Shown here piece by piece: positions 1-64,000 of a stretch of 64,000 bases of DNA; within the stretch, counting starts at the first letter, position 1, and each line of letters opens with the position of its first letter. Location: contig OZ244170.1 in assembly GCA_965216565.1 (NCBI GenBank), positions 3,072,001-3,136,000 on the forward strand, in the 5' to 3' direction. The notes beneath the pieces were generated by a model, which made no database searches, was not told the origin of the DNA, and was given only the letters and a program-made list of their open reading frames with translations. A program made the position numbers and the translations under genes. The DNA is from Bythopirellula sp. Lineage in GTDB: Bacteria; Planctomycetota; Planctomycetia; Pirellulales; Lacipirellulaceae.

Positions 1-1220
1 ACTAGTGTCTCAGTCGCGTGGGAGTGCGGGGTGCCCTCGAAGATTTCCATCGCCGTGGTATGGCAATCGCCACAGGCAGCCGAGCCCACGAACTGCCCAT
101 CGGGATTCTTCACGCCTGTGATTCCCAATCCGTCGAGGCCCGTGTCGCGGAGTTCGTTTTGATACGTGGCCAACATCTGCTTCATGTCCGGCGAATCGTC
201 AAACCGATGATCCAACGGCACGCGCTGATATTTCACCGGCTCGTCCGGGTCGTCGTAAATCCCCAGCACAATCACATACATGCCCTTGTGGCCCGACTCG
301 ATGAGCTGCGTTTCTGTGCCCTCAATCAACTTCGTCCGCAGCGGCGGTTCGCTCGCGCCGGCGGTGGTAATCAGATCGAACTGCGGAAACTGCTTCGCCA
401 GCGGTGCGGCTTCGTTCGGGTCGGCACTTGTCATTAGCACCAGCAAATCGCAGTTCTCTTTTTCAAGTTGGGGCATGACCTTCCGCAGTGCTTCGGCTGG
501 ATCTTGCCACAGGACATCGGAGCTGTTCTTGATCGCAAGCTTATGCTTTTCGACCAAGATCGAGGTGATGCCGATGCGTTTGCCCCCGGCTTCGACCACG
601 CGATACGGCTTGGTAAAGGGACTCGACGAATCGAACAACGAAATATTTGCCGAGACCAGTGGGTTTTGTTCCGCGTCGAGGTTCGCCAGCACAAACAGCA
701 GCGAGTCGCTACTAAGTTGCAGTTCTCGGGCACCCAGGCCAATCGCCTGATAGCCTAGCTTCATCAGCGATTCGAGGGCGTATCGATATTTGATTTCCGA
801 CTGCGGACCGACGCGCCGCACCATGCCGCCCGAATCGAGCTTCACCAGCGGCCAGCCATCGGCCTCCAACTTCTTAATCAACGTGTGGCGACGCTTGAGG
901 CCTCCCAGTTGATTGTCCAGTCCCGCACAACCGCACGGTTCGAGAAAGCCATCCATATCTCCGGAGAACATCAACGCAAACTGAGGCTTGGTCCAACCTT
1001 CGAAAATTGGGCCATTGCGTTTGACGGGGTCATTGTCTTCAGCACTTTTTCCGTAGCCTCCGTCATCCGTACTCGTATCAATCGATTCGGCATCCACAGA
1101 ATCGGCCTCCGCCTGACTCGATTCGCTACCAGGGAGCGTGATGGCCGCGAACGCACCCAATGCGAAAACGAGGAAGCCGCCGCAGAAAATTTGTTGCCCA
1201 AGTGCGCCAGATGTTTGCAT
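1..1220 (-). CDS. Exported c-type cytochrome (c554-like, probably multiheme) with N-terminal UshA/5'-nucleotidase-like domain; runs off the left edge
   Basis: Not in the ORF track. Manual translation from ATG at 1220: MQTSGALGQQIFCGGFLVFALGAFAAITLPG...FSGDMDGFLEPCGCAGLDNQLGGLKRR..., later FVGSAACGDCH (CxxCH near nt 60-75) followed by TPHSHA. Confidence 0.8.
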   Translation of the reverse strand, partial: MQTSGALGQQIFCGGFLVFALGAFAAITLPGSESSQAEADSVDAESIDTSTDDGGYGKSAEDNDPVKRNGPIFEGWTKPQFALMFSGDMDGFLEPCGCAGLDNQLGGLKRRHTLIKKLEADGWPLVKLDSGGMVRRVGPQSEIKYRYALESLMKLGYQAIGLGARELQLSSDSLLFVLANLDAEQNPLVSANISLFDSSSPFTKPYRVVEAGGKRIGITSILVEKHKLAIKNSSDVLWQDPAEALRKVMPQLEKENCDLLVLMTSADPNEAAPLAKQFPQFDLITTAGASEPPLRTKLIEGTETQLIESGHKGMYVIVLGIYDDPDEPVKYQRVPLDHRFDDSPDMKQMLATYQNELRDTGLDGLGITGVKNPDGQFVGSAACGDCHTTAMEIFEGTPHSHATETL

Positions 1221-1410
1221 TGCAAGTCGCCGTGATTACCAAGGAGCCAGACTAGGATTCGACTGCACCAATCGTACCCTCTGAGCAGAGTTTCGACCAG
1301 CGATGTCACGGGGAGGGGCTAGGTGCTAGAGACTCGGGGCTAGCTGCTGCGTCGTGAATCCTGCAGAGCACTCGTAGGAATTTCAATCGAGGAAAAACAA
1401 CTTCTCCTAT

Positions 1411-1448
1411 GTCCCTCGCCCCTTTGGGGAGAGGCTATGGTGAGGGGA
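1411..1448. repeat. CCCTC...GGGGAGAGGG-type palindromic intergenic repeat
   Basis: gtccctcgcccctttggggagaggctatggtgagggg; same family as 15772-15863. Confidence 0.5.
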
Positions 1449-1522
1449 GCAATAAACACGGAAGTTGTTTTTCCTCGATTCCTTACCTTCAAATCTGCAA
1501 CCGAGCATACGGTTCGCAGATC

Positions 1523-2689
1523 TTACGGCTCGACGGTAAAGTGCACGCGAAGCTGCACTTCCTTGGCTTTCGGATGCGTGGTTCTCAAAACGACCAGTGC
1601 ATCGCTGCTAGCTGGCTCGCCGAGGCGCACCATCGGTGGCGTCCCTGGGGGGATCTCCAGAATCAACGGCACATGGACCAACTCGTCGCCGATCTCTTCG
1701 CGTTGGCCCAGGGTCGCTTTGAGTTGGTGCGGAATGGTTTTAATTACCTCGATCTCGGTTGCCTGGGCATGCTCGCCACGTGTGGAAACGATCAGCCGAG
1801 CCTGTTTTCCTTTGCTGCTAGAAACTGAACCCATCCGCAAGAGCCCCTTTTCCGGAAGCCAGCCGCGACCAAATATCGATATGTCCCCGACCGTATTTCC
1901 GGCCGTAAAGATGCTCAACCGAGCTGCCTTCTCCAGATTTGTTTCGATCCCAATCCAGCCCATGAATCGGCCAATCGTGCGATCCGCTTGTAATGTTGCC
2001 TTCACTTTCACCGCACCAACGGCGTCGGGCACTGGGAACTCCTCTGGCGCAACAGGGACGAACTCCAGTTTTATTTGATCCGCTAGATCTGGATCGCCGA
2101 TCAGGTAGTCGGTCACCTCGACTTCTTCTTGAAAGCGGGAGAGAATAAATAGCTCCGCCGTGGCTTCCTCGCCGGCAGAGACTTCTCCGAATAGCAACTC
2201 CCCGGGAATTACCGACGTCGACTCCACAACGTCTCCCTCCACCGTCAGTGTGATACTGAGATTCTTGGGATCATTGGTGGAAAGGGTCGCCCCGTGGCGA
2301 AACGGACCGACTGCCGTCTTCGCGGTCCACTCCAGCAGGACATCGGTTTCGGCGCCGGGGGCAAGTTGATTGTCTTGCAAATCGCCCACCGTGCATTTGC
2401 AGGTAGTGCTTGCCACCGCCAGCATCAAGGGACGCTTACCGACGTTACGGACCTTAAACGCATGACTGAGCGTTGTGCCCTGCTCCATGTTGCCAAAGTT
2501 ATAGAGCTGCTCGGGGACTTCTGCTTCAGGCCGAACATCGGTATCGATGGGCTCCGCATCGTCGGATTTATCTTCGAGGCTCAATGGGTGAACCACCGTC
2601 CAAGGCTGGGCCTGGTAATAACCCAACACAGCACCGAGCCCCAAACCAACGAGGACCGCACTAACAATCAATTGCAGCAATGAACGCAT
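1523..2689 (-). CDS. DUF1573 domain-containing exported protein
   Basis: N-terminal hydrophobic anchor; YNFGNMEQG..HAFKVRNVG..STTCKCT..LAPG Ig-like DUF1573 motif. Confidence 0.8.
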   Translation of the reverse strand: MRSLLQLIVSAVLVGLGLGAVLGYYQAQPWTVVHPLSLEDKSDDAEPIDTDVRPEAEVPEQLYNFGNMEQGTTLSHAFKVRNVGKRPLMLAVASTTCKCTVGDLQDNQLAPGAETDVLLEWTAKTAVGPFRHGATLSTNDPKNLSITLTVEGDVVESTSVIPGELLFGEVSAGEEATAELFILSRFQEEVEVTDYLIGDPDLADQIKLEFVPVAPEEFPVPDAVGAVKVKATLQADRTIGRFMGWIGIETNLEKAARLSIFTAGNTVGDISIFGRGWLPEKGLLRMGSVSSSKGKQARLIVSTRGEHAQATEIEVIKTIPHQLKATLGQREEIGDELVHVPLILEIPPGTPPMVRLGEPASSDALVVLRTTHPKAKEVQLRVHFTVEP

Positions 2690-2771
2690 AAATCCGATCC
2701 CAGTTTGACGTCGAAACAGTAGATTCTAAGCTGCCTGGTTCGTGGTCGTCAATTTGCGGAGTTCGTGGCAC

Positions 2772-2799
2772 GCCTTGCCTTGCGTGGCAAGGCGGCTAG
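2772..2799. repeat. REP-like hairpin, GCGTGGC-core family
   Basis: gccttgccttgcgtggcaaggcggctag; overlaps the stop codon of the DUF4416 gene. Confidence 0.7.
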
Positions 2800-3326
2800 G
2801 CGCCGAGCCGTAAGTGCTCGCGACACTTGGTGAAGAACTGCTGAAAATCCTCGCGGCGATAGTCGGGATAGGTCCAATCGCACGCCTGCCAGTTTCCGCC
2901 GCGATACTGCAGCGTGAACTCCGCGTAGATGCCCTCCCCCAAGTAGAGCCGATGGGCGTGGTCTTTGGTCGAGGCCAGTACGAGCTTGGCCAAGGTGATG
3001 TAACCGGGGTCCAAGTTCAGCGGTCGCGGCTCTGGATGATTCGCCTCGGCGGCGTACTGCTCTTCCCAATCGTTGGTCAAACGCTTGATTCGCGCCAAGT
3101 CGCCCGGATCGATGACATTCTGAAACGCAAGAAACTGCTTCTTCAGATCGTCTCCCATCGACTCGCGATAGTAATCTGTCTCGGTGAACTCAAACGCTTC
3201 ACTCTTGAGCGCGAGCGGGCCAAACTCCGCTTGCGACTGCTTCTCAGCCCAGGCCAGCGCATGGTCGTAGCGGCTGCTGACGGCAATGAGTAGCAATGTC
3301 GGTTTTGGTTTTTGAATTGTGCCCAT
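2796..3326 (-). CDS. DUF4416 family protein
   Basis: FTETDYY..MG, RPLNLDPGY, KLVLASTKDHAHRLYLGEGIYAE, WTYPDY motifs. Confidence 0.85.
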   Translation of the reverse strand: MGTIQKPKPTLLLIAVSSRYDHALAWAEKQSQAEFGPLALKSEAFEFTETDYYRESMGDDLKKQFLAFQNVIDPGDLARIKRLTNDWEEQYAAEANHPEPRPLNLDPGYITLAKLVLASTKDHAHRLYLGEGIYAEFTLQYRGGNWQACDWTYPDYRREDFQQFFTKCREHLRLGA

Positions 3327-3329
3327 AAT

Positions 3330-3386
3330 ACTCCGGACCGCGTGGCGGCCCGGCTAGCCGGAGGGCCACGCCCTCCGAAGTGCTGT
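3330..3386. repeat. REP doublet (inverted pair of hairpins) downstream of the HUH transposase
   Basis: actccggaccgcgtggcggcccggctagccggagggccacgccctccgaagtgctgt; near-identical to 3951-4009. Confidence 0.85.
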
Positions 3387-3868
3387 CAAAGAAAAAACCC
3401 TCTCGCAGCCGTCCACTTCCAACCTGAATGCTTAGGCAGATAGTTGTCCACCAAGTGAGCAAAGTGGGTCCTATCTTGCACCCACTTGCGACTACCACCC
3501 TCAGCAAGCCATTTTTTCTTGCAATACTTTTGATTGAGGCTGCGCGAAACTGATCCCTTTACGGTGCTACGCATCCGCAGCCAAGGTCGCTCGTCATTCC
3601 AGCCAATTAGCAAATGCACATGCGACGGCTCAGTCGCTAGATAGTAAATCACGAAGTCTTGTTTGTCACGCGACTCGATCAGCGATGTGAGGATCGCTCG
3701 CTGCGTATCTTCGTCAAACTCCTTAGGATCCTCGACCATCAATCCCCGATAGCGACTGGCCTCTTCTGCATCGGAAGGCAAGATGCCTTGGTGTCGTTTC
3801 ACATATCCTTGCTTGCGGTCGGGCATCCAACTGCCGTATGCGTGGTAGGTGAATAGATAGACGGGCAT
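3386..3868 (-). mobile_element. Y1 HUH tyrosine transposase (IS200/RAYT-like)
   Basis: N-terminal LFTYHAYGSWMP, HUH motif SHVHLL, candidate catalytic Tyr in C-terminal DNYL; flanked on both sides by REP doublets. Confidence 0.75.
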
Positions 3869-3898
3869 GGTGACTCCAGAGAAGACAGCAACCAGTAT

Positions 3899-3944
3899 GT
3901 GAACATTTGTACATATACTATTCGTTCGAGTGATTCGCTGTCAA
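3899..3944 (-). promoter_or_regulatory. Sigma70-type promoter with adjacent palindromic operator for the transposase gene
   Basis: Minus strand: TTGACA (3944-3939), 18 bp spacer, TAGTAT (3920-3915), then ATGTACAAATGTTCAC. Confidence 0.55.
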
Positions 3945-3950
3945 CCCTTG

Positions 3951-4009
3951 GCACTCCGGACCGCGTGGCGGTCCGGCTAGCCGGAGGGCCACGTCCTCCG
4001 GAGTGCTGT
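3951..4009. repeat. REP doublet upstream of the HUH transposase
   Basis: gcactccggaccgcgtggcggtccggctagccggagggccacgtcctccggagtgc: imperfect palindrome centred on ccggctagccgg. Confidence 0.85.
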
Positions 4010-4026
4010 TACAGTAAACCTATTCC

Positions 4027-5538
4027 CTAGTAAGCTCGCGAGAACACCGCGCGTTTTGCGCTCGGCTGTCCACTAAAAATACACGTCCCCGATTCCTCCG
4101 GCCCATCCACCGGCACGCAGCGCGCCGTCACTTTCAGCTCCTTGAGCTTCGCTTCCATCTCCGGCCCGTCGACGAAATGGCAATACGCCAGGCCGCCCGG
4201 GGCGTCCTCGGCAAAGTACTCGGCAAATGCGTCGAGATCGTCAATCGTGGTGGTCGCTTCTTCGCGAGCTGCTGCCGCGCGATCGAATAGCCCCTGCTGG
4301 ATTTCAGCAAGCATCGTTTCCACACCTGCCAAAAACTTTTCGCGTGGCGGAAACGGCTCGTCAGGCTTGCCGGCAATGTCGCGACGTCCCAAGGCCACTT
4401 TGCCCCCTTCGACATCGCGGGGGCCAACCTCAATCCGAATCGGCACGCCCCGTTTGACCCATTGCCATTTTTTCTCGCCGCCACGCATATCCCGGTCGTC
4501 CAGTCGCACGCGGATCGGTTCGCCATCGTATTGCTTGGCTTCCAATTCTTTTTTGAGCGATTCGCAATAGGCCAGCACGTCGCCACGTTGGTCGTCGCCC
4601 TTGTAGATCGGCAAAATCACCACATGAGCCGGGGCCAACTTCGGCGGCAATACTAATCCGTCGTCGTCACTATGCGTCATGATCAATCCACCTACAAGGC
4701 GCGTCGACACGCCCCACGAAGTGGTCCACGCATACACTTCCGCGCCTGTGTTGTCTTGGAATTTGATTTCCTGCGCCTTGGCAAAATTTTGACCCAAAAA
4801 GTGCGACGTCCCCGCCTGCAGCGCTTTGCGATCTTGCATCATCGCCTCGATGCTGTACGTTGCCACCGCGCCCGGGAACCGTTCGCCGGCCGTCTTCTCG
4901 CCCTTAATCACCGGCATAGCCATCGCGCTCTCGGCAAACTCTGCATACACATCAAGCATCTGCCGCGTTTCTTCCTGGGCTTCTTCGGCCGTCGCGTGCA
5001 CGGTGTGTCCTTCCTGCCACAAAAACTCGGCGGTGCGTAGAAACATCCGCGTCCGCAATTCCCAGCGCACGACGTTGGCCCATTGATTAATAAGAATCGG
5101 CAGGTCGCGATACGACTCGACCCAGCGCGAGAATGTTGCACCGATGATCGTCTCACTCGTGGGCCGTACGATCAACGGTTCGTCAAGCTCGGCAGAAGGT
5201 GCCGGGCGCAAGCCGCCCTCAGGATCGGGCTCCAGCCGATGATGGGTCACCACCGCGCACTCTTTGGCAAAACCTTCGACGTGCTCGGCTTCCTTCTCCA
5301 AAAAGCTCATCGGGATAAACAGTGGGAAGTAAGCGTTTTCGTGCCCGGTGGCTTTGAACATGTCGTCGAGCCGCTTCTGGATATTTTCCCAGATGGCATA
5401 CCCCCACGGCTTGATCACCATGCAGCCACGGACGTCGGACGTCTCCGCCAGGTCGGCCGCCTTCACGACTTGTTGATACCACTCGGGATAGTTCTCCGCG
5501 CGGGTGGGAGAAATTGCATTCTTCGGTGCTTTGGGCAT
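4027..5538 (-). CDS. proS: Proline--tRNA ligase (archaeal/eukaryote-like type)
   Basis: VRGCMVIKPWGY, VRPTSET, QWANVVRWE, FLRTAEFLWQEGHT, ALQAGTSHFLGQNF, TSWGVSTR. Confidence 0.97.
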   Translation of the reverse strand: MPKAPKNAISPTRAENYPEWYQQVVKAADLAETSDVRGCMVIKPWGYAIWENIQKRLDDMFKATGHENAYFPLFIPMSFLEKEAEHVEGFAKECAVVTHHRLEPDPEGGLRPAPSAELDEPLIVRPTSETIIGATFSRWVESYRDLPILINQWANVVRWELRTRMFLRTAEFLWQEGHTVHATAEEAQEETRQMLDVYAEFAESAMAMPVIKGEKTAGERFPGAVATYSIEAMMQDRKALQAGTSHFLGQNFAKAQEIKFQDNTGAEVYAWTTSWGVSTRLVGGLIMTHSDDDGLVLPPKLAPAHVVILPIYKGDDQRGDVLAYCESLKKELEAKQYDGEPIRVRLDDRDMRGGEKKWQWVKRGVPIRIEVGPRDVEGGKVALGRRDIAGKPDEPFPPREKFLAGVETMLAEIQQGLFDRAAAAREEATTTIDDLDAFAEYFAEDAPGGLAYCHFVDGPEMEAKLKELKVTARCVPVDGPEESGTCIFSGQPSAKRAVFSRAY

Positions 5539-5566
5539 TGGTCAGTGAGAGCTCAGAGGTCGGAGT

Positions 5567-5593
5567 CAGCCGTGTTGCCACGCAACACAAGGC
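5567..5593. repeat. REP-like hairpin, GCGTGGC-core family (reverse orientation)
   Basis: cagccgtgttgccacgcaacacaaggc. Confidence 0.65.
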
Positions 5594-5690
5594 AGCGGGA
5601 ACCCAACATTCTATGCCAAACGCTAGCGGTAGAAAATCGCAACCCCTGCCCCCCAGCGAGTGCGAGGGCATTATGTTAGGATCACCCTGA

Positions 5691-5718
5691 GCCTTGCAAT
5701 GCGTGGCATCGCGGGTAG
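5691..5718. repeat. REP-like hairpin, GCGTGGC-core family
   Basis: gccttgcaatgcgtggcatcgcgggtag. Confidence 0.65.
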
Positions 5719-5764
5719 CTGTGTCCCTAGCCTCCAGCCCCTAACTCCTAGCCCCTCTCCCCCT

Positions 5765-6736
5765 ATGTCCGAGCGTCGATACGTTAGTCAACTCGCCGAA
5801 AACGAAGCCGTCAGCCAGGTTTTCTTAGCCTCCGAAAAGCAACTTCGCCCCAATCGCAACGGCAATCTCTATCTGCAGGTCGACTTAGGCGACAAAAGCG
5901 GCTCGGTGAATACCCGCATGTGGAACGCCACCGACAACGATTACAAGGCGTTCGACAACGGCGACTACGTCCACGTCGAAGGGGCGACGCAACTGTTTCA
6001 AGGCAATATGCAGCTCATCGCCAATCGGATTCGGCGAGCGCGGCCCGATGAGGTCGACGAGAACGATTTTGTGACGCTCGAGTCGGGCGAAGTCGAAAAC
6101 ATGCGTAAACGGTTTCTGGAAATCCTCGGCAGCATTCAATCTGCTCCCTTAGCCCGACTGGCCGCGGGATTTACCAAAGACGAAGACTTCATGGAAAAAT
6201 TCTGCCGCGCGCCTGCCGGTATGAAAAACCATCACGCCTACCAAGGAGGATTGTTGGAACACGTACTCAGTTTGATGGAACTCGTTCTGGTGGTCGCCCC
6301 GCGCTATCCACAGCTTGATCGCGACAAACTGCTCATCGGCGTCCTACTCCACGATGCGGCTAAGATCGACGAGCTCGCTTACGAGCGCGACATTTCCTAC
6401 ACGGACACGGGCCAACTCCTGGGGCACATGGTGATGGGCGTCACTATGCTCGACAACAAAGTCAAACAGATCGTCCAGCAAGATGGCCTGCCTTTCCCCG
6501 ATCGATTGCTGATCGAACTCAAGCACATGATCGTCAGCCATCATGGCGAGTACGAGTACGGCAGCAGCAAACTACCGATGACGCTCGAAGCAATCGCGCT
6601 ACACCACCTCGACAACCTCGACGCAAAACTCGCCTGCTTCACGCAACTGATGAACGACTGCCCCAACACCGACAGCAACTGGACGCAATACTTCGCCCAA
6701 ATGGGAAGAAAGCTGTTCAAGCCTGCCAGCGAATAG
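5765..6736 (+). CDS. yhaM: 3'-5' exoribonuclease YhaM family (OB-fold + HD domain)
   Basis: Start moved to ATG 5765 (MSERRYV). OB-fold, then APAGMKNHHAYQGGLLEH, LLHD, SHHG, DNLDAK. Confidence 0.88.
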   Translation: MSERRYVSQLAENEAVSQVFLASEKQLRPNRNGNLYLQVDLGDKSGSVNTRMWNATDNDYKAFDNGDYVHVEGATQLFQGNMQLIANRIRRARPDEVDENDFVTLESGEVENMRKRFLEILGSIQSAPLARLAAGFTKDEDFMEKFCRAPAGMKNHHAYQGGLLEHVLSLMELVLVVAPRYPQLDRDKLLIGVLLHDAAKIDELAYERDISYTDTGQLLGHMVMGVTMLDNKVKQIVQQDGLPFPDRLLIELKHMIVSHHGEYEYGSSKLPMTLEAIALHHLDNLDAKLACFTQLMNDCPNTDSNWTQYFAQMGRKLFKPASE

Positions 6737-6776
6737 TCCCTTCCAACTTCAACCTTCAAACTTCCCCCTTACCCAC

Positions 6777-9083
6777 ATGTCTCTCGACGCCGCCATACTC
6801 CGTCACGTAAACGATCCCAGCTACCGCCCCGCCAAGCCGAAGGTGATTGCCAAGAAACTCGGCCTGGAAGGCGAAGATATTACACGGCTGAAGCGTTCGA
6901 TCAAGACGCTCGTCAAAGAGGGGAAACTCGCCTACGGTCCCAGCCATTTGGTTTGCCCCGTGATGGAGAGTCACCCGGCGTCGAAGGTGGGGCAGGCGCC
7001 GGCGCGGAACAAAACACCTAAGCATATTGTGGGCACGTTCCGCAGCACCGACAGTGGCTACGGTTTTGTCCGACCAGAGAACACCACGCCCTCCATGGGC
7101 CGCGATGCCGACATTTATATCCCCGCCAAGGGCACCGGCGACGCTGCCAATGGCGACACCGTGCGGATTCGCATCGGCAACAAGAAAAGTCGCCAGGGCA
7201 AAATCGAAGGCAAAATCATCGACATCGTCGAGCGGGCCACCAGTCGCTTCGTCGGCACCTATCTCATCGAAGGCGGCATGGGGTGGGTGCAAATCGATGG
7301 CAAGGTGTTCACCACCCCCATCTATGTCGGCGATCCCGGAGCCAAAGGTACGCAGCCCGATGACAAGGTCGTGGTCGATATGGTCCGCTTTCCCTCGCAC
7401 GTCCGCGATGGCGAGGGCGTGATTGTCGAAATCCTCGGCCAGCGCGGTCAGCCCGGCGTCGATACGCTATCGATCATTCACGAATACAACCTGCCCGGCG
7501 AATTCGCCGACGACGCCATTGAAAATTCCCGCAAACAGGCCGACAAATTCGACGAATCGATTCCCCGCGGTCGCAAGGATCTTACGGCCGAAACAGTGAT
7601 CACCATCGATCCCGCTACGGCCCGCGACTTCGACGATGCCATTTCGTTAGAGCGGCTCGACAATGGTCATTGGCAGTTAGGTGTCCACATCGCGGACGTT
7701 TCCCACTTCGTCCGTCCCCGGAGTGCGCTCGACCGCGAAGCCAAAGATCGGGCGACCAGCGTCTACCTGCCCGACCGCGTGATTCCGATGTTGCCGGAAA
7801 TTATCTCCAACAATCTGGCGAGTTTGCAGCCCGACAAAGTTCGCTACGCCATGACGGCGATCATCGAGTTCAGCGACGAAGGTCAGCGGATTGCCACCGA
7901 CGTCTATAAAAGTGCCATCAAGAGCTGCCGGCGGTTTACTTATGAAGAAGTCGACGAGTACCTCGCCAATCGTGCTGGCTGGAAGAAAAAACTCACCGCC
8001 GCGGTGCACGAGCTTCTGGGCAACATGCACGAGCTGGCCATGATGCTACGTCAGCGCCGAATGAAACGTGGCTCGCTGGAACTGCACATGCCCGAGTTGG
8101 AAATCGATCTCAACAAAGATGGCGAGGTCACCGGCGCCCACCTGGCGGAAAATACCGAGAGCCACCAGATCATCGAAGAATTTATGCTCGCCGCCAACGA
8201 GGCGGTGGCCGAGACGCTCGCCGACCAAGGGCTACTCTTCCTGCGTCGCGTGCATGGCAAACCCGACCCCCGCAAACTTAAAGCGCTCAACGAATTTGTT
8301 AAAGACCTGGGGTTCAAAACCGAGAGCCTCGAAAGCCGATTTGCCTTGCAGAAGCTTTTGAACGAAGTGAAAGACGATCCCCGTCAGCACGCCGTCAACT
8401 ACGCCGTGCTCCGCAGTATGCAAAAGGCGATCTACAGCCCCGAGGAAGAAGGCCATTACGCCCTGGCCAGCGATTGCTATTGCCATTTCACGTCGCCCAT
8501 TCGCCGGTATCCCGACCTCACCGTGCACCGTCTGATCGACGCCCTCAACCGTGGCAAACCGCCCGAGCAGCAGATGGACGCCCTGCTCTCCTTGGGCGAT
8601 CACTGCAGCGAGCGGGAACAACGGGCCGCCGCTGCCGAGCGAGAATTGAAGAAGGTCAAGCTGCTGTCTTATTTTCAAGATAAGGTTGGTGAAAAGCTGG
8701 AAGGCATCGTCACCGGCGTCGAAAGCTTTGGCCTGTTCATCACCGGCACCGAGATCCCCGCCGAGGGATTTGTGCACATCAGTGCACTTACCGACGACTA
8801 CTACAAATTCGATCGCGGCGGCCACATCATCAAAGGCTTCCGCACGGGCAACAGCTACCGCCTCGGCGACCGCGTGCAGGTGGCCGTCGCGTCGGTCGAC
8901 CTCGACCGCCGCGAACTCGACTTTCGCCTGCTCTCCAAAGGCGGAGGCAAACGCAGCGATAAAAAGGGCGGCAAACGCGACACGAAACGCAGCTCCAAGG
9001 GAAAAACCTCCCGCAAACCCAAAGCCCGCAGCAACCCGAAGAAAAAGAAAAAAGGCGGCAAAGGCAAACGGCGGAAGAAGTAG
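6777..9083 (+). CDS. rnr: Ribonuclease R
   Basis: TIDPATARDFDDAIS, GVHIADVSHFV, HFTSPIRRYPD, S1 domain, basic C-terminal tail. Confidence 0.97.
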   Translation: MSLDAAILRHVNDPSYRPAKPKVIAKKLGLEGEDITRLKRSIKTLVKEGKLAYGPSHLVCPVMESHPASKVGQAPARNKTPKHIVGTFRSTDSGYGFVRPENTTPSMGRDADIYIPAKGTGDAANGDTVRIRIGNKKSRQGKIEGKIIDIVERATSRFVGTYLIEGGMGWVQIDGKVFTTPIYVGDPGAKGTQPDDKVVVDMVRFPSHVRDGEGVIVEILGQRGQPGVDTLSIIHEYNLPGEFADDAIENSRKQADKFDESIPRGRKDLTAETVITIDPATARDFDDAISLERLDNGHWQLGVHIADVSHFVRPRSALDREAKDRATSVYLPDRVIPMLPEIISNNLASLQPDKVRYAMTAIIEFSDEGQRIATDVYKSAIKSCRRFTYEEVDEYLANRAGWKKKLTAAVHELLGNMHELAMMLRQRRMKRGSLELHMPELEIDLNKDGEVTGAHLAENTESHQIIEEFMLAANEAVAETLADQGLLFLRRVHGKPDPRKLKALNEFVKDLGFKTESLESRFALQKLLNEVKDDPRQHAVNYAVLRSMQKAIYSPEEEGHYALASDCYCHFTSPIRRYPDLTVHRLIDALNRGKPPEQQMDALLSLGDHCSEREQRAAAAERELKKVKLLSYFQDKVGEKLEGIVTGVESFGLFITGTEIPAEGFVHISALTDDYYKFDRGGHIIKGFRTGNSYRLGDRVQVAVASVDLDRRELDFRLLSKGGGKRSDKKGGKRDTKRSSKGKTSRKPKARSNPKKKKKGGKGKRRKK

Positions 9084-9182
9084 CTGGGTGGCTGTCGGCT
9101 ATCGGCTGTCGGCTGTCAATTGTTGTTTGGGTGGCACCGACAGTCGCTCGCAAGTGATACTATCACTGTTTAAACTTGATTC

Positions 9183-9291
9183 GAGATAAATGGGGACATG
9201 CTACTTTTTCACCTCCGATCCAGCCTCGCTGCATTATTTTAATCTCGCTTACCCCCTACTCTAGAAAAAGTAGTATGTCCTCTTTATTTCT
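9183..9291. repeat. Inverted-repeat intergenic element (GGGGACAT-type REP-like)
   Basis: ggggacatgctactttttc (9192-9210) vs gaaaaagtagtatgtcctc (9264-9282), 17 of 19 complementary. Confidence 0.6.
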
Positions 9292-10134
9292 CTAACCCAA
9301 CAGACGTTCAAGCCAGTCTTCGAAGTCAGAATCTTGACGGCGGGCGAAGAGCATATTCATATTGAGAGTTCGTACGCGGTCTGGCGTACCCCTGCTTTGG
9401 ATTGCTTCTACGAATTCATCGAAAGCCCTTTCGTCTGCGCTCAATAATGCTCGAGCTTCTTCGGAGTCGATCGCGGAGAGACGCGAGAGCGCTCGACTAC
9501 GAACATACTCATCGCCAGACTCAAGAATCTCACCGATCTGCGTTACTTCGTCGTCCGCACATAGATCCAAAGCAAAGCACATGAGTAAGGATTCTCCATT
9601 GGGATCCTCAAGCTCTCCACGTTTCTGAAGAAGTTCTACACGTGCTTTGCTCAACCCAGGCGACCGATCTTTTGGGGGAAGCGTCGTCACCGTTTTCGAG
9701 TCATAAGCTTCCACGGCTGATTCGGACTCGGCAAGGAGAGTTAGCATCTCTTCCAAACTCTGGAATCTGAGGCACGAGTCACCATCATGAAAAATGTGTG
9801 CTACCATGCCCGTCAGGGGGCCCTGTGTGATCACACACAGAGGATTGGAATCACAGGCATCGAGTGCTAATAGCAATTTTAACTCCGAAACAAACGCCCA
9901 AGCTTCGAAAGCAGGCCAGCAAGATAGCATTGACGTTGTAGATAGAAACTCGAGCCGCATTTTATCATTTCGCAGGCCATTGCATTGCAGTAGAAATTTT
10001 CTTATCGGCTCGGAAAGTCTTCCACCAAATGTCTGCTCGACTGAGGCCAATGCATTGCCGGTAGCTGGGGGGGCCGCTTCAAATCCTTGTTTGGCAATTA
10101 ATGCCTCGATTGCCGACTGAATTCTCGATGACAT
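9292..10134 (-). CDS. SMI1/KNR4 (SUKH)-like protein with C-terminal HEAT-like repeat
   Basis: PPAT..ALASVEQTFGGRLSEPIRKFLLQCNG SUKH-like N-terminus; DEYVRSRALSRLSAI HEAT-like segment. Confidence 0.65.
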   Translation of the reverse strand: MSSRIQSAIEALIAKQGFEAAPPATGNALASVEQTFGGRLSEPIRKFLLQCNGLRNDKMRLEFLSTTSMLSCWPAFEAWAFVSELKLLLALDACDSNPLCVITQGPLTGMVAHIFHDGDSCLRFQSLEEMLTLLAESESAVEAYDSKTVTTLPPKDRSPGLSKARVELLQKRGELEDPNGESLLMCFALDLCADDEVTQIGEILESGDEYVRSRALSRLSAIDSEEARALLSADERAFDEFVEAIQSRGTPDRVRTLNMNMLFARRQDSDFEDWLERLLG

Positions 10135-10357
10135 TGCCCTGTCCCTCTGCTTTCCAATCGCTGACTATTTCGACTATCAGTGCGATTCCATTAGAACGAG
10201 ATGCGACATGGATTACTAGAAACACATGTGTTTCTAGAAAATCATCGTACTGTCGCAGTTTGTTCTCGGATACTTCGTCGACGGTCGCCTTCTCGGGCTA
10301 ACAATGGCATCGCACCTGCCTCTGCTTACCTCTTCCGTATTCGTTCATCAGCACCCT

Positions 10358-10423
10358 GCCTTGCGATGCGTGGCATCGCGGTTGGCTCTGGATTCGTTTA
10401 TCCCGTCGCTGACGCTCGGGGCT
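10358..10423. repeat. Two adjacent REP-like elements
   Basis: gccttgcgatgcgtggcatcgcggttgg (10358-10385) and cccgtcgctgacgctcggggct (10402-10423; similar copy at 23809-23830). Confidence 0.6.
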
Positions 10424-10515
10424 TGCCATTCGTCTTCCGCTGAGCCCCTAGAACGCCGCGCCTAAACCGCTAGAATAGTGATGCACCATCACACCGCATC
10501 CCCCTCCCTAGCGCT

Positions 10516-11634
10516 ATGGATATCGCTTCCCAACTCGAACGCACGCCCCTTTACGATTGGCATGTGAATCACGACGCCCGGATGGTCGAGTTTGCCGGGT
10601 GGTCGATGCCGATCCAGTATTCGTCGATCGTCGAGGAACATCAGCTCACTCGCAATGCGGTCGGGTTGTTCGACATCTCGCACATGGGCCGCATTCTGGT
10701 GGAGGGGCCCGACGGCGGGAAGTTTCTCGATTCGCTCCTCACCCGCTCCGTGGCCGACATGAAGGCGAGCCAAATTCGCTATTCGCTCATCTGCAACGAG
10801 GCGGGCATGGTGCTCGACGATGTGCTCGCCTATCGCCCCGTCATCAACGCCGACAAACCCCTCGGCTATGGCCTGGTTGTTAATGCCAGCAATCGCGAGA
10901 AGATTGTCGCCTGGCTGGAAAAACACAAGGGCTCCCACAACGTCGAACTGCGCGACATGACCAAGGCCTACGCCATGATCTCCGCCCAGGGACCGCAGGC
11001 GATTCCGCTGATTGACAAACACACCGAGAGCGAAGTGACCGCGCTGCGTTACTACACCGGCGAGATGATGACCGTTTGCGGGGTCGACTGCTTTGTGAGC
11101 CGCACCGGCTACACAGGTGAAGATGGGTGCGAATTGATTTGCGACGAAGACAAGATTGCTGCCGTGTGGGAAGCCCTGGTGACAGACGCCACAGAGCTGG
11201 GCGGCGGGGTCGTCGGTTTGGCGGCGCGCGATACCCTGCGGCTCGAAGCGGGAATGCCCCTCTATGGCCACGAATTGACCGAAACGGTCAACCCGGTTGC
11301 CGCCGGGCTCGAGTTTGCGGTTAACATGCGTGACCGCGATTTTGTGGGCAAAGATGCGATCCTCAAGTTTCGTAGCGACAACACCCAACCGGTGCGGATC
11401 GGCATGCAACTGGAAGGGCGGCGTGTGCCGCGCGAGGGATGCCCGATTTTAATGAGCGAAGAGACCGTGGGCTGCGTCACCAGCGGCACGTTTTCGCCCA
11501 CCTTTGATCGACCGATTGCCATGGGTTACGTCAAACAAATTGCCGCCGCCCCGGGGACGTCGATCGCCGTCGACATCCGCGGCAAAGTCCACGCAGCCAA
11601 GATCGTCCCGTTGCCCTTCTATCACCGGGGCTAG
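10516..11634 (+). CDS. gcvT: Glycine cleavage system T protein (aminomethyltransferase)
   Basis: RTPLYDWH, MVEFAGWSMPIQY, GLFDISHMG, SRTGYTGEDG, ARDTLRLEAGMPLYG. Confidence 0.97.
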   Translation: MDIASQLERTPLYDWHVNHDARMVEFAGWSMPIQYSSIVEEHQLTRNAVGLFDISHMGRILVEGPDGGKFLDSLLTRSVADMKASQIRYSLICNEAGMVLDDVLAYRPVINADKPLGYGLVVNASNREKIVAWLEKHKGSHNVELRDMTKAYAMISAQGPQAIPLIDKHTESEVTALRYYTGEMMTVCGVDCFVSRTGYTGEDGCELICDEDKIAAVWEALVTDATELGGGVVGLAARDTLRLEAGMPLYGHELTETVNPVAAGLEFAVNMRDRDFVGKDAILKFRSDNTQPVRIGMQLEGRRVPREGCPILMSEETVGCVTSGTFSPTFDRPIAMGYVKQIAAAPGTSIAVDIRGKVHAAKIVPLPFYHRG

Positions 11635-11653
11635 AATACTCGGAGAGGAAACA

Positions 11654-12046
11654 ATGAAACCTGAAGAACTACAATACGCCAAGACGCACGAGTGGGTCGC
11701 CGTCAGCGAAGAAGGCGGCGCGAAGATCGCCACGCTGGGGCTCTCGGCCTTTGCCATCGAAGAATTGACCGACCTGGTCTACATCGACCTGCCGGCTGTA
11801 GGCGCCAACGTAGAACAGGGTCAGCCCTTTTGCGAAGTCGAATCCGTCAAAGCGGTCAGCGACATCTATTCCCCCGTCAACGGCGAAGTGACCGCCGTCA
11901 ACGAATCCCTGCCCGACGCGCTGGAAACCTTGAGCAACGATCCCTACGAAGCCGGTTGGATCGCGAAGATCAAGATCACAGACGAAGCCGGCCTCGACGA
12001 ACTACTCAGCCACGACGCGTATCAGAAACAGTGCGAGAATGTTTGA
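11654..12046 (+). CDS. gcvH: Glycine cleavage system H protein
   Basis: Start ATG 11654 after GAGGA; YAKTHEWV, lipoyl motif VESVKAVSDIYSPV. Confidence 0.97.
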   Translation: MKPEELQYAKTHEWVAVSEEGGAKIATLGLSAFAIEELTDLVYIDLPAVGANVEQGQPFCEVESVKAVSDIYSPVNGEVTAVNESLPDALETLSNDPYEAGWIAKIKITDEAGLDELLSHDAYQKQCENV

Positions 12047-12197
12047 AGGTTGAATTCTGAAGTTTGAATGTTGAAGGGCAAAATGTCGTGCTTCACGTGA
12101 TTCAACATCTTTCTGATAGGCGACCTCACTCATAGCACTTACAACGAGTAACCCTCCCACTTCAAAATTCAACCTTCTCACTTCAAACTTGCTCCCT

Positions 12198-13571
12198 ATG
12201 CCTTACCTCTACAACACCCCCGAAGATCAGCAAGCGATGTTGGAGGCCATCGGTGCGCAGTCGATCGACGAATTGTTTGATCCGATTCCCGATGAGCTCA
12301 AGCTGACCCGTCCGCTCGCACTCCCTGCCGCCATGTCGGAAGTAGAGCTCGACGCCCACTTTCGCGAGCTCCAGTCCAACAACGGACATGCCGGCGAAAA
12401 GGTCTGCTTCCTGGGTGGTGGGTGTTACGATCACTTTGTGCCGGCGGTGGTCGATACCATCGGCTCTCGCAGCGAGTTCTACACTTCCTACACCCCCTAC
12501 CAGGCCGAAGCCAGTCAGGGCAATCTGCAGGTGATGTTCGAGTACCAATCGCTCATCACCGAGCTCACCGGCATGGATGTTTCCAATGCCAGTCTGTACG
12601 ACGGCGCCAGTGCCGCGGCCGAGGCGGTGCTGATGGCCCTCGGTGCCACCGGTCGCAAAAAGATTGTCGTCCCGGCGAGCCTGCATCCGGAATACCGCTC
12701 CACGATCGTCACCTATCTGGAAAACCTCGACGCCGACGTCAAGCTCGTCGAAACACCGGGCGGAGTGATCGATGCCGAGCAACTGCGAGCCGCGGTTGAC
12801 GATTCCACCGCTGCCGTGGTGCTCCAGCAACCCAACTTTTTCGGCTGCATCGAAGATGCCCAATCGGTGGCGAAGATCGCGCAGCAAGCAGGGGCCCTGT
12901 TGATCGGCGTGTTCGATCCCATCAGCTTGGGCATCCTTAAGCGTCCCGGCGATTACGGCGCGAACATCGCCGTGGCCGAGGGGCACACGATGGGCACGCC
13001 GATGTCCTATGGTGGGCCCTTCCTGGGAATCATGGCGTGCGACCAGTCGCTGGTCCGCCGCATGCCGGGCCGCATCGCAGGACAAACGGTCGACCGCCGC
13101 GGCAATCGCTGCTACGTCCTCACCCTGCAAACCCGCGAACAACACATCCGTCGCGAAAAGGCCACCAGTAACGTTTGCACCAACCAGGGTCTGTTCGCCC
13201 TCCGGGCCACCGTGTATCTCACGCAACTTGGTCCCCAGGGCTTGCGCGAGACGGCCAACCTATGCTTGCAAAAGTCTCGCTACGCCGCCGAGCAACTCTG
13301 CCAGGGGGAACGGTTCACACTGGCATTTGACGAGCCAACCTTCAAAGAATTTGTCGTTCGCGATGCCGAGAACCGCGTCGACGAGCTCATGGAAACCGCG
13401 CTTGATGCCGGTTTCCACGCCGGGGTGCCCCTCGGTCAGTGGTACCCGGAACTACAAGACTGCTTCCTGGTGGCGGTGACCGAAAAACGAACTAAAGCAG
13501 ACATCGACCGACTGGTCACTACCCTTAATGTCGAAGCTCGGAATGAAGCTGCCATCCCATCCAATACGTAA
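12198..13571 (+). CDS. gcvPA: Glycine dehydrogenase subunit 1
   Basis: FLGGGCYDH, EFYTSYTPYQAEASQG, NASLYDGA, TREQHIRREKATSNVCTN. Confidence 0.96.
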   Translation: MPYLYNTPEDQQAMLEAIGAQSIDELFDPIPDELKLTRPLALPAAMSEVELDAHFRELQSNNGHAGEKVCFLGGGCYDHFVPAVVDTIGSRSEFYTSYTPYQAEASQGNLQVMFEYQSLITELTGMDVSNASLYDGASAAAEAVLMALGATGRKKIVVPASLHPEYRSTIVTYLENLDADVKLVETPGGVIDAEQLRAAVDDSTAAVVLQQPNFFGCIEDAQSVAKIAQQAGALLIGVFDPISLGILKRPGDYGANIAVAEGHTMGTPMSYGGPFLGIMACDQSLVRRMPGRIAGQTVDRRGNRCYVLTLQTREQHIRREKATSNVCTNQGLFALRATVYLTQLGPQGLRETANLCLQKSRYAAEQLCQGERFTLAFDEPTFKEFVVRDAENRVDELMETALDAGFHAGVPLGQWYPELQDCFLVAVTEKRTKADIDRLVTTLNVEARNEAAIPSNT

Positions 13572-13582
13572 GGGGGCCACCC

Positions 13583-13996
13583 ATGAAGGCCATAGCACAA
13601 CCTTTATTCACTCTGGGCATAATTATTTCGTTGTTGGTGATCCTCTGTTCCTACTCAAATCCTACAACGGCAGAACAAACGGGAGACAAATCATCGTCAC
13701 TTCCAGGAGTATTCGAAGAAGGCAAGATAGTTACGCTCATTTTGGACGAATCAAGTGCCCTAGAGAGCAAAACATCGACTAGAACACTGACAAACGCAAG
13801 AATCGTAGAAATCGGGAAGCGTTTTTTTATTACGGGAACCGCCTATGTTACAGATCATGATGTCTACGAGAATTCCAAATATATGGAAGGTGTGTTCGTT
13901 GGCATCGCATGGGACAGCGTTTCCGAATTTCGTGAGCACACCAAAGAGCAATTCGACAACTATCTTGAAGAATGGAAGAGACGCTCCGAACAATAG
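13583..13996 (+). CDS. Hypothetical exported protein inserted in the gcv operon
   Basis: 137 aa ORF with SD-like GGGGG and N-terminal signal-like segment; more AT-rich than its neighbours. Confidence 0.7.
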   Translation: MKAIAQPLFTLGIIISLLVILCSYSNPTTAEQTGDKSSSLPGVFEEGKIVTLILDESSALESKTSTRTLTNARIVEIGKRFFITGTAYVTDHDVYENSKYMEGVFVGIAWDSVSEFREHTKEQFDNYLEEWKRRSEQ

Positions 13997-14018
13997 CCAA
14001 GCAAGTCAGACCTGAGCC

Positions 14019-14054
14019 GTAAGGTGCGTTTCGCTAATGCTACACGCACCCTAC
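14019..14054. repeat. GTAG-type REP hairpin
   Basis: gtaaggtgcgt...acgcaccctac. Confidence 0.55.
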
Positions 14055-14057
14055 AAT

Positions 14058-14109
14058 TTCCTGGTGAGGGTGACCGAAAAACGAACTAAAGTAGACATCG
14101 ACCGACTGG
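14058..14109 (+). pseudogene. Duplicated 3' fragment of gcvPA
   Basis: 49 of 52 nt identical to 13464-13515; encodes FLVRVTEKRTKVDIDRL. Confidence 0.85.
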
Positions 14110-14171
14110 CTCAAACCCTAAACGGGCAAGCAAACGCACAGCTACAAACGGCTTCATCAGAAGGAATAGCT

Positions 14172-14239
14172 TCTCGCGAAGGCGCGAAGACGCAGAGGAA
14201 CTAGCTTTCGAAGCTTTGCGTCTTCGCGCCTTTGCGAGA
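14172..14239. repeat. Long palindromic intergenic element
   Basis: tctcgcgaaggcgcgaagacgcagag...ctttgcgtcttcgcgcctttgcgaga. Confidence 0.65.
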
Positions 14240-14273
14240 GACGTTACAAGAGTCTTTACTATTAAGAATCGAT

Positions 14274-15740
14274 ATGCGTAACAATCGCGACACCAAACTG
14301 ATCTTTGAACTTTCCAAGCCGGGCCGTCGCGCGGCACGTTTGCCGGCGTGCGATGTGCCCGAACGCGAGTTGCAGGACCTGCTGCCTGCCGGTTCCTTCG
14401 CCGAAGAGCCCCCTGCCCTGCCGGAGGTTTCCGAACCGCAAATCGTGCGGCACTTCGTCAATCTTTCTACGCAGAACATGTCGGTCGACACGCATTTCTA
14501 TCCCTTGGGCAGTTGCACCATGAAGTACAACCCCAAGCGGAACGAACGCGCCGCCGCCATGCCGGGCATGGCCGACCTGCATCCCTATCAGTCAGAAGCG
14601 TCGCTGCAAGGGATGCTCGAACTCCTCCACGGCATGCAGGAATACTTACAGGAAATCTCGGGGCTTCCCGCCTGTTCGCTGCAGCCTGCCGCGGGGGCGC
14701 ACGGCGAACTCACCGCGCTAATGGTCGCCGCCGCCTACTTTCGCGACAGTGATCAAAGGAGTGGCAAACAGCGCACCAAGGTCCTCGTGCCCGACAATGC
14801 TCACGGCACCAACCCGGCCAGCGCCATCATGGCGGGATTTAAGTCGGTCTCTGTGAAAACCACCGCCTCGGGTTTCGTCGACATGGACGACTTCGCCGCG
14901 AAGTGCGACGATCAGGTTGCCGTGCTGATGATCACCAACCCCAGCACGTTGGGACTTTTTGAACCCAACATGCGCGAGATTGCCGACCAGGTTCACGCGC
15001 AGGGCGGACTGGTCTATCTGGATGGAGCCAACATGAATGCCATTCTGGGCATCAGCCGTCCCGGCGATTTTGGCGTCGACATGCAACACTATAATCCGCA
15101 CAAAACATTCAGCGGCCCCCACGGTGGCGGCGGACCCGGTGCTGGCCCAATCTGTGTGACGGAAAAGCTCGCCGACTATTTGCCGGTTCCGGTGGTGCGT
15201 AAGAACGACGAGCGTTACTCGCTGGACTTCAAGCTCCCCAAAACAATTGGCCGCGTCCGCGCGTTCTTTGGCAACGTCGGCGTCTTGGTCCGCGCTTACG
15301 CCTATATCCGTACGCATGGCCCCGATGGTTTGAAGAGTGTCTCGGAAAATGCCGTGCTCAATGCCAATTACGCACTCTCGCGAATCAAGCACATTCTTCC
15401 GGTCCCGCAGGGCCACCGCTGCATGCACGAATTCGTGGCCACAGCCAGCGAACTCAAGCGCGAGAAGAACATCACTGCGATGGACATTGCCAAACGGTTG
15501 CTCGACTATGGATTCCATGCCCCCACCGTTTATTTTCCACTAACGGTGCCCGAGGCCATCATGGTGGAGCCCACAGAAACCGAGAGCAAAGAAACGCTCG
15601 ACGCGTTTGCCGAAGTGCTGTTCCGCATCACCGAGGAAGATCCGGATCTGTTGCACGATGCCCCCCACTCAACTGCTGTAAGCCGCCCCGATGAAGTCGG
15701 CGCCGCCCGCAAGCCAGTCCTTTGTTTTTGTGCGGGATAG
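14274..15740 (+). CDS. gcvPB: Glycine dehydrogenase subunit 2
   Basis: Start ATG 14274; YPLGSCTMKYNPK, QPAAGAHGE, PLP-lysine motif NPHKTFSGPHGGGGPG, MVEPTETESKE. Confidence 0.96.
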   Translation: MRNNRDTKLIFELSKPGRRAARLPACDVPERELQDLLPAGSFAEEPPALPEVSEPQIVRHFVNLSTQNMSVDTHFYPLGSCTMKYNPKRNERAAAMPGMADLHPYQSEASLQGMLELLHGMQEYLQEISGLPACSLQPAAGAHGELTALMVAAAYFRDSDQRSGKQRTKVLVPDNAHGTNPASAIMAGFKSVSVKTTASGFVDMDDFAAKCDDQVAVLMITNPSTLGLFEPNMREIADQVHAQGGLVYLDGANMNAILGISRPGDFGVDMQHYNPHKTFSGPHGGGGPGAGPICVTEKLADYLPVPVVRKNDERYSLDFKLPKTIGRVRAFFGNVGVLVRAYAYIRTHGPDGLKSVSENAVLNANYALSRIKHILPVPQGHRCMHEFVATASELKREKNITAMDIAKRLLDYGFHAPTVYFPLTVPEAIMVEPTETESKETLDAFAEVLFRITEEDPDLLHDAPHSTAVSRPDEVGAARKPVLCFCAG

Positions 15741-15771
15741 TGGCTTCATTGACACGAACTACTAACTTAAT

Positions 15772-15863
15772 TCCCTCCCCTCGATGGGGAGGGTTAGGGA
15801 GGGGTGACAGCGGAGGGAATCACAACAGCCCCCCTCCCCGGCCCTCCCCACCGAGGGGAGGGA
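15772..15863. repeat. CCCTCCCC/GGGGAGGG palindromic repeat doublet
   Basis: tccctcccctcgatggggagggttagggagggg...ccctccccggccctccccaccgaggggagggag. Confidence 0.6.
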
Positions 15864-15951
15864 GTCGCAAACTCAAACCTCTAAACTTCTTGAGTCATCG
15901 CGGTGAATCCAATCCTCCTTCGCTTTGATTCTTTATCTTGCGTCCCCAACA

Positions 15952-16734
15952 ATGTCCTACCCCTGCCAACTGATCGTTGATCCGCCCGCCTCCGGGGCTC
16001 GGAATATGGCAGTCGACGAAGCACTCCTAGAGCATGTCGGCCAATCGGGCTCTGCAGTGTTGCGTCTCTACCGGTGGAAACGACCGACACTGTCGCTGGG
16101 CTATTTCCAGAATTGCGAAGACCGACAATCGCACCCGGCAAGTCTAGCCGCCGATGTGGTCCGCCGGCAAAGCGGCGGCGGGGCCATTCTCCACGACTCG
16201 GAGATTACCTACAGTTTTGTCGCACCGTCAGACCATCCTTGGGCCGGAGATACCCGGCAACTGTACGACACGTTCCATCAGTCTTTAATCACCTGGCTTA
16301 CTAATGTCGCCGGTAGTCAACTTGGCGAACGGCAGATTGTTCCCTGCAGCCCAGCGGTAGCAGACAATGGGAAGGAGGAGGCATTCCTGTGCTTTCAGCG
16401 CCGGTCGCGGGGCGACGTTTTAATCACCGACCGTACGGAGGCTGACGACTACAAAGTGATCGGCAGTGCCCAACGTCGCCGCCGCACCGCCGTTCTTCAG
16501 CATGGAAGTATTCTTTGGAATACCTCGCCGTTTGCTCCAGAGATTTGCGGTTTTGCGCAAGTGCTTGGAATTGACACAACAATTGAGCAGGCGTTTGAAA
16601 ATCTTGAGACCAATATCGGCACACTTTTGCCCCTGGAAATCGAGCCGATTAATTTGCCAGCTCCAGTTCAAGAGCTTGCCAGGCAGTTGGAAGCTTCTCG
16701 CTACGGCCAATCAGCTTGGACGAAGCGTCGCTAA
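15952..16734 (+). CDS. Lipoate--protein ligase / octanoyltransferase (LplA/LipM family)
   Basis: NMAVDEALL, LRLYRW..PTLSLGYFQ, VRRQSGGGAILH, KVIGSAQRR, LQHGS; follows the gcv operon. Confidence 0.9.
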   Translation: MSYPCQLIVDPPASGARNMAVDEALLEHVGQSGSAVLRLYRWKRPTLSLGYFQNCEDRQSHPASLAADVVRRQSGGGAILHDSEITYSFVAPSDHPWAGDTRQLYDTFHQSLITWLTNVAGSQLGERQIVPCSPAVADNGKEEAFLCFQRRSRGDVLITDRTEADDYKVIGSAQRRRRTAVLQHGSILWNTSPFAPEICGFAQVLGIDTTIEQAFENLETNIGTLLPLEIEPINLPAPVQELARQLEASRYGQSAWTKRR

Positions 16735-17078
16735 GGTCTCGAATACCGATCTGCCGATAAGAATAGGGTGATGCCGACAGAACTATTTCTGCGGAGGTTG
16801 CAGGCGGGCAATCCCCGGAAAATACCTAGGTAGAGGGGTACGAGCTAGGATTCGCGTGCATAGAATTCCTTTGGAACAGAGCCTGCTATTGCTGGCTGAT
16901 TAACCCGGTCCTTGTTATGCTAGGCATCGGATAATGAGTTTTCATGCTGAGCCATATAACAGTGGCCCTAGCAGGCAGTAACAATCTAGAGGACGGCTGA
17001 CTTTAGATCCTGTGTTGGAGACCCTGTGGGGGGGTCCCATCGATCAGGCTGGCCGGTCCATGGGTGGTACTTTTCTCA

Positions 17079-17768
17079 ATGGACGTAGTACTAAAAGTCA
17101 TCGAAGGCGCCAAAGAGGGCGGCGAGCTAAAAATCAAGAAAGAGAAATTCTTGATTGGCCGCAGTCCCAAATGCCACCTTTGTGCCGGTAGTACCGCCAT
17201 CAGTCGGCAACACTGTGCGATCAAGCGCAACGACTCCCGAGTTTCCATCAAAGATTATGGCAGCCGCAACGGGACGTTAGTTAACGGCAAGAAAATCAAG
17301 AAAGAGACCGAGCTCTTTTCGGGCGACGAAATCACCATCGGCCCATTGAAGTTTTTGATCACCATCACGCACGGCATCAACAACACCAAGAAATCGGAAG
17401 TCAAATCGGTTGCCGAAGCGGTGGAACGTACCGTCGCCAAAGGTGACTCAGGATCCGCCGGCGACGATATTACCGATTGGCTGTTAGAACCCGTCGCACC
17501 TTTGCCTCAGTCGGTTTCCGAAACGCAAACCATCGAGATGGACGACACCAACGCCCTGCAAATGCTTCGGCAAGGCGCTGAGGAAGCGGGAGACGACGAA
17601 GGCTCGTCCATACTGGAAGGCGCCGAGTCGGAAGAAACCTCTGAAGACGACAGCAAAAAGGGCAAGAAGAAACCCGGTAAACTTCCACCAATAGCCCGAG
17701 AGCCCGCCACCAAAGATAGCCGTGAAGCCGCTTCCGAAGCGCTCCGCAATTGGAATCGCCGCCGCTAA
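17079..17768 (+). CDS. FHA domain protein with acidic tail
   Basis: LIGRS..CHL, ISRQHC, DYGSRNGTLVNG. Confidence 0.9.
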   Translation: MDVVLKVIEGAKEGGELKIKKEKFLIGRSPKCHLCAGSTAISRQHCAIKRNDSRVSIKDYGSRNGTLVNGKKIKKETELFSGDEITIGPLKFLITITHGINNTKKSEVKSVAEAVERTVAKGDSGSAGDDITDWLLEPVAPLPQSVSETQTIEMDDTNALQMLRQGAEEAGDDEGSSILEGAESEETSEDDSKKGKKKPGKLPPIAREPATKDSREAASEALRNWNRRR

Positions 17769-17780
17769 CCTTCTTCCGCT

Positions 17781-18032
17781 ATGAATTCTCGTCGACCGAA
17801 AAAGAAAAGCCCTGACGGCGCTCTGCTAGGTTTAGCGTTTGATGCCAACGATGATCAAAAACGCATTACCCGCGGACCCAACTTTGTACTCGCCGGCGGT
17901 TCGCAAGAAACACATTCGGTGATGCAAGAGACGGCCATAAAGATCAACGAACATCTCGACCAACGCGGCAAACAACTCTCTGAGATCAGCCCTGGCGAAC
18001 TCCGCGACATCGTCGAAGACATTCATGGCTGA
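17781..18032 (+). CDS. Small hypothetical protein
   Basis: Starts 13 nt after the FHA gene stop; LLGLAFD..D.QKRITRG.NF.LAGGS.ETH..MQE. Confidence 0.75.
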   Translation: MNSRRPKKKSPDGALLGLAFDANDDQKRITRGPNFVLAGGSQETHSVMQETAIKINEHLDQRGKQLSEISPGELRDIVEDIHG

Positions 18033-18135
18033 GCGGGGAGCGGAGAGTCGAGAGTACAGCATCAACTGCCCCCTAACTCGCCCCCCAACTTCCAACCCCA
18101 TAGCCGCGATTCGACGAATCGCCGGGGGCCCCAAG

Positions 18136-18167
18136 AAAAAGAGCCCTGGAGCAACGCTCCAAGGCTC
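18136..18167 (-). terminator. Intrinsic terminator
   Basis: gagccctggagc-aac-gctccaaggctc stem followed by a U-run on the minus strand. Confidence 0.7.
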
Positions 18168-18198
18168 AATAGATCTCTAGTCTCTAGTCTCTCAACTC

Positions 18199-18714
18199 TC
18201 AGAATTCACCTTCAACTGAACCGACAAGTTCCAGTTCGTCTTCGTTCTCACCTTGCTCGGCATCTTGCGATTCTTCTTGCTGATTTTCTTCGTCCGCTCC
18301 CCGAGCAGCCTTTTCCGCAGGCGTTAGCTGCACGTAGCCCAAGCCGCGAATTACTTCTAGCACTTCGCTGCAAGTCGGGAACATGCGACCGCTGGTTCGC
18401 TTGTATTCGTCCAGGGCATTCATGAATTCAACTTCCCCGTCCGTGTAGTCGCGCTCACAGGTGGTGGGGTCAATTTGGCGACGACGTTGAACCTTCTTGC
18501 GACGCTCTACTTTGGGAGCATCAGAGCCGGTGGAATCTTCACGGCGACGATCGATCGTGACTTCTTGATCGCCAGCTTCTGGCTTGGAATCCGACTTCTT
18601 CTTGCTGGCTTTGCTGGAGGACTTGCTGGCCTTGCGAGTCTTGGTCGAAGCTTTGGTCTTGCGGGATGTGGTTTTGGTGGCTTTGGACTTGGAAGCGGTG
18701 GTTTTCTTAGGCAT
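18199..18714 (-). CDS. Planctomycete-type hypothetical protein with basic histone-like N-terminus
   Basis: RBS AGGAG; K/T/S-rich N-terminus; [40 protein letters not shown] core. Confidence 0.85.
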
Positions 18715-19109
18715 GGGGAGTTGCTCCTAAAGGGGGCCCGTGGTGGGCAGGTCGCTTAGTGAATGTTCACCTCTGACGCTAGCAATCATCGGAATGCCGA
18801 CTGAGTAAAATAGAACAACTAGTAAAAAAGATAGGTTTGCGTAGTATTGCCGGTTGGTACGAATAGTCCGGCCTGGCCAAGCTTTTCTGCATATCCGTCA
18901 CAAACCGACCGGGCAAACTATTGGGCCAGCCGCATGGCTCCCACCTGCCAGCTAGTCGAGCCGAACTTGCCAATATTCCCGCCTGCTGCTACTTTTCCCC
19001 ACCCCAATGGGCCCGATGTCAGAGCCCGTTGCGATCCGAGTTGCCGTTCGCACCACCGGCAACGCTTTAGATTTGAACAAGAGGCGTGCCAAGCTGCGCG
19101 TTGCCCATC

Positions 19110-19853
19110 ATGCAAGGTTCCCGCTCTACCAACCACCCAGCCATTGGCCTGGTTCTTACACTCACGCTACTCTCCGCTGGTTGTAGCCAGATGAGTTCGC
19201 AGGCGCTCAACTCCGAAGGGGTGCGGCTCTACCAGAATGGCAATTACGTACAAGCCGCCGAGCAGTTCCAGCGCTCCGTGGCCAGCAATCCTAAGAATGC
19301 CGACAGCTATTACAACTTGGCCTCGGCGCTACACAAGAACGGCAAACTCTACGGACGCCAAGAAGACATCGCCCAAGCCGAGCAACTCTATAACCAATGT
19401 CTCGACTACGATCCCCAACACACCGAGTGTTACCGGGCCCTAGCCGTGCTGCTTTCCGAAACCGATCGCAACGATGCCGCGTTTCGTCTGCTGGAGGGTT
19501 GGGCCGGTCGCAATCCGCAGGCGGCAGACCCTCAAATCGAACTTGCACGTCTCTTGGAAGAAACCAACAACCTCAACCAGGCATCGACTCGTTTAGTACA
19601 AGCGCTGGCGATCGAACCTCGCAATAGCCGCGCCCTCACAGCGCTCGGCCGTCTGCGTGAGCGCGAAGGCGACGCCAGCCAAGCACTAGCCAACTACCAG
19701 CGATCACTAGCGGTCAATCGCTTCCAGCCAGAAATCTCCGCCCGCGTAGCCACCCTTCAAGCCGTCACCGGCTCGACCAGCGCGATCATGACCCCGCCCA
19801 CCGAAACCCGCACCGTTCAGCAGTGGACACCCTCGAACTCGGTGAGGTACTAG
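19110..19853 (+). CDS. Tetratricopeptide repeat lipoprotein
   Basis: Lipobox LSAGC; several TPR-like helices; start uncertain. Confidence 0.85.
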   Translation: MQGSRSTNHPAIGLVLTLTLLSAGCSQMSSQALNSEGVRLYQNGNYVQAAEQFQRSVASNPKNADSYYNLASALHKNGKLYGRQEDIAQAEQLYNQCLDYDPQHTECYRALAVLLSETDRNDAAFRLLEGWAGRNPQAADPQIELARLLEETNNLNQASTRLVQALAIEPRNSRALTALGRLREREGDASQALANYQRSLAVNRFQPEISARVATLQAVTGSTSAIMTPPTETRTVQQWTPSNSVRY

Positions 19854-19899
19854 GGGAGGCGTTGAGGCTGGAGGCTGTAGGCTTCGAGGCTGTAAGGTC

Positions 19900-20042
<143 letters not shown>

Positions 20043-20056
20043 CCGCAATCGCGATT

Positions 20057-20201
20057 TACGCCAACGGCGTTGCACTCAATAGCCTAGGGTTGCGAGCGTA
20101 AGCGAGCTACCCTAGGTTTCCGCGCAAGCACAGAGCTTACGCCGAAGGCGTTAGACAATGTCGATGAAGGTCACCTCGCGAATCGTTGATTCGCGGCTAG
20201 C
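20057..20201. repeat. About 100-145 bp multi-hairpin repeat, copy 1
   Basis: tacgccaacggcgtt..agcctagggttgcgagcgtaagcgagctaccctagg..tacgccgaaggcgtta..gcgaatcgttgattcgcggctagc. Confidence 0.8.
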
Positions 20202-20222
20202 ACCATTTCCCTTTCATCGACT

Positions 20223-21464
20223 TCATCCCAACCCTTCCAATGCCTCGCACGCCAGGCGCAGCGATTCGCTCGCGTCCATGCGGTCGGCACATGCTCGAGC
20301 TGCGGCGGCGACACGTTGATCGGAGAGCAATCCGTCAAGAAGCTCCGCCACCCGTGGGCCGCGGAATTTTTTGCGGGGGATTATCTCCGCGACGCCCAAG
20401 CGTTTCAGTCGTGTACCATTGTCAAGCTGATCGTAAGCCATCGGCATCACCAACTGGGGCAGCCCCGCCGCCAGCCCCTGGGCACTGGTGCCGATGCCAC
20501 CGTGATGCACAAGCGCAGCGGCGCGTGGCAATAGTTGGCTGAACGGCACAAAACCAAACGTCCTAATTCCCTCCGGCAAATCTGCCGGCAATTGCTCGGG
20601 ATACTTCGTACAGAGAATCGCACGACGTCCCAGTCGGACGCTCGCGTCGACGGCGGCGGCGAAGATTTCTGCTCCGGAGGTCATCGCCGAGCCGGGAGCG
20701 AACACAAGCGGCGGTGTGCCGGCATCAAGAAACGCCTCGACGTCGTCTGGCAATGTCTCGTCGCCAGCTTGATCCCAAAGCGGAAAGCCGGTGGCCTGCA
20801 CATTCGCCGGCCAGTCGGGCTGCGGCTTGGCAAACCAATCGGGAAACAGCCCCAACACCAACTGCGGCGAAAAGTACCACGTGTGCATCAAATTGCGGAC
20901 CGGCTCGAGCCCCACTTCGCGACGCAGCGGATCGAGTTCTGGCGCTATGATGCGATCGAGCAAACGATCGGCCAGCCAAAACTGCGCTTTGCGAAACCAC
21001 CCCGGCCACCAGTCCTGCATCAACATCTTAAACATCTGCGGCGACTCGTGAAAACTCCGCAGTGCCACCGGTGCCAGATGCACACTCGCCACAGGCGTGC
21101 CGTACTTGTCCTGATGCACGCGACTGGCGAAGTCTAAGCAATGGGCCACCAATACCGTCTCGCCCGCTACCACGTTGTCGTCGATCAATTCATACAGGGG
21201 CCGCAAAAACTTGCGGACGGTGGTTTGCATGATGAAGATCGGACCGCGCACAGGATTCCAGAGATCGGGATGATGAGCCAACTCGTGATATTCCTCCACC
21301 GTCCCGAGCGGCAAAAATTCCACGCCCGCCGCTTCGATGATGGGTTGAAAATGCGGATTGGCGATCACGGTCGCCTGATGCCCGCGCCCACGCATCGCCT
21401 GCGCCAAACCAACAAGCGGCAGCACATCGCCATAGCTTCCCAGGGCTGTCATGAGGTAGTGCAT
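20223..21464 (-). CDS. GT1-type glycosyltransferase (RhlB/MGT-like)
   Basis: GSYGDVLP N-terminus; FVPFSQLLP..LVHHGGIGT..AGLPQLVMPMAYDQ..N. Confidence 0.9.
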   Translation of the reverse strand: MHYLMTALGSYGDVLPLVGLAQAMRGRGHQATVIANPHFQPIIEAAGVEFLPLGTVEEYHELAHHPDLWNPVRGPIFIMQTTVRKFLRPLYELIDDNVVAGETVLVAHCLDFASRVHQDKYGTPVASVHLAPVALRSFHESPQMFKMLMQDWWPGWFRKAQFWLADRLLDRIIAPELDPLRREVGLEPVRNLMHTWYFSPQLVLGLFPDWFAKPQPDWPANVQATGFPLWDQAGDETLPDDVEAFLDAGTPPLVFAPGSAMTSGAEIFAAAVDASVRLGRRAILCTKYPEQLPADLPEGIRTFGFVPFSQLLPRAAALVHHGGIGTSAQGLAAGLPQLVMPMAYDQLDNGTRLKRLGVAEIIPRKKFRGPRVAELLDGLLSDQRVAAAARACADRMDASESLRLACEALEGLG

Positions 21465-21565
21465 GGTTTGAGGCAGGAGACTTTGAGGCTGGAGGCTTCG
21501 AGACTGGGGGCTTCGAGACGCGAGGGTATTCGCCTGGCGGCTGTTGGCTTTCCGCTACCGAGGAT

Positions 21566-21668
21566 TTCGCCAACGGCGTTGTACTCCATAGCCTAGGGCT
21601 GCGAGCGCAAGCAAGCTACCCTAGGACTTCGATTTCTGTAGATTCCACTACGCCGAAAGCGTTAGACA
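21566..21668. repeat. Multi-hairpin repeat, copy 2
   Basis: ttcgccaacggcgttgtactccatagcctagggctgcgagcgcaagcaagctaccctagg..tacgccgaaagcgttagaca. Confidence 0.8.
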
Positions 21669-21733
21669 CAATGCAACTTGTACTGCACAATATGTGAACT
21701 TCCAACACCCTGCGCACCTATCGTCGAACCCAC

Positions 21734-22495
21734 ATGGCCGACAGCGATCCTCAAGATGACGACGAATACGAGCTCGAGCCAATCGACCCAGAGATTCTGG
21801 AACGAGAGCGTCAGCGGGCCGATGCCAAGGTCCGCCAGGCGGAGCAGTCGGTCGACATCAACGAGTACTACGAGGACGAGCAGCCCGAGGATCCCATCAC
21901 TTGGGACGACATGCGAGGCTTTCAGTTTTCGATTCGCCATTTACTGATTGCTACCGCCGGGCTGGCGGTCTTTCTTACGCTTTGGGAAATTGGCGAATGC
22001 TTGGCTTTGTTCCTGGGTGCCCTCGCGGCATTGGCTGGCGGTTGGTTCTATGTGTTGAAGCGTGAACGCGAAGCCAAAGACAAGCGTCAAATTGAGCGTG
22101 CAGCCCGAGTAGCCGGCAGTGGCAAGCCAACCGACCCAGATGCAATCGATTACAGCGAATTCGATACTTCAGAAGAACCCACTGCATCTCGCGAGTTTCG
22201 CTTCAGCTTTTCCATGAAGGAATTGTTTGGTGCCATGACGGTTGCCGCCCTGATGCTGGGGCTGATCCAAATATTGGGCGGCGCTCACAATGCAGCACTC
22301 GTGCTGGGATTGATCGCGCTCTTGGGCTTAGTGATTCACGTCGTCGGATTTGATCCGCCCCCGGTGGTCGTCCTAGGTTGGTGGCTGCTGTTGGTGCTGT
22401 ATATCGTAATGAGTCTGTGGGCCGCATTCGGCTCCGGAGCGGTGGCGTGGCTGCCGGGAGAGACGAGCATACTTTTTGCAAGCATGCTGTACTAA
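21734..22495 (+). CDS. Hypothetical membrane protein
   Basis: Acidic N-terminus; two FxFS-type motifs (FQFSIRHLL, FSFSMKELF), each preceding TM segments. Confidence 0.8.
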   Translation: MADSDPQDDDEYELEPIDPEILERERQRADAKVRQAEQSVDINEYYEDEQPEDPITWDDMRGFQFSIRHLLIATAGLAVFLTLWEIGECLALFLGALAALAGGWFYVLKREREAKDKRQIERAARVAGSGKPTDPDAIDYSEFDTSEEPTASREFRFSFSMKELFGAMTVAALMLGLIQILGGAHNAALVLGLIALLGLVIHVVGFDPPPVVVLGWWLLLVLYIVMSLWAAFGSGAVAWLPGETSILFASMLY

Positions 22496-22546
22496 TGGCA
22501 GTCAGCTCTCGGCTCTCAATTCAAAGCTTATGAGCCCTCTGAGGTA

Positions 22547-22684
22547 TACGCCAAAGGCGTTTCATTCCAAAGCCAAGGGTTGCGAGCGCAAGCGAGCTAC
22601 CGTAGGTAGTCTCACGCAGTAAGATACTTACGCTGAAAGCGTTACACCTTGGGTTGCCGTGCGAATCGTGGATTCGCGGCTAGC
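22547..22684. repeat. Multi-hairpin repeat, copy 3
   Basis: tacgccaaaggcgtt..agccaagggttgcgagcgcaagcgagctaccgtagg..tacgctgaaagcgtta..gcgaatcgtggattcgcggctagc. Confidence 0.8.
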
Positions 22685-23705
22685 TTGAAGCCCGATAATA
22701 CTTCAATTTTTCACGGAGAAAGTCTCCGAAACCCTTCTCCGGCGCTTCGGCTGCCAACTCGTTGATACGACTATGCCGTTTCAGTTCCGCGAACGGTACG
22801 CTGTGATCCAGCCAGCCATCGTCGTAGATCATTTCGTCGAGTTTACCATTGAATAACCATCGCCAATCCCAACCAATCTCACGGGTCCGCTGACGGTAAA
22901 TGCTCGTCGTGCAATTGGTCGTCAGACCATGATACCAACGTGGATGCTCCACTAAGGCATTGGCACTAACGACGTACTCCAGAAACAGTTTCTTTAGCTC
23001 CTCGTTTTCCACTTGCAGCCGGTACAGATACACGTCGTGGTTTTCCAGATACTTGGCACGCTTGAGAATCGCGTCCCTCTCGTCAGAGACCACGTACATA
23101 ATCTCCTGCTGACGATACAGACTGCGGAAGAAGCCGTACTTCTGCCCCTGGCGGTAACGGACCTCGATCGAAATGCAAAGCCGCCCCTCATCGCCAAAGT
23201 CGAACACCAGCATCGGGTGACTGATAAACGACGAACCCCAATAGATGATCACACCGTCGAGACCGATTAGTTTCGACAGATGGTACTCTCGCTGTTCGTA
23301 GTGCGGCGTGAAGTCGGTCGACGTGCGGTACTCGGTATTGCGGACATTGTGGACGGTGATTCGATCGCCCTCGATTTCAAACCGTGGCAGTACTGCGAAA
23401 TTGGGATTCCAATCGCGATCGTTCGAGGGTTTCTGCTTCAGCCACCAAACCATAAAGACGACGAACGCCGTCAGGATGACGACCATCACCTGCCACAAAG
23501 GTTGCCACCACGCAATGGCGGCCACCACCGACGCAACGCAGAGTAGGATCAAAGGCCAGGCGTACCAACGCGCTCGAGCCACGTCGAAATAGATCGCACC
23601 GATCGTCCACAGCAATAGCACGGAGACCAGCAGATACCCTAACGGCATGAGAATCGCCGCTGGTACGTAACCAAGCACCTCAGCAATACTTTCGAGCGAG
23701 AACAA
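22680..23705 (-). CDS. DUF4105 (Lnb N-terminal-like) membrane protein
   Basis: TM N-terminus, PSNDRDW, ISHPMLVFDF, SIEVR, WYHGLTTNCTT; start uncertain. Confidence 0.85.
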   Translation of the reverse strand: MFSLESIAEVLGYVPAAILMPLGYLLVSVLLLWTIGAIYFDVARARWYAWPLILLCVASVVAAIAWWQPLWQVMVVILTAFVVFMVWWLKQKPSNDRDWNPNFAVLPRFEIEGDRITVHNVRNTEYRTSTDFTPHYEQREYHLSKLIGLDGVIIYWGSSFISHPMLVFDFGDEGRLCISIEVRYRQGQKYGFFRSLYRQQEIMYVVSDERDAILKRAKYLENHDVYLYRLQVENEELKKLFLEYVVSANALVEHPRWYHGLTTNCTTSIYRQRTREIGWDWRWLFNGKLDEMIYDDGWLDHSVPFAELKRHSRINELAAEAPEKGFGDFLREKLKYYRASS

Positions 23706-23812
23706 AGTGCGACCTGGGTTGAACCGTAAAGGCGTCCGCGGCGAGTTTTCCGACTCCCAAATCTACTTTGCTCTGGGGGAATTTCAAATCGTTTGGCTTT
23801 TGGTCTCTCCCG

Positions 23813-25615
23813 TCACTGACGTTTGGGGCTGGCTTTTTCGCTCTCCACCCATGAAGTGACGTTTGCTTCGAGGATCCCCAACGGCACGGAGCCACTGCCC
23901 AGTACCACGTCGTGAAACGCACGGATGTCGAAATCATCGCCCAGTGCGTCTTCGGCTTGTTCACGGATTTGGCGGATCTTCATTTCACCCGTCTTGTACG
24001 CCAGCGCCTGCCCCGGCCAGGTGATGTACCGATCGACCTCGGCCTCGATATTGTGTCGGGACATGGCCGAGTTGTCGCTCAAATAATCAATCGCCTTCTC
24101 ACGCGACCAACCGTAATAGTGAATCCCCGTATCGACCACCAGTCGGCAAGCCCGCCAGATCTCCATCGTTAGCCGGCCAAAGTCGCTGTAGGGATCTTCA
24201 TAGAAACCCGCCTCGCGCCCCAGCCGCTCTGCATAGAGAGCCCAGCCTTCGACGAATACGGTAAATCCTTCGAAGCGTCGAAATTTTGGTAGATCATCCA
24301 TCTCCTGCTGCAGCGCAATTTGCAGATGATGCCCCGGCACGGCCTCGTGCAGCGACAACGCTTCGATCATATACAGCGGTCGGCTCTTCAAATTATAAGT
24401 GTTCATAAAGAAAAAGCCGGCCCGGGTTCCGTCACCCGCCGGTCGCTGATAATAGGCAGACGTTGTTCGCGGAGCGATATAGTCGGGCACTTCCTTCAGT
24501 CCGTAGGAGACGCGCGGCAAATGGCCGAACAGCTTGGGTAGCTGGCCGTCCATTTTCTTCAGCACATACGACACTTCCTTGAGCAATTCTTTTTTCGTCT
24601 CCGCATAAAACTTAGGGTCCTCGCGCAAGTATTTTGTAAAGGCCGCAAAGTCGCCCTCGAATTCCACACGCTTGATGATCTCGTCCATTTCGCCGCGAAT
24701 TCTAGCCACCTCAGACAGTCCCGTTTGATGCACTTCCTCGGGTGTCACATCCAGCGTCGTGTACTTTCGCACACGATGGCGATAAAACTCTCGCCCACCA
24801 GACACGGCGGAAATTCCTACTGAGTCTCGCAACTGCGGAACATACTCGGTCTCCATGAACTTGCGGAATCGCTCGTAGGTTGGCACGACGATCGAAGTAA
24901 TAGCCTCGGTGCCCTCAGCACGCAGACGCTCGTGCTCACTCGCGGGAACGCCGATCGGAAACTTCTGAAATGGTTTATAGAGCAGGCTCTTCTGAGGATC
25001 GTCGACTATGTGTGCATCGATGGATTCTTCCCAACCCTGCATGGCCACAGCCGGTTGAACCCGATTGCTCGCCATCCCCTCGCGCATGAGTTCGATATGG
25101 CCGTCCGTATACTTGGCAAATGCCCGTAACCTCGAAATATAGTTCTCATAGTCCTGCAAACTGTCGAGGGGGACGTCGTCGGGAAGCTCTGGGAAGTTCA
25201 GATGAAATCCGTTTCGCTGATTGATGGGCATTAGTTGGTCGCCGAACTCGTGCTCGGTGATCTCGTCTCGGATCAACCGACGGAGGATGTCGTAGTTAAT
25301 CTGCTGGTCCGGCGATAGCCCCTCGCGGCCGATGCTCTCGATCTCTGCCAGAAATCCTACCCGCGCTTCGTTCCGACGTTTGCTATTGGCCAACGAAACT
25401 GTCGGTAAACGATCGTTATACTGGTGCTCACCGACTCTGGTGGCAAACAGCGGATACTCCTGGAGATCGTGTTCCCAGATTCGATCCACGAGTTCTAGAA
25501 AACTTTCGTCAGGCGTGGGCTGGGCAAATGTCGACTGAGCCATAAAAACTAGCAGAGGGACCATTGCCCAAATCGGTCGGTACATTGTAGGTTCCTTGGG
25601 ACGATTAAGAGTCAT
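23813..25615 (-). CDS. DUF885 family exported protein
   Basis: LHEAVPGHHLQ, FVEGWALYAE, RACRLVVDTGIH, EVDRY..PGQALAYK; start may be 25585. Confidence 0.92.
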   Translation of the reverse strand: MTLNRPKEPTMYRPIWAMVPLLVFMAQSTFAQPTPDESFLELVDRIWEHDLQEYPLFATRVGEHQYNDRLPTVSLANSKRRNEARVGFLAEIESIGREGLSPDQQINYDILRRLIRDEITEHEFGDQLMPINQRNGFHLNFPELPDDVPLDSLQDYENYISRLRAFAKYTDGHIELMREGMASNRVQPAVAMQGWEESIDAHIVDDPQKSLLYKPFQKFPIGVPASEHERLRAEGTEAITSIVVPTYERFRKFMETEYVPQLRDSVGISAVSGGREFYRHRVRKYTTLDVTPEEVHQTGLSEVARIRGEMDEIIKRVEFEGDFAAFTKYLREDPKFYAETKKELLKEVSYVLKKMDGQLPKLFGHLPRVSYGLKEVPDYIAPRTTSAYYQRPAGDGTRAGFFFMNTYNLKSRPLYMIEALSLHEAVPGHHLQIALQQEMDDLPKFRRFEGFTVFVEGWALYAERLGREAGFYEDPYSDFGRLTMEIWRACRLVVDTGIHYYGWSREKAIDYLSDNSAMSRHNIEAEVDRYITWPGQALAYKTGEMKIRQIREQAEDALGDDFDIRAFHDVVLGSGSVPLGILEANVTSWVESEKASPKRQ

Positions 25616-25642
25616 GCGAGTTAACGGAGAGGGTTTGCCTGG

Positions 25643-25793
25643 GGCTGTCCGGGATTTTCCAAATGAGTAACACGGCTACGGCAGTAACTGTCATTCCGAG
25701 GTCTGCCGAGGAATCTGGCCGGCCCCTCGGCAGACCTCGAAGTGAAAGCACGCTTCCTGTCTTGTGGTTTCTATTCGAAAATCCCGGACAGCC
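25643..25793. mobile_element. MITE-like element with perfect 17-bp terminal inverted repeats
   Basis: ggctgtccgggattttc (25643-25659) / gaaaatcccggacagcc (25777-25793) enclosing an internal palindrome. Confidence 0.55.
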
Positions 25794-25881
25794 ACGATAG
25801 ACCTAGAATATATCAGCTTACGTTGCCCGGGCGGACAGCAATTAAAGACGACCCGGTCTCACTGACTATGATTTCAGATCA

Positions 25882-26346
25882 ATGAAAAAGAAACGCTGGA
25901 TGATCGGACTCTTACTTGCCCTCGGGATGACTTGGATTGCGGTTCGCTGGGCAAATTCCATCACTGCGCCCAACCATGAACTGGGACTGCAACAAAATCG
26001 CCTCGCCCCCTGCCCCGACAGTCCAAACTGCGTGTCGACGCGCGCCGAGACGGCCGAGCACCAAATTGAGCCTCTGCAATTCACCGGTTCGGCCGAAGAG
26101 GCTTTCGGGCGTATCAAGAATATTGTCGCGGCGATGCCCGGCAGCCAGATCGTGACCGTCGACGACCGATACCTGCACGCGGAGTTTCGCAGCACACTGT
26201 TGGGCTTTGTCGACGATGTCGAGTTTCACGTCGACGACTCGAAGGGCCTGATCCATTTCCGTTCCGCAAGCCGAGTTGGCCGATCCGACTTGGGAGCGAA
26301 TCGGGAACGAATGAAAGAGATTCGTCAGCGCTTCGAGCGACCGTAA
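25882..26346 (+). CDS. DUF1499 domain-containing protein
   Basis: LAPCPDSPNCVS, GFVDDVEF, RSASRVGRSDLGANRER. Confidence 0.92.
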   Translation: MKKKRWMIGLLLALGMTWIAVRWANSITAPNHELGLQQNRLAPCPDSPNCVSTRAETAEHQIEPLQFTGSAEEAFGRIKNIVAAMPGSQIVTVDDRYLHAEFRSTLLGFVDDVEFHVDDSKGLIHFRSASRVGRSDLGANRERMKEIRQRFERP

Positions 26347-26388
26347 GCGGAGTGGTCACTCCAAGAGACTTCGCGTAGGTCGCGGCAT

Positions 26389-26426
26389 AAAAAAAGCCCA
26401 GGGCGATCATAACGATCACCCTGGGC
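26389..26426 (-). terminator. Intrinsic terminator between convergent genes
   Basis: gcccagggcgatc-ataac-gatcaccctgggc with a 7-U tail on the minus strand. Confidence 0.75.
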
Positions 26427-26450
26427 GAAACTTAAACTAGCAGTCACACG

Positions 26451-27329
26451 TTAGTTATTGTTCGATTCGTTATTCGAACTCTCCGAGCGATCATTCTCTC
26501 GTTGATTGCTGCGATCGTTTTGCGAATCGTTTTGTTGCGAATTGTTGTTATTCGAGCTTTGATTCGCCTCAGACTGCTGGCTGTTTCGATTCTCATTCTG
26601 ACGGTCCATCTGTCGGTTATTCTCGTCTCGCTGCGAAGAGCTGGAATCACGATAGTTGGACTGATGGCGGTTCGACTGCGAGCTACTCGATTGAGAATCG
26701 ACATATACCCGACGTCCATTCATACAAATGAATTCTCGACCACAGTTGTCGTGACGCAAACGATAGGTTCTTCCAGAATTATTGCTGTTAGCAGAACTAT
26801 TTTGGTTCCACTGGTTTTGATTCTGGCTTTGATCGTTCCAGTTGCGATTGTCGTTCTGACGCTGGTTGTTGTTATTGGCTTGGTTGTCCCCACGATAGTT
26901 CGATTCGTATTCGTTGGGGTTGTTGTCTTGCCAATTACGATTGTCGTTCTGCTGATTCTGCAGATTTCGGTTATCGTTTTGGAGGTTTCGATTATTGTTG
27001 TTTAGATTCCTATTGTTGTTCTGGGAATCCTGATTACTGTTTTGAAAATTCTGATTGTTGTTACGTTGGTTGTTATTCCGCTGGTTGCGATTTACGCCAT
27101 CGCGAATACGGTCGCGGGTTCGACGTACTGCGTCGGCGGTACCTTCGGCAGCCTCATTGGCCAAATTGCGCGTTGCTTCGCCCGTACGTCGAATTGCGTT
27201 ACCGGTACCTTCCGCCGCTCGACGCACGCCATCGCGTACACGTTCCTGGGCATCGGCAGTGTCAGCAACAGGCACTAACAGTAATGCACTAAGTGCAGCC
27301 AGGCTGATAGTTCTAAATCTAATCTTCAT
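26451..27329 (-). CDS. Secreted Asn/Gln-rich low-complexity protein
   Basis: RBS AAGGAG, Sec-type signal peptide (..ADA-Q), N/Q/D/R-rich repeats. Confidence 0.85.
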   Translation of the reverse strand: MKIRFRTISLAALSALLLVPVADTADAQERVRDGVRRAAEGTGNAIRRTGEATRNLANEAAEGTADAVRRTRDRIRDGVNRNQRNNNQRNNNQNFQNSNQDSQNNNRNLNNNNRNLQNDNRNLQNQQNDNRNWQDNNPNEYESNYRGDNQANNNNQRQNDNRNWNDQSQNQNQWNQNSSANSNNSGRTYRLRHDNCGREFICMNGRRVYVDSQSSSSQSNRHQSNYRDSSSSQRDENNRQMDRQNENRNSQQSEANQSSNNNNSQQNDSQNDRSNQRENDRSESSNNESNNN

Positions 27330-27484
27330 AGCTTGTTCTCCTTAGATAAGCAGTTAATTGGGGTGAGAAACTAACGAGCTTTTCCGAAAGCCCATTTCCA
27401 TTTCTAACCTCCGTAAATTCCCGTTTGGCCCCATCTCGGCCTCAACATAGTTGCTGGTTCGCCAAGACTCGGAATTGTGAATTG

Positions 27485-27524
27485 AAAAAACTGACAGCGG
27501 CGAGGGGAGGTTCACCGCTGTCAG
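27485..27524 (-). terminator. Intrinsic terminator after the PA2169-family gene
   Basis: ctgacagcgg...ccgctgtcag stem with a U-run on the minus strand. Confidence 0.65.
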
Positions 27525-27558
27525 CGCCACTTTTCGGTCCCGCTCCGGGAAGCGTTCC

Positions 27559-28038
27559 CTACGAGTTTTTGCAGGCGTCGCGGAGGTCGCGCACTTCGTC
27601 GTGCGTAGCCTTCACGTCTGCGTATTGTCGCTGCAACACGGCGTTGGCAGCCGTGCCGGGCGTTTCCTTCAGTACCTCTTCGTAAGCCTCTTTGATGTGA
27701 TCCTCACCACGCTCGGCTTCCGCCAGCACGGCATGAACATCATCCGAGGTGAATGCCGTTTTCATCGAGGTATAAGCTTGATGTAGCTCAGCCAACCAAC
27801 TCGCCTCGCAATCGACGTCTTCGCCATTGCAATTGACGATATCCGCCAGTTCTTTGGCTTGCTTCGCCCGCTGGTCGGACCATTTGCGGAATTTTTCTGC
27901 CAAATCAGATCGCTTGATCTGCTCGGCCGCTTCTCGAAAGCCTTCCGCACTGTCGACATTGGCTTGATGAAGTTTCTGTAGCCCATCAATGGTTTCTTCC
28001 TTCAAATCGCACTTAGTTTCAGGGTTCTGAATGCTCAT
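27559..28038 (-). CDS. PA2169/DUF2383 four-helix-bundle protein
   Basis: DSAEGFREAAE, LHQAY..MK, AVLAEAERGED..KEAYEEVL; RBS AGGAGG. Confidence 0.9.
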   Translation of the reverse strand: MSIQNPETKCDLKEETIDGLQKLHQANVDSAEGFREAAEQIKRSDLAEKFRKWSDQRAKQAKELADIVNCNGEDVDCEASWLAELHQAYTSMKTAFTSDDVHAVLAEAERGEDHIKEAYEEVLKETPGTAANAVLQRQYADVKATHDEVRDLRDACKNS

Positions 28039-28105
28039 TTCATTCCTCCTTGGAGTAAGATCATTAAAAAATGTGGTTCAACACCGCGGCCTCGGCGTAC
28101 TCGTG

Positions 28106-28273
28106 TTAAGCGCCACGGCGAAGCTTGGGAACAACCAAGCCGATAATGAAAAGCACGATGAAGATCCAGAAACAAATCTGTGCAATCCCCGCTGATGCTC
28201 CAGCAATTCCACCAAAGCCCAAGACTCCAGCAATAATCGCGATCACCAAGAATGTGAGAGCCCAACTTAACAT
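28106..28273 (-). CDS. DUF1328 (UPF0391) small membrane protein, 55 aa
   Basis: Not in the ORF track; [55 protein letters not shown]. Confidence 0.92.
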
Positions 28274-28356
28274 GTGACACCTAACCTTTCGTCTAAACTA
28301 TCGATCCCTCAAGGGAATACGTAAGCGGTTTGAATCCGTTGACCAACAGATAGCTT

Positions 28357-28372
28357 TGCAAATGACATGCCG
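28357..28372 (-). promoter_or_regulatory. Sigma54-type -24/-12 promoter
   Basis: Minus strand CGGCATGTCATTTGCA fits GG-N10-GC; about 85 nt upstream of the DUF1328 gene. Confidence 0.6.
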
Positions 28373-28705
28373 CTTGCAGGTTTGAGCGTTCAAGAACGAT
28401 TCGCACTAGAGACTTTCAGCCCGACTCAGTGTCGAGTTAGCAGTGGTTGGCGCTAGAAAAGAACGCGCGGAAAGAAAATCGCAGGCATGGGCTTTAAAAA
28501 ACGTCCATTGGGTAGGAAAATTATTTTCACAGACAAATTGCAGCCCTTTTCACGACAAGATGTCGTAGCCAACACTTATACTGAAACTCATTCAGTTTTC
28601 TTGTTTCTATGAGAAAATAGAACGTACTGACGGCTAATCCTGGTTGCCGAATCACCATGCTGGTGGGGTCGCGACCAATCACTAGCGCTTCCATCTATTT
28701 AACCT

Positions 28706-30031
28706 ATGCCAAAAGCTCTAGCTACATTTGCACTGTTTGTCGGGCTACTGTTTACTCAGTTTGCCTCGGCACAGTTGATCTCTATAGATGGCGTACCCCC
28801 GCACGGTTCTTCCGGCCAGATTACGGGGAATGTCTTTGGTGTCGATCCGGCAACGCACAGCGTGGCGGCCTATCTGAATATCGAAGGCTCAGGTTGGTGG
28901 ACCAAACCGAACTTCGGCATGCCCACTGTGCCCATCAATATCGATGGCACCTTCGAGGTAAACATCGGTTTCGATGGGCTCGACGAATACGCTTCCACTT
29001 ATGTGGTCTCCGTGGTGCCCAACGGCCACACTCCACCGCAGATGAATGGGAGTTCGTCGCTTGATCTGGGTGGCAGTTCCATAGTGTCTAACTACGAGCA
29101 GCGTTATGGCACCAACCTAAACTTTGCCGGCTACGATTGGGGGGTGAAAGAAGTTCCCGCTATGGTTGGTCCAGGTGGGAATTACTTTTCTGCCAGTTCA
29201 CAAGACGTGTGGGTTGACGGGGATGGTTTGCATCTCACGATCCAGAAACACGGCAACCTGTGGTTCAGTACCGAGGTGGTTCTACCCGAGGTACTCGGCT
29301 ACGGCACATACATGTTTCAAACCACCAGTCGGCAAGATCTTTTAGACGCCAATGCAACCTTCGGTGCCTTTACCTGGGATAATTTTGGTGACGATGGATC
29401 GAAGCCCAATTGGCCATTTCGCGAGATTGATTTTGAAGACTCGCGTTGGGGCAATCCCAGTTCGCCGACAAACTCGCAAGCTGTTGTGCAACCCTATTTC
29501 ACGTCGGGTGCCGTCCAAGCTTTCGCACTTCCCGATCTAAGCACCGATGCTGACCTCACTCGCTTCTTTCGTTGGTCTCCCGGCAAGGTGGAGTTTTTCA
29601 CCCTGCTCGGACATCATCAGCCCGACGACTTCCCCGAATCGGCGATCATCGATCATTCGGTTATCGAGGATAACCCAACTACAGGCTTGAAAGTTCCTGA
29701 ACCGGGTCGCGAGAACTTCCGCTTCAATCTATGGCTGAACAACAATTCGGGCACCCTGAGTGGCCAATCTGCAGAAGTAGTAATCAACGATTTCCAGTAC
29801 GCGCCTTACTGGGCCGGTGATTTCGATTTCAACGGCAAAGTCGACGGTCGTGATTTTCTAAAATGGCAACTCGATCCAAGCATCGGTTCGCTCAGCGATT
29901 GGGAGGCCGACTATGGCAGCGTCCCCAATCAAACGGCTTCCGCCACTACCGTGCCCGAACCAACATCGCTCGCGCTATTCGCCGCTTGCGGACTGGCCCT
30001 AGTCACCCTGCGACGCAAAACCTACGCGTGA
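28706..30031 (+). CDS. PEP-CTERM protein with GH16-like domain and dockerin-like motif
   Basis: Signal peptide; REIDFE (ExDxE) motif; GDFDFNGKVDGRDFLKWQ; VPEPTS-TM-RRK tail. Confidence 0.8.
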   Translation: MPKALATFALFVGLLFTQFASAQLISIDGVPPHGSSGQITGNVFGVDPATHSVAAYLNIEGSGWWTKPNFGMPTVPINIDGTFEVNIGFDGLDEYASTYVVSVVPNGHTPPQMNGSSSLDLGGSSIVSNYEQRYGTNLNFAGYDWGVKEVPAMVGPGGNYFSASSQDVWVDGDGLHLTIQKHGNLWFSTEVVLPEVLGYGTYMFQTTSRQDLLDANATFGAFTWDNFGDDGSKPNWPFREIDFEDSRWGNPSSPTNSQAVVQPYFTSGAVQAFALPDLSTDADLTRFFRWSPGKVEFFTLLGHHQPDDFPESAIIDHSVIEDNPTTGLKVPEPGRENFRFNLWLNNNSGTLSGQSAEVVINDFQYAPYWAGDFDFNGKVDGRDFLKWQLDPSIGSLSDWEADYGSVPNQTASATTVPEPTSLALFAACGLALVTLRRKTYA

Positions 30032-30143
30032 GCCGATTGCGCGGTTAAACCGCAAACGCCACCCATCGCGGACGAGTAGAACCGTGTGTTTTGTGCTTAG
30101 CACGTTGAAAATTTACATTCTTCACAGGAGAATTCCCAGAGAC

Positions 30144-31439
30144 ATGGCCGCCACCCAATATGTCCGCCGCACAATTACTCTCGCAGTTCTTGCCAGTTGC
30201 CTCGGGATGCTTCCGCTCTTGTCCCATTCGGCTGGCTCGAAAGAGGCCGCTACCGAGACTGTCGTTACTGCTAAGGCGGAAGACATTCTCGGTGATCCCG
30301 ACTATTTAGCCTATTCTTACGGTGCCTATCGAGGGGAACATCGCGGCACCAGCGAGCCCACGCTGAACGAACTCAAAGAAGACCTCCGCATTTTGTCGGC
30401 AATGGGAGTCCGACTCATCCGCACCTACAGCACGCGCGCCAAACACACACCACGATTGCTCCAGGCAATTCGAGAACTAGGCCAGCAACCGCCTCGCGAG
30501 GGCAAACCTCCGTTTGAAATGCATGTGATGTTGGGTGCCTGGATAGAATGCCAAGGTGCCTGGTCAGATGCGCCCGATCATGAAAACCAAAGCGAAGACA
30601 ACGGGCCAGAAATTCAAACCGCGATCGAACTGGCCAACGAGTACCCGGAAAGCGTCAAGATCATTGCTGTCGGGAACGAATCCATGGTGCATTGGGCCGA
30701 GGGCTACTATGTGCGCCCCAAGATCATTCTAGAGTGGGTCGAGCATTTACAAGATCTCAAACAGACAGGCCAACTGTCTGAGGATATTTGGATCACCAGC
30801 TCCGAAAACTTTGCGGCCTGGGGCGGAATTGCAGAATACCAAACCGAAGATTTGCGAAAGCTAATCCGCGCGGTTGATTTCGTTTCCCTGCATACCTACC
30901 CCTATCACGACACACACTACAATCCCAGCTTTTGGAAGACGCCGGCAGACCTGAAAGACAAAACTCCGCTCGAAAAAATTGACGCTGCCATGGCCCGGGC
31001 GAAACAGCACGCCCAGAACGAATTTAAGAACACGTCCGACTACATCCACAGCGTCGCCCCCAACAAGCCCGTCCATATTGGCGAAACAGGCTGGTCTACT
31101 CGCGATACAGGAATCAGGGGACCCGAAGGTTCGCGCGCAGCGGACGAATACAAAGCGAAGATTTACCACGACGCAATCCGCAAGTGGACACGCGCAGCGA
31201 ACATCACCTGTTTTTACTTCGAAGCCTTTGACGAACCCTGGAAAGCCATCGCCACCCGCGACGAGTCGGAAAGCCATTTCGGCATGATCAATATCGAGGG
31301 ACAGGCAAAATTCGCGCTGTGGGACATGGTCGACGCGGGAGTGTTCCAGGGCCTCACACGTGGTGGTCTGCCAATTACGAAAACCTATGCTGGTGACAAA
31401 TCGCAGGTCCTAAGTGCCGCGATGGTTCTCCCGGAGTAA
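30144..31439 (+). CDS. Glycoside hydrolase family 17-like (beta-1,3-glucanase/glucanosyltransferase)
   Basis: LIRTYS, IAVGNES, HTYPY, IGETGW, FYFEAFDEPWK; start moved to ATG 30144. Confidence 0.85.
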   Translation: MAATQYVRRTITLAVLASCLGMLPLLSHSAGSKEAATETVVTAKAEDILGDPDYLAYSYGAYRGEHRGTSEPTLNELKEDLRILSAMGVRLIRTYSTRAKHTPRLLQAIRELGQQPPREGKPPFEMHVMLGAWIECQGAWSDAPDHENQSEDNGPEIQTAIELANEYPESVKIIAVGNESMVHWAEGYYVRPKIILEWVEHLQDLKQTGQLSEDIWITSSENFAAWGGIAEYQTEDLRKLIRAVDFVSLHTYPYHDTHYNPSFWKTPADLKDKTPLEKIDAAMARAKQHAQNEFKNTSDYIHSVAPNKPVHIGETGWSTRDTGIRGPEGSRAADEYKAKIYHDAIRKWTRAANITCFYFEAFDEPWKAIATRDESESHFGMINIEGQAKFALWDMVDAGVFQGLTRGGLPITKTYAGDKSQVLSAAMVLPE

Positions 31440-31646
31440 TGAGCAGACTGTGGCCCACAGAATTCTGGCGGTGCACGTGCGCCAAACATTTCAATCCCCA
31501 GACGACATTTAGTCGCAGCGAGCGAGACGCGTTTGACCAGGGCCAGCGGACCGTTAGAATCTCCTCCATGGTGCTAGCTCGGGCGATCTTCGACTTGGTC
31601 GAAAACGTCCCCAATTGGAAAACATTCTACGGCAGAGGAGAATACG

Positions 31647-32408
31647 ATGGCGCTCACACTCAAGGGACGTTTTGATGGCAAGAAGATTTTGATCACCGGG
31701 GGCACCTCCGGCATTGGCAAAGCAACCGCCGAGCGGATCCTGGCCGAGGGCGGCAAAGTAATCATTACCGGCACCAATCAAGAGAAACTCGACTCGTTCC
31801 AGAAAGAACACGCCGATGCCCAAACCCTGGCCAACGATGCCGGGGATCCCCAAGCGGCTAAAGAGCTAGGCGAGTTTGTCAAAACGCAGTTTGGCCATGT
31901 CGATGCCATCTTTCTCAACGCCGGCTTTGGAAACTTCGTGCCGCACAACGAGGTCTCTGCGGAGGAATTCGACAAGCAATTTGCGGTCAACGTCCGCGGG
32001 CCAATCCTCCATGCTCGGGAGCTATCGGGTTTGCTCAACGACGGCGGTTCGATCCTGATCACTGCCTCGGTCGCGCAATACTTGGGGATGGAAGGCGGCA
32101 TCGTCTACAACTCAACGAAGGGTGCGGTCCGCACGGTAGTGCGGGTACTTGCCGCGGAGCTTGCACCCCGCAATGTCCGCGTGAACGCCATCAGCCCAGG
32201 CCCGATTGAAACCAGCTTCTTCAAGCGTGCCGACATGGCCGAGCAAGACGAGAAAGAGCTCACCGAACAAATCACTCAGCAAGTGCCGCTGGGTCGTTTC
32301 GGCGAATCTGAAGAAGTGGCAGCCGTCGCAACATTTCTCATGTCCGACGATGCTTCCTACGTCACCGGCAGCGACTACGTGGTCGACGGCGGCATGACGA
32401 AAATGTAA
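31647..32408 (+). CDS. SDR family oxidoreductase
   Basis: TGGTSGIG, NAG, YNSTK (YxxxK), RVNAISPGPIET, VDGG. Confidence 0.95.
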   Translation: MALTLKGRFDGKKILITGGTSGIGKATAERILAEGGKVIITGTNQEKLDSFQKEHADAQTLANDAGDPQAAKELGEFVKTQFGHVDAIFLNAGFGNFVPHNEVSAEEFDKQFAVNVRGPILHARELSGLLNDGGSILITASVAQYLGMEGGIVYNSTKGAVRTVVRVLAAELAPRNVRVNAISPGPIETSFFKRADMAEQDEKELTEQITQQVPLGRFGESEEVAAVATFLMSDDASYVTGSDYVVDGGMTKM

Positions 32409-32715
32409 CCCATAGTGAAGGGTCGGCACTCAACCGCTATTCTGAGTCGACTATTCACTTTCGACCATTGCCCCTCGTTTTCGCAAGCAGAGCTCTTCAC
32501 AACAAAGTGCAGCCACTTTGTCTGCATTTCAGTGCGCGCTGCTCTGCTGGTGTTATTCGCACATCCTCAAAGTTATCTCAACTGCGGTGCGTCCCAAGGT
32601 TACAATAGGCGAGCTGCCATGAGCAAAGTAGCACTCTCTTCACTAGTACAGATAACTCCGAGCCTTACACAATCAATCCAGGTCCACAGCTACTGCTTCC
32701 AAAGAAAGAGACTTC

Positions 32716-33405
32716 ATGACCAGATCGAACATAGGATTCGTTTGCACAGCACTTCTTGCCATTGCACTTTGTTCAACGACCAACGCGCATACCGATTTCA
32801 CAGTTGGCACAGCCAACACCTCCAATTTTGATCTCGACGGACCAGTGCTCGAGACGCAAGGTGATTTGGGTACCAACACAGCGCAGGCGACAATCTTCGC
32901 CCCCAATCTGCCAACCGAATTCGTCACCGGTGGCGTGACGGCGCTAACTCTTGACGTAGTGGGCTCTCGCTTAGGCGGCAATGGCAACATCGCTTCAGAG
33001 GCCACGACACTGTCCCCTGATGGCATCGGCGTAGTTGGCGGCATTCTTTCCGACGAGCTCGGCCCTGGCGAAGCGCTGTCTTTCTCGCTCTCCTCAGTCA
33101 GCACGGGGGCTCAGCCAGTCATTACCGGTCTTGTGCTCGACAGTTTTCGGGACAGCTTTTTCCCCTTCTCGACGTTCACGCTTACCGGTGCGACGTTCAA
33201 CGGAGGCGACACCACCTTTGATGGCGAGTTCGACGACCTCCCCCTCGCCTTCGATAACCCGGTAAGCTCCGTTACCATCACTTCCACCACCGGCGATGGT
33301 GCCAGCGATTTCGTTGTGTCGGGTGTTTCTGTCGCCATCCCCGAACCTGGGTCGATCGTACTGCTGCTCACCGCCTCGCTGGCCATTGTTAGCCGACGGC
33401 ATTAG
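32716..33405 (+). CDS. PEP-CTERM sorting domain protein
   Basis: Signal peptide; IPEPGSIVLLLTASLAIVSRRH tail. Confidence 0.88.
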   Translation: MTRSNIGFVCTALLAIALCSTTNAHTDFTVGTANTSNFDLDGPVLETQGDLGTNTAQATIFAPNLPTEFVTGGVTALTLDVVGSRLGGNGNIASEATTLSPDGIGVVGGILSDELGPGEALSFSLSSVSTGAQPVITGLVLDSFRDSFFPFSTFTLTGATFNGGDTTFDGEFDDLPLAFDNPVSSVTITSTTGDGASDFVVSGVSVAIPEPGSIVLLLTASLAIVSRRH

Positions 33406-33544
33406 ATGCGAATCTGTGTGTACAAGCGGCACACGTTACTCAGGCGCGGGGACCGTCACCTGCACTAATTCCCCTTCCACGGGGCTATGGCACCGGTTTT
33501 CGCTGCAGGCCATGTACGTGAGTTTGACGTTCAGGCTCGTCGGC
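33338..33544. repeat. 207-bp direct repeat, copy 1 (PEP-CTERM tail + orphan 3' end of the DsbD-like gene at 33436-33544, minus)
   Basis: Near-identical to 36493-36698; minus strand encodes PTSLNVKLTYMACSENRCHSPVEGELVQVTVPAPE*. Confidence 0.92.
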
Positions 33545-33932
33545 GCTGATGTGTTTCATGGACTAACGCGAAGCGGTCAGCCAATTAACAAAGCCCACGA
33601 CGGCGATACTTCCAAGCTCATGAACACAGTGTTGAGCCCTTCTGATTAGAACAATGTCGGCAGTATGCAATCGTCAATAATTCTTAGCTCGACCGTTGCC
33701 TAAACCTATGACAGGAGTTCCATAGGGAAGCTGTTTCCCCAGAGTTTACCCTCTTTTTGCAATCTAAGAGTTGCACCTCTATAGTATAGGTAGCGGGCAC
33801 CGCTTTTTGAGCTTGAATAGGTACCTTCCCCATCATGCGGACCGCCGCTTGAAATTGGGAGCGCAATGTTTCCGGCGAAACTGCACAAGTTTCATTTTCA
33901 CTGACCGCCTACATTCGGCAGAAGACAGCCTC

Positions 33933-36560
33933 ATGAAAAAGACTGATCTTGTTTCACTCTTCCCAATGCTCCTCGGCATTCTGCTCGTGAGCATTTCTAC
34001 CCTGCCGGTCTTTGGTCAATTCACTACAGTAATCAACATCCCACCTGATCCCGATCTGGGCAACGGCCAATCGATTGGGTCGGACACGCAGTTGAATCTC
34101 GGCGCGGGCGGATCGATCGGTTCGACGTTTGCCGCCGGTGCGACCGATGGCAGCAGCACGAATGTCGAAGTGAATATTTCTGGCGGCACCGTTGGCAACT
34201 CCTTCCGATCGTTCGGAGGAAGCACGGTCAACATTTCGGGAGGCGCTCTGGGAAATTCGTTCCGCGCCTTTAGCGGGAGTACCGTCAGGGTTTCGGGGGG
34301 CACACTCGGCGATAGTCTTGTGATTTCTGCGGGCTCAGATTTCGAAGTCTCGGGAGGAACCGTAGGTGATGACCCCGTGCTGTTTGTCAATGCGGTTCTT
34401 GACATGACAGGCGGTTCAATTGGCAATAACTTGGAGACTCGCAACAACAGCGCGGTCAACATCTCGGGAGGACACATTGGTACCGGTGCCGGTGGCCCGC
34501 GAACTAACTGGGATGTCTCAGGTGGGTTTGTCGACACCGATCTTCTCTTAAACCTAAACAGTTCTCTTGATTTGTCGGGAGGCTCGGTCGGCCATGGACT
34601 GACGCTCTCCAGCAACAGCGAAGTGAACTTGCTCGGCGACGATTTTTTTCTCGACGGCGTTCCCATCAACATCCCTGGCAGCACGCTACCATTCAATCTG
34701 CCGGCGGGAGCAATCTTGAGCGGCACTCTCTCCGATGGCGTCTCATTTACCCTTTCCACCGATCACAACGACGTGCTTCCCGATGGCACGATCACGCTTG
34801 TTCCAACGCCCATTGTGGTTACCGGGCCGCCCCTCATCACCCTTCCCGCGGACCCCGTGCCCGGCGGAGTGGGGGCGGGGCAGACGCTTGAAGTCACGAG
34901 CGGAACTGACCTACGTAACGATTTCGACGCGGGACCGGGCAGTACGGTCAACACCACCAATAGCAATGTTGGTGCTTGGTTCCAATCGGTAGGATCCAAT
35001 GTGAACGTCTCCGGCGGTTCCGTGGGGGACGATTTCCTGGCCATTCGTAGCAGTTCGGTCGACATCGCTAATTCTGCGGTCGGCGAGCGATTCCGCTCAC
35101 TCGAACAAAGCGACATCACCATCACCAACAGTCCTATCGGCGACAATTTTACAGCAGCCGGAGGGAGCACGGTAAATCTAAGCGGGACGACGGGGGGACG
35201 GGCTTTCCGACTCACCGAGAACAGCGTGCTGAACATCGATGGTAATGGTCAGGTTGCCACGCAAGGGTCATTCTCCGATGCGTTTCTGGCATCGGGCGGT
35301 AGCGAAGTGAATCTCAATAGTGGCAATATTGGCAACAACGCCGAGATTACAGGTAGCGGCACCACGCTCAATATTAATGGCGGGTCAATCGGGAGTTCTT
35401 TCGATGCAACGGACGGTAGTATTGTAAATCTCACTACAGGATCGATTGGTGGAGTAAGAGGAACCGATAGTACAATAAATATTGATGGAGGAACTGCTGG
35501 CGGAGTAAGTGGAAACCTTCTCAATCTGACGGATGGATCAATTGAATTAGCAGACGTCGAGACGTTAAACATGTCCGGAGGAACAATTGGCCCTGAAAGC
35601 CAGATCAGAACAGAAGCAAACCTGTCTGGCGGTTCCATCGGTCGACAATTAGAAGTAGACAGCGGAGCAGAACTAAACATCTTCGGCGGCGAGTTCATGC
35701 TCGATGGCGTAACGATTGCGGGGCTCGACAATCCTGGTGATTCGGCTGGCGTTACCCTGACTAGTCCGTTTCAATTGACTGGAATCCTGGAAGATGGGAC
35801 TCCGTTCGCGTTTCACGACCTTGATCGGGATCTAATCACCGATGCCAATATTACATTGTTCAGAACGGCACTCCCCGCCATTGGCCCCGCTTCTATTTCT
35901 CTTCCTACTGACCCCGTACCCGACGGTCTACGCGATGGTCAAACTTTGACGATCGAGGCGGGTGGTTCCACGGGAGAGATATTTAACGCCGGACCAGGGA
36001 GCACCGTGATCCTCGATGGTGGGGAAATTGGTGAAGATTTCGAAGCAGTCGGTGCCGACGTACAAATTCTCGACGGCATCGTTCAAGATCACTTCGATGC
36101 CTTGGCTGGCAGCACCGTACTGATTTCCGGCGGTGATATTCGAGAATTTTCTGCACTGAACGGCAGCATAGTTGAAGTCACTGGGGGATTAATCCGCACC
36201 AATAGCGACTTTAATGTCTCAGCTGGAGCCATGGTAACAATCGCTGGTGGAGTCTGGCCCGATACCATTTTTAACGATGATGTGTCTTTCAGTGCCGGTA
36301 GCGATGTACATATCTTCGGTAGAGGCGGTTTCCGCATTAATGGCGATCCAATTCCTGGGCTAGAGAATCCAGGCGATAGCATCCTGGTAGACGCGTCCAC
36401 CGTTGATTTTCTTCAAGCAATTCTGCGCGACGGCAATCCTTTCATCGTCAATGACGTGCAATCCGGCGCAATGATCCGGCTCACCCGCGTCGTCCCCGAA
36501 CCTGGGTCGATTGTACTCCTACTCACCGCCTCGCTGGCCATTGTTAGCCGACGGCGTTAG
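33933..36560 (+). CDS. Large Gly-rich repetitive PEP-CTERM surface protein (875 aa)
   Basis: Start moved to ATG 33933 (MKKTD + signal peptide); many VNISGG-type repeats; VPEPGS tail. Confidence 0.9.
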   Translation: MKKTDLVSLFPMLLGILLVSISTLPVFGQFTTVINIPPDPDLGNGQSIGSDTQLNLGAGGSIGSTFAAGATDGSSTNVEVNISGGTVGNSFRSFGGSTVNISGGALGNSFRAFSGSTVRVSGGTLGDSLVISAGSDFEVSGGTVGDDPVLFVNAVLDMTGGSIGNNLETRNNSAVNISGGHIGTGAGGPRTNWDVSGGFVDTDLLLNLNSSLDLSGGSVGHGLTLSSNSEVNLLGDDFFLDGVPINIPGSTLPFNLPAGAILSGTLSDGVSFTLSTDHNDVLPDGTITLVPTPIVVTGPPLITLPADPVPGGVGAGQTLEVTSGTDLRNDFDAGPGSTVNTTNSNVGAWFQSVGSNVNVSGGSVGDDFLAIRSSSVDIANSAVGERFRSLEQSDITITNSPIGDNFTAAGGSTVNLSGTTGGRAFRLTENSVLNIDGNGQVATQGSFSDAFLASGGSEVNLNSGNIGNNAEITGSGTTLNINGGSIGSSFDATDGSIVNLTTGSIGGVRGTDSTINIDGGTAGGVSGNLLNLTDGSIELADVETLNMSGGTIGPESQIRTEANLSGGSIGRQLEVDSGAELNIFGGEFMLDGVTIAGLDNPGDSAGVTLTSPFQLTGILEDGTPFAFHDLDRDLITDANITLFRTALPAIGPASISLPTDPVPDGLRDGQTLTIEAGGSTGEIFNAGPGSTVILDGGEIGEDFEAVGADVQILDGIVQDHFDALAGSTVLISGGDIREFSALNGSIVEVTGGLIRTNSDFNVSAGAMVTIAGGVWPDTIFNDDVSFSAGSDVHIFGRGGFRINGDPIPGLENPGDSILVDASTVDFLQAILRDGNPFIVNDVQSGAMIRLTRVVPEPGSIVLLLTASLAIVSRRR

Positions 36561-36698
36561 ATGCGAATCTGTGTGTACAAGCGGCCACGTTACTCAGGCG
36601 GAGGTACCGTCACCTGCACTAGTTCCCCTTCCACGGGGCTGTGGCACCGGTTTTCGCTGCAGGCCATGTACGTGAGTTTGACGTTCAGGCTTGTCGGC
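36493..36698. repeat. Direct repeat, copy 2
   Basis: Matches 33338-33544 with one indel and scattered substitutions. Confidence 0.92.
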
Positions 36699-37264
36699 TC
36701 CTGCGGCGGAGTTTGAAAGCGAACCGGCAGATAGAGCGCGACCGGTCCGTCTGGATAGATGGGAAAAGTTAAATTCAAAACTTCTTCCACGTGGATCATT
36801 TCTGGCTTGTCGGCGATCAGCGCGTCGACATCCGCAATCAAATCCGAGGGCTCCAGTTCGATGAGCGTAGGACGCCCCAAACCGCTGATGCCCTCTTTCG
36901 GGAGAGTCTTGCTGTACAGGTGATAACCGGCATCGTCGGGTGTGAAGACGCCGCGGATAACGAGTTGCCCCTCGTCACTCCACGCCGCACTAAGTTCCAC
37001 CGCAACACGTCCGCCATCGTCGTGATGCGCATCGGCAATCGGCTCATAGTCTAAACTGGCAAGCGGATTGCCGGAAACCTTCGCGGGCTCAGCCTTCACC
37101 TCCGCCGGTGCGGAGTCCTGGACGTCAGACTCGCTGCAGCCGACCACCGTCGATCCAAGTAGCATTCCAAGAACGAGTATGCTACGGCACCTTTTAATTC
37201 CTCTGAACTCAACCAATGAATTCTCCTCTATCTTTTCGCGTTTGCGTTTAATATCTGATGTCAA
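36590..37264 (-). CDS. DsbD N-terminal (alpha)-like domain lipoprotein
   Basis: Lipobox-like VVGC; GYHLYS; C-terminal YMACSENRCHSP resembling the DsbD-alpha YQGC..C.PP redox loop; start uncertain. Confidence 0.75.
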   Translation of the reverse strand: MTSDIKRKREKIEENSLVEFRGIKRCRSILVLGMLLGSTVVGCSESDVQDSAPAEVKAEPAKVSGNPLASLDYEPIADAHHDDGGRVAVELSAAWSDEGQLVIRGVFTPDDAGYHLYSKTLPKEGISGLGRPTLIELEPSDLIADVDALIADKPEMIHVEEVLNLTFPIYPDGPVALYLPVRFQTPPQEPTSLNVKLTYMACSENRCHSPVEGELVQVTVPPPE

Positions 37265-37335
37265 TTCTGGTTCAACCCGCGGCTAGCGCCGTCGGCTCAA
37301 GAGGTATTCCGGGTTGATGGTGGTGCAAGCCTCCC

Positions 37336-38799
37336 CTACTTTTGCAAATAAAGCCAAACAAAACCAGTGGACCGCGAATCCATGAATTCCGATCGCTCGC
37401 CGTAAAGCGTGCTGATTTCTTGCTGGGCCTGCTGCAGTTCGGAAACCTCGGGAGGCTCGTCCTGCGCTGCCGTATCATCCATTCCCAACACCGAGAGCAG
37501 CCATTTGCCAACTGCCGAGCCATCGGCCCCTTCGGCCTCCGCATTGGGATCGTCCTCGACCGTTTGCTCCGCGGCGGTCTGCTCTTGCTCCTCTTGGGCT
37601 GCCTCCATCAGTTCGGTCATTCTCGTCGAAACCTCTTGCACCTTCTTATTCCACTCGGCGAACTTTTCTTCGTACTCGGCCACCGAGAGTCCATTGGCGG
37701 GAGAAACGAGCGTTACCGAATCGCCCACCAACAAATCGAGCTTGCCATCGTCGTTGACGTCGTCCACCCAAATGCGTGTCGATGTCTTGGGGCCTTCTAG
37801 ATCGTCTTCGTCGAGCAGATTGTTGGAGGCGACGCGAGGCTCAGCAGGGATCAACGGCTCGAACGCCTCTAACTCTGGAATTTCTCCAGCGTCTGCCACA
37901 TTCTCGGCCCACTGCACACCCCCGTTACTGGAACCGCTGAGCAGATCAAGATCGCCATCGTTGTCCCAATCCACGATAAACGGATCGCTATGGTGGCCCG
38001 CTATCTTCAGCATTTCGTCACCCAGCAAAATCGATTCCGGCTGCGGTTGAAAAACGCCTTCACCTTCACCGTAAAACACATAGAAACTACCGCCGAAATT
38101 TCCAACCACTAGATCAAGATCGCCATCGGCATCCCAATCAACGGCCGTCGGCCGCGTGCAGATGTTTTCTAAACTGGTGCCGCCATACTGCTCGGCATCG
38201 TCGCCAGGGGGAATAATCAGCGGCTCGCCATCGGAGACATTCAAAGCCTCCGCGGGTTGGAACGTTCCGTCCGGCTGTCCCCATAACACTTGAAACAGCC
38301 CCGCCATCGATTGCCCCATTCTCGAATAAGAACCGGACAGGATATCTAAATTACCGTCCTCGTTGAGATCCACCAACTGTGGAGTAGAGCTCGTGCATCA
38401 CCACACGCCCGGCACTTCCGCCACTTCGTCGCCGGCCATCAGCCATTCGCCCTCGGCGAGTTGCATGTCGCCTTGGTTCTTGAAAACCTGAATCTTCCCT
38501 TGGGCGAATTGCCCGACGAGCAAATCCTTCTTGCCATCGTTATTGATGTCGGCCCAACAGGGGGACGCATAACCGGGCGATTCAACCGACACCGGTCCCG
38601 AGGGAGACTCAAGCTGACGCGGCACTTCAAACTCGAAGTTCACCAACCGCGTGCTGGCATCTGCCGAGGTTGTGGTCACGTCAGACGACGCGGTAGAAGT
38701 CGGCGCCGGGGCCTGGTTGGAACAACCCCCGACCAGGAGGGTCAGCAGAGGCAGGAGTGCCGCTAGAAGATTAACTCGACTGAATAAAGGGTGGCTCAC
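37336..38799 (-). CDS. FG-GAP/VCBS-repeat lipoprotein with in-frame TGA (candidate selenoprotein, U134-C135), 487 aa
   Basis: GTG start at 38799 with GGGAG RBS, lipobox VGGC. Track ORFs 38398..38859 and 37336..38376 share a frame and are separated only by TGA (38398-38400) plus 7 sense codons. Five DxxxDGxxDLLxG-type repeats. Confidence 0.8.
38364..38392 (-). promoter_or_regulatory. Candidate bacterial SECIS hairpin
   Basis: After UGA: UGCACGAGCUCUAC-UCCAC-AGUUG-GUGGA-UCUC; the loop starts 19 nt after UGA with G as its second base. Confidence 0.55.
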
Positions 38800-39038
38800 A
38801 ATCTGTTTCTCCCAAGGAGATGCTCTGTGATTCCTTTTAAAACGATCAATCAACATCATTCAAATGAGGCATTCGAACAAATTCTAGTTTAACATTTTGC
38901 ATCGCAATTCGTACACCCGGGGAGAAAACTTGGTTGTTTTCACAGGCCGGAGTCTGGTAAAACCGCAGTGCCAGGCCGCACCGGCTTTCTGCCAGCAATA
39001 CCAACCTCACGACCTCCACCGGGACAACTACCAACACG

Positions 39039-41594
39039 ATGCCACGAATCTTTTCCGTTTCACTGGTGGTCTTACATTTGCTAGCTGGCGGCGCTGGGCA
39101 CTCGCTCGCCGAGGATAGCATCCACATCCGAGCCAACCAGATTGGCTACCGCACGGACGAGCGCAAAGTTGCCATTGCCTTTTCGCACGAACCGGTCGAA
39201 GGGAGTTTTTCTCTCTTGGAGGTGCCGACCAAAAAGGTTGTGTTCACAGCGGAACTCACGCCCGCGTCCGCCCCGGGTTGGGGAACGTTCGCACATCATT
39301 ATCGGCTCGATTTCAGCAAACAGACGAAGCCGGGCCGATACGAACTGCGGATCGACGACTCTGGGGAAACTTCGCGATCCTTGACTATCGGCGACGATGC
39401 CTATGGCGATTACGTCGAAGATCTCCTGCGGTTCATGCGCCAACAGCGGTGCGGATACAACCCGGTGCTCGATATGGTTTGCCACCAGCGCGACGGCAGG
39501 ACCGCCTTCGGACCGAAACCAGCCGACACGTTTGTCGATGCCAGCGGTGGTTGGCACGATGCGGGCGACCAATTGAAATACCTTCTCACCGGCAGCAACG
39601 CCACCGCCCGGATGCTGTTGGCCTACGAACTAGAGCCCACCAAGTTCGACGATCGCACCGACCGCCTGGGCCATCCGCTTCCCAATGGTGTGCCCGACGT
39701 GCTGGACGAGGCCCGTTGGGGATTGGATTGGATCTTCAAGCTGCACCCCAGCCCCAAGGAACTCTACCACCAGGTGGCCGACGATCGCGATCACAACGAA
39801 TGGAAGATGCCCGACCGCGACACCTCCGACTATGGCTGGGGGCCCAACAGCTATCGAGTGGTCTATGCCGCGGACGGCAAACCGCAGGGCCTGCGGAAAT
39901 ATAAAAGCGAATCCACCGGCCTGGCCAACCTCGCTGGGCGCTGCGCCGCGGCCATGGCCCAGGCGCATCGAATCTGGCAGCGCGATCTGGACGATCCGCT
40001 GTTTGCCGCGCGCTGCCTGCAGGCGGCCCGCGAACTCTATGCGTTGGGCAAGTCGCACGAAGGCGTCCAGCAGGGCAACTCCTATGGCGCTCCCTACCGC
40101 TACGCCGAGACCACTTGGGCCGACGACATGGAGTGGGCCGCCGCGGAACTCTTTGCCGCCACCGGCGAGGATACCTATCGCAACGATGCCATTCGCTATG
40201 CTCGGCTGGCGGCAGACACTTCTTGGATGCCACTGGAAACCGCCGGCCACTATCAATACTATCCCTTCGTCAACGTCGGACACTTCGCGCTCTACCCACA
40301 TGTCGATGCCACACTGCAGCAGGAATTAGCCGGCTACTACCGCGCCGGCATCGAGGCCACCTTGGCCCGCGCCCAAAATAATGCCTTTGGCATTGGCGTG
40401 CCATTCATCTGGTGTTCCAACAACCTGACGACCGCGCTCGTAACGCAGCTCTTGCTCTACGAGCGGATGACGGGCGACCGGCAGTACCACGACCACCTGC
40501 TCGCCCAGCGCGATTGGCTCTTCGGCCGTAATCCCTGGGGGACTACCATGTTCACCGAAATCCCCCGCGATGGCGAATTCCCCGAGGACGTGCACACCGC
40601 TATCTGGAAACTCACCCGGCGTGCCGTACCGGGAGGGCTCATTGATGGTCCCGTGTATACCAAGGTTTACGACAGCCTGTTGGGACTCCATCTAGAAAAC
40701 GACGACGAGTTCGCGGCGTTCCAAAACAAACACGTCGTCTATCACGACGACATCGGCGACTACTCCACCAACGAACCAACGATGGACGGCACCGCGGGGG
40801 CGATCGCCATGATGGCCCACTTTGGCACAACGCCCGCTAATGCCCGCCGAAGCGTTGCGCGTCGCACCCTGGAACCACCCGCCAATCTACTGCTCGACCA
40901 CGGCGCCATTCGCCGCGGTTCGCCGGCCGACAAACGCCTCGCCCTGCTGTTCACTGCCGACAAGCACGTCGACGGCGCCAATCCCATTCTCGAAACTCTT
41001 ACCAAACACAAAGTGCCCGCCGCGTTTTTCCTCACCGGCAAATCACTCGACGCGCCCCACATGCGCGACTGGACGCGACAAGCACTCGCAGCGGGTCACT
41101 ACGTCGGCCCGCATTCCGACGGGCACTTGCTCTACGCCCCATGGGACGATCGGCAGCGGTCGCTTGTTTCCCAGGAACGTTTCCAAGCCGATCTCTATCG
41201 CAACCTGGCGGAGTTGGGCGAACTCGGTGCGGTGAAATCGCGGCCGATCTATTTCGTGCCGCCCTACGAATGGCACAATGCCCAGCACACCGCTTGGGCC
41301 AAGGAACTTGGCTGCCAGATGATCAACTTCACCTCCGGCAGCGGTTCGCAACGCGATTTCGCCCCGGAAGGTCACCAGGCATTTGTTCCCTCGGAAGAAC
41401 TGATCGAGGACATTTTAGAGCACGAACAGATCTCGAAACACGGACTCAACGGCCACCTGCTCTTGCTGCATCTCGGTACGACTCGAAAAGACAAAGTCTA
41501 CGCCCATCTCGGCAGATTGATCGAGGAGCTGTTGGCACGCGGTTATTCGATCGTGCGCGTTGATGAATTGCTCAGCGAAAGTAACACGCCGTAG
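39039..41594 (+). CDS. GH9 glycoside hydrolase (N-terminal Ig-like domain) fused to a CE4/NodB-type polysaccharide deacetylase domain
   Basis: IRANQIGY, GGWHDAGD, DYSTNEPTMDG; C-terminal LALLFTAD, AAFFLTG, GPHSDGH, PPYEW, LLLH. Confidence 0.9.
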   Translation: MPRIFSVSLVVLHLLAGGAGHSLAEDSIHIRANQIGYRTDERKVAIAFSHEPVEGSFSLLEVPTKKVVFTAELTPASAPGWGTFAHHYRLDFSKQTKPGRYELRIDDSGETSRSLTIGDDAYGDYVEDLLRFMRQQRCGYNPVLDMVCHQRDGRTAFGPKPADTFVDASGGWHDAGDQLKYLLTGSNATARMLLAYELEPTKFDDRTDRLGHPLPNGVPDVLDEARWGLDWIFKLHPSPKELYHQVADDRDHNEWKMPDRDTSDYGWGPNSYRVVYAADGKPQGLRKYKSESTGLANLAGRCAAAMAQAHRIWQRDLDDPLFAARCLQAARELYALGKSHEGVQQGNSYGAPYRYAETTWADDMEWAAAELFAATGEDTYRNDAIRYARLAADTSWMPLETAGHYQYYPFVNVGHFALYPHVDATLQQELAGYYRAGIEATLARAQNNAFGIGVPFIWCSNNLTTALVTQLLLYERMTGDRQYHDHLLAQRDWLFGRNPWGTTMFTEIPRDGEFPEDVHTAIWKLTRRAVPGGLIDGPVYTKVYDSLLGLHLENDDEFAAFQNKHVVYHDDIGDYSTNEPTMDGTAGAIAMMAHFGTTPANARRSVARRTLEPPANLLLDHGAIRRGSPADKRLALLFTADKHVDGANPILETLTKHKVPAAFFLTGKSLDAPHMRDWTRQALAAGHYVGPHSDGHLLYAPWDDRQRSLVSQERFQADLYRNLAELGELGAVKSRPIYFVPPYEWHNAQHTAWAKELGCQMINFTSGSGSQRDFAPEGHQAFVPSEELIEDILEHEQISKHGLNGHLLLLHLGTTRKDKVYAHLGRLIEELLARGYSIVRVDELLSESNTP

Positions 41595-41636
41595 TTCCAA
41601 ATCTCCCCCCTGCCCTTCGGTCCTCTCTTTGCCGCC

Positions 41637-42170
41637 ATGATCAAGACCTTCGACCAGGCCTACCAGTTTGTGCTGGAGCAAAAAGTCTGCACGGTGTTCG
41701 GCAGCAAGTGTTCGCCGTACCCCTCGCTATGGGACAACACGGCTCTTTCCGAGGAGAAACCCAAAGCGGGAGGCTGGAGCCCCAAGGTCACCGCTGTCTG
41801 GGATTGGAAAACGCGCATCCCCCAAACGTATCCCGAGGAAGTGTTCTACGGCAAAGTGCCGGGGGGCGATGCCGTGCTAATGGAGATGCACCACTTTCGC
41901 GACGTGCACTATGCCGCAGCGTACCAACCCGTTCACGAGCTAGACCCGCTCGCCCAGGAAGTGTTTGAGTTCATCCGCCTCGGTCCCGACTACACCGGCC
42001 CCTTGCGCAAGCGAGCAATATCAGAATTGGGCTGCACCAAAAGCAAGTTCGACACGGCTCTGAAGAAACTGCAAATCAGCCTGAACATCGTCCGCTCCAA
42101 CGACCCGCAACTAAAAAACGATTTCTGGCTCCCCATGAGCGAGGTGCATGCGGATCTTGTGCGTGGGTAG
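41637..42170 (+). CDS. Hypothetical protein (possibly AlkZ-related winged helix)
   Basis: SLWD..WDWK..FYGK N-terminus and a helix-rich C-terminus; product tentative. Confidence 0.6.
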   Translation: MIKTFDQAYQFVLEQKVCTVFGSKCSPYPSLWDNTALSEEKPKAGGWSPKVTAVWDWKTRIPQTYPEEVFYGKVPGGDAVLMEMHHFRDVHYAAAYQPVHELDPLAQEVFEFIRLGPDYTGPLRKRAISELGCTKSKFDTALKKLQISLNIVRSNDPQLKNDFWLPMSEVHADLVRG

Positions 42171-42258
42171 CCGACTTGGAAACAAGTCCGTTCGCAAATT
42201 AAACCGTGCGATCCATTCCCTCTGCTCAGGCTCTTCGGACCACCAATCTTCAGTAAAT

Positions 42259-43773
42259 CTATTGCGCTTGAAGCTCATAGGCAGCAGCTTGCGCTTGTCG
42301 ACTATAGTCGATCGATTCACCGAGGATGCGAGCCGCCTCTTGATCAGCATGGAAACCTTTGGAATTCTCGCTGCAGACGAAGTCCAACCGCCACATCGCT
42401 TTCCTTTGCAACTTACGAATAGGTTCGAGTTGCTCCTCCGTGGCTCCCGCCTCCTGGACAGCAATGATTGCATCCAACATGTCGGTCATTGCTTTTGCGG
42501 CTCGATCGATTAGCGACCTAGTCCGGTCTTGAATGGTATCGACGCGTGCCTGGAGTTCGGCCTCAGGAACATTGTGGCAAGTTTGACATGCACGGTTGAT
42601 GTTTAGCATCGGGCTCCGCACCCAATGACTACTGAACTTGGTAGCTCCCTGTTTTTCGTAAGGCATGTGGCAATCACTGCAGCTTACCCCAGCTCGCGCA
42701 TGGATTCCTTGACTCCAGAGTTCAAATTCTGGATGTTGAGCTTTATAGACTTTTGTTCCGGTTTCTTTATGAATGTAGTCGTAAAACTCGCCGCCCTCGG
42801 GAAACTCTGTCTCGTCCCAGGTCTGCTCCACATCATCCATTCTCAGGCCATTATCCCATGGAAACGTGAGCGTCATTTTATTGGCGCAGTAATACTCCAC
42901 GTGGCATTGCCCGCAGACGAAAGATCGCATTTCTTGCCGCGAAGCGTCTCGATTGGGATTGTAAGGCTCATCGCGATCAGAGTCTCGCCACTTCTTGATA
43001 CTTGGCAGGTGCGGGACGGGGTCGTCGCTTTCCGCCAACTTGGCTATTCCATCGATAAAACCGGGGCGCGTTACGCGAATTTGCAATGTCTTTGGATCGT
43101 GGCAATCGATACACGACACCGGATGCGCCTCGCCCACATGAGGGTCTCCTGCACTTGGTCTTTTCACTCCATCTGGCGTTTTCTCAAGCTCGGAATGAAC
43201 GTCTTGGTAGTTCATCTGGCTCACTGCTTCAAATCCAGCGACAACCGCTTCTTGGTCAAACGATTCCGCTAGCCGCTCAGCGGTCGCTTCAACACCTTGC
43301 TTCTCTAAGCCAATCCGGCGATAAGTAGGTATCAGCGAAGCGTGACAATGCAAACAGGCCCCTGCCTGCTGAACATCAGTCACTCGCTTAGTCACTTCTT
43401 GATCACTGAGCATGAAGGCGTGCCCTCGCGCTTCGCGGTAGTCGATACTGAAGGCATATCCGGCAAACAGACGTTTCAGCCAGGGGTCCTGCTTCAACTT
43501 ACTGGGCGGCAACGCGTTACTCCCCCCATACTCGGTGCGCTCAGTATCAGCCGTCTTCAAATACGTCTCATACTGCAGTGGAAAGTTCTGCCCCCACGGC
43601 TCAGGGTCCGTGCTGATCTCTGAAACGTCGACCAGTTTCACAAAAGGAGCGCGCGCTTCTTGCTTACGTTCAAAAATATTCACCAATAGCGCAATGACTG
43701 CGAACGAAGCAATTGCAATCATCCCGGTTAAAAGAGCGAGCCAACGAAAACTCCGCGATTCAGATGATGCCAT
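42259..43773 (-). CDS. nrfA: Ammonia-forming cytochrome c nitrite reductase, catalytic subunit
   Basis: [16 protein letters not shown]; heme motifs [46 protein letters not shown]. Confidence 0.95.
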
Positions 43774-43809
43774 TCTGGTTTCACACGTCTTCTAGTTTTA
43801 GTGATTAGT

Positions 43810-44385
43810 TCAATCTCGCCCGGAACCTGACGAGATAGTACGAAAAGCATGTCCTACATCTGCATGACAGTGCACGCAGGAGAGCATGTCACCCTCTTTG
43901 GCATCACCAGAAACTGACGACGCGACCGGCAATAACGCATGCACCATATCCTTATGGCATTCGATGCACGCACCTTGAGTGACCTGCTTGTTGCGTGGCT
44001 TGATTTGTATCGGATCGTGAAAATCCTGCAAAGTAAATGCAACTGAATGAAAGAACCCGTTGTCCGCCTTGGTAATCCATTTGCCCGCAAAGTCATGAGG
44101 CAAGTGGCAATCATTGCATCCCGCCACGTGATGGTGGCTGCTTTTTTGCCAGGAGTCAAAATGCTCCTGCATCACATGACAGTTAGCACACGATTGAGGA
44201 TTGTTGCTGAGATAGCTGGCACCTTTTCCGTAACCGAACGTAAAGACACCCGTACCAGCTAGAGAGCCAAGTAGTACAGCAAAGCCTATTTCACGATATC
44301 CAATGGGCCAGCGGGAGGATAACTTTCCTGCGTCATCCCCAATTTCTGGAAGTGGCCGATCAAGATTAGAGTTTTTCTCAGGCAC
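43810..44385 (-). CDS. nrfH: Cytochrome c nitrite reductase small subunit
   Basis: TM anchor; CANCHVM, CNDCHLP, CIECH, CVHCH; directly upstream of nrfA. Confidence 0.93.
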   Translation of the reverse strand: MPEKNSNLDRPLPEIGDDAGKLSSRWPIGYREIGFAVLLGSLAGTGVFTFGYGKGASYLSNNPQSCANCHVMQEHFDSWQKSSHHHVAGCNDCHLPHDFAGKWITKADNGFFHSVAFTLQDFHDPIQIKPRNKQVTQGACIECHKDMVHALLPVASSVSGDAKEGDMLSCVHCHADVGHAFRTISSGSGRD

Positions 44386-44646
44386 AACGATCTTCTTCCG
44401 AATAACTTAGCGCCCTCAATTAATGAAACTTGGTGACATCTATCCTACTGACCGCACTGTGTATTTCAAGCAGGAAACAGGACGCGAGTTGAACGCAGAA
44501 AAAGGGAACGCTGGCCAGCGTGACGTTTCGATCCAACGAGCAGAAATCCTTGCTCGCACATCAGACTTTTTGTAAATTTGAGGCTCGCACAATCAATCGT
44601 TTTCCAGGTGTACTCGCAGTCTCATTCGATTCGCAAGGAGACGCTA

Positions 44647-45240
44647 ATGATCCAATCTCGTCAACTTGGTTTAGTCGTTCTTATTCTCTCAGCTTTTGTC
44701 TGCAAGATTGACTGCAACCAGTGTTCCGCCGTGATCAGTGTCGTGCCTCCGCCTCAGTATCGCCTAGATGGTACGCTCGACGAAGGAGGCAGTTTTTTTG
44801 GCTTCTTTACGATTGATCCACTCGCCACCGATTCCTCACCCACAGAAGGAATCGGAAACTTCGCTCTCACCGATGTGAACATCCATCTACAAAACTCTTC
44901 GCTTTTCTCTTCCGGAGGGAATACGGCGACCTCGGGCTCAACGACGGAGGCGCTGCTAACGCAAAGTGAGTTCGCACAGCGACAAGCAATCAGCTTCACG
45001 ATCCCAGCCAGCAATGGACTTTCGAATGTGTTTTCTGAGCTCGTTTTCGAGCCGTTCACCGGTGATGCCGATATCGCTGTGCCCTTAGAAGGCGTCTATA
45101 CCAGTGGCCTATTCGATGGCAACGGACAAGACTCCATTGCAACTATCTCCGTCACATTGGTGCCTGAACCAAGCACGATCACATTACTATTGGCAGCCCT
45201 GATTGGACTCCTTGGCCGACCGCGCGAGTCGCATTTGTGA
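44647..45240 (+). CDS. PEP-CTERM sorting domain protein
   Basis: Start ATG 44647 after AAGGAG; VPEPST-TM-RPR tail. Confidence 0.85.
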   Translation: MIQSRQLGLVVLILSAFVCKIDCNQCSAVISVVPPPQYRLDGTLDEGGSFFGFFTIDPLATDSSPTEGIGNFALTDVNIHLQNSSLFSSGGNTATSGSTTEALLTQSEFAQRQAISFTIPASNGLSNVFSELVFEPFTGDADIAVPLEGVYTSGLFDGNGQDSIATISVTLVPEPSTITLLLAALIGLLGRPRESHL

Positions 45241-45251
45241 GTTCCAACCGG

Positions 45252-45536
45252 TCATGCTGCGTAATTGAGACGACGTTGATACTCTCGCGTGCGGCATAGC
45301 ACGCACGGCTTGTACACCAGCGCTCCGCAACCGTTGCAGCGTTCGGGGGGAACTTCGAAACAACATAGCTCGGGGCGATCGTTGTCGGGCTCTTTGCCAA
45401 ACATGCCACGGCGACCACTGGCGATGGCGCCGACCGTCCCGCGACTAACGCCCAATTTCTTAGCAATCTTGCGTTGCGACAACTGACCCTCCGCGAGCAG
45501 GCGGCTGATTTCTTGCACAGTGGCGAGCGGTAACAT
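45252..45536 (-). CDS. Small helix-turn-helix protein with Cys-rich (CxxC...CxxC) tail
   Basis: LSQRKIAKKLGVSRGTVGAIA; RCNGCG..PCVLC. Confidence 0.85.
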   Translation of the reverse strand: MLPLATVQEISRLLAEGQLSQRKIAKKLGVSRGTVGAIASGRRGMFGKEPDNDRPELCCFEVPPERCNGCGALVYKPCVLCRTREYQRRLNYAA

Positions 45537-45709
45537 GCGCGGGAATTCCTCTCTCAGATTTGGTCAGTTCGTCGGATAAGTTGAAGAGTATTGATTGTGA
45601 GTTGAGAGTTGAGAGTATTCGCGATGTGATTTCGCCCCCCCTGCCAATAGCCGCGAGTCTACGACTCGCCGGAGCCCAATCATTGAACTCACAACTCGCA
45701 ACTCAACCC

Positions 45710-45859
45710 TCACTCATCCTCAAACCAAAAGTCCCCAGGCTCGGGAAACGGTTCATGATCGTCCTCGGGGATGAACGCTTCCCAAGGGTCGTCTACCTGC
45801 GGAGCCTCGTCGGGAGCCACTCGCCACAAGGTAGGTCTCTTGACTCCAGCCACGCTCAT
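45710..45859 (-). CDS. Small acidic protein, 49 aa
   Basis: Not in the ORF track; SD-like GGGGGTGAT before ATG; MSVAGVKRPTLWRVAPDEAPQVDDPWEAFIPEDDHEPFPEPGDFWFEDE. Confidence 0.6.
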   Translation of the reverse strand: MSVAGVKRPTLWRVAPDEAPQVDDPWEAFIPEDDHEPFPEPGDFWFEDE

Positions 45860-46214
45860 ATCACCCCCCATTCTTCAAATTCAATTGCCAATCTTTCACG
45901 CTCAATACCAAAGCCTCCCGCCTCCCGCCTCACACCTCACACCTCACACCTCCCCAGCACATACAAAAACCTAACAAGAACCGCGGCCAAAAACTATACA
46001 TTTGTTCACTATTTTGTGCAGGTTTTTTGCGCGAAGAAAACACTACAAATAAAGGGGTAACACCACACACCAAGAGAGCCGAGGCGTCCCCGCCAATGGC
46101 AGCACAATCCCCGCGGCAATTGAAAAAACAGAATTGCCCCAATCCCAAATACACAACATCGTGTATGACAAAAATTCGGTGACACAACCCGTAGAAATGC
46201 CGCGATCCGAGCGG

Positions 46215-47726
46215 CTACTGGGTAAGCCCTTGCGTCGAAGATTCGAGCAGGTCGGAAAGCTGACTCTCAGAGGCCCGCAACACATCGCGGCGATCGGGCG
46301 TCAATTGTTCAAGGGCTTCCTGAGCTTCGGCGGTTTGGCCCAGATTCGCCTCGGCAATACTCTTGGCCGCGAACACAAACGCCGCGAGCCTAGCATTACT
46401 TGGATCCGCCAGACTGGCATTCTCCAACTGCCGCAATTCCCGACGCGCTAAATCGTATTCCTGAGAAACAAGCAGATAGTATCGCACCAACCCCTGCCGG
46501 GCCAACTGGTGCAAGAACGGATCGGCATCGGGAAATCGCTGCCAAACGCTTTTCCAAGCGTCCGGGCTATTGGTCATCTTGGCATGGTAGAGCTGGGCAT
46601 CGACAGTTTCTCGCTTAGGAATTGCAGGCGTTCCGCTCCCGCGCAAATAGGGATCGCTTTGCGTCAGCCGGGCCAAGAGAATTCCGACCAGGACCGACGC
46701 CACCAAGACTCCCACCGTGGTTCCCCAGCGACGATTGGTTTGCCGCAGCCGAGTTTCTTCCTGCATCAAACTTCCCAACCGCTGCTGCCCCCCCGTCTGC
46801 GATTGATCCGTGGCGATCCGCTCGGCCAAAGTCCAAGCCTCGGGATTCTCGGCCCAACCCTCCTCGGCCGCCTTCGTAGCCAAAGATCGCATGTTCACCA
46901 GCAGCTCGCCCGGATTGGCAGGCCGGTTTTCCGACTGCTTCGCCATCATCTGATGAACAGTTCTGGCAAATGCACCTGATAGATTCTTCCGGGCATTCTC
47001 CAGGGGTTCTGGTGAAGAATTCACATGTTGCATCGCAATGGCAAGCGCCGTTTCGCCGTCGTAGGGCGGCGAGCCGGTGAGCAAGTGGTAACACGTCACC
47101 CCAAGTGAATAGATATCGCTACGGATATCGAGCGAACGCCCTTCGATCTGCTCAGGGCTCATGTAGAGCGGGGTACCCATCGTGACGCCTACCTGGGTAA
47201 GCGTCTTCGCATCGGTATCGGCAACACGAGCCAGCCCAAAGTCTGCCACTTTCACTTCACCCGTGTGGCTGAGCATGATGTTTTCTGGCTTGATATCCCG
47301 ATGCACGATGCCAAGTTCGTGGCTCTTGCAAAGAGCGGAAACCACTTGTCTCATGATATCCAGCACGAGGCCTGGTTCGAGGGCACCGGTGCGCTGGACA
47401 AGCTGACCGAGATTCTTGCCCGGTACGTATTCCTGGGCAATAAATCGCAAGCCCTCGATCTGGCCCACTTCGTAAATTTGCACGATATTCGGGTGAATCA
47501 GCGAGGCCGCGGCCCGCGCCTCTTGGGCGAATCGTTCGACGTAGCTGCTGTCTTCCGCCAGCCGTTCGTGCAAGATCTTGAGGGCTACCTGGCGACTCAA
47601 AGAACGCTGTTCCGCCAAGTAGACGTCAGCCATGCCGCCGGTGCCGAGCTTCCGCAGAACAATATAGTCGCCTAGCTCTCGCCCCGTTAAATCCTGGCTA
47701 GCTCCGGGCGACGTCGGCTGGTTCAT
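46215..47726 (-). CDS. Hanks-type Ser/Thr protein kinase, membrane-anchored
   Basis: LGTGGMADVY, VALK, HRDIKPEN, DFG, GTPLYMSPE; TM segment. Confidence 0.95.
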   Translation of the reverse strand: MNQPTSPGASQDLTGRELGDYIVLRKLGTGGMADVYLAEQRSLSRQVALKILHERLAEDSSYVERFAQEARAAASLIHPNIVQIYEVGQIEGLRFIAQEYVPGKNLGQLVQRTGALEPGLVLDIMRQVVSALCKSHELGIVHRDIKPENIMLSHTGEVKVADFGLARVADTDAKTLTQVGVTMGTPLYMSPEQIEGRSLDIRSDIYSLGVTCYHLLTGSPPYDGETALAIAMQHVNSSPEPLENARKNLSGAFARTVHQMMAKQSENRPANPGELLVNMRSLATKAAEEGWAENPEAWTLAERIATDQSQTGGQQRLGSLMQEETRLRQTNRRWGTTVGVLVASVLVGILLARLTQSDPYLRGSGTPAIPKRETVDAQLYHAKMTNSPDAWKSVWQRFPDADPFLHQLARQGLVRYYLLVSQEYDLARRELRQLENASLADPSNARLAAFVFAAKSIAEANLGQTAEAQEALEQLTPDRRDVLRASESQLSDLLESSTQGLTQ

Positions 47727-47737
47727 ATAACACCCTG

Positions 47738-48613
47738 CTACCTGGGCAGTGAGACCGACTGCAAGACGCGCTGGGCAGCCTCCGACTTATTCAGCACATA
47801 GTAGTGGATTCCAGCAACGCCTGAATCCAGCAATTCTTGGGTCTGCTGCGAAGCAAATTCGACGCCTACCTCGAATTGCCCCTGAGGATCATCGGCATAT
47901 TTCTCTAACTCTGCCAGCAGCGACTCCGGCAACTTTGCCGCACACAACGACGTGATCCGTTTGATCTGCTCGAGATTCGTAATCGGCAGCAATCCCGGAA
48001 CGATCGGAATATCGATTCCTAGCTGTTCGCAACGAGTGCGGAATTCGAAGAAATCTCGATTGTCGTAGAACAGCTGGGTAATCACGGCGTCAGCACCAGC
48101 GTCGACTTTGCGTTTGAGGTTTTTCAGGTCTTCCTCGAAATTTGGTGCCTCTTGGTGCTTTTCAGGATATCCTGCCACAGCGATACCCACACTGGGAAAT
48201 TCCGCTTTGACGAATGTCACCAACTCATTGGCAAAGTTGAATCCACCCTCGACAGATTGAAAGCTTGTTTCGCCCTGCGGAGGATCGCCTCGCAGGGCGA
48301 CGACATTATCCACGTTGGATTCAACCGCGCGTCGCAGGTAGTCTTTAATCTGTTCTGCGGAACGTCCCACGCAGGTTAGGTGGGTAGCAACAGGCACCCC
48401 AAAGTCTTTTCCCACCTTGGCAATTAGGTCTAAGGTTCGGTCCTGGGTCGACCCCCCTGCCCCGTAGGTGCAGGTAATGTAACTCGGCTGAAAATCAGCC
48501 AGGTGCTTTAAATGACCAAATAGGGCTGTCATCCCTTTCTCGGTCTTGGGGGGAAACAGCTCGAACGACAATCCGAATTTGCCCGGACCGTATGCTTCTG
48601 CGAGGGACGACAA
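47738..48613 (-). CDS. metF: 5,10-methylenetetrahydrofolate reductase
   Basis: SFELFPPK, TYGAGGS, HLTCV, ALRGDPP, AGYPEKH, ITQLFYD. Confidence 0.96.
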   Translation of the reverse strand: MSSLAEAYGPGKFGLSFELFPPKTEKGMTALFGHLKHLADFQPSYITCTYGAGGSTQDRTLDLIAKVGKDFGVPVATHLTCVGRSAEQIKDYLRRAVESNVDNVVALRGDPPQGETSFQSVEGGFNFANELVTFVKAEFPSVGIAVAGYPEKHQEAPNFEEDLKNLKRKVDAGADAVITQLFYDNRDFFEFRTRCEQLGIDIPIVPGLLPITNLEQIKRITSLCAAKLPESLLAELEKYADDPQGQFEVGVEFASQQTQELLDSGVAGIHYYVLNKSEAAQRVLQSVSLPR

Positions 48614-49096
48614 GTGCCTTTATCTCCTGAAAACTATTTACAAGACCGCTTGAGAAAACCTGTGTGAGGATAGGTTCTCAGAAACCAGATCTTTTTATAT
48701 CAATTCGTTACTCTAATACGCTTTAGGTCTAGGTGCGCGCTTCACGGTTCTGTTCGCTTCACTCTACGTAGAGAGTTGCCGTTCCGCAATGTTGCGACGC
48801 TGTCACTACCTATTGCGGGGTTAAATCCGACAAAGGTAGTGAAAATGGGAGATTTTCTCCGCCTGGCGAGTTCGTGCCTACACTATTTACGCAACTATAG
48901 GCCTAGAATCCCTTCTGAGCAGGCATCCCCAGATAGACCCAAATTCGTTATACTTTCGGGTCTAGAACTTCCAAGCCACGGGCCCTGAACCCGGGCCGAT
49001 TCATTCATAATCCATTAATTCGGCTGGAACATTCAGTTTCAATTGAATGAATGCTTTCAGAATATTCCTTCCGATTCAATCCAAAAGTAGAGCAAG

Positions 49097-51301
49097 ATGA
49101 GCCAAACTCAAACTCCGCCAGCCACTAACGAATCCGACTTCGAGAGTTGGACCGAGGTTACTCCCCAAGCATTGTATAGCAAGTGTATGACCCTTGCTCG
49201 AAATCTATGGTGGAGTTGGCATCCAGAGGTCGTCAACCTTTTTCGCGACTTAGACCCCGTTCGCTGGCGTCAGCTAGACCACAACCCTGTCGCCCTGCTG
49301 GGCGAGATGACGCCCGATCAGGTCTCGGAGCGTGCTTCGGAGATGGTACTCTACACGCGAATTAACCAGGCACATCGTCGATTGAAGGATTACTTGAAAA
49401 ACACGCAGACCACCTGGGGTGCGCGTAAGGCAGGTGTATTGGGATCGAAGCCGGTTGCCTACTTTTCTGCAGAATTCGGAATTCACGAGTCTGTACCAAT
49501 TTACTCTGGTGGTTTGGGAGTTCTTTCTGGCGACCATATCAAAAGCGCCAGCGGATTGGGTGTGCCACTAGTAGCGATTGGTCTGTTCTACGACCAAGGC
49601 TATTTCCGCCAGCGATTGGATACCGAAGGGTGGCAGCAAGAAGAGTATGTCGACACCAAAGTCGAAAATCTGGCCATGGAGCCCGCCCGCGACCCTGATG
49701 GCAAGCCAATCACCATCGAAATCGAGACCCGCGAAGGTTCTCTCAAGGCCAAGGTCTGGTTGATGCACGTGGGCCGCGTACCACTCTATTTGCTTGATTG
49801 CGACGTCGAAGGGAATCGTCCGGAAGACCGCGAGCTAACCTCGCGTCTGTATGGTGGAGATACCCGGACCCGTATTCGGCAAGAATTAGTCCTCGGCATC
49901 GGGGGCGTCAAAGCTTTGCGTGCCTTGAAAATCTACCCAGGTGTGTATCACCTGAACGAGGGGCACAGTGGCTTTGCACCTTTGGAGGTGATTCGCGAGA
50001 AGATGCAAGACGACGGCTTAACTTTCGAAGAAGCACTTCGGGAAGTCGCCAAATGCACCGTATTCACAACCCATACTCCAGTCCCTGCTGGCCACGATCG
50101 CTTCGATGGCAAACTTGTCGAAGAGCATCTAGGCCCCCTGCGGGAAAAGATCGGCATCTCCTACGACCAGCTTATGGGTTTAGGTCGGGTCGAACCTCAA
50201 AGCCAGGACGAAACCTTCTGCATGACCGTCATTGGGCTGAAACTGTCGCGTCGAGCCAACGCAGTGAGTTCGCTCCACGGACACGTTTCACGAAGAATGT
50301 GGGCTAATCTGTGGCCTTGGCGTGTGGAGGAAGAAGTACCAATTGGCCATATCACGAACGGAGTGCATGTCCCCACCTGGTTGGCCCATCCGATGCAGAT
50401 GCTGTATGACAAGTACCTGGGAATCGATTGGCAGCAGTATATGGGTAGCCCCAAGGTGTGGCAAAAAATCTACACCGTCGATCCCGGTGAATTGTGGGAA
50501 ACGCACAATGCGTTGAAGAGCCGACTATTGGAATTCGTCCGTCGTCGTTCGAGCCGTCAGTGCCGATTCCGCAACGAAGACGAGAATTCCGTACTGGCCG
50601 CGCGAAATGTCCTGGATCCCACAGCCCTGACGATTGGATTCGCACGCCGGTTTGCTACCTACAAACGAGCCAACCTGTTCCTAAAGGACCTCGATCGTTT
50701 TGCCATGCTCATGGAGGATTCGAATCGTCCGGTCCAGTTTATTTTCGCCGGGAAAGCACACCCAGCCGATGAGCCCGGCAAGAAGTTGATCCAAAGCATT
50801 GCCAACTTGCGACACGATCCGCGCTTTGCCGGCAAGATTGTCTTTATCGAAGATTACGACATGAACGTCGGTCGCCACCTTGTTCAGGGCGTGGACGTCT
50901 GGCTCAATAATCCCCGACGTCCTCTGGAAGCCTCTGGAACGAGCGGTCAGAAGGTGGTACTCAACGGTGGTTTGAACTGCTCCGTTCTCGACGGTTGGTG
51001 GGCCGAGGCTTACAACGGCATGAACGGTTTCGGTATTGGCAAGGGTTTCCAACATGCCGACGATACGATTGGCGACGCACGCGATGCCGACGATTTAATG
51101 GCGGTGCTCTCCGAGGAAGTCGTTCCACTGTTCTATGACCGCGACGCGGATGGGCTTCCCCGGCAGTGGATTCAACGCATGACCAATTCGATCGCCACCT
51201 TGGCAGCTCGATTTAGTGCCCATCGCATGGTGATGGACTATGTGGAGCACGGATATTTGGTAGCAGCCGGCGGACTAAGTTCCGACATGAGTGTCCGCTA
51301 A
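49097..51301 (+). CDS. glgP: Alpha-glucan phosphorylase
   Basis: YSGGLGVLSGD, HLNEGH, FARRFATYKR, EASGTSGQK. Confidence 0.96.
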   Translation: MSQTQTPPATNESDFESWTEVTPQALYSKCMTLARNLWWSWHPEVVNLFRDLDPVRWRQLDHNPVALLGEMTPDQVSERASEMVLYTRINQAHRRLKDYLKNTQTTWGARKAGVLGSKPVAYFSAEFGIHESVPIYSGGLGVLSGDHIKSASGLGVPLVAIGLFYDQGYFRQRLDTEGWQQEEYVDTKVENLAMEPARDPDGKPITIEIETREGSLKAKVWLMHVGRVPLYLLDCDVEGNRPEDRELTSRLYGGDTRTRIRQELVLGIGGVKALRALKIYPGVYHLNEGHSGFAPLEVIREKMQDDGLTFEEALREVAKCTVFTTHTPVPAGHDRFDGKLVEEHLGPLREKIGISYDQLMGLGRVEPQSQDETFCMTVIGLKLSRRANAVSSLHGHVSRRMWANLWPWRVEEEVPIGHITNGVHVPTWLAHPMQMLYDKYLGIDWQQYMGSPKVWQKIYTVDPGELWETHNALKSRLLEFVRRRSSRQCRFRNEDENSVLAARNVLDPTALTIGFARRFATYKRANLFLKDLDRFAMLMEDSNRPVQFIFAGKAHPADEPGKKLIQSIANLRHDPRFAGKIVFIEDYDMNVGRHLVQGVDVWLNNPRRPLEASGTSGQKVVLNGGLNCSVLDGWWAEAYNGMNGFGIGKGFQHADDTIGDARDADDLMAVLSEEVVPLFYDRDADGLPRQWIQRMTNSIATLAARFSAHRMVMDYVEHGYLVAAGGLSSDMSVR

Positions 51302-51418
51302 TTGTTGGTCCGCCTACCGACGCATTGCGGAACAACCCGCTCCGCTTTGTAGCCGAGCGGTCGGGAACAGGTACAATATGCTGTATCTTGCCCCGCTGTA
51401 GTTCAAAGAAACAAACGC

Positions 51419-52513
51419 ATGTGCGCCGCTACAATTACCGCTCCCGATAACTCGGCACTCGATGAACTGTGCGCAGAATTAGCGCAACTATCGCGAGAGA
51501 CGGACATCTCGGGAGATTGGCCCTCGGAACAACTCCGGCTGTGCGGCGAGTACGGCGTCTACGAGTGGTTCCTCGAGCCTCAATGGGGTGGCCAGAACTG
51601 GGCGGAAGATGCCATTGTCGAAGGCTATCTGGCATTGAGTAGCGCCTGCCTGACGACGACCTTTATCATCACGCAGCGCACCGGCGCCTGTCGGCGGATT
51701 GCGGGTTCGGAAAAGGACTCACTCAAAGAACTACTGCTGCCCGACTTGGCAAGTGGCGATTCCTTCGCCACCGTTGGCATATCTCACCTAACCACCAGTC
51801 GACGGCATTTGGCAAAGCCAGTTCTGCGGGCTCGTTCCATCGACGGCGGTTATGTGCTCGACGGATTTTCTCCCTGGGTAACGGGGGCTCCTTATGCCGA
51901 GCACATTGTGACGGGCGCAGTCCTGATGGACGGTGAAACCGCCACCGAAGAGCAGTTGCTGGTAGTTTTGCCCACCGACTTACCCGGGGTGAGCGTCCCG
52001 CCCCCAGAGCAACTAGTCGGCGTCTCCGCCAGCCATACTGGCCGAGTAGAATTAAAGAACGTCGAGATCGAAGATCGCTGGGTCCTTGCAGGACCGATGC
52101 AAAACGTGATGTCTAGTGGGATAGGAGCAGGTACAGGTGGATACCAAACTTCTACTCTAGCGCTAGGCCTGGCGAGGTCGGCCATCGATTTCATGGACGG
52201 CGAGGCCAACAAGCGCACTGATCTGGAAGTTCCACTGGAAGCATTGCGGCAAGACTACGACACGCTCCGCGAAGAGCTGTTTGCCACAGTGGCTGGAAGC
52301 CCCACCTGCAGTAGCGAAGAGCTCAGAAAGCGGGCCAACAGTTTGGTGTTGCGAGCCACCCAGAGTTCACTAGCCACGGCCAAGGGAACCGGCTATGTAT
52401 TGGGGCACCCAGCCGGACGCTGGTGCCGCGAGGCGCTATTTTTTCTGGTGTGGAGTTGCCCGCAACCCGTGTTGTCTGCCAATCTATGCGAATTAGCAGG
52501 ATTGACGGAGTAA
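51419..52513 (+). CDS. Acyl-CoA dehydrogenase family flavoprotein
   Basis: ACAD-like elements (YVLDGFSPWVTG, helical C-terminus); substrate unknown. Confidence 0.8.
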   Translation: MCAATITAPDNSALDELCAELAQLSRETDISGDWPSEQLRLCGEYGVYEWFLEPQWGGQNWAEDAIVEGYLALSSACLTTTFIITQRTGACRRIAGSEKDSLKELLLPDLASGDSFATVGISHLTTSRRHLAKPVLRARSIDGGYVLDGFSPWVTGAPYAEHIVTGAVLMDGETATEEQLLVVLPTDLPGVSVPPPEQLVGVSASHTGRVELKNVEIEDRWVLAGPMQNVMSSGIGAGTGGYQTSTLALGLARSAIDFMDGEANKRTDLEVPLEALRQDYDTLREELFATVAGSPTCSSEELRKRANSLVLRATQSSLATAKGTGYVLGHPAGRWCREALFFLVWSCPQPVLSANLCELAGLTE

Positions 52514-52555
52514 GCCGTAAGAGCCAAGACCCTATTTCCGACTTAGCTAAATTGT

Positions 52556-53221
52556 ATGACTAAAGAAACAGACCCTATTGTCGTTTGGCACGAACAAGCC
52601 GTTTCCCGTCAAGATCGCGCCCAACTCAACGATCATCAAGGGTGCGTTGTTTGGTTTACTGGGTTAAGCGGCTGCGGCAAAAGCACCGTGGCTAATCTGG
52701 TTGATTACAAGCTCCACGAACAGAAAGTCCGCAGCTATGTTCTGGACGGAGACAATGTCCGGCATGGGCTGAACGCGACCCCTCAATTGCTTGCCGAGAA
52801 CTATGGCGAGGAATTTGCTAAGCGATTCGGCTTGGGTTTTTCCCAGCAAGATCGGGAAGAGAATATCCGGCGCGTGGGTGCCGTGGCCGGGCTACTTTCT
52901 GATGCGGGATTGGTAACCTTAACGGCTTTTGTCAGCCCCTACCGAGCCGATCGCGATGCAGTGAGGCATTCGCTGCCGGAGGGCGATTTCTTCGAAGTAT
53001 TCGTCAACGCATCTCTAGAGACATGCGAATCGCGGGATCCTAAGGGGCTCTACAAGAAGGCGCGGGCAGGCGAGATAGCAAACTTTACTGGTCTAGATGC
53101 GCCCTACGAAGCTCCACAGAATGCGGAGCTTGTATTAGATGCCGATCAGCTGACGCCCGACAAACTGGCGGAGCAAGTTATCGAGATGCTCAAAGCCCGT
53201 GGAAAACTTGCTGCCAATTGA
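52556..53221 (+). CDS. cysC: Adenylyl-sulfate kinase
   Basis: [33 protein letters not shown]. Confidence 0.96.
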
Positions 53222-53288
53222 GAGTTGCAACTTCGATTTACCCATGGATGAACGTTCGGAGACACAGATCAATTGTTTCCGTCAATTG

Positions 53289-53330
53289 TCTCAGCTACGT
53301 AAGTGGCTGTCATTCAGAGGCCTGCCGAGG
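53289..53330. repeat. CTGTCATTCCGAGG-type dispersed repeat
   Basis: tctcagctacgtaagtggctgtcattcagaggcctgccgagg; related copies at 25671-25711 and 61740-61781 (reverse). Confidence 0.7.
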
Positions 53331-53721
53331 GATCTAGCGAGACTCTTCCTCTGATTCCGATTGATAATTCGGCTCACTTCCGTACATCTCAATCTGAAAT
53401 CGCAGCAGGATTCAGCCAATTCGGTTAACCGCAGTCATAGAACCAAGACTCTCATGCGACACCGCAGCTAGCGGTGCTACCTCTCGCGGAGGCATTCACT
53501 CCCCTCGCCAGATTGATGTGCATCAGTTCCTGTTGACGCTTACTCGAGAATCGGCGTAGATTGAGGTTTCGGCAAAGTTTCGCAGTTTCCACCTTAGGAA
53601 GAAAAGGTCGGAGAGGTTGATTGGCAACTGGGGCAGTTGCGGATGGGCTACGAAGATGAACTGGGCTCTAACTACCTTGCCGGTAGGCGAATCGTTCCCA
53701 AGATTCACAAGGAGGTTAGAA

Positions 53722-54018
53722 ATGATCGATACCGTACAAAGTGGTTCATACGGGATCTGGAACGAGCCAGACTTTAAAGAGTCTAGACAGGAAAGCCCCG
53801 AAGTCTGCATCAAATCCATTGCTCGGATTGCCTCTAGAATCGAAGCACGAATTCCCGGAAGAATCCGAGGGCTCTCTGTCTCCTCTTCTGGCAGAGCGAT
53901 CGTGCTTAGTGGCACCTGTCACACTTATTATTCCAAGCAAATGGCACAGCACACAGCCCGCGGGCTGATGGAGCACGACCGGTTGATCAATAAAATCCGC
54001 GTGCTGCCTCCCAAGTAA
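53722..54018 (+). CDS. Small BON-like domain protein
   Basis: Start ATG 53722 after AGGAGG; IVLSGTCHTYYSKQMAQH..LINKIRV. Confidence 0.8.
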   Translation: MIDTVQSGSYGIWNEPDFKESRQESPEVCIKSIARIASRIEARIPGRIRGLSVSSSGRAIVLSGTCHTYYSKQMAQHTARGLMEHDRLINKIRVLPPK

Positions 54019-54020
54019 CC

Positions 54021-55145
54021 TTAGCTAGTAGGATCTGCTGCGGGCTCGCTGGCCGAGGATGAAATTTTCTCTGCCAATTCTAATACCAGTTGTTGTAACT
54101 CTTGTTCGCCGGTGTGAAATTCGAGCTCCACATCTAGTGCCCACAGCGGCGTATTTCCGAAGCTCGCGACTTGTAGCTTTACCAAGTCTTTTCTTGTACA
54201 TACAGCGAAGTCGGCTTCCTGAGCCCAAGCCCCAAGCTGTTCGACCTCTTCGCGTGTGAACTGATGATGATCTGGAAACTCTCTCCAGGCGACTATCTCC
54301 ACATCCAGTGATTTCAGCGTGTGCTTGAAGCCAGCAGGGTTTCCGATGGCGCAAAACGCAGCTACCCGCTTGCCTGCTAGTGCCTGCAATTGCTCAACGT
54401 CGCCGCGACAATTTCTCAGAGTTCGGGGAGCGTGACTAACCTCGCACCAGACAGCCTGCTTGGCGAGTTTGTTGACCCGCTCTCGCACTGCATCTCGACT
54501 TTCCCTATTCAGCATGTCGGCGCGACTCAGCACGACAGCGTCTGCCCGGGCTAAACCGGCTAGCGGTTCGCGGAGTGTACCGCGTGGGAAAACGTGCCCG
54601 AACCCGAAGGGTTCCGTAGCGTCTAGGAGAACGATGTCTAGATCCCGGTGAAGTTGCCGATGCTGGAAACCATCGTCGAGCACGATCAGTTGCGTCTCAA
54701 GTTCTTCGATGGCAATCTGCGCAGCTTGGATGCGATCCGCATTTTGCAGGTGAGGAACGTCGGGCAACGCCAGTTCGAGTTCGAGCGCCTCATCGTTGCG
54801 GCCATTCTGGCCTGCGCCGTATCCACGGCTGACGATCGAAACTCGGATAACGTGCCGTCTTAGAAGACGACACACCCACTGGACCATCGGTGTCTTCCCG
54901 GTTCCACCGAGTGAGAGGTTGCCCACACAAATGACGGGCACCTCGACGGTGGTCGATTCCGCAACTCCCGAGTTGAAACGTCGATTTCGCCAGTTCATGG
55001 CCAAGGCATAGGGCCATTCGCATAACCTCAACCCTAGCCGGAGCATCGTCGGTACGAATCCATGGCTGCGGCCGCTGACGATGTCTCGAAATGTACTAGG
55101 GTTAATCAAGCGAAGTTCCGTCGTCGTAGAAACAGGGTTTACCAT
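54021..55145 (-). CDS. lpxK: Tetraacyldisaccharide 4'-kinase
   Basis: VGNLSLGGTGKTP, SRGYG, LDDGFQH, PRGTLRE, FPDHH. Confidence 0.95.
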   Translation of the reverse strand: MVNPVSTTTELRLINPSTFRDIVSGRSHGFVPTMLRLGLRLCEWPYALAMNWRNRRFNSGVAESTTVEVPVICVGNLSLGGTGKTPMVQWVCRLLRRHVIRVSIVSRGYGAGQNGRNDEALELELALPDVPHLQNADRIQAAQIAIEELETQLIVLDDGFQHRQLHRDLDIVLLDATEPFGFGHVFPRGTLREPLAGLARADAVVLSRADMLNRESRDAVRERVNKLAKQAVWCEVSHAPRTLRNCRGDVEQLQALAGKRVAAFCAIGNPAGFKHTLKSLDVEIVAWREFPDHHQFTREEVEQLGAWAQEADFAVCTRKDLVKLQVASFGNTPLWALDVELEFHTGEQELQQLVLELAEKISSSASEPAADPTS

Positions 55146-55324
55146 GCTGTGAGCGTAATTTTCAGGATATTACGCCCGACAACCAGTCCAGGTGGCACAT
55201 TTCCGGGAGTACGAGCGTCTTATTTTTTGGCAAACGCCCTTATAATAGAAAAGCGTCTGAGATTAACGCCGTTTTGCCCCCAGGGCTGAACTGTCCCCAC
55301 CACTGACTGAACCGACAATTCCCT

Positions 55325-58300
55325 ATGGCAAGTGCCACCGAAACCCCGCAGCAACCGACATCCGTCGGAAATCCTGAGCGGACCGAACAGCGATTCGTCG
55401 ACGAGCAGATTCGACGTACCCGTCGGGCGCTGAAAATGGTCGATTTGGTCGCTGGCTGCATCACCTTGGTAATTGGGGTGCTTAGCTATCTGCTGACGAT
55501 GGCCGTGCTGGAACATTGGGTAGTGCCGGGCGGACTAAATCCGACGACTCGCGCAATGTTGCTCATTGTGCTAGTCGCCGGCGTGCTGTGGTACAGTTGG
55601 CGATATTTCTGGCCCCTCATGAGCCGCCCTATTAATCCGGTTTACGCGGCCCACACCATCGAGCAAGGAAGCCCCACGCTAAAAAACAGTTTGCTCAATC
55701 TGCTGTTGCTGCGAAGTCGGCGTCGGCAAATCTCGCGACAAGTCTACGAAGCCATTGAAACTCAGGCGGCACAACGATTGTCGCAAGCTCCTCTCGACTC
55801 GGCGGTCGATCGCTCTTCTATCTTGCGATTAGGTTATGTGCTCGTGGCGGTAGTGGCACTTTGCTCGCTCTATCGAATACTGTCGCCCAAAGATCCGCTT
55901 GCCTCAGCAGGCAGATTACTCATGCCTTGGGCGAATATCCCTGTGCCCAGTCGCGTGCAGATTTTGGATGTCCAGCCCGGCGATACATCCGTGGCGCGTG
56001 GCGAACAACTCACGATCTCCGCAGAAGTGCTTGGCAAAGGCGAAGAGGAGCCGGTGCGGTTGTTCTACTCCCAAGCGGACGGACAGATTTCAAACCAAGA
56101 AGTTCTGATGACCGGCGATGAAGCTGGTTTGCGATTCACAGCACAAGTCCCTGGTCGGATTGCATTGGGGAGTAGCGGTGGGATTCAGGGCGACTTGGTC
56201 TATCACCTTGAGGCCGGTGACGCACGATCACCCGACTTTCACGTTTCCGTGTTCTCACAACCCACACTCGTTGTGGAGAGAATTCGCTACGAGTACCCGC
56301 TGTACACTCGCTACCCACCTCGCGAGGAAGCTTTTACCGGCGACATCAGTGGGCTCGAAGGAACGATTGTCACCTTGTACGCCGTGGCCAATCAGCCGAT
56401 TGACAAGGCGCATGTGGATTTCGAGGCCGATGGTCGACACGACATACTGATGAACTCCGAAGAGCTGAGTGCTTCGGTTCGGTTTCCCTTGGAATTCAAA
56501 GAGGACCGTCGCACCCCAAAACACAAATCCTATGTCTTGCGGTACACGACAGACGAAGGCCGAACGAATCCTTCTCCACCCAAGTACCGTATTCACGTGG
56601 AGCGCGATCTCTCCCCCGAAATTGAGCTGATTGAACCCACCGAAGAATTGCTCGACGTCGGTTTGCAGGAGGAAGTATCGATCGGAGTTGAAGCCCGCGA
56701 CCCTGACTTCGCACTGCACAATTTGGCTGTTTTGGGAGAAGTTGCCGGCGAACGTGTGATGAAGGAATCGCTGTTGTCGACCGACCACACGGGGCGCTTC
56801 TCAGGCAAGCTAAAAATCGTGCCCGAAGAACTAGGCCTCCGTGAAGGCGATGTCATGGAATATTGGGCAGCGGCAGCTGATAACCGTCGGCCCGAACCGA
56901 ATCTCGCTTTTTCCGCACATCAAAAAATCCGAATCGTTGGCCCCGGCAAGCGCGAAGGCCTGCCGGATAACGAGCAGGAAAACCAACCCGGGGATGGGCA
57001 AGCGGGTGATAGCGCCGGAGAGAACGGCGAACAAGGCGAAGGCCAAGAGGGTGAGGGCCAAGAAGGCCAGTCGGGAGCTGGCGGCAACCAACAACAAGAC
57101 GGCGAGAGCCAACAGCAAGGTGAAGGCGGCCAGGGTCAACAACAAAATGGTGAGTCGGGAGAAGGAGAACAGCAGAGTCAGGGGGGCCAGTCCGGCGAAG
57201 GAGAAGGCGAATCTCAGGGAGAGAGCGGTGGACAATCGGAAGGCGAGGGATCCTCCGAAAGTCAGCAAGGCGCTCAGAACGGCGAAAGCTCCGATTCCAG
57301 TCCAAGTGATTCTCAAGGGGAACCTTCCGCAGGCAACGAACGCGTTTCTCCCGACGGCGACAACGACGGCGAAGCGTTTGATCGTATTGCCAAGCATTTG
57401 CAAGAAAAACAGGAAGAGGGACAAAACGGCGAGGGTTCGGAGTCTGGCGACGGCCAGCAGCAGCAATCTGGAGATAGCCAAGGTTCGGAAGGTGAGCAGT
57501 CTGACGGAGAGCAAGCGGACGGTGAGCGCGCCGACGGCGGGCAAGAGAAACCGGAAGAAAATCAAAACTCCGCAGGAGCTGAGCAGAACGCTGCCGAGCA
57601 ACAAGGAGAAGAATCGCAAGACCAGACCGCCGCAGGCGAAGGTGATTCGGATCAACAAGGCGAATCCGAGGGTGAAGGCGGAACCGAACAACAGGAACAA
57701 TCCGAGGGCGAAGGTTCCCAAGGAGAACCCTCACCCCAAGAACAGTCGGGTAGTGGCCAGCAAGGCAGTGAACAAGAACAAGGCGGCAACGAGCAAGGTG
57801 ATTCACCCGCCGCAGAAATGTCCCAGGAACAAGGCGAAGCGGGCGGTGGCGACAATCCTGGCGAAAACGAAGGAACTCCCAATTCTGACGGAGCCCAAAA
57901 ACCGAGTGATAAGAATTCCGAGACGGGTGCCGAATCTCCTACCAACGATCAAGAGGCATCGGCCGAATCGCAAAGCAAAAAAGAATCTGACTCGGAAGGA
58001 AGCCAAGGGGGTGACCGATCGGGTGGGGGCCAAGAAGGCGCAGGACAACAAGCCGATGAAGAAGGCACCGGTGCCGCGGGCGAAAACCAATCTGCCGAGG
58101 ATGGCGCGGGCCAGTCCTCGGAAACTGGCGAGGGCGAAACTGGTGAGAAGCCCGGCGGAGAGCAAACTGCCGAAGGCGAAACGGGAGAGTCCAGTGGAGA
58201 TCAGCCAGGCGAAGGCAGCGAACAAGGTGATCAAGCAGGCGCTAAGCCTGGCGAAGGAGAAAGCGAAGGCACTCCGAAACCCGGGGAGAGTCCAAGCGAT

Positions 58301-58783
58301 CCTTCCGAATCGTCCGGCGGAACACCCGAGGGTGGCGGCACCGGCAGCAACGATTCCTCCCCACCCCCTGGCGGCGAACTCGAACCAGCCGACGAAGCCA
58401 ACCTCGACTACGCTCGCAAGCAAACCGACCTAGTGCTTGATACTCTGGAAGAACAGCTGCGCAAGAAGCAAGTCGACGAGGAACTCTTAGAAAAGCTTGG
58501 CTGGACGGCTGACGAGCTAAAGAGATTTGTCGATCGCTGGAAGAATCTGAAAGACCAAGCTGCCGGTGGTGGGCCCAATGCCCAGCAAGCCCAAGACGAA
58601 CTCGACACGGCCCTACGCAGTTTAGGGATCGACCCGAATCGTCGCAGCGGCTTCAATTCTCGCAACGCCAAGGACAAGCTTCGCGATTTGCGCGAGTCGT
58701 TCCGAGGCCGCACTCCTCTAGAGTATCAAGAGTTAATGCGCAAGTATGTCAAAGGGACTGCTGGAGCAGATGACGAGGAGTAA
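55325..58783 (+). CDS. Large membrane-anchored protein with long acidic G/E/Q/S low-complexity region (DUF4175-like layout)
   Basis: Three TM segments, beta-rich middle region, roughly 480 aa disordered tract, helical C-terminus. Confidence 0.85.
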   Translation: MASATETPQQPTSVGNPERTEQRFVDEQIRRTRRALKMVDLVAGCITLVIGVLSYLLTMAVLEHWVVPGGLNPTTRAMLLIVLVAGVLWYSWRYFWPLMSRPINPVYAAHTIEQGSPTLKNSLLNLLLLRSRRRQISRQVYEAIETQAAQRLSQAPLDSAVDRSSILRLGYVLVAVVALCSLYRILSPKDPLASAGRLLMPWANIPVPSRVQILDVQPGDTSVARGEQLTISAEVLGKGEEEPVRLFYSQADGQISNQEVLMTGDEAGLRFTAQVPGRIALGSSGGIQGDLVYHLEAGDARSPDFHVSVFSQPTLVVERIRYEYPLYTRYPPREEAFTGDISGLEGTIVTLYAVANQPIDKAHVDFEADGRHDILMNSEELSASVRFPLEFKEDRRTPKHKSYVLRYTTDEGRTNPSPPKYRIHVERDLSPEIELIEPTEELLDVGLQEEVSIGVEARDPDFALHNLAVLGEVAGERVMKESLLSTDHTGRFSGKLKIVPEELGLREGDVMEYWAAAADNRRPEPNLAFSAHQKIRIVGPGKREGLPDNEQENQPGDGQAGDSAGENGEQGEGQEGEGQEGQSGAGGNQQQDGESQQQGEGGQGQQQNGESGEGEQQSQGGQSGEGEGESQGESGGQSEGEGSSESQQGAQNGESSDSSPSDSQGEPSAGNERVSPDGDNDGEAFDRIAKHLQEKQEEGQNGEGSESGDGQQQQSGDSQGSEGEQSDGEQADGERADGGQEKPEENQNSAGAEQNAAEQQGEESQDQTAAGEGDSDQQGESEGEGGTEQQEQSEGEGSQGEPSPQEQSGSGQQGSEQEQGGNEQGDSPAAEMSQEQGEAGGGDNPGENEGTPNSDGAQKPSDKNSETGAESPTNDQEASAESQSKKESDSEGSQGGDRSGGGQEGAGQQADEEGTGAAGENQSAEDGAGQSSETGEGETGEKPGGEQTAEGETGESSGDQPGEGSEQGDQAGAKPGEGESEGTPKPGESPSDPSESSGGTPEGGGTGSNDSSPPPGGELEPADEANLDYARKQTDLVLDTLEEQLRKKQVDEELLEKLGWTADELKRFVDRWKNLKDQAAGGGPNAQQAQDELDTALRSLGIDPNRRSGFNSRNAKDKLRDLRESFRGRTPLEYQELMRKYVKGTAGADDEE

Positions 58784-58929
58784 TTTTCTTTGACCTCGGA
58801 ACGATGCAAATTGAACCACTAAAGCTTGAGTACCGAAGGACACGCTAAGTCCCATTTCCCCCTTTGTGGACCTTTTTCCAAAGGGCCTAGGTGGCCTCGG
58901 CACACTCGGCCAACAAGTCCGTGGGGTGA

Positions 58930-59517
58930 TCAATCATTTTCCAGCCGTCGTCCCCGCATTAGCATCATCACTCCCCCCAGACCAAGCAAGGCAAGCGAGG
59001 CAGGCTCGGGGACAATGCCGGTGACCGCTACGTTGTCGATCGCGACGCCGTCAGCGCCGACACTGATTGTTTGATCTTTCGTATAACGAAAACTAATGAC
59101 ATGAGTGCCCGGCGAGAGTGCTAGGGGTCCGACGCTACTAGTGCTCGTTCCAGAGTCAGCAAAAATCTCAGGGCCATCGAGGAAGAGCCGAAAAAAGTCG
59201 AAGGTGGGCTCGGACTCTAAACCGTAATCGAACGCAAAGGTACCGCCTAACGAACCGATCATCACGGTGAGATTGAGGACGGAGGTTTGGCCGTTTATGA
59301 GGTCCTGGCCCGATTCGTAATGGTCGCCAGTTAGCAGTCCACTGACACCAGGCGCCCAAGGCAGCGTACCACCGCCATCCGCCCACACAACCGTTGTGCC
59401 GTTGTCGGAACTGATAGTTCCCCCATCAAACGTTTCGAGGATATCCACGGCCGAGGCCAACGTCGCGAATGAGGCGCTAATCAACAAGGCAATCATTGTA
59501 GAAAAGGTCTGTTTCAT
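58930..59517 (-). CDS. PEP-CTERM sorting domain protein
   Basis: RBS AGGAG, signal peptide, VPEPASLALLGLGG..RGRR tail. Confidence 0.9.
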   Translation of the reverse strand: MKQTFSTMIALLISASFATLASAVDILETFDGGTISSDNGTTVVWADGGGTLPWAPGVSGLLTGDHYESGQDLINGQTSVLNLTVMIGSLGGTFAFDYGLESEPTFDFFRLFLDGPEIFADSGTSTSSVGPLALSPGTHVISFRYTKDQTISVGADGVAIDNVAVTGIVPEPASLALLGLGGVMMLMRGRRLEND

Positions 59518-59788
59518 TAGTCACTTTCTCCCTAGAAGAGTCCAAATTTGTAATGCACTTGGAACAGTCGCAAGACTTGCCCTATAAGTCTTAAGATCGT
59601 CAGCCCAAGGACGAGGCAAGCTTGAGAAATCAATCGCCATCACCAACCTGGCACAGGCATTCAACTCCTGCTGGATTCTAGCAGAGTATTCAAGCGGTTA
59701 CCAAGATTCGCTCTAAGTGCCATGTCAGATAGCAAGTTAGCCAATCTGCCGTCTAGTCAGGGCACGGAGAATCGGCGAAAATAGCCGC

Positions 59789-61402
59789 ATGACATCTTCC
59801 ATTCCTCGCTATCTGGTTGCTTTTCAACCCAAGCAGATTCCTCATCACTTTGTCGATGTGCTGGTGATCGGCGGTGGGATCGCTGGTTTGCGCGCGACCA
59901 TGGCTATGGATCCAAAACTGTCAGCGCTGGTGGTGACCAAAGATCGCCTGAAGGAATCGAGCAGTAATTACGCGCAAGGTGGAATTGCGGGAGTGATCGA
60001 TCCCGAGGATCGATTCGAGGACCATATTGCCGATACACTTTCCGCGGGGGCAGAACTTTGTGACCCAGAAGTGGTCGAGATGGTCGTGCGAGAAGCGCCT
60101 GAACATATTCGGCAATTGATTCGCTGGGGCACACAGTTCGACGAGGAAGAGGGCGAACTTCTACTCGGTCGCGAAGGTGGCCATGGCAAGCATCGCATTG
60201 TTCATGCCCTGGGAGATGCCACCGGCAAGGAGATCATGCGGGCGATGATTCATCGTGCACGCACGGAACTCGGCGCTCAGATCTGGCAAGATACATTCAC
60301 AATCGATCTACTCACCCACGAAGGTCGTTGCCGTGGTGCCTTGGTTTGGAACAAACATCACGGCAAGACATTTGTCTGGGCAAAGGAAACGATTCTCTGC
60401 ACCGGCGGCACGGGGCAGATTTTTCGTGAGTCGACCAACCCCCAAGTTGCCACCGGCGATGGCCATGCCATTGCCTATCGTGCTGGGGTTGAACTGGCCG
60501 ACATGGAGTTCATGCAGTTTCATCCCACAGTGCTGTACATTGCGGGAAGTGGACGCACGCTGATTACCGAAGCGGTTCGTGGCGAGGGAGCCCTGCTCGT
60601 AGACTCCAATGGCGTGCGATTCATGCCCGAGTATGACGAACGAGCCGAGCTTGCTCCGCGGGATGTCGTCAGCCAGGTCATCGATCAGCGGATGCGAGAC
60701 ACACACCACCCCTGCGTCTATCTCGACCTCACACCGATCGGTGAAGAGCGAATTCGGCAGCGTTTTCCCGGCATGGTAAAGAGTTGCGGGGAGTTTGGCA
60801 TCGATATCACGCGCGAGCGGATCCCGGTTCGCCCCGGCGCTCACTATATGATTGGCGGCGTGCAGGTGAACGATGTAGGCGCGAGTAGCCTGCCAGGCCT
60901 GTGGGCGGCGGGCGAAGTCACCAGTAGTGGGCTACATGGCGCCAACCGATTGGCCTCGAACAGCTTGTTAGAGGGACTTGTGTATGGTGCCCGTGCTGGG
61001 GAACAGGCCTCCCAAGCTGCTTTAGAAGTGGCAGACTCGTTCCAGGCGATTCCTTTGGAGAATCCCCCCCTCGAGCCACCCACCGAACCGCTCGATTTGC
61101 AGGACATCCGCAATTCATTGAAGAGCCTCATGTGGCGGGCAGCGGGTGTGCGTCGGAATGCCGAGGAACTGAGCGACGCCGAACACACGATTGATGGCTG
61201 GTTGCAGTATGTGCTCAATCGCCAGTTAGACGACTCCTCGGGCTGGGAATTGCAAAATATGCTAACCGTCTCTCGCGTGATGATCGAAGCGGCAATCCGC
61301 CGCGAGGAGTCGCGGGGCGTGCACCAGCGGAGCGATTTCCCCGATCAAAACGACGCTCAATGGTTACGCCGAATCGCTTCGCAACGACAACCAGTCGCAT
61401 AG
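59789..61402 (+). CDS. nadB: L-aspartate oxidase
   Basis: GGGIAGL, SSNYAQGGIA, REGGH, QFHPT, ITEAVRGEG, HGANRLASNSLLE. Confidence 0.96.
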   Translation: MTSSIPRYLVAFQPKQIPHHFVDVLVIGGGIAGLRATMAMDPKLSALVVTKDRLKESSSNYAQGGIAGVIDPEDRFEDHIADTLSAGAELCDPEVVEMVVREAPEHIRQLIRWGTQFDEEEGELLLGREGGHGKHRIVHALGDATGKEIMRAMIHRARTELGAQIWQDTFTIDLLTHEGRCRGALVWNKHHGKTFVWAKETILCTGGTGQIFRESTNPQVATGDGHAIAYRAGVELADMEFMQFHPTVLYIAGSGRTLITEAVRGEGALLVDSNGVRFMPEYDERAELAPRDVVSQVIDQRMRDTHHPCVYLDLTPIGEERIRQRFPGMVKSCGEFGIDITRERIPVRPGAHYMIGGVQVNDVGASSLPGLWAAGEVTSSGLHGANRLASNSLLEGLVYGARAGEQASQAALEVADSFQAIPLENPPLEPPTEPLDLQDIRNSLKSLMWRAAGVRRNAEELSDAEHTIDGWLQYVLNRQLDDSSGWELQNMLTVSRVMIEAAIRREESRGVHQRSDFPDQNDAQWLRRIASQRQPVA

Positions 61403-61477
61403 GATCAGAATTCTAGAAAAATCGCCGAATTCTGGTGAACCGAGGCCTGTTTCGAGACGTAGCGGCAGGTATAGACA

Positions 61478-61578
61478 GAGTCTGGGTCGGGGGGGTAACC
61501 TCTAACGGTACAAGGCACTGCCCCTGAGGCAGCATGCCGGTGTATCCCGCCGATTTGAGTAACGAGCCGACCCGGCTC
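61478..61578 (+). ncRNA. Candidate structured RNA (short 6S-like rod)
   Basis: Closing stem ctgggtcgg/ccgacccgg, central unpaired region, apical stem ggtaca-ggca-ctgcc/ggcag-tgcc-tgtatc; TATAGA just upstream. Confidence 0.45.
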
Positions 61579-61739
61579 CGACTTGGTTTCCGTTGGTCAA
61601 TACTGTGAATTCACATGGAGATGTGATCTTCACCAAAGGCTTGGAGTCCATAGATTAGCGAACCTTTCCTGGAATTCAGATTCGAGTTTTCAAACGCAAT
61701 ATCTTCTGTCACCTCGCCCCGGCGAGTCGCCTCTGGAGA

Positions 61740-61781
61740 CCTCGGCAGACCTCGGAATGACAGCTACTGGCGTAGCTGAGA
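61740..61781. repeat. CTGTCATTCCGAGG-type dispersed repeat (reverse)
   Basis: 61740-61763 is the exact reverse complement of 25688-25711. Confidence 0.75.
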
Positions 61782-61916
61782 AAAATGCTTAAGTGGTACA
61801 GGCTGTAAGTGGCGATCCTAGATCGACCACAATTGCTAAACATTAAAACTTGGAATGTCTTGTATTTTCGTCCTCAATAACTCGACTATCGATCAACCCT
61901 AGAAACAAACATTGCC

Positions 61917-62663
61917 ATGAGTGAAAGTTCGCCCAACGCAAAAGTACCAATGATCGAGGCCCAAGGCCTCTCCAAGTTCTACGGGGTCTTCGCCGCCGCT
62001 CGGGACGTGACGTTTTCGATCAACCGTGGCGAGGTCGCTGCTTTCTTAGGTCCTAACGGCGCCGGCAAAAGCACCACGATGAAGCTGCTCACCGGCTATC
62101 TGGCACCCTCGGAAGGCACCGCTAAGATCGCCGGCTTCGATATGTCCAGCGATCGCCTGGAAGCTGCTAAAAAACTTGGGTATCTTCCCGAGAATGGCCC
62201 GCTCTATACAGACATGACGCCCCGCAGTTTGCTCACCTTTTTTGGCAACATTCGCGGACTCTCCGCTGGCGAAATGGAAGAGCGGCTCCAACGCATCATC
62301 AAGACGTGTCGACTGGAAGCCGTCATCGGGAAGCCGATCGGCAAATTGTCCAAAGGTTATCGCCAACGTGTCGGCATGGCACAGGCACTGCTGCACGAGC
62401 CTGAAGTATTGATTCTGGACGAACCCACCGCGGGACTCGATCCCAACCAAATCCACGAAGTCCGTAAGATGATTCGCGAGCTCGGACAATCGAAAACAAT
62501 TTTGCTTTCGACCCATATCTTGCAGGAAGTCGAAGCGATGTGTAACCGTGTGATTTTCATCAACGAAGGCCGCATCGTCTTTGACGGCACGCCTGACGAA
62601 TTGTCGAGCGATCGGGACAAGCTTGACGACCGTTTCCGCGAACTGACGACCACTACGGAGTAG
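61917..62663 (+). CDS. ABC transporter ATP-binding protein (GldA-like)
   Basis: GPNGAGKST, LSKGYRQRVG, ILDEPT, STH. Confidence 0.95.
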   Translation: MSESSPNAKVPMIEAQGLSKFYGVFAAARDVTFSINRGEVAAFLGPNGAGKSTTMKLLTGYLAPSEGTAKIAGFDMSSDRLEAAKKLGYLPENGPLYTDMTPRSLLTFFGNIRGLSAGEMEERLQRIIKTCRLEAVIGKPIGKLSKGYRQRVGMAQALLHEPEVLILDEPTAGLDPNQIHEVRKMIRELGQSKTILLSTHILQEVEAMCNRVIFINEGRIVFDGTPDELSSDRDKLDDRFRELTTTTE

Positions 62664-62753
62664 TTGCCCGCATTGTCACGGCAGCACACTCCCTGCACTT
62701 TCATTTCCTCCATTATCCACAAGCTTTAGTAACCGCACGAAAGAGTTGTTGAC

Positions 62754-64000
62754 ATGAACTGGAACGTTCTCAAATCGATTTTCTGGCGCGATTTCGTGAG
62801 CTATTTCTCCAGCACAACTGGCTACGTATTCATCTGCGTGTTCGTTGTCCTTAGCGCTCTGGCAACTTTCTGGCCTCCCGAATTCTTTGCGAATAATCTG
62901 GCTAACCTCGACCAACTGAGTCGCTGGCTACCCTTTATCATGCTAGTTTTTATTCCCGCCATTACGATGAGCACCTGGGCGGAGGAGCGTCGCCAGGGGA
63001 CCGACGAGCTATTGCTGACCGTCCCAGCCAGCGATTTAGACGTGGTACTGGGCAAGTACCTCTCGGGCGTTGCGATCTTTACCGTTTCGCTAATGTTTTC
63101 TGCCTTCTCTATCTTTCTGATGTTTAAGTATGGATTAGGAAATCCCGATCCCGGACTGTTTGTAAGCACCTACATTGGCTATTGGTTTATTGGTGCGGCG
63201 ATGATCTCGATTGGTATGGTGGCCTCGTTTCTCACAGATAATCTCACGGTGGGCTTTATCTTGGGAGCGCTGTTCAACTTGCCATTGGCGTTGTTTGGTG
63301 TTTCGGACTGGGTTATTAAGAATCCAATGATCGCGCAAGCGATTCGTCGCTGGAGTGCTTTAGAACAGTTCCGCGATTTTGAACGAGGTGTCGTCAGCTT
63401 GGGTGGCGCCACCTACTTTGTGATGCTGGCCGTGGTGATGCTCTATCTCTGCATGGTGCTCATCGGCAAGCGTCATTGGCAAGCCCGCGATGAAGGCAGC
63501 TCGCTGGTGGGCCACTTTCTGATTCGAACGTTGGCGCTCCTTGCCATCGCGGTAGGCGTAACTGAGTTTGTGCAGAGTCGTAGCCTCCTGCGGGCAGACA
63601 TCAGCAGCGAACGGCTCAACACCTTATCGAGCGATACAAAAGAACTGCTTGAAGAATTGCGAAATAACGAAGAGGCTCGAACCATTAAGATCGAGGCCTT
63701 CGTCAGTCCCCAGGTGCCCACGGAGTACTCGGCGACCAAGCTCAACCTGCTTTCAACGCTGGCCGAATTGCAAGCACTAAGCGGCGGCAAGGTGCAGGTG
63801 ATCAAGAACGAGATCGAAACGTACGGCCCCGAGGCTGTCCGTGCGGAGAACACTTTTGGCATCACCCCGCAAGAAGTTGTTGTCGAAGATGGCGGCGAAC
63901 GCTCGCAGGAAGAATTCTTCATGGGCGTGGCGTTTACCTCGGGTCCTGCCAAGGTGGTGATTCCATTTCTCCATCGCGGCATTCCCGTCGAATATGAGTT
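62754..64000 (+). CDS. GldF/GldG-type ABC permease fusion; runs off the right edge
   Basis: Not in the ORF track; MNWNVLKSIFWRDFVSYFSSTTGYVFICVF..PAITMSTWAEERRQGTDELLLT, then a soluble GldG-like region. Confidence 0.88.
   Translation, partial: MNWNVLKSIFWRDFVSYFSSTTGYVFICVFVVLSALATFWPPEFFANNLANLDQLSRWLPFIMLVFIPAITMSTWAEERRQGTDELLLTVPASDLDVVLGKYLSGVAIFTVSLMFSAFSIFLMFKYGLGNPDPGLFVSTYIGYWFIGAAMISIGMVASFLTDNLTVGFILGALFNLPLALFGVSDWVIKNPMIAQAIRRWSALEQFRDFERGVVSLGGATYFVMLAVVMLYLCMVLIGKRHWQARDEGSSLVGHFLIRTLALLAIAVGVTEFVQSRSLLRADISSERLNTLSSDTKELLEELRNNEEARTIKIEAFVSPQVPTEYSATKLNLLSTLAELQALSGGKVQVIKNEIETYGPEAVRAENTFGITPQEVVVEDGGERSQEEFFMGVAFTSGPAKVVIPFLHRGIPVEYE

Follow-up and report, generated by a model that had tools for sequence, protein, structure and literature searches.

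On the minus strand of a 64,000-nucleotide stretch of Bythopirellula sp. DNA (the window), two consecutive open reading frames, 38398..38859 and 37336..38376, are parted at a single TGA codon, raising the question of whether this codon ends one protein or encodes selenocysteine (Sec) in a longer one. The original prediction, which gave no strand, favoured the latter and described an FG-GAP-repeat lipoprotein with a vicinal Sec-Cys pair. Below, this reading is weighed against related genomes, the RNA downstream of the codon and a predicted structure of the product.

A single TGA in an otherwise intact frame

Translation of the minus strand shows that the two frames are indeed one, broken only by the TGA at 38398-38400 and ending at a TAG (37336-37338). 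Across the break the frame reads ...AEVPGVW-TGA-CTSSTPQLVDLNEDGNLDILSG..., giving the local motif W-U-C if TGA is translated as U. As predicted, the codons after the TGA complete a repeat in register with the others, and all five repeats quoted at the time were found in register (residues 98-109, 158-169, 235-246, 291-302 and 361-372). The downstream frame on its own would begin at a TTG (MVDLNEDG...), in mid-repeat and without a signal peptide, just as had been described. The proposed length of 487 residues and the numbering U134-C135 hold if translation begins at GTG 38799, where GGGAGA stands 8 nt before the start. Read from ATG 38859, the frame is longest and yields 507 residues with Sec at position 154, and it is this numbering that is used here (Table 1). 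Elsewhere TGA serves as a normal stop, in line with the original prediction: of 25 long frames in the window it terminates 5, and genome-wide it terminates 447 of 1576.

Table 1. Positions of the recoded gene, its candidate recoding signals, the predicted parts of its product and the neighbouring gene
Feature	Position	Strand	Details and basis
Whole recoded gene	37336..38859	minus	507 codons from ATG 38859 (or 487 from GTG 38799); translation with TGA=U
UGA, very probably the Sec codon	38398..38400	minus	U154 from ATG 38859; U134 from GTG 38799
Codon of neighbouring Cys C155	38395..38397	minus	Invariant in 46-row alignment
Hairpin core	38369..38383	minus	UCCAC (38383-38379), loop AGUUG (38378-38374), GUGGA (38373-38369)
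Possible lower stem round hairpin	38352..38397	minus	Fold with core enforced, -10.5 kcal/mol
Signal peptide with lipobox-like LVGG-C	38722..38799	minus	Cys46 codon 38722-38724; inspection of translation
Propeller body, residues ~75-390, five DxDxDG loops	37690..38637	minus	AlphaFold2, pLDDT mostly >90
Long hairpin of helices, residues 393-491, modelled in part with low confidence	37387..37683	minus	AlphaFold2 helices 393-435 and 474-491
Conserved C-terminal strands (...TGFVWLYLQK) rejoining propeller	37339..37383	minus	pLDDT 96-98
Lipoprotein gene with DsbD-N-terminal-like domain (TYMACSENRCHSPV)	36590..37264	minus	72 nt downstream of propeller gene

Viewed in isolation, a lone in-frame stop looks the same whether it is a recoding site, a nonsense mutation in a recent pseudogene or a sequencing error. 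In a run of another study, a 9506-nt contig spans the whole gene with 32 differences, none of which falls between 38238 and 38540; over 38263-38445 the window sequence also agrees exactly with a contig of a third study. Because contigs from these two other studies carry the same codon, the TGA is not an assembly error. Moreover, the frame holds no other lesion, as originally noted, and the same codon recurs in over 100 genes from many genera, a degree of conservation that refutes mutation or error and leaves this explanation next to no credence.

Gene callers, on the other hand, do treat the codon as a true stop: among the best 120 database proteins, 116 begin just after the TGA, bearing out the expectation that standard annotation splits the gene in two (in public gene calls it is split or truncated). 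Read literally, these calls imply an exported stub with a separately started C-terminal protein, or the stub only. Yet the called starts (TTG, GTG or ATG) lie at differing places inside a repeat and lack a signal peptide, whereas the signal peptide and first blade are always found upstream of the TGA; both halves are needed for one propeller in the structural model, and relatives with Cys-Cys at this site are single, unsplit proteins. A true stop is thus scarcely credible.

Codon, hairpin and selenocysteine machinery among relatives

The expectation that homologues would show TGA or Cys here, flanked on either side by conserved sequence, is borne out by the alignments. Of 88 related loci, 56 have TGA in the aligned column and 3 more have it one column off; Cys-Cys occupies the column pair in 9 loci. 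Four related genomes hold orthologues in which TGA falls in that same column. Among 401 genomes sampled from the phylum, 89 contain the family, with as many as three copies in one genome, and 109 of 113 homologous places in this sample contain a TGA. Columns 154 and 155 are both invariant in an alignment of 46 protein rows. The four of the best 120 database proteins that span the column are all Cys-Cys, as are 15 of 17 full-length, stop-free, family-like representatives; the other two have Cys-Arg and Trp-Asn, so that residues of the kind named in the original prediction as telling against Sec do occur, one case each, but are not the rule. In a tree of the family, Cys forms are nested among Sec forms, requiring at least four changes. 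A profile search of 1.84 billion representatives returned 98932, 34112 and 6511 matches at thresholds of 1e-3, 1e-10 and 1e-30, respectively, counts that do not measure family size because giant multi-repeat FG-GAP proteins swamp them.

The genome also encodes the machinery that Sec insertion would need. All four genes sought, selA, selB, selC and selD, were found: selA with a match of 420 bits, selD with 275.7 bits, selB through its wing domain and selC as a tRNA-Sec(tca), all within 683-690 kb of the genome. Across the sampled genomes of the phylum, SelA accompanies the TGA form in 86 of 87 cases, compared with 289 of 401 genomes overall. The sole exception, in which no SelA was seen, is an assembly in 410 contigs that is 90% complete (G103), and another genome without SelA (G384) carries a stop-free form.

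A hairpin 3′ of the UGA, the second part of the signature invoked at the outset, is likewise upheld by comparison, namely by its core pairs, rare codons and compensatory changes. As set out in section 5 of PMC13188914, the bacterial SECIS (bSECIS) model comprises a loop of 3-9 nt, an upper stem of 4-16 bp, a G in the first two loop positions, a distance of 16-37 nt from the UGA and a minimum free energy of at most -7.5 kcal/mol. With 19 nt from UGA to loop, a loop of 5 nt, a stem of 5-7 bp and a G at loop position 2, the hairpin found here lies within the loop size, stem length, loop G and spacing given in that section. When the core is enforced, the local fold reaches -7.5 kcal/mol or lower in 51 of 51 sequences (-10.5 for the window sequence), and the five core pairs form in 50, 51, 51, 48 and 51 of these, with a C.U mismatch in three sequences.

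Codon usage tells a similar story. The Pro codon in the hairpin is CCA in 46 of 51 sequences, whereas in the rest of these genes CCA accounts for 9.8% of 810 Pro codons; the Thr codon is ACT in 30 of 31 (8.2% elsewhere) and the Val codon GTG in 49 of 49 (37% elsewhere). Two loci (L077 and L081) show compensatory changes from A-U to G-C, each altering amino acids, and at a third (L101) the hairpin falls in another reading frame. At eight Cys-Cys loci, only one to three of the five core pairs are kept and the hairpin is absent. Covariation is thin (three of seven pairs never vary, and shuffle controls are exceeded only modestly) because the core hardly varies. Folded singly, the 56 nt of the window counted from the UGA adopt a different lowest-energy structure at -10.7 kcal/mol (z 0.15; equalled by 101 of 200 shuffles), and since this is no better than shuffled sequence, the case for the hairpin is a comparative one. 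An Rfam search of 38250-38500 matched no family. Beyond the core, pairs of a lower stem vary between clades, making this outer element possible but weakly supported. The comparison nevertheless supports a downstream hairpin that appears to be conserved at the RNA level and fits the bacterial SECIS model.

It is conceivable that the UGA is read through without selenium, by near-cognate Trp or Cys insertion or other suppression, and that the hairpin merely slows the ribosome. The stop-free representative with Trp at the Sec column (P0282) would agree with this, but the association with SelA, a hairpin with the loop, G position and spacing of a SelB-type SECIS, and the overwhelming preference of stop-free relatives for Cys, the usual counterpart of Sec, make such suppression very improbable. 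Judging from these genomic comparisons, we are highly confident that UGA 38398-38400 is read as selenocysteine and that the locus is a genuine selenoprotein gene. The hairpin would recruit SelB carrying Sec-tRNA(Sec), the UGA would be decoded as Sec, and one exported protein of 487-507 residues would result.

A predicted propeller and a proposed thiol relay

Both Pfam models of the repeat are passed by this protein, FG-GAP_3 (PF13517) at 84.5 bits (cut-off 26.9) and FG-GAP (PF01839) at 40.4 bits (cut-off 22.1); NCBIfam models gave only a sub-threshold, unrelated match. Nearly all relatives have a hydrophobic N-terminal leader upstream of the TGA. The description as a lipoprotein holds for this gene but not for most relatives: 4 of 46 alignment rows have a lipobox Cys, the remaining rows having ordinary signal peptides.

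The structural model shows a five-bladed propeller of FG-GAP type with DxDxDG Ca-loops, predicted to be closed by the C-terminal strands; G499, V501 and W502 hardly vary across the 46 aligned rows, and structural alignments extend to residue 507. A fold-library search with the model ranked five-bladed propellers first (GH43, GH62 and GH32; Z 19.6, rmsd 3.3 Å over 257 residues, 7% identity). Foldseek placed solved FG-GAP propellers at the top (E 2.5e-8 to 1e-5), and the fit of the predicted model to these seven-bladed structures is poor (TM ~0.3). The sequence has five DxDxDG repeats. Sec154 and Cys155 sit side by side in the model, immediately before the first strand of blade 2. The candidate Sec active site would hence lie on a β-propeller, as a vicinal Sec-Cys pair instead of the usual UxxC on a thioredoxin fold.

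What such a pair might do is suggested by domains that accompany the propeller. The lipoprotein gene downstream matches DsbD_N (PF11412) at 20.3 bits, under the cut-off of 25, and 13 of 17 members of its family match this and no other Pfam model, also below cut-off (best E 4.1e-5). Its predicted structure (pLDDT 82.8) has the immunoglobulin-like sandwich of DsbD-alpha, and the PDB structures that it matches best are those of DsbD N-terminal domains and ScsB-N (top Foldseek matches 6dnv, 6dps, 6c29, 1l6p, 1jzd and 1jpe; E ~1e-4, TMt 0.54-0.65). Searched against the PDB by sequence, a profile of the family found nothing, and short matches of the neighbour to ubiquitin were disregarded as spurious. 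A Cys pair, C202 and C207, is invariant in this family, which was found in 2 of 41 related genomes and not in the four with Sec orthologues. A second match to it in the window, at 33436-33627, was considered as a U-x4-U site and rejected as the remnant of a 212-nt duplication in which the Cys codons are ordinary.

In other lineages the domain is fused to the propeller itself. All five fused relatives tested exceed the Pfam cut-off for DsbD_N (25.6-37.4 bits), and one of them (L063) additionally carries an AhpC-TSA/thioredoxin domain (64 bits) with the active site W-TGA-G-P-C. Only 14 of 88 loci have a DsbD-N-like domain fused to the propeller or next to it, and no shared partner emerged from a comparison of 101 ORFs flanking 28 Sec loci. 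One DsbD_TM gene is present in the genome. A promoter and terminator scan gave nothing above chance.

The fusions and the DsbD-N-like neighbour suggest a thiol relay that ends in a redox-active selenenylsulfide. The protein probably has a role in extracytoplasmic redox chemistry. The chances are about even that the Sec-Cys pair is the redox-active end acceptor of an extracytoplasmic relay of DsbD type, cycling between selenol/thiol and vicinal selenenylsulfide. Electrons would pass from a membrane protein of DsbD/CcdA type, by way of a thioredoxin-like domain in some cases, to the DsbD-N-like domain and on to the U-C pair of the propeller, which may then reduce a putative oxidised substrate bound on the propeller. 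The DsbD-N-like module would be the separate adjoining lipoprotein in this genome, the proposed electron donor of this lineage, and part of the same chain elsewhere.

Alternatively, the Sec could be real and the pair serve to bind soft metals or metalloids, such as Hg, Cu, As or Se species, for trafficking or detoxification instead of redox catalysis. Soft metals are bound well by adjacent Cys-Cys and by Sec-containing pairs, and mercuric reductase has a C-terminal Cys-Cys. Further Cys residues common in the window's subfamily, C101 (26 of 46 rows) and C234 (25 of 46), could add ligands, and at one locus (L058) the gene directly upstream encodes a heavy-metal P-type ATPase that includes an HMA domain. 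These further Cys residues are lost in whole clades, however, leaving U154 and C155 as the only invariant Cys/Sec positions in the 46 rows; the metal pump is a neighbour at 1 of 28 loci, and the recurrent fusions involve thiol-disulfide exchange domains (DsbD_N and thioredoxin), not metal-binding ones. A metal-binding role is thus unlikely, if worth keeping in mind. Taken as a whole, Sec insertion into a propeller with a proposed redox-relay function is, with good confidence, the best explanation of the locus. More tentatively, and with the odds slightly against so specific a picture, the family may form a new class of extracytoplasmic selenoenzyme in which a five-bladed propeller uses vicinal Sec-Cys as the terminal reductase of a DsbD-type relay, the whole relay (propeller U-C, DsbD-alpha-like Cx4C and thioredoxin-like UxxC) being in some lineages one polypeptide with two Sec residues.

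Earlier catalogues and known systems

Table S9 of a 2016 study lists FG-GAP repeat proteins of planctomycetes whose annotation divides each into two genes at an in-frame TGA, three of four being positive in bSECISearch (PMC4807772). Those candidates carry an ASPIC/UnbV domain, and the closest hit has Gly at the site. The protein described here differs in having five repeats, Sec paired with Cys and no ASPIC/UnbV domain (no Pfam match at E up to 0.01). The same table gives one 'hypothetical' with Cys in Rhodopirellula sallentina, which may or may not belong to the propeller family. The main text of PMC13188914 names no FG-GAP, VCBS, propeller or ASPIC selenoprotein family, the catalogue table passages of PMC9312934 contain no such family, and the terms FG-GAP, VCBS and propeller are absent from the main text on deep-Sep (PMC12013277). 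Full-text literature searches combining selenoprotein or selenocysteine with FG-GAP, VCBS or propeller returned no relevant paper. As far as these catalogues go, the family appears to be uncatalogued; it is widespread.

Since public gene calls nearly always cut the family at the Sec codon, the selenoproteomes of Planctomycetota and Verrucomicrobiota would be underestimated; if the present reading is true, this is one of their commonest selenoproteins, invisible to standard annotation. Being highly constant, the hairpin offers an easy marker by which members can be recognised and annotated correctly, and the DsbD_N and thioredoxin fusions provide a concrete functional hypothesis for an exported protein otherwise devoid of functional clues.

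Decoding would follow the SelB/SECIS paradigm of E. coli fdhF, with an in-frame UGA, a small hairpin inside the coding sequence and selA, selB, selC and selD in the genome. Unlike in that paradigm, the hairpin sequence is specific to this family and has no Rfam model, and the protein is neither a formate dehydrogenase nor a member of any listed family. With solved FG-GAP propellers (Psathyrella/Agrocybe lectins, CRTAC1, integrin alpha and Tc-toxin B subunits) it shares the DxDxDG-loop repeats, but TM-scores are only 0.23-0.35 and a shared fold shows no function.

In the DsbD relay, the thioredoxin-like DsbD-gamma passes electrons to DsbD-alpha and this to partners in the periplasm, DsbC or CcmG for example (solved complexes 1jzd, 1vrs and 1z5y, which also turned up in the structure search with the neighbour), and it is to DsbD_N that some relatives of the present protein fuse their propeller. 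The acceptor here, however, would be a propeller with vicinal Sec-Cys in place of a thioredoxin-fold protein, the neighbour is below the cut-off for DsbD_N, and a minority of lineages show the link.

Vicinal redox pairs have precedents in animal thioredoxin reductase, with its Cys-Sec centre (Gly-Cys-Sec-Gly), and in the propeller of methanol dehydrogenase, where a vicinal Cys-Cys lies beside PQQ. In contrast to the former, the order here is Sec-Cys, in an internal loop and not a C-terminal tail, and the protein is bacterial and exported; it bears no flavin or PQQ signature, and homology to either enzyme is not claimed. What it would share with both are adjacent chalcogens able to form an eight-membered ring and, with methanol dehydrogenase, their placement on a β-propeller.

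A split gene and its in-frame TGA

As the original prediction had it, two open reading frames form one frame whose sole break is a TGA; they lie on the minus strand (the coordinates of all features are collected in the table). Read through from an ATG at 38859, the frame encodes 507 residues and places the stop in the context AEVPGVW-U-CTSSTPQLVDLNEDG; the 487-residue product proposed earlier corresponds to a start at GTG 38799, with GGGAGA 8 nt upstream. In translation, all five repeats that had been cited for a continuous frame are in register, and the downstream ORF taken alone does start at a TTG within a repeat. Pfam matches to FG-GAP_3 (84.5 bits) and FG-GAP (40.4 bits) cover both halves, in line with the proposed FG-GAP identity, and TGA is an ordinary stop here, terminating 447 of 1576 long open frames in the genome and five of 25 in the window. 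The base call at the TGA is sound: a 9506-nt contig from another study's run carries the whole gene with 32 differences, none of them within 38238-38540, and a contig from a third study is identical to the window over 38263-38445. A stretch of ~62 nt comprising the Sec codon and the hairpin downstream of it, the only part of the gene to align at 88% or more with metagenome contigs of other organisms, is the gene's most conserved DNA.

Coordinates of the selenoprotein gene, the Sec machinery and associated features
Feature	Position	Strand	Remarks
Upstream ORF	38398..38859	-	
Downstream ORF	37336..38376	-	
In-frame TGA	38398-38400	-	
Hairpin	38383-38369	-	UCCAC-AGUUG-GUGGA
Most conserved DNA	within 38353-38418		
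DsbD-N-like gene	36590-37264	-	lipoprotein
Direct duplication	33333-33544 and 36488-36698		~212 nt
DsbD-N-like fragment	33436-33627	-	dead
Shorter PEP-CTERM gene	32716-33405	+	
Gly/Ser/Asn-rich repeat protein	33771-36560	+	929 residues
Glycoside hydrolase family 9 protein	39039-41594	+	851 residues
selA	683-690 kb of genome		420 bits
SelB winged-helix domain	683-690 kb of genome		663-codon frame
selD	G000:C1:688407-689324		275.7 bits; window's genome, outside window
tRNA-Sec	689527-689624 of genome		anticodon tca; directly after selD
L063 fusion (relative)	L063:2357-5128	+	924 residues; second TGA at 4814-4816
L074 Cys-Cys member (relative)	L074:2516 onward		

In a set of 41 related genomes, the best four matches outside the window (62, 65, 57 and 38% identity) each have one in-frame TGA in the identical column (PGVW*CTSSTPQ in three, VPFG*CIGFTPQ in one), and three stop-free relatives (31-36% identity) show IY-C-C-IG there. 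A scan of species-representative genomes yielded 80 further loci, mostly from MAGs labelled Planctomycetota and Verrucomicrobiota. When all 88 loci were aligned to a profile, TGA occupied the column in 56 and lay one column off in three (L054, L072 and L083); nine had Cys-Cys, and the remaining loci were distant FG-GAP proteins without the motif. A phylum survey, covering 400 evenly drawn genomes together with that of the window and accepting matches at E up to 1e-20, returned matches in 89 of 401 genomes. TGA was present in 109 of the 113 places listed, and two of the four without it stop short of the column.

As foreseen, annotation truncates the gene: of the best 120 database proteins, 108 start at most 16 residues past the TGA column and eight at a Met 31 residues past it, and the only four that span the column all have Cys-Cys. 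Full-length, family-like stop-free representatives from a 50% library (n = 17) carry Cys-Cys (15), Cys-Arg (one) or Trp-Asn (one). Quick maximum-likelihood analysis of 53 rows, with fused C-terminal domains removed, places Sec forms in both deep clades and nests Cys forms among them; the tree requires at least four state changes, and well-supported branches force at least two.

Variant Sec contexts are seen in six more distant relatives (L054, L072, L083, L089, L090 and L101), among them G-G-U-G-A-G-G, i.e. Sec without a following Cys, Y-U-C-C and, in L101, U-G. Candidatus Sabulitectum MAGs have the context G-U-C-T-G-A-T-N-P-Q, with the hairpin one codon later. In one Cys-Cys member, L074 (PIYCCIGSSPQFVDFDGDG), the frame is lost shortly past the motif, suggesting either a broken copy or an assembly error.

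The hairpin and the Sec machinery

The predicted hairpin begins after 14 nt from the UGA. Across 51 distinct loci with a TGA, aligned without gaps—excluding L083, L089, L090 and L101 (other spacing), L046 (locus edge) and one duplicate—core pairs 1-5 are formed in 50, 51, 51, 48 and 51 sequences, respectively. Compensatory A-U to G-C changes on both sides occur in two sequences, each with an amino-acid change (L077, codons CCG CGG ... GCG; L081, CCG ... GCG), and the three sequences with a C.U mismatch all possess a GGU...ACC stem extension. Extension pairs covary across clades (A-U in 10 vs G-C in nine; G-C in 19 vs C-G in two) and are unformed in ~30 sequences. With so little variation in the core, pair counts exceed their shuffle controls by a modest margin only.

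Codon choice at synonymous sites is the strongest evidence for the putative element. Within the hairpin, Pro is CCA in 46 of 51 cases, as compared with 9.8% of the 810 Pro codons elsewhere in the same genes; the corresponding values are 30/31 and 8.2% for Thr ACT, 9/9 and 7.1% for Ser AGT, 10/10 and 14.7% for Gly GGT, and 49/49 and 37% for Val GTG. Eight Cys-Cys loci constitute a natural control: they have just one to three of the five pairs, some of them encoding the same S-S-P-Q-F residues with different codons. In L101, the hairpin (CCCCC-AGUUU-GGGGG) falls in another reading frame. The element conforms to the constraints laid down for bSECIS elements (PMC13188914, section 5 and Fig. 2 legend). 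The local fold with the core enforced reaches -7.5 kcal/mol or below in all 51 sequences, and the core lies within the unconstrained optimum in 42; the window's copy of the hairpin region folded alone was no better than shuffles and adopted a different structure, and no Rfam family matches the hairpin region. A scan of the whole genome for a TGA that has this hairpin pattern and is flanked by open frame on either side returned one site, the Sec codon itself.

The genome, a single contig of 5.21 Mb, also encodes the anticipated Sec machinery, with selA, a SelB domain, selD and tRNA-Sec all within 683-690 kb. The open frame around the selD match spans 747 codons, roughly double what is normal for SelD, and may be a fusion or simply a long open frame. 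Across the 401 genomes of the homologue survey, SelA is found in 289, including 86 of the 87 with a TGA-bearing homologue; the lone TGA-form genome without a SelA match (G103) is 90% complete and in 410 contigs, and G384, a 99% complete genome without SelA, carries the stop-free form. Since related genomes are not independent, this cross-table, compiled by hand, describes a strong association rather than a statistic. The single frame with its in-frame TGA is confirmed and its interpretation as a selenoprotein supported; Sec decoding appears nearly certain, about as much so as sequence analysis allows.

Protein fold and a DsbD-N-like neighbour

In almost every relative, a hydrophobic leader precedes the TGA and the protein finishes in ...GFVWLYL(R/Q)K. 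The proposed lipoprotein nature holds only in part: on inspection, the window leader ends in a lipobox-like LVGG-C, and Cys occurs there in just four of 46 aligned rows. In the same alignment, the only invariant Cys/Sec positions are U154 and C155, counted from ATG 38859, and C101 (26/46) and C234 (25/46) mark the window's subfamily. An AlphaFold2 model built from 46 sequences (mean pLDDT 85.4, pTM 0.81) comprises a beta-propeller (residues ~75-390), a long helical hairpin (393-491) and two final strands (493-504, pLDDT 96-98). The top Foldseek matches are seven-bladed FG-GAP propellers with TM scores of just 0.23-0.35; when the complete fold library is searched, five-bladed propellers come out on top, led by 3wmy_A, which aligns within model range 72-507 (257 residues at rmsd 3.3 A, Z 19.6, 7% identity). 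The protein is confidently modelled as an exported five-bladed propeller closed by C-terminal strands, its likeness to glycosidases being one of fold only.

The gene is followed on its strand, after 72 nt, by one for a lipoprotein that belongs to a small family (20 database matches). Invariant in its 17-member alignment are H115, Y117, G..G.G.PT and Y-x-x-C202-x4-C207-x-x-P. DsbD_N is the sole family matched, in 13 of the 17 members; the neighbour itself scores 20.3 bits, under the Pfam cut-off of 25, and its model (pLDDT 82.8) is closest to the solved structures of DsbD N-terminal domains and to ScsB-N. According to a home-made profile, a DsbD-N-like domain is fused to the propeller C-terminus in nine of the 88 loci, adjacent downstream in four and close by on the opposite strand in one; all five fused relatives tested, three of them Sec forms, exceed the Pfam cut-off. 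One of these, L063, has a propeller (Y-U-C) joined to DsbD_N (37.4 bits) and, beyond it, to an AhpC-TSA/thioredoxin domain (64 bits) whose active site reads W-TGA-G-P-C; it is therefore probably a two-selenocysteine protein. The second TGA is followed by a GC-rich hairpin. A single DsbD_TM gene is present in the window's genome, whose only DsbD_N-like sequence is the neighbour. From the neighbour, the fusions, L063 and the DsbD_TM gene, we infer that the Sec-Cys pair would be a redox centre supplied by a DsbD-type relay, a reasoned proposal to which we give an even chance. The DsbD-N association shows up in a minority of lineages. Members of the neighbour family were detected in only two of 41 related genomes, the four with Sec orthologues not being among them, and the 101 ORFs that flank 28 Sec loci include no shared partner gene. 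Alternatively, the pair may have a metal(loid)-binding role.

Elsewhere in the window, a PEP-CTERM gene and the DsbD-N-like gene converge, and a direct duplication (94-95% identity) takes in the 3' ends of both; it has left behind the dead fragment of the DsbD-N-like gene and a second, shorter PEP-CTERM gene. At its C-terminus, the Gly/Ser/Asn-rich repeat protein has a PEP-CTERM-like sorting signal (16.5 bits, under the cut-off). The divergent gene has no obvious connection with the selenoprotein gene; its product unites glycoside hydrolase family 9, the N-terminal Ig-like domain of that family and a polysaccharide deacetylase domain.

Place among known selenoproteins

No NCBIfam selenoprotein model matches the family. 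Neither the main text of a 2026 catalogue review (PMC13188914) nor the examined table passages of a 2022 review (PMC9312934) lists an FG-GAP, VCBS, propeller or ASPIC selenoprotein family, the main text on deep-Sep (PMC12013277) has no FG-GAP, VCBS or propeller family, and full-text literature searching returned no relevant paper on FG-GAP/VCBS/propeller selenoproteins. In print, the closest precedent comes from Kim et al. 2016 (PMC4807772), whose Table S9 has planctomycete FG-GAP selenoprotein candidates and one unnamed 'hypothetical' with Cys from a Rhodopirellula. Those FG-GAP candidates carry an ASPIC/UnbV domain, whereas the window protein, as judged by Pfam, does not; it represents a new selenoprotein family with a known bacterial recoding mechanism.
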